This document shows positions 1 through 29,051 of a stretch of DNA of 29,051 bases, piece by piece. The stretch's first letter is position 1. Each line of letters begins with the position of its first letter. Origin of the DNA: Octopus sinensis (Eukaryota). Position numbers and translations under genes: made by a program. The stretch lies in contig NW_021833184.1 of NCBI RefSeq assembly GCF_006345805.1, positions 1-29,051 of the forward strand, read 5' to 3'. Below the pieces are notes generated by a model. That model did not search any database and was not told the origin of the DNA. It saw nothing but the letters and a program-made list of their open reading frames with translations.

Positions 1-12390: not shown

Positions 12391-12946
12391 GAGTGAGAGA
12401 GTAGTGTATGCCATCAAAGTGACACTGGGGTACAATATATGAAGCCCAGTATACCCATCATGACTACCCGTCTGATAAGGGTACACCAGGCACATGCATC
12501 ACAACCATATAAGCGCGACATGGTGATCTCATATCAAGATAAACAGCGCATGAACTTGCAGGTGGGGCCCAGTTAGAATTTTCTTCTGGTCGAGTAACCC
12601 ATCCTCCTCAAAAAGGTCCCTGAATAAGGGTTGTTTAAGGGTATTGAAGGAAACACCCATGTTTCCAGAGGTGAATTATTCAGACCCCAAAGAATTCCTC
12701 TCAACACACAGCTATGATCCTCCCCCACTATTTCTACTCGTGATCAGAGATGCACATATCGTCAGCCATTAAGGAACATGCCCAACTGGTTAAGGTCAAA
12801 CAACTGACAAGCAAATCTGTGGTATTGAGCAGAATATTTGCTGTAGCCCATCTTTTATACCAAGACAAAACAATGTACATGATAACACTTCCAATCAGTT
12901 AAGATCAGAAGCCATGAGAGCCACTGCCTGGTACTGCATTAAGGCC
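12391..12946. mobile_element. ~555-bp non-coding element in (TTA)n, copy 1
   Basis: Direct, end-to-end, highly similar to 15281-15834; (tta)n on both sides; no long ORF. Confidence 0.85.
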
Positions 12947-12984
12947 TCTATTATTATTATTATTATTATTATTTTTATTGTGAT

Positions 12985-13270
12985 GATGCATAGCTTAGTG
13001 GTTAGGGTGTTGCACTCATGATCTAGCAATTGTGATTTCAATTCCTAGACTGGATGGTGCGCTGTGTTCTTGAGCAAAACACTTCATCTCATGTTGCTCT
13101 GTGATTGCTTTCATACCTGATGTGTGGTACACCTGTGCACCTGTTCAGTCCACGTTGATTTGATGGAAAGACTGAGCTAATATCCAGCACATACATTTGA
13201 TCACTATAAACAAATTATTTGTGCAGGTCGTTCGGTAAAAGCTGAACACTCTTATGTCATCTTTGATGCT
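12985..13270 (+). mobile_element. SINE family C-related
   Basis: gcttagtggttagggtgttgcactcatgat...gtgttcttgagcaaaacactt head. Confidence 0.75.
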
Positions 13271-13335
13271 AGAGTCCATTATTATTATTATTATTATTAT
13301 TATTGAAATAAATAAGTACCAGTTGAACACTACAC

Positions 13336-13478
13336 TCTGGGTTCAGATTCTACCAGGATCAACTTAGCCTCTCATCTTTTGGAGGTTGATGAAATAAGTA
13401 CCAGTTGAACACTGGGGTCAATGTAATCAACTTATCCCCTCCCTGAAATTGCTGGCCTGTGCCAAAATTTGAAGCCAT
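13336..13478 (+). mobile_element. SINE family A, diverged fragment
   Basis: ataagtaccagttgaacactggggtcaatgtaatc...gtgccaaaatttgaa; ataagtaccagttgaacact is also duplicated at ~13312. Confidence 0.7.
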
Positions 13479-13515
13479 TATTATGACTTATTATTATTAT
13501 TATCATTATTATTAT

Positions 13516-13547
<32 letters not shown>

Positions 13548-13799
13548 ATAGTAGTAGTGGAGTAGTATTATTGTCTTTCTACTTTCAATTTTGTTTCCAT
13601 TTCTTGTCGAGTGTCTTCCCACTGTATACATTGGTAGGCCATTAAAATAAACACCCCAGATTATTTGTTTATGAAGTCAAATTATGTGATCAGAAAAAAA
13701 GGGAAAAAGAAAGAAAGAAAAAAGGAAAAGATAAAAATAGAGAAAAGAATGAAAAAAAGAAAACAAAAGAAATAGTGGTGAGGAAAGATAATTCACAGT

Positions 13800-14790
13800 G
13801 ACAATGCTCTTCTCTATAATTGTGACATACCAGTTAAAACAATATTTTGCACTTCCTGCATGGATGGTAAGCCAGGTATCATCTTCAAATAATTTTCAGT
13901 TCCTCTTATTTTAGATCATGGTTGAGTCCATAAAATAGGATTTGACTACACCACCGTTTAGAGCACAGTTTAAGCTATCTTTTCATGGAAGAAGGTTTAT
14001 GTTCCTATAACCTGTGTTAATTCTGTAACCCTTTAAAATGGAAGATAAGAAAGTTCATTTTCGGCACTTGATGCTTTGGGAACCAGACAAAAATTGCTGC
14101 AGCTTGGCTGGGATGTGTTACCCCACCCTCCATATTCACCAGATATTGCTCCTTCAGATTTCCACTTATTCAGGTCTCTGCAGAATAGTCTTAATGGTAA
14201 AACTTTCAATTCCTTGGATGACGTAAAAAGATACCTTGATGAATTCTTTGCCATGAAAGCACCTCAATTCTGGGAAGAGGGTATTTTCAAGTTAAAGGAA
14301 ATATGAAAACGCATTGTGCAACAAAATGGTTCATATTTGGTTGATTAAAAATGTAATGGCAAGTATTTATTGACCTTTTTCTTTCCTTTAAAAATCGGCA
14401 CGAACTTTCCGAACAACCCAATATTTTCTGAGCTTATCAAATTCTTTTGCTGAGATATTATGGTCACAACATATGCTCATGTCAATCAATAAACAGATTT
14501 TATTGTTTTGGTCTTTAACAACAATATCTGGTTCATTAGCTTTGATGGACCAGTCTGTACATACTGGAAAGTTCCAAAGAATCATTGCATTTTCTCCCTC
14601 AGTTACAGCCTCAGGGTGATGCTTATATCATTTGTCTGGAATTTTAATTTCATAATGCCAACATATTGACCAGTGTAGATATTGGCCAACTCTGTCATGT
14701 TTTAATTCATACTCTACAGGTGCTTAAACTTTTCATCCAGATTAAGTGGTCATTGTTGCAGTATCGGCATTTTGGGTCTACTCCATTTTT
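13800..14790 (-). mobile_element. R4/Dong-type LINE 3' fragment (Zn knuckle + restriction-like endonuclease), interrupted by a mariner
   Basis: DPKCRYC...KHDRVGQYLHW...ILWNFPVCTDWSIKANEPDIVVKD...LLIDMS...KLRKY, resuming at ~13920 as GTENYLKMIPGLPSMQEVQNIVLTG..RRALS. Confidence 0.88.
13930..14423 (+). mobile_element. Internally deleted mariner
   Basis: N-terminus MEDKKVHFRHLMLWE (14038) is fused at ~14082 to TRQKLLQLGWDVLPHPPYSPDIAPSDFHLFRSLQN... The right TIR-like end ...cgaactttccgaacaacccaa is followed by TA at 14422-14423. The left TIR is missing. Confidence 0.92.
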
Positions 14791-14848
14791 AATCACTTAT
14801 TATTATTATTATTATTATTATTGTTATTGTTATTGTTATAATTATTCT

Positions 14849-14894
<46 letters not shown>

Positions 14895-14959
14895 TCATCA
14901 CTGTTCAGTGTTTGGTAGATGAAGGCAAATATCTACACTTCTATGTTGCTGGAGTGTGT

Positions 14960-15222
14960 TCTGCTGTTGGGAGTATACAAACTCCTCCCCATACTGTATT
15001 GTGTTACTTTTTGTTTTTCCTTGAGGCGTGGTGATGTGTTTTGTTGTGTTACTGCTTGTATTGTGTTTTGGGTGTGTAATGCTTTGGTTTTCTAGCTTGC
15101 TGGTGGGAGTTTATTTCCCTGGGTAAATGCTGTATAGAGTGTCTTGTATTAGTGTGTTATTTTGTTTAGGTTTGATAGTGTCTTGCATAGGATGGGGGCT
15201 GTTCTTAACTGGGCTATATCAT
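14960..15222 (-). mobile_element. Extreme 3' end of another R4/Dong-type LINE
   Basis: IAQLRTAPILCKTLS matches the I.LLGTAHILR..LS terminus also seen at ~15990, followed by a probable 3' UTR. Confidence 0.65.
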
Positions 15223-15280
15223 TATTAATGTTTTTGTTGTTGTTGTTGTTGTTGTTGTCGTTGTTGTTGTTATTATTATT

Positions 15281-15834
15281 GGGTGAGAGAGCAGTGTATG
15301 CCATCAAAGTGACACTGGGGTAAAATATACAAAGCCCAGTATACCCATCATGACTACCCATCTTATAAGGGTACACCAGGCATATGCATCACAATCATAA
15401 GAGCGCGACATGATGATCTCATATCAAGATAAACAGTGCATGACCTTGCAGGTGAGGCCCAGTTAGAATTTTCTTCTGGTCGAGTAACCCATCCTCCTCA
15501 AAAAGGTCCCTGAATAAGGGTTGTTTAAGGGTATTGAATGAAACACTCATGTTTCCAGAGGTGAATTATTCAGACCCAAAGAATCCCTCTCAACACATGG
15601 CTATGATGCTTCCCCACTACTTCTACTCGTGATCAGAGATGCACATATCATCAGCCACTAATAGACATGCTCAACTGGTTAAGGTCAAACATCTGACAAG
15701 CAAATCTGTGGTATTGAGCAGAATATTTGCTGTAGGCCATCTCTTATACCAAGACAAAACAATGTACATGATAACACTTCCAATCAGTTAAGATCAGAAC
15801 CAAGAGAGCCACTGCCTAGTACTACATCAGGGCA
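15281..15834. mobile_element. ~555-bp non-coding element in (TTA)n, copy 2
   Basis: Same termini as copy 1; flanked by (ttg)n(tta)n and (tta)n. Confidence 0.85.
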
Positions 15835-15835
15835 G

Positions 15836-15881
<46 letters not shown>

Positions 15882-15882
<1 letters not shown>

Positions 15883-17240
15883 GAAAGACTCTCATATAAT
15901 TCTTAATTACTGGTTATTCTTTAGCTGAAAGCAGGCAATGACAAATTACCAAAGGTTTCGAGTAGTGCCTTCTCCTGTGACTCAATACTCTCTTTAGAAT
16001 GTGAGCTGTACTTAACAATTCTGGCTTCTGGATCACTTCAAGCCTGACAGCAGCTCCAATATTCTTAATATTCTTTTCAAAGCCCTTGGAAACTGCTCCT
16101 AATGCTCCAATTACCACCGGTATCACCATTACTTTCTTCATGCCCCATAACTTTCCTATTTCATCCTGCAGTGGATGGTATTTCTCAGTCTTTTCTGCTT
16201 CCTTACATTTCACCCTCGATTTTCCTGGTATTGCAACATCTGTTATCTTTACTTCTTTTTCATTTTTATGGACGAGCATGATATCTGGTCATCTTGCCTC
16301 TATGACTTGGTTGCACTGTGTGTTAAAATCCCAGGGTATTTTGTAATGTTCATTTTCCATTACTCCTTCTGGCTTGTGCTCATATCATTGTTCAGGTCTC
16401 TTGAGGTTTGCTTTACCACACAACAGCCAGTGGACATATCTGGCCACATGTCTCCTTTTGTATTCGCATTGTGCGAGCTTACAGCACTCACTAACAATAT
16501 GGCTTATACTTTCTCCCTTCTCAGAGCACATCCTACACTGTGATGAGTCAGTGCTTTTATCAATGTGATATCTGGAGTAATTTGTTCTGAGAACTTGTTC
16601 CTGAGCACTGCACACTAATGCTTCAGTGGGCCCTTTTAAGTCACCTTTCTGCAGTCATTGCCAGGTTCTATTCCAATTAATCTCATCTTTATTCTTCAAG
16701 AACTGACTGTGCATTTTCTTTTCCTGCCAAATTTTCTTCATCTTTTCTGTCTGATCTTTCTTAAATCATATTGGATTTACGGTTTTGTTCACTTTTAAGG
16801 TTCCCTGCATTTTCACTGCTTCAATCATTTCTTCTTTACTCTCTTCCACATACCAAACCAGGCTATTCTCCTCTTCCCTTACACAACCTTCACAACACAC
16901 CAATCCCCGTCCTCCTTCTTTCCTCTTTACATACAATCTTGACACATCACTCTAGGAGTGTAGTTCCTTGTTCATTGTCATTAATTTACGTGTTCTCCTA
17001 TCTAGCTCTTGTGATTCCTGCTCCTTCCAAGATACGATTCCTACCCCATGTCTCATCAAAGCAATCGTCCACATGTTCGTTCTAATCTTATAGCGACCAT
17101 CTTGTGTTCATTCATCTTATCTTTTCCAATGATACCTAGATACTTATATCGTTCCTCTGTGGGACCCCTGACAGCAGACCACTGCCTGATCTCAGAGAAT
17201 CTACCAGAGCAAGCAAGACTGAGCACTTGGAGAAGTAAAA
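15882..17240 (-). mobile_element. R4/Dong-type LINE, 5'-truncated and decayed (RT C-terminus, CCHC knuckle, restriction-like endonuclease)
   Basis: YKYLGI; ELDRRTRKLMTM...SDVSRLYVKRKEGGRGL; CRMCSEKGESISHIVSEC; RRHVARYVHW; PDIMLV...ITDVAIP...EKY..L...VIPVVIGALG. The 3' end abuts (TAA)n. Confidence 0.93.
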
Positions 17241-17491
17241 CATTAATAATAATAATCAGCAAAAGCCATGGTCTTGTAACTGAATTACCAAAAGTTCATA
17301 TTATAGAGTAATTTTATAATGCATTCTTTCTCTGTACCAGCAACTGCAGCACTGTACACCTTGGAGTACAAGCAGTGGTGTGCTTCAGTTTTCAATCTGT
17401 TTTTTTTATTGTATTAAAAGTACTCAATGCAATGTGTGTGCAGTATCATATTCTGTATGATGTGTGTGTGTGTGTATGGATGGATAGATAT

Positions 17492-17836
17492 AGGTGCAGG
17501 CATGGCTGTGTGGTAAGAAGCAATGCTTAGTGGTATTTCGTCTGCCGCTAGGTTCTGAGTTCAAATTCCACCAAGGTCGACTTTGCCATTCATCCTTTCA
17601 GGGTCGATAAATTAAGTACCAGTTATGCACTGGGGACGATGTAATTGACTTAATCTCTTTGTCCTTGTTTGTCCCCTCTATGTTTAGCCCCTTGTGGGTA
17701 AGAATGAAATGAGAAGCTTGTTTCCCAACTACATGATTCTGGGTTCAGTTCTACTGCATGGCACCTTAGGTATGTGTCTTCTACTCTAGCCTTGGACTGA
17801 TCAAAGCCGTCTGAGTAAATTTGGTAGATGGAAACT
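17492..17836 (+). mobile_element. SINE family B with a nested, 5'-truncated family A SINE (17522-17711)
   Basis: The family B head resumes after the insert; agaagc is duplicated at 17516-17521 and 17712-17717. Confidence 0.85.
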
Positions 17837-17844
17837 ATATATAT

Positions 17845-18158
17845 ACTCTGTGCTTGAGGAGACCTATTGAGTCAAGTACATCAACATGAAAATAAAAATC
17901 AAATGGCATCCATGCCAGTGGCATGTAAAAAGCAGCATTGCCAGCCCCCTCTGGCCCCTGTGCCAGTGGCACGTAAAAAGCACCCCCTATACTCACGGAG
18001 TGGTTGGCATTAGGAAGGGCATCCAGCTGTAGAAACACTGCCAGATGAGAATGGAGCCTGGTGCAGCCTCCTGGCTTCCCAGACCTCGGTTGAACCGTCC
18101 AATTCATGCCAGCATGGAAAACGGACGTTAAACACATGATGATGATGATGATGATGAT
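17845..18158 (+). mobile_element. RTE-type 3' UTR/tail ending in (GAT)n
   Basis: ggcattaggaagggcatccagctgtagaaac...catgccagcatggaaaacggacgttaaac(gat)n. Confidence 0.8.
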
Positions 18159-18164
18159 ATACAT

Positions 18165-18325
18165 CAGGCTTCTTTCAGTTTCCGTCTACCAAATTCACTC
18201 ACAAGGTTTTGGTTGGCCTGAGGCTATAGTAGAAGACACTCGCCCAAAGTGCCACGCAGTGAGACTGAACCCTGAACCATGTGGTTGGGAAGCAAGCTTC
18301 TTACCGCACAGCCACACCTGTGCCT
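18165..18325 (-). mobile_element. SINE family B, 5' part
   Basis: Reverse complement of the family B head. Confidence 0.88.
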
Positions 18326-18580
18326 ATATATAAAATGTCTAATCACATCCTATTTCTGTGTTGTGAATGAAGTTGCTGGGGTTTCTATTCAATATCCATC
18401 TGAACTGTTATTTTAGTCATTCCCAAAGACTCTAATTTTTTATAGAAAATTATTTCAGACATTTCACCTCCACTGTAACCATGACCACCACCATTTTGGT
18501 TATCTTTATTTCCAGATCTTTTTGTTTGGAGAATTACTTTTGGAGATGCATAACTATCTGTTAGAGCACACGTCCTTTAA

Positions 18581-18800
18581 CCCTTTCGTTACTGTATTTA
18601 TTTTGAGATGTTCTGTGTTTCTTTCAATTATTTTAAATATAACAAATAATTTAGTAAAACAACTTAGTTATCATTAAGCTAGTATTAGGAATATAGATTG
18701 CTACAAAGTTTGGTGGTATATTTTGATGCAAAACTTATGAAAACAAGACATTTGTACTACAGAGCCAGAGCCGGTTTTGGCCGGGTTGGTAACGAAAGGG
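18581..18800. mobile_element. piggyBac-type MITE, 220 bp
   Basis: Perfect 12-bp TIR ccctttcgttac/gtaacgaaaggg, with TTAA at 18577-18580 and 18801-18804. Removing it restores homology to 19324-19398. Confidence 0.93.
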
Positions 18801-19323
18801 TTAAGGAAGCACATAAGATTGGAATGAAACATTATTTGTATGATGATGATAATGATCACTTATAACCATCATGTGTTGTCTAGACAAGTGTACACACACA
18901 CACACACACAAACGTTCATACAGACATATATATACACAACAGGATTCCACACAGTTTCCATGTATGAAATCCACTTGAAACGCATTGGTCAACCTGTGCC
19001 TATGGTATCAGAGAATGTAGAAAATTATTGCCTCCCCTATATTCATCATCATCATCATCATTTAATGTCCACTTTCCACTTGCATGGGTTGGACGAGACA
19101 TGTTGCGAGAGATTCTTCTACAGATGGATGCCCTTCCTGTCACCAACCTTCACCTGTTTCCAGTCAAAGTAATATTCCTCTATGGCTAAACAGGGGTTTC
19201 CATTCCCCACCCACCTGAAATGTTATTTTAATCATTCCCAAAAGCCCTTGTTATTACAGACAATTACTTCAGACTCACCACCACCACCAATGCCACCACC
19301 ATTTTGGTTATCTCTATTTCCAG

Positions 19324-19423
19324 ATCTTTCTATTTGGAGAATTACTTTCAGAGATATGTTACCATTTGTTAGAACACACATCCATTGAAGAAGCACATCT
19401 ATCTTTGGTACTCCTAGTAGTAC
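19324..19423 (+). other. Candidate exon (one of three related copies)
   Basis: Acceptor tctctatttccag and donor tac|gtatgt; phase-0 frame IFLFGELLSEICYHLLEHTSIEEAHLSLVLLVV. Product unrecognised. Confidence 0.35.
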
Positions 19424-19678
19424 GTATGTTCCTTGATAACACTATCTGGCAGATTGATCTGGATTTTCTTTCGAATGAATAATCTTACACCAAAATATGG
19501 ACATTTTGGAAGTTTCTGACATTTTTCTGCTCCATCTTCCTCTACCTTGTTCTGTTGAAGTTCTTATATTGTTGTTAGTATTATCAAATATTTCTTATAC
19601 TATGATACATTATTACTTTGAATCTCGTACCCCACACCCCTAACTGACGTCTCTGTGGCAAATACAAGAAATCATTAT

Positions 19679-19710
<32 letters not shown>

Positions 19711-20894
19711 TCATCATCATTATAGTTCACGTTAGCAACAGCGCTGGTGGTGGTGGTGATGGTGGTAGCAGTAGAGGAAGCTGTAGAAATATTGCTGTCA
19801 AATCTACCCGTTATCTACCCGGATACATGACAGCTTAACTGAAGAAGCTGTGGTGTTTATATGTATATATATAGAGAGATTATTTCTGGTTGTATGGTCT
19901 TTAATTCTTAAATGATAACAACACACACACAGACTTGCTGTTTGCATCCTACCAAACATATATATACACACATACACATGCACACATAAAGCTTCTTATA
20001 AATGCTTGTGTAAGCAGCACCCATACACATACACGTGTCTGTGTGTCTATTGTGTCTATTTATGTTATATATTATATATATATATATAACATATATATAT
20101 GTATATATATATAAAATATGTATGTATATATATGTATATATATGTATATATATAGTGAAGTATAGAGAGAGATATGTAACTTCGAGGAATATCTAAAAGC
20201 CATTTGAAACATTACCTGATACAGAACTCTTTAAGGATTTTAGCATTAAATATTTTTTAAATGTTTCTTTGTATTTATTATTGGTTTGTGTGTGTGTGTG
20301 TGCTCACAAGTATATGTATATGTATAGGTAGATGAGTGTGTGTATGTTTTTACACATACACAAATGCATGTGTATATATATTTATAGTGTGTGTGTGTGT
20401 GTGTGTGTGTATGTATATGCTCTCAAGTATTTGCATATACCTATTTATATGTATAAGTAGATGTTTGTGAGTGTGTATACCGACACACACAGAAACACAC
20501 ACACAAATGTATGCGTATATATGGCTGCCTCAGACAAACTTTTACAAAGGCTTTCTGTCCCTATCTCATTTGATTGTTACATGTAGATATCCTTCGAGAG
20601 AATTTTAAGGTGGGGCATTTAAGCTTATGACGTCGCATGATCCTCATCATCAGCATCCTCCACTTTGTCACCATCCTCCCTCCTCCCCTTCCTCCTCTCC
20701 TCCTCCTCATCATCAACATCGTCATCATTATCTCCATCATCAACATAACATTGTCTCAGATTTTATACTTTCTTTGTTACACATAAAAATTATCAGCATT
20801 GACATCTTCTAATTGGTCTCATGTGATACTTTTATTGGTGTGTGTGTGTGTGTGTGTAACAAGTCCCTCCACACACACACACACACACACACAC

Positions 20895-21400
20895 ACCATC
20901 ATCATCGTCATCGTTTAACGTCCATTTTCCATGCTGGCATGGGTTGGATGGTTTGACTGAGGTCTGGAGAACCAGCGGCTGCACCAGGCACCAATTTGAT
21001 CTGGTAATGTTTCTACAGCGTAGTGGGTGCTTTTTATGTACCACCATCACAGGAGTCATTCAAGAAGGTCTGCCATTGATCATGTTCGGATGGTGCTTTT
21101 TACGTGCCACCAGCACGGCAACCAGTCAGGGAGTACTGGCATTGGTCACATCATGCAGTCTACCTTTCATCCTGAACGAGAGGCCCTTAGTTTGCCCAGG
21201 CTATTCTTATTCTAGCTGCTACACTCTCAGAGCAACCACACCCACTACAGACTTGGTCGTCTAGGTAGCGAAATTTATCAACTACTTCTAGTTTTTCTCC
21301 CTGGCATGTGATGGAATCGGTTTTCTGTATATCTTCAGTGTTTATTTCCCCTGTGCAACTGCCACACACAAAAACTATCTTCCTAGTTTGCCTTCCTTTG
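20895..21400 (-). mobile_element. RTE LINE remnant (RT fragment plus 3' tail)
   Basis: CQGEKLEVVDKFRYLDDQVCSGCGCSESVAARIRIAWAN is the RTE RT F.YLG...RI..AW region; joined to the (GAT)n-tailed UTR. Confidence 0.85.
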
Positions 21401-21570
21401 ATATTGCTACCAGGGCACTGTTGATTCAGGTAGCTGGGACCTCAATTGGGTCAACCTTCAGTGGGCTCTCCTCCTCCCATTCATTCTCTACATTTAGCAA
21501 TCTTTCATAATGGCATCATGCACACATGCATCTATCTATCTATCTATCTAACTTTTTGTCTGTTTGTCTG

Positions 21571-21639
<69 letters not shown>

Positions 21640-21657
21640 GTATCTGTGTGTGTGTGT

Positions 21658-21716
<59 letters not shown>

Positions 21717-21717
<1 letters not shown>

Positions 21718-22048
21718 TCTTTACTCTTTCACTGGTTTCAATCATTTGACTGCGGCCATGCTGGAGCACTGCCTTTAGTTGAGAAAATCAAAGTAACACA
21801 CCAGCATTGGTTGTCAAGTGATGCTGCGGGGGACAAACACAGACCCACAAACGTATACACACACACATATATACATACATACATATATATATATACGACA
21901 GGCTTCTTTCAGTTTCCTTCTACCAAATCGACTCACAAGGCTTTGGTCGGCCCAAGGCTATAGCAGAAGACACTCACCCAAGTTGCCACGCAGTGGGACT
22001 AAACTCGGAACCATGTGGTTGGTTAGCAAGCTACTTACCACACAACCA
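21717..22048 (-). mobile_element. SINE family B, internally deleted
   Basis: Tail, internal microsatellite and head are all reverse complements of family B. Confidence 0.85.
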
Positions 22049-22890
22049 CTTGTAGATAAACATTTCACATGCATATATAGATACAAGCAATTATTTAACA
22101 GGCACAACCTAAGGGTCTCCTCTAGTTGTGCACCTAATGTAAAAAGCATTTTAACAAGCACCCACAATACAAGGGAGGAGGCAGGTTGTTCTTGCAGGCT
22201 ATAAATTAACTGTCCACTAGGAAGCCGATGCAAGGCTGAAGGAGTCATCTATGAAGCTATGATGACACCTAGACCTGCTATCCACATTAGCAGCAATGTA
22301 CCATCCAACAACAGTATTAGCAGATTAACCAGATCAAATGCCAGTACAATCATTACAGCCTGAGATGATGACCAGTCCAAGACCAGCATCACAGAGGATG
22401 TAACCAATAACCTCAGCACCACTGCCACAGATGCTGAACAAACCATTATCATAGACACAGATAGAGTGACCAAACCTGCACCATATGGTACCACAAGTAC
22501 AATCGCCGTACCTAGAGATGATGACCAATCCAGGAGCAACAACACAGAGGAGGTATCCAGCATTCTCACTAACACCACCACAGATGATGACCAAGCAATT
22601 ATCATTGACACTGATGGGATGACCAGCCGCACACTATATGTTACCACCAGCCAAACCAGCACTAATGCTGGCAGCTACATTACCAACCATATGACCAGAA
22701 AAACTGCTGGATCATCACACCATATAGATAGCATCAGCAACGGTGTTAACAGCAGCATCCCCAGGCCTGGAGCCTAGCAAAGATATACCAGGAGTGTGAA
22801 TATAGCCATATCTCAGGTTTATGAATATATCGGATCAGCTAGGACATCTTTCAAATGACGCTTCTGCAACCACCAGTCACCCTTTGGTTT
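22049..22890 (+). mobile_element. Penelope-like element remnant: linker + GIY-YIG endonuclease with a large in-frame insert
   Basis: Single frame with no frameshifts: LVDKHF...KQLFNRHNLRVSSSCAPNVKSIL...CSCRL*INCPLGSRCKAEGVIYEA [insert] VYEYIGSARTSFK*RFCNHQSPF. Four point stops. Confidence 0.88.
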
Positions 22891-22910
22891 GTTGACTTTA
22901 ACCCTATTTT

Positions 22911-23456
22911 TCAAGTATCCATGATTGAGACCTTTTTGCACCCAGCCATTCAAAGCAGACCTCACACATGGTTCCAGCAAAATGGGGCAACTGCTCATAT
23001 TTTGAGAGAAACAATGCAGTTGCTACAGCAGTGCTTTGGAGAGAGAATAATCTCCCACTTCCAGCAATGTCAACTGGCCTTCCCCAGACTTGACTGGCCC
23101 AGATTTTTTCTTGTAGGGATGCCTTAAAGAGAGGGTTTACATCAACAAACCAGAGACCCTGGTGCAACTGAAGAAGAACATCAATAGAGAAATCAGAGAA
23201 GTGGTGTCTGAAACTCTTGAGGGTGTTATGATGCAAGTTTTGGAAAGAGCATAACGGGCATGTGTAGCTGAAAATGACTGCCACATTTAAGCAATGTCAT
23301 CTTTCAAATGTGATGTAGGGGTGTTGGAAAATTTGACTTGTGAATATTAATTTCCATTCTGTCCTTTATATTGTATCAAAATTCCCTGCATTTATTTGTA
23401 AAGTTAAGGAAGTTATTAAAAATTGAAACCCATCAGTGACTTTTGGGACACCCTAT
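22911..23456 (+). mobile_element. Tc1/mariner DD41D (rosa-like) 3' remnant with right end
   Basis: WFQQNGATAH...GERIISH...HLSNVIFQM*; ends ttttgggacaccc followed by TA. Homologous to 3473-3972. Confidence 0.87.
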
Positions 23457-23467
23457 ATATATATACT

Positions 23468-23568
23468 CTTTATATAAAAGCAACAGAAATATAACAAAAG
23501 CTGTTACTCAGAGTTTCACGTTCCCGTTCATTGGACATTTGTTATATTTCTGATGCTTTTAAATAAAG
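23468..23568 (-). ncRNA. Mutated minimal type-I hammerhead ribozyme (Penelope-type)
   Basis: Minus RNA: UGU-CCAAUGA-ACG(GGAA)CGU-GAA-ACUC(U)GAGU-A-ACA, closed by a ~30-bp stem I. The core deviates from CUGANGA at positions 4 and 5. Confidence 0.7.
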
Positions 23569-23771
23569 CGTATTACTCTACCTCTGGTATTTGTGTACTC
23601 TTTTTTCCACCTTGTTTCACATTTATGTGCTTTCTCTGGTATATATATATATATATAGATAGATAATTAAAATTTAAATAATGAGGGAGATAAATTTAAT
23701 TAATATCAATTTAAAACCAGTAGCCTAGCATACAAAAATCTGAAAAATCAGAGAAAATTCTAATACATGTG

Positions 23772-23873
23772 TATATTTAAAGGGCAGAACCACTAGGTTG
23801 TCAGCCGTATGCTAGAAGGTGATCTACTTCTAGCATACAGCTGACCACCTAGTGGTTCTGCCCTTTAAATATA
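23772..23873. repeat. Fold-back hairpin, 47-bp arms
   Basis: 23772-23818 versus 23827-23873, 45/47 complementary, 8-nt loop. Confidence 0.95.
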
Positions 23874-23924
23874 TATATATAAATATATGTATGTATGCAT
23901 GCATGTATGTATATATGTATACTA

Positions 23925-24131
23925 AGGTGGCAAACTGGTAGAATCATATGCACACCAGGCAAAATTGTTTGTGGCATTTCGTTCATCTTTATGTAGTGAG
24001 TTCAAATGCTATTGAGGTCAACTTTGCCATTTATTTTTCTGGAGTCGATAAAATAAATACCAGTTAAATACTGGGGAGGGGTCAATATAATCAATTTCTC
24101 CCCTACACCTGAACTTGCTAGCCTTGTGCCA
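23925..24131 (+). mobile_element. SINE family A, diverged
   Basis: Colinear with 10968-11183. Confidence 0.75.
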
Positions 24132-24329
24132 CACACGCATATTTATATATATATATATATAGGTGCCCCAGCATGGCCACAGCTCATTAGCTGAAACTGG
24201 AAAAATCAAAATCAAATCATATATAAATAAATTTATATAAATAAGGATAAGATTGTTAATTTAATTATCGATCTTATCAAGTCGCCAGCATGGGAATAAA
24301 AACCTTCAAAGGTAATAATTATTATTAAA

Positions 24330-24370
24330 ATTATAATTTAGGGTATCTCTTAGATACCCTAAATTATAAT
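24330..24370. repeat. Perfect hairpin, 19-bp arms
   Basis: attataatttagggtatct-ctt-agataccctaaattataat. Confidence 0.92.
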
Positions 24371-24769
24371 ATATATATAAATATTTGTGAGTAATGTAAA
24401 ATTCTGGAATTTCCTGGAAACTAACGATAGTTTGTGGTACTACTAACTTATGCATACAGACACACAGACACACTGCACACACACGCTTCTGCGACACTGC
24501 TGTCAACACCAACTGCACATCTGTGCACAATTTTGTCGCAGTAATATCCATTGCACAGATGCAACATGCAGGTGTCGTGCACTTACGTGACACTTACAGA
24601 TGCAGACTTGACACACATTAAGTTGGCACGCACAGATGTGTGCGCAAAAACTAATGCAGTTAGTTACATCGATTCTGCGCTGTGCAACGACAGTAACTGC
24701 ATTGAGAATGTCAGCTGTAATGATGATGAGATTGTCATCGTGGTTGTCATCGCGTATGTTCAACGATGC

Positions 24770-25990
24770 TGCCACCACCACCATCATCATCATCACTATC
24801 ATCATCATGATGACAACGACCACCACCACCACCTCCATCATCATCGTTCACCATGGCCATCATCACCACCACCACCACCACCACCACCACGCCACCAACA
24901 CCATCGTCACTAATACAGCCTCAGTCATCATCATTATCATAAGCACCACCATAATCACTACCACCACCCTCATCATCATCATCATCACCACCACCTCCAT
25001 TATGACCATCATTGTCATCATGATCAACATCATCATCACCCCCCCCCCACACCACCAACACTATCATCGCCAGCACAGCCACCATCTTCATTATTATCAC
25101 CATCGCCACTACCATCAACACCACCATCATCATCATCATCATCCTCATCAGCAGCACCACCACCACCACCATGATCACCATAAACACTAATACCACAACC
25201 ATCATCGTCATCATCATCATCTTCAACTAAAGTGATGACAGTGACACACTGGTAGAAAGGGGTGGGGGTGAGTGATGGGGCCAACAACTCCAGCAGAGCT
25301 TAATGATAATAGCAATGTGAGGCAAGTAAAGGGGATGACATCACATCATCAACATCACCATCATCATCATCATCATTGTCACTACCACTGTCATTGGTCA
25401 TCACCATCATCATCGTTGTCATCAATATCATCAAGAGTGACATAAAGACAGAGAGGGAGGTTGGAGGGGGAGAATCAGCAATTGATATAACCACAACAAC
25501 AACAGCAGCGTTTGGGCGTCATTTGGAGACATCGTCATCATCATCGTCATCACCATCATAAAGAACAGTGACAAGTGCAATAGCACAACTGCAACATCAA
25601 CAGCAACAACAACAAGAACTAGTGTCATGGTAATGAAACAAAACAATAGCAAGAAATAAGTTAAGTGCATCGACAGCAGCATCAACAACATAAACTACTC
25701 CCCCACCCACCACCACTACCACCACTTCCGCCGCTGCCATCACCACCTCCACCCCTACCACTACCATCATCGGCTCCTGTCAACAACAGTAACATCAACA
25801 ATAATAACATACAGAGTAGAATAGCAAAACTGTTGACGACATTTACGGCAATTTAAGTAAACGTGATGTTGATGACGATAATGATGAGGATGATGACGAT
25901 GATGATGACGATGACGGTGGTGGTTGCAGTGATGAACATGATGAATGTGTTGTGACCGCGATGACTACGACGATGATGATGATGACAGTA
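24770..25990. repeat. (CAT)n/(CAC)n/(CAA)n/(GAT)n trinucleotide low-complexity field
   Basis: Seen directly. Confidence 0.9.
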
Positions 25991-26324
25991 ATACAATTAT
26001 GGTTTCCCTTCTGTGTTCACAGTGTTGTGCTGGGGAATTGTTTTCTCACTTCACCAAATCCTGGGTGGCAGAGGGGCCAGAACAATATCAAACAATACAC
26101 CTTCCTTCCTTCCTTTATAATCACCAGCTTTTTTGTCTCTCCAAAACTCCACCCCTTTCAGGGTATTATGTTGTTTAAATTTTGTTGTCAGTTGTTATTG
26201 GTTTTTTTTTATTGTCCACAGACTTTTTTTTTTTTGTGCGTGTGCTAAGTCCCACTTGTCCTTTGATTTGTATCATCATTTTTTCGTTTTGTAATTGGCC
26301 CTTGTGTAATTGGCCCTGGAGTGA

Positions 26325-26735
26325 ATGTAATTAACATACGGGCTTCCCTGAAATTGCTGACCTTGTGCCAAAATTAGAAACCATTATTATTATTATTATT
26401 ATTATTATATTATTATTATTATTATTAACATGATTATTGTTGTTCTTATTAAGGTGGTGAGCAGGCAGAATCATTAGCATGCTGGACAAAATGCTTAATG
26501 ATATTTCGCCTGTCGCTATGTTCTGAGTTCAAATTACACCGAGGTCAACTTTGCCTTTCATCCTTTCGAGGTCAATAAATTAAGTACCAGTTACACACTG
26601 AGGGATCAATGTAATCAACTAGTCCTCTCCTTCAAAAATATCAGGCCTTGTGCCTACAGTAGAAAGGATTATTTATTATTATTATTATTATTATCATTAT
26701 TATTATTATTATTAGTAGTAGTAGTAGTAGTAGTA

Positions 26736-26784
<49 letters not shown>

Positions 26785-27431
26785 AAGTGGTGGTGGTGGT
26801 GGTATTCAAAGGCGGTGAGCTGACAGAATTGTTAGCATGCCAGGCAAAATGTTTCAAGGTATTTCGTGTTCTGAGTTCAAATTCCGCTGCGGTCGACTTT
26901 ACCTATCATCATTTTGGTGTCAATAAATAAAGTACCAGTGGCATAGTGGGGTTCAATGTAATTCACTAGATCTCTCCACCAAAATTTCAGGCCTTGTGCC
27001 TTTAGTGAAAAGATTATTGTCATCATCATCATCATCATATTTTGTAATGTCTAATCTTACATTTGTTGGCCCTTGTGGCTAATAGAGAAAGGATTATTAT
27101 TATTAATATTTGCCTTTCATCCTTTCAGGATCAATAAATTGAGTACCAGTTGCATACTGGGATCGATCTAAAAATTTCGGGCCTTGTGCCTAGAGTAGAA
27201 TAGAAAAGGTTGTTGTTGTTGTTGTTGTTATTAAGGTGGTGAGCTGGTAGAATTGTTAGCATGCTGGACAAAATGCTTGATGGTATTTCGCCCGTCGTTA
27301 TGTTCTGAGTTCAAATTACACCGAGGTCGACTTTGCCATTCGTCCTTTAGGGGTCAATAAATTAAGTACCAGTTGCGTACTGAGATCGATCTAAAAATTT
27401 CGGGCCTTGTGCCTAGAGAAGAATAGAAAAG
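26325..27431 (+). mobile_element. Head-to-tail cluster of family A SINEs (26452-26667, 26811-27013, 27110-27208, 27235-27431, plus tail fragments)
   Basis: All on the + strand, separated by (TTA)n, (TAG)n, (TCA)n and (TTG)n. Confidence 0.9.
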
Positions 27432-27659
27432 CTTATTGTTATCATTATTATTATCATTTCCTTATTTGCTGATATCTCTGTGACAGCACTCGCCACCACC
27501 ACCATACATACACCTTTTATGGACCCTATCTTTCCAACAGCCCCTACATCCATTGTTCTCCAGCCTCCACCACACCTTTTCATCTTTCTTTTTCTTGTTC
27601 AACTTTTAATCAGACTTACATCTGCATCACTCTTCTTTCTTTTAGTCTCCACCGCATTC

Positions 27660-28070
27660 TACTTCTTCTTCTTCTTCTCCTTCTTCTCCTTCTTCTTCTC
27701 CTTCTTCTTCTTCTCCTCCTTCTTCTTCTTCTTCTCCTTCTTCTTCTTTTTTCTCCTTCTCTCCTTCTTCTCCTCTCCTTCTTCTTTTATTTCTTCTTCT
27801 TCTCCTTCTTCTTCTTCTTCTCATTCTTCTTTCCTTCTCCTTCTTCTTCTTCTTCTTTTTCATCTCTTCTTCTTCTCCTCTTCTTCTATTCTCCTTCTTC
27901 TTCTTCTCCTTCTCCCTCTTCTTCTTCTTCTTCTCTTTCTCCTTCTCCTTCTTCTACTTTTTTCTTCTCCTTCATCTGCTTCTTCTTCTTCTTCTCCTCC
28001 TCCCCTTCTCCTTCTTCTCCTCCTTCTCCTTCTCCACCTCCTCCTTCTCCTCCCTCCTCACTTTCTTCAA
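27660..28070. repeat. (CTT/CCT)n polypyrimidine tract
   Basis: About 400 bp of almost purely C/T. Confidence 0.95.
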
Positions 28071-28474
28071 CATTGCTATTGTTGTTGCTGTCATAATCCT
28101 TTATCCTCTTCCTCCTCCTCCTCCACATTCCTTTTGTTGTATTTACTCTTAATGTTATTCTCCTTGTTGCTGTTGTCATCGTCGTCGTTGCTCGTTGCTG
28201 TTATGCATGGCTGCACACAGTTGCACACAGGTTTCCATACAGTGTTGCTGCCATTACTGCAGCATCTGTGGCAGTTGGCAGCAGGAGGGAGGGGAAGAGG
28301 AGGAGGTGGGGGTGGGGGTGGAGTGGAGGAGAAGGTGGGGGCATTCCCCAAGGAACTGTAGTAGTAGTATTAGCAGCAGTAGTGGTGGGAGTAGTGGTGG
28401 TAGTGGTGGCGGTGTGGCATTGCTCAATGACAGTACAGGTGCATTGTTTGGTGAAGTGCAGTGTGGTGGGTGTG

Positions 28475-28576
28475 TATGATATACATATACATATACATAT
28501 ATATATAAATATATATATATATACATACATGCATGCATATATATGAATATATATATATAAATACATACATATACAA

Positions 28577-28626
<50 letters not shown>

Positions 28627-28666
28627 GATAGATAGATAGATAGATAGAGTTTATACAAACAGGCAC

Positions 28667-28698
<32 letters not shown>

Positions 28699-28863
28699 GT
28701 ACACACACACACGTGCACACAAATACTCATACATATATTACTTATAGTTCTGCAAATGTGTATGTTTATGTATGCGTGTGTGTGAATGTGTATATAATAT
28801 ATATATGTATATATATATCTATGTATATATATATATAATATGTATATATGTATATATATATGT

Positions 28864-28894
<31 letters not shown>

Positions 28895-28990
28895 TAGGTA
28901 TATATATATGTATATATATAATAATATATATATTATATATATATATATGTTTATATATGTATCTATGATGTGTGCGTGTGTGTGAATGAT
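28475..28990. repeat. (TA)n/(TG)n/(GATA)n compound microsatellite
   Basis: Seen directly. Confidence 0.95.
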
Positions 28991-29051
28991 TGTCCGTTAC
29001 AATTATTACATATATGTTTACAACTGATAGAAAGCACAATCAATGCAAAGT

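What the first reader, a model, noticed from the sequence alone, without database searches (positions are those of the whole stretch)
22049..22890. Penelope-like GIY-YIG nuclease split by a 191-codon in-frame Thr/Ser/Asp-rich repeat domain
Seen: VIY (22244-22252) and YIG (22826-22834) lie in one frame 573 nt apart, with no frameshift and only two stops in between (TGA 22361, where the sister repeat has AGA; TAG 22775). The insert holds two diverged 153-bp/51-aa repeats starting at 22343 and 22496 (STIITA*DDDQSKTSITEDVTNNLSTTATDAEQTIIIDTDRVT / STIAVPRDDDQSRSNNTEEVSSILTNTTTDDDQAIIIDTDGMT). Known: GIY and YIG are adjacent beta strands, normally about 10-11 residues apart. The upstream CxCx5C-PLG-x2-C linker resembles Naiad-type Penelope elements as I recall them. 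Inference: the ancestral element encoded a nuclease with a large disordered, mucin-like loop in its catalytic hairpin, possibly an undescribed subfamily or captured host sequence. Alternatively, it is a retained intron: tctcag|GTT at 22816 is acceptor-like and phase 0, but the candidate donor (aat|gtacca, 22298) is weak.
Basis: partly seen in the sequence, partly recalled or inferred. Interest (0 to 1): 0.85.

Follow-up and report, generated by a model that had tools for sequence, protein, structure and literature searches.

The report
Penelope nuclease with giant family-wide loop
This is a broken copy of an old jumping-gene family, likely from an octopus, whose many copies carry a roughly 190-residue low-complexity stretch inside their DNA-cutting enzyme; it was likely translated as a floppy loop that the enzyme tolerated, far longer than in any relative examined here.

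Summary
Observation confirmed: VIY (22244) and YIG (22826) lie in one frame, 191 codons apart, with two stops and a 153-bp duplication. The element is a truncated, decayed Penelope-like retroelement of the Hydra clade, not Naiad; the closest published family is Hydra-1_Obim (41 of 70 residues, by eye). The insert belongs to the family: contigs from five organism labels cover all of it at multi-copy depth, other copies run from flank into insert, and most read AGA at the 22361 stop. It looks coding (codon periodicity; 2 stops against 10.6 expected; no pyrimidine tract), but the repeats show no amino-acid conservation (P about 0.5). In relatives the spacer is 11-21 residues in 236 of 237 measured; one intact nuclease has a 76-residue Thr/Asn-rich loop there and is predicted to fold like I-TevI around it. 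Best reading: a frame-preserving, disordered expansion of the hairpin turn, tolerated rather than functional. Not shown: an intact family ORF, RT, activity, the fate of the 22775 stop, or splicing. New variant of a known kind; moderate interest.

The parts
22049..22186 (+). Segment between RT thumb and nuclease linker of a 5'-truncated Hydra-clade Penelope-like element (LVDKHF..FNRHN..SCAPN)
   Evidence: Profile match E 1.9e-22 for 22049-22273; 349 relatives at E<=0.001; matches Fig. S7 Hydra block
22187..22231 (+). CxCX5C-P-x4-C linker, with a stop at 22202 in one of the five variable positions
   Evidence: C47, C49, C55, P56, C61 invariant in 50 sequences
22244..22252 (+). GIY motif (VIY), first strand of the hairpin
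22253..22825 (+). 191-codon Thr/Ser/Ile/Asp/Asn-rich spacer, multi-copy across the family, predicted disordered
22343..22495 (+). 153-bp repeat 1 (TGA at 22361; most other copies read AGA)
22496..22648 (+). 153-bp repeat 2, 73% identical to repeat 1
22826..22884 (+). YIG motif and Arg helix (R at 22859, H at 22871; stop at 22856); the copy breaks off here, other copies go on
   Evidence: loose ends at 22878-22884
21900..22048 (+). Upstream neighbour: very high copy SINE-like repeat lacking its last bases and (TA)n tail; not part of the element
   Evidence: Depth about 10^7 and loose ends at 22044-22050; SINE label is my recall
22885..23453 (+). Downstream neighbour: 3' part of a Tc1/mariner-like DNA transposon fused to the truncated nuclease
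   Evidence: WFQQNGATAH and WPSPDLTGPDFFL motifs; class assigned from recalled motifs, no significant Pfam match; junction read through by contigs X4 record 19

Best explanation
This is a truncated, decayed copy of a multi-copy Hydra-clade Penelope-like retroelement family whose copies carry a roughly 190-codon low-complexity stretch between the GIY and YIG motifs, likely translated as a disordered loop that the nuclease is predicted to tolerate. Shown: clade motifs, multi-copy insert joined to both flanks in other copies, codon-like periodicity, stop at 22361 absent from most copies. Inferred mechanism: the hairpin turn grew stepwise in the master lineage by slippage of A-N-C/T triplets, a 153-bp tandem duplication and replacement of segments between subfamilies. 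Because YIG, the Arg helix and the rest of the active site lie downstream, selection would remove frameshifts and stops but leave the loop's amino-acid sequence nearly free. The two strands would still pair and nick the target (likely (TA)n, as reported for the clade) to prime reverse transcription.
For: (1) Contigs of 7 of 7 runs laid (5 organism labels) cover the insert; in run X2 summed depth is 386-3718 across it against 45-66 for single contigs. (2) No depth step at either motif: X2 3818/3064/3663/2714 over 22235-22342 and 1756/3079/2064/2075 over 22748-22855, so no large short-spacer subfamily at >=80% identity is apparent. (3) Diverged copies bridge the junctions: X17 record 9 keeps register over 22103-22701 at about 81% identity; X9 record 27 covers 22703-22878 without gaps; X10 record 5 runs from 22271 to 22884. 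(4) 22361 T>A in 11, 21-23, 18, 6 and 16 contigs of X1, X2, X5, X9, X17; none of 42 listed insert differences creates a stop. (5) Periodicity P 1e-16; purine at codon position 1 is 0.75-0.84 in all four quarters of the insert. (6) Read by eye, 7 loose-end consensi of other subfamilies at 22276, 22575, 22646 (x3), 22701 (x2) have no stop in the nuclease frame and 10 in other frames (table 7; four distinct segments). (7) The same loop is 26 aa and Ser/Thr/Asn-rich in Hydra-1_Obim and 76 aa in the intact P0038, whose model matches I-TevI at Z 8.7, rmsd 2.4, 90 of 92 residues, with the loop at low confidence. (8) The window model has only two strands, at VIY and YIG, pLDDT about 80, residues 91-238 below 50.
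Against: No amino-acid constraint: 26 of 51 identical residues between the repeats against 25.7-25.9 under a neutral null (P 0.53-0.56); 24 of 32 majority differences are non-synonymous. Stop depletion and periodicity are one signal: position-specific composition predicts 2.4 stops, and triplet arrays elsewhere in the window also have open frames. 3 of 9 bridging records differ by a length that is not a multiple of three (+65, -25, -1). No row shows the stops at 22775 or 22856 corrected in other copies. No intact family ORF or RT was seen (searches found none). The structure models borrow their alignment from short-loop relatives, and the window model gave no GIY-YIG match.
Confidence: 0.68

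Rival explanations
1. The insert grew in a nuclease-dead or non-autonomous lineage that was copied in trans by a sister family such as Hydra-1_Obim; the open frame is a by-product of triplet slippage and a relic of earlier coding.
For: No amino-acid constraint; triplet arrays give open frames without coding; all copies seen are decayed (263 of 433 pieces under 90% identity in X2); RT never seen.
Against: The open frame is the nuclease frame, the total length and the duplication are multiples of three; 47 codon types and at most three perfect triplet units in a row; Tyr, Tyr-Gly, Arg and His are kept; other copies continue with the normal post-helix sequence; an intact ORF with a like loop exists (P0038).
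Confidence: 0.17
2. 22298-22816 is a phase-0 spliceosomal intron retained in genomic copies; splicing leaves an 18-residue spacer.
For: GT and AG exist, 519 nt, and 18 residues would fall in the range of relatives. Penelope-like elements can keep introns (recalled; Fig. 1 legend of PMC8557442 marks conserved introns).
Against: T is 18% of the candidate intron against 34% in the window; 44% pyrimidines in the 25 nt before the AG; uniform codon periodicity; P0038 and Hydra-1_Obim show open loops at the same site.
Confidence: 0.09
3. The insert is captured host coding sequence or a separate repeat that entered the ancestor of this family.
For: It is long and internally repeated; 31% of laid pieces in X2 run on into unlike sequence.
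Against: No homologue in Pfam, the 5.8-billion protein set, or the ESM Atlas (weak for low-complexity sequence); insert depth does not exceed flank depth, as an independent repeat would; composition equals that of P0038's loop (TSNDQ 0.50 in both).
Confidence: 0.06

Closest known systems
Hydra-1_Obim (Octopus bimaculoides; Craig et al. 2021, PMC8557442, Files S1, S7, Fig. S7)
   Same: 41 of 70 residues identical without gaps over the flank (by eye); same short linker; other copies of the window's family continue SFRVPERR as it does; its loop is also Ser/Thr/Asn-rich and the longest in that figure.
   Different: Loop 26 residues against 191; no 51-residue repeats; a separate family.
Hydra clade of Penelope-like elements
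   Same: CxCX5C linker, no CCHH, nuclease after the thumb.
   Different: Spacer 11-21 residues in 236 of 237 measurable relatives (369 examined, redundancy not removed).
P0038 (unnamed ENA protein, single sequence, host unknown)
   Same: Low-complexity Thr/Asn/Gln-rich loop at the same site in an intact Hydra-type nuclease.
   Different: 76 residues, no repeats, no evident homology to this insert.
Chlamys and Terminon nucleases with insertions (PMC8557442)
   Same: Large insertions inside a Penelope-type GIY-YIG domain are published.
   Different: They lie after the Arg helix (PHD finger between H and E; Terminon insertions in Fig. S2), not between GIY and YIG.
Naiad clade
   Same: GIY-YIG nuclease with a Cys-rich linker; present in octopus.
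   Different: Naiads have an N-terminal nuclease, CX2-5CxxC and CCHH; none is seen here.

Membership tests
Hydra clade PLE | CxCX5C linker before GIY | tested here: met
   C47-x-C49-x5-C55; definition
Hydra clade PLE | No CCHH motif in the nuclease | tested here: met
   No CxxC between VIY and YIG in the window copy; most copies have one Cys two codons before YIG; second His region is missing from this copy
Hydra clade PLE | Nuclease C-terminal to RT | tested here: met
   The 46 residues before the linker align to the post-thumb segment of full-length RT-EN relatives such as P0024 and P0039
Hydra clade PLE | RT with RWK and DKT motifs; placement in RT phylogeny | not testable with these tools
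   The copy starts at 22049; no genome held
Hydra clade PLE | C-terminal CxxC/CxH, canonical hammerhead, pLTR | not testable with these tools
   The copy ends at 22884; no hammerhead match in 19000-26000, as expected for a 3'-truncated copy
Hydra clade PLE | Insertion into (TA)n | tested here: inconclusive
   The 5' junction lies where the upstream repeat normally ends in (TA)n, but no TA run is left
Naiad clade PLE | N-terminal nuclease with CX2-5CxxC and CCHH | tested here: not met
GIY-YIG nuclease superfamily | GIY Tyr, YIG Tyr-Gly, Arg helix | tested here: met
   Y68, Y260, G262, R271, H275 invariant in 50 sequences including the window; relative P0038 matches I-TevI, T4 EndoII, UvrC
GIY-YIG nuclease superfamily | Metal-binding Glu helix and Asn | not testable with these tools
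   Deleted from this copy; only about 10 further codons of other copies are visible
GIY-YIG nuclease superfamily | Fold match of the window protein itself | tested here: inconclusive
   Half domain only; best Z 2.1; no Pfam match
Spliceosomal intron | Polypyrimidine tract before AG | tested here: not met
   44% pyrimidine, 18% T
Spliceosomal intron | Junction reads in RNA | tested here: inconclusive
   No run on record as RNA

The most novel reading that the evidence does not exclude
An autonomous octopod Hydra family spread to dozens of copies with a working GIY-YIG nuclease whose catalytic hairpin carried a 190-residue, internally repeated, fast-changing disordered arm, the longest GIY-to-YIG spacer found here; the turn is a recurrent expansion site (26, 76, 191 residues), and the arm may have served as a tether or a decoy in conflict with the host.
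Probability: 0.5. Interest if true: 0.58.

Novelty: new variant of a known kind. Interest (0 to 1): 0.42.

Why it matters
If true, the two halves of the GIY-YIG signature can be some 190 residues apart in a mobile nuclease, so profile searches split or miss such elements (Pfam gave nothing; a family profile gave two pieces). It marks the hairpin turn as a natural insertion-tolerant site, of use for engineering GIY-YIG fusions, and gives a graded series (12, 26, 76, 191 residues) for asking how frame-only selection lets disordered loops grow in selfish proteins. It is a fossil family, and no function of the loop is shown, which limits the interest.

Tried and rejected
No genome is held for the window, so no copy-by-copy consensus or dN/dS was possible. 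The window protein with X at stops found nothing in the word-indexed protein set, near or longer lengths, phages, metagenome contigs, or Pfam; the insert found nothing in the ESM Atlas or in 80 related loci by blastn. No RNA holder listed; X4 and X10 are only guessed to be RNA, so their unspliced contigs say nothing on splicing. None of the listed joints skips the whole insert, but only 15 of 203 and 15 of 90 were shown. Foldseek gave no significant match for the P0038 model (T4 EndoII rank 14, E 4); profile search of PDB sequences none; the window model no GIY-YIG match. The Nei-Gojobori ratio 0.56 between the repeats was rejected as evidence: two other frames give 0.61 and 0.48 and the simulation is neutral. 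An excess of majority differences at codon position 2 (6/17/9, P 0.048; 9/18/15, P 0.22 with all rows) is unexplained and may come from table selection. The minus-strand ORF 22249-22674 was not pursued. Viral contigs held no relative. Rfam matches in 19000-26000 are all far below gathering scores. Five literature searches listed no paper on such a loop; Repbase, Dfam and the O. vulgaris repeat library were not available, and the supplement of PMC13282606 was listed but not read, so the family may sit there unremarked.

Full report
Observation. The frame starting at 22049 (+) reads a post-thumb segment, a Cys-rich linker, VIY at 22244, 191 codons, YIG at 22826 and an Arg helix. The spacer has two stops (22361, 22775) against 11 and 20 in the other + frames; shuffles give 10.6 on average, P=0.0006. 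The two 153-bp repeats are real, 73% identical. Two further stops lie in the flanks (22202, 22856). A profile of 20 relatives places the flanks on consecutive positions, 228-309 and 312-336, so the motifs belong to one domain.

Clade. In Craig et al. 2021 (PMC8557442; I saw passages, sections 9 and 11, and supplement parts 1, 2, 52, 54, 55, 58 plus search hits) the CxCX5C linker, absence of CCHH and a C-terminal nuclease define the Hydra clade; Naiads differ on all three. A search with the N-terminal flank, its one stop read through, gave 349 relatives, including full-length RT-EN proteins. The closest is the published Hydra-1_Obim: 41 of 70 residues, no gaps, counted by eye. An octopus host is likely (that match, and an unchecked note on the same genome) but not shown by a tool.

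Anatomy. The copy is cut at both ends. Upstream is a very high copy SINE-like repeat missing its (TA)n tail. At 22884 it is fused to the 3' part of a Tc1/mariner-like element (motifs recalled), while other copies go on with SFRVPERR, like Hydra-1_Obim (loose ends). RT and the Glu/Asn half of the nuclease are absent here.

Is the insert a family feature? No genome was held, so contigs of 7 of 21 listed runs were laid at 80% identity (five organism labels, which may include synonyms). All 7 cover the insert. In X2, summed depth over it is 386-3718 against 45-66 for single contigs, which suggests dozens of copies, though depth is no copy count. There is no step at VIY or at YIG. Copies about 81-85% identical run from flank into insert; one keeps register over 599 nt, one covers 22703-22878 without gaps, one spans 22271-22884 with 65 extra bases. 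The TGA at 22361 is AGA in most contigs of five runs. Against: 3 of 9 bridging records are out of frame, listed indels are single-contig events, nothing is shown for 22775 and 22856, and most joints were not displayed. Most pieces are under 90% identical (263 of 433 in X2), so the family is old; PMC13282606 (passages seen) dates an O. vulgaris Penelope expansion to distance 0.2, which is only consistent.

Coding or intron? The insert has strong three-base periodicity (P 1e-16), even in all four parts, 47 codon types and no perfect triplet run over three units. T is 18%, and there is no pyrimidine tract before the AG. Alternative segments of other subfamilies are open in the nuclease frame (7 strings, 0 stops in frame, 10 out of frame; by eye). 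But periodicity and stop depletion are one signal (2.4 stops expected from position-specific composition), triplet arrays can mimic both, and there is no amino-acid constraint: 26 identical residues between the repeats against 25.7-25.9 by chance, and 24 of 32 majority differences non-synonymous. No RNA run on record was available.

How unusual? Among 369 relatives examined, 237 had a measurable spacer: 63 of 150 and 87 of 118 proteins, 71 of 80 and 16 of 21 loci. 236 were 11-21 residues and one, P0038, 76. The rest lacked a motif match. Redundancy was not removed, and these searches favour short loops. In Fig. S7 Hydra loops are 12-15 residues except Hydra-1_Obim, 26 and Ser/Thr/Asn-rich. P0038 is an intact nuclease whose loop has the same composition as the window's. 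Its model has core pLDDT above 90 and the loop below 50 and matches I-TevI (Z 8.7, rmsd 2.4, 90 of 92), T4 EndoII (7.2) and UvrC (6.0). The window model shows two strands only, at VIY and YIG, around a low-confidence 150-residue stretch, but gave no fold match. Both models lean on short-loop alignments. That GIY and YIG sit on one hairpin is stated in PMC3045582 (passages).

Mechanism. Most likely the hairpin turn grew by in-frame slippage, one 153-bp duplication and segment exchange in an active master lineage. Everything catalytic after the first Tyr lies downstream, so frame was kept while sequence drifted, giving a disordered loop outside a normal fold (0.68). Rivals: growth in a lineage copied in trans (0.17), retained intron (0.09), captured sequence (0.06). 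Growth mechanism, translation, folding and activity are inferred, not shown.

Novelty. Insertions in Penelope-type nucleases are published (Chlamys PHD finger between H and E; Terminons), but after the Arg helix. Five literature searches (listings, with passages of PMC1564403 and bioRxiv 10.64898/2026.07.22.740005) and five look-ups in the scan's notes showed no report of a long GIY-to-YIG loop in this clade; repeat libraries could not be searched. Verdict: new variant of a known kind, interest 0.42.

Noticed in passing
window 15840-16600 (-): C-terminal part of a non-LTR retrotransposon with a Cys/His knuckle and a PD..D restriction-like nuclease motif, ending at an (AAT)n run; resembles R4/Dong elements (recalled). 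Pfam zf-RVT only at E 0.059.
   Followed up: partly
L081 about 980-1180 and L092 about 3050-3275 (linker before the CxC motif): Two intact Hydra-type ORFs carry low-complexity expansions (Asn/Ser/Thr-rich and Pro-rich) in the linker before the Cys motif: a second expansion-prone site.
   Followed up: partly
L081-L101: 21 Hydra-type retroelement loci sit in genomes labelled as bacterial MAGs or symbionts; probably host contamination, as PMC8557442 reports for Naiads.
   Followed up: no
P0044; P0129: P0044 has a loop of at least 69 residues, cut at the sequence end; P0129 is an array of repeats each holding a piece of the Hydra post-thumb motif.
   Followed up: no
window 22646/22647 and 22701/22702: Several contigs in three organisms leave the window sequence at these points with shared alternative sequence: subfamilies with exchanged loop segments.
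   Followed up: partly
window 23785-23860: Inverted repeat around 23790-23856 with a weak Rfam hairpin match far below threshold.
   Followed up: no
window 1266-1666: 168-bp tandem repeat, 2.4 copies, 96% matches.
   Followed up: no
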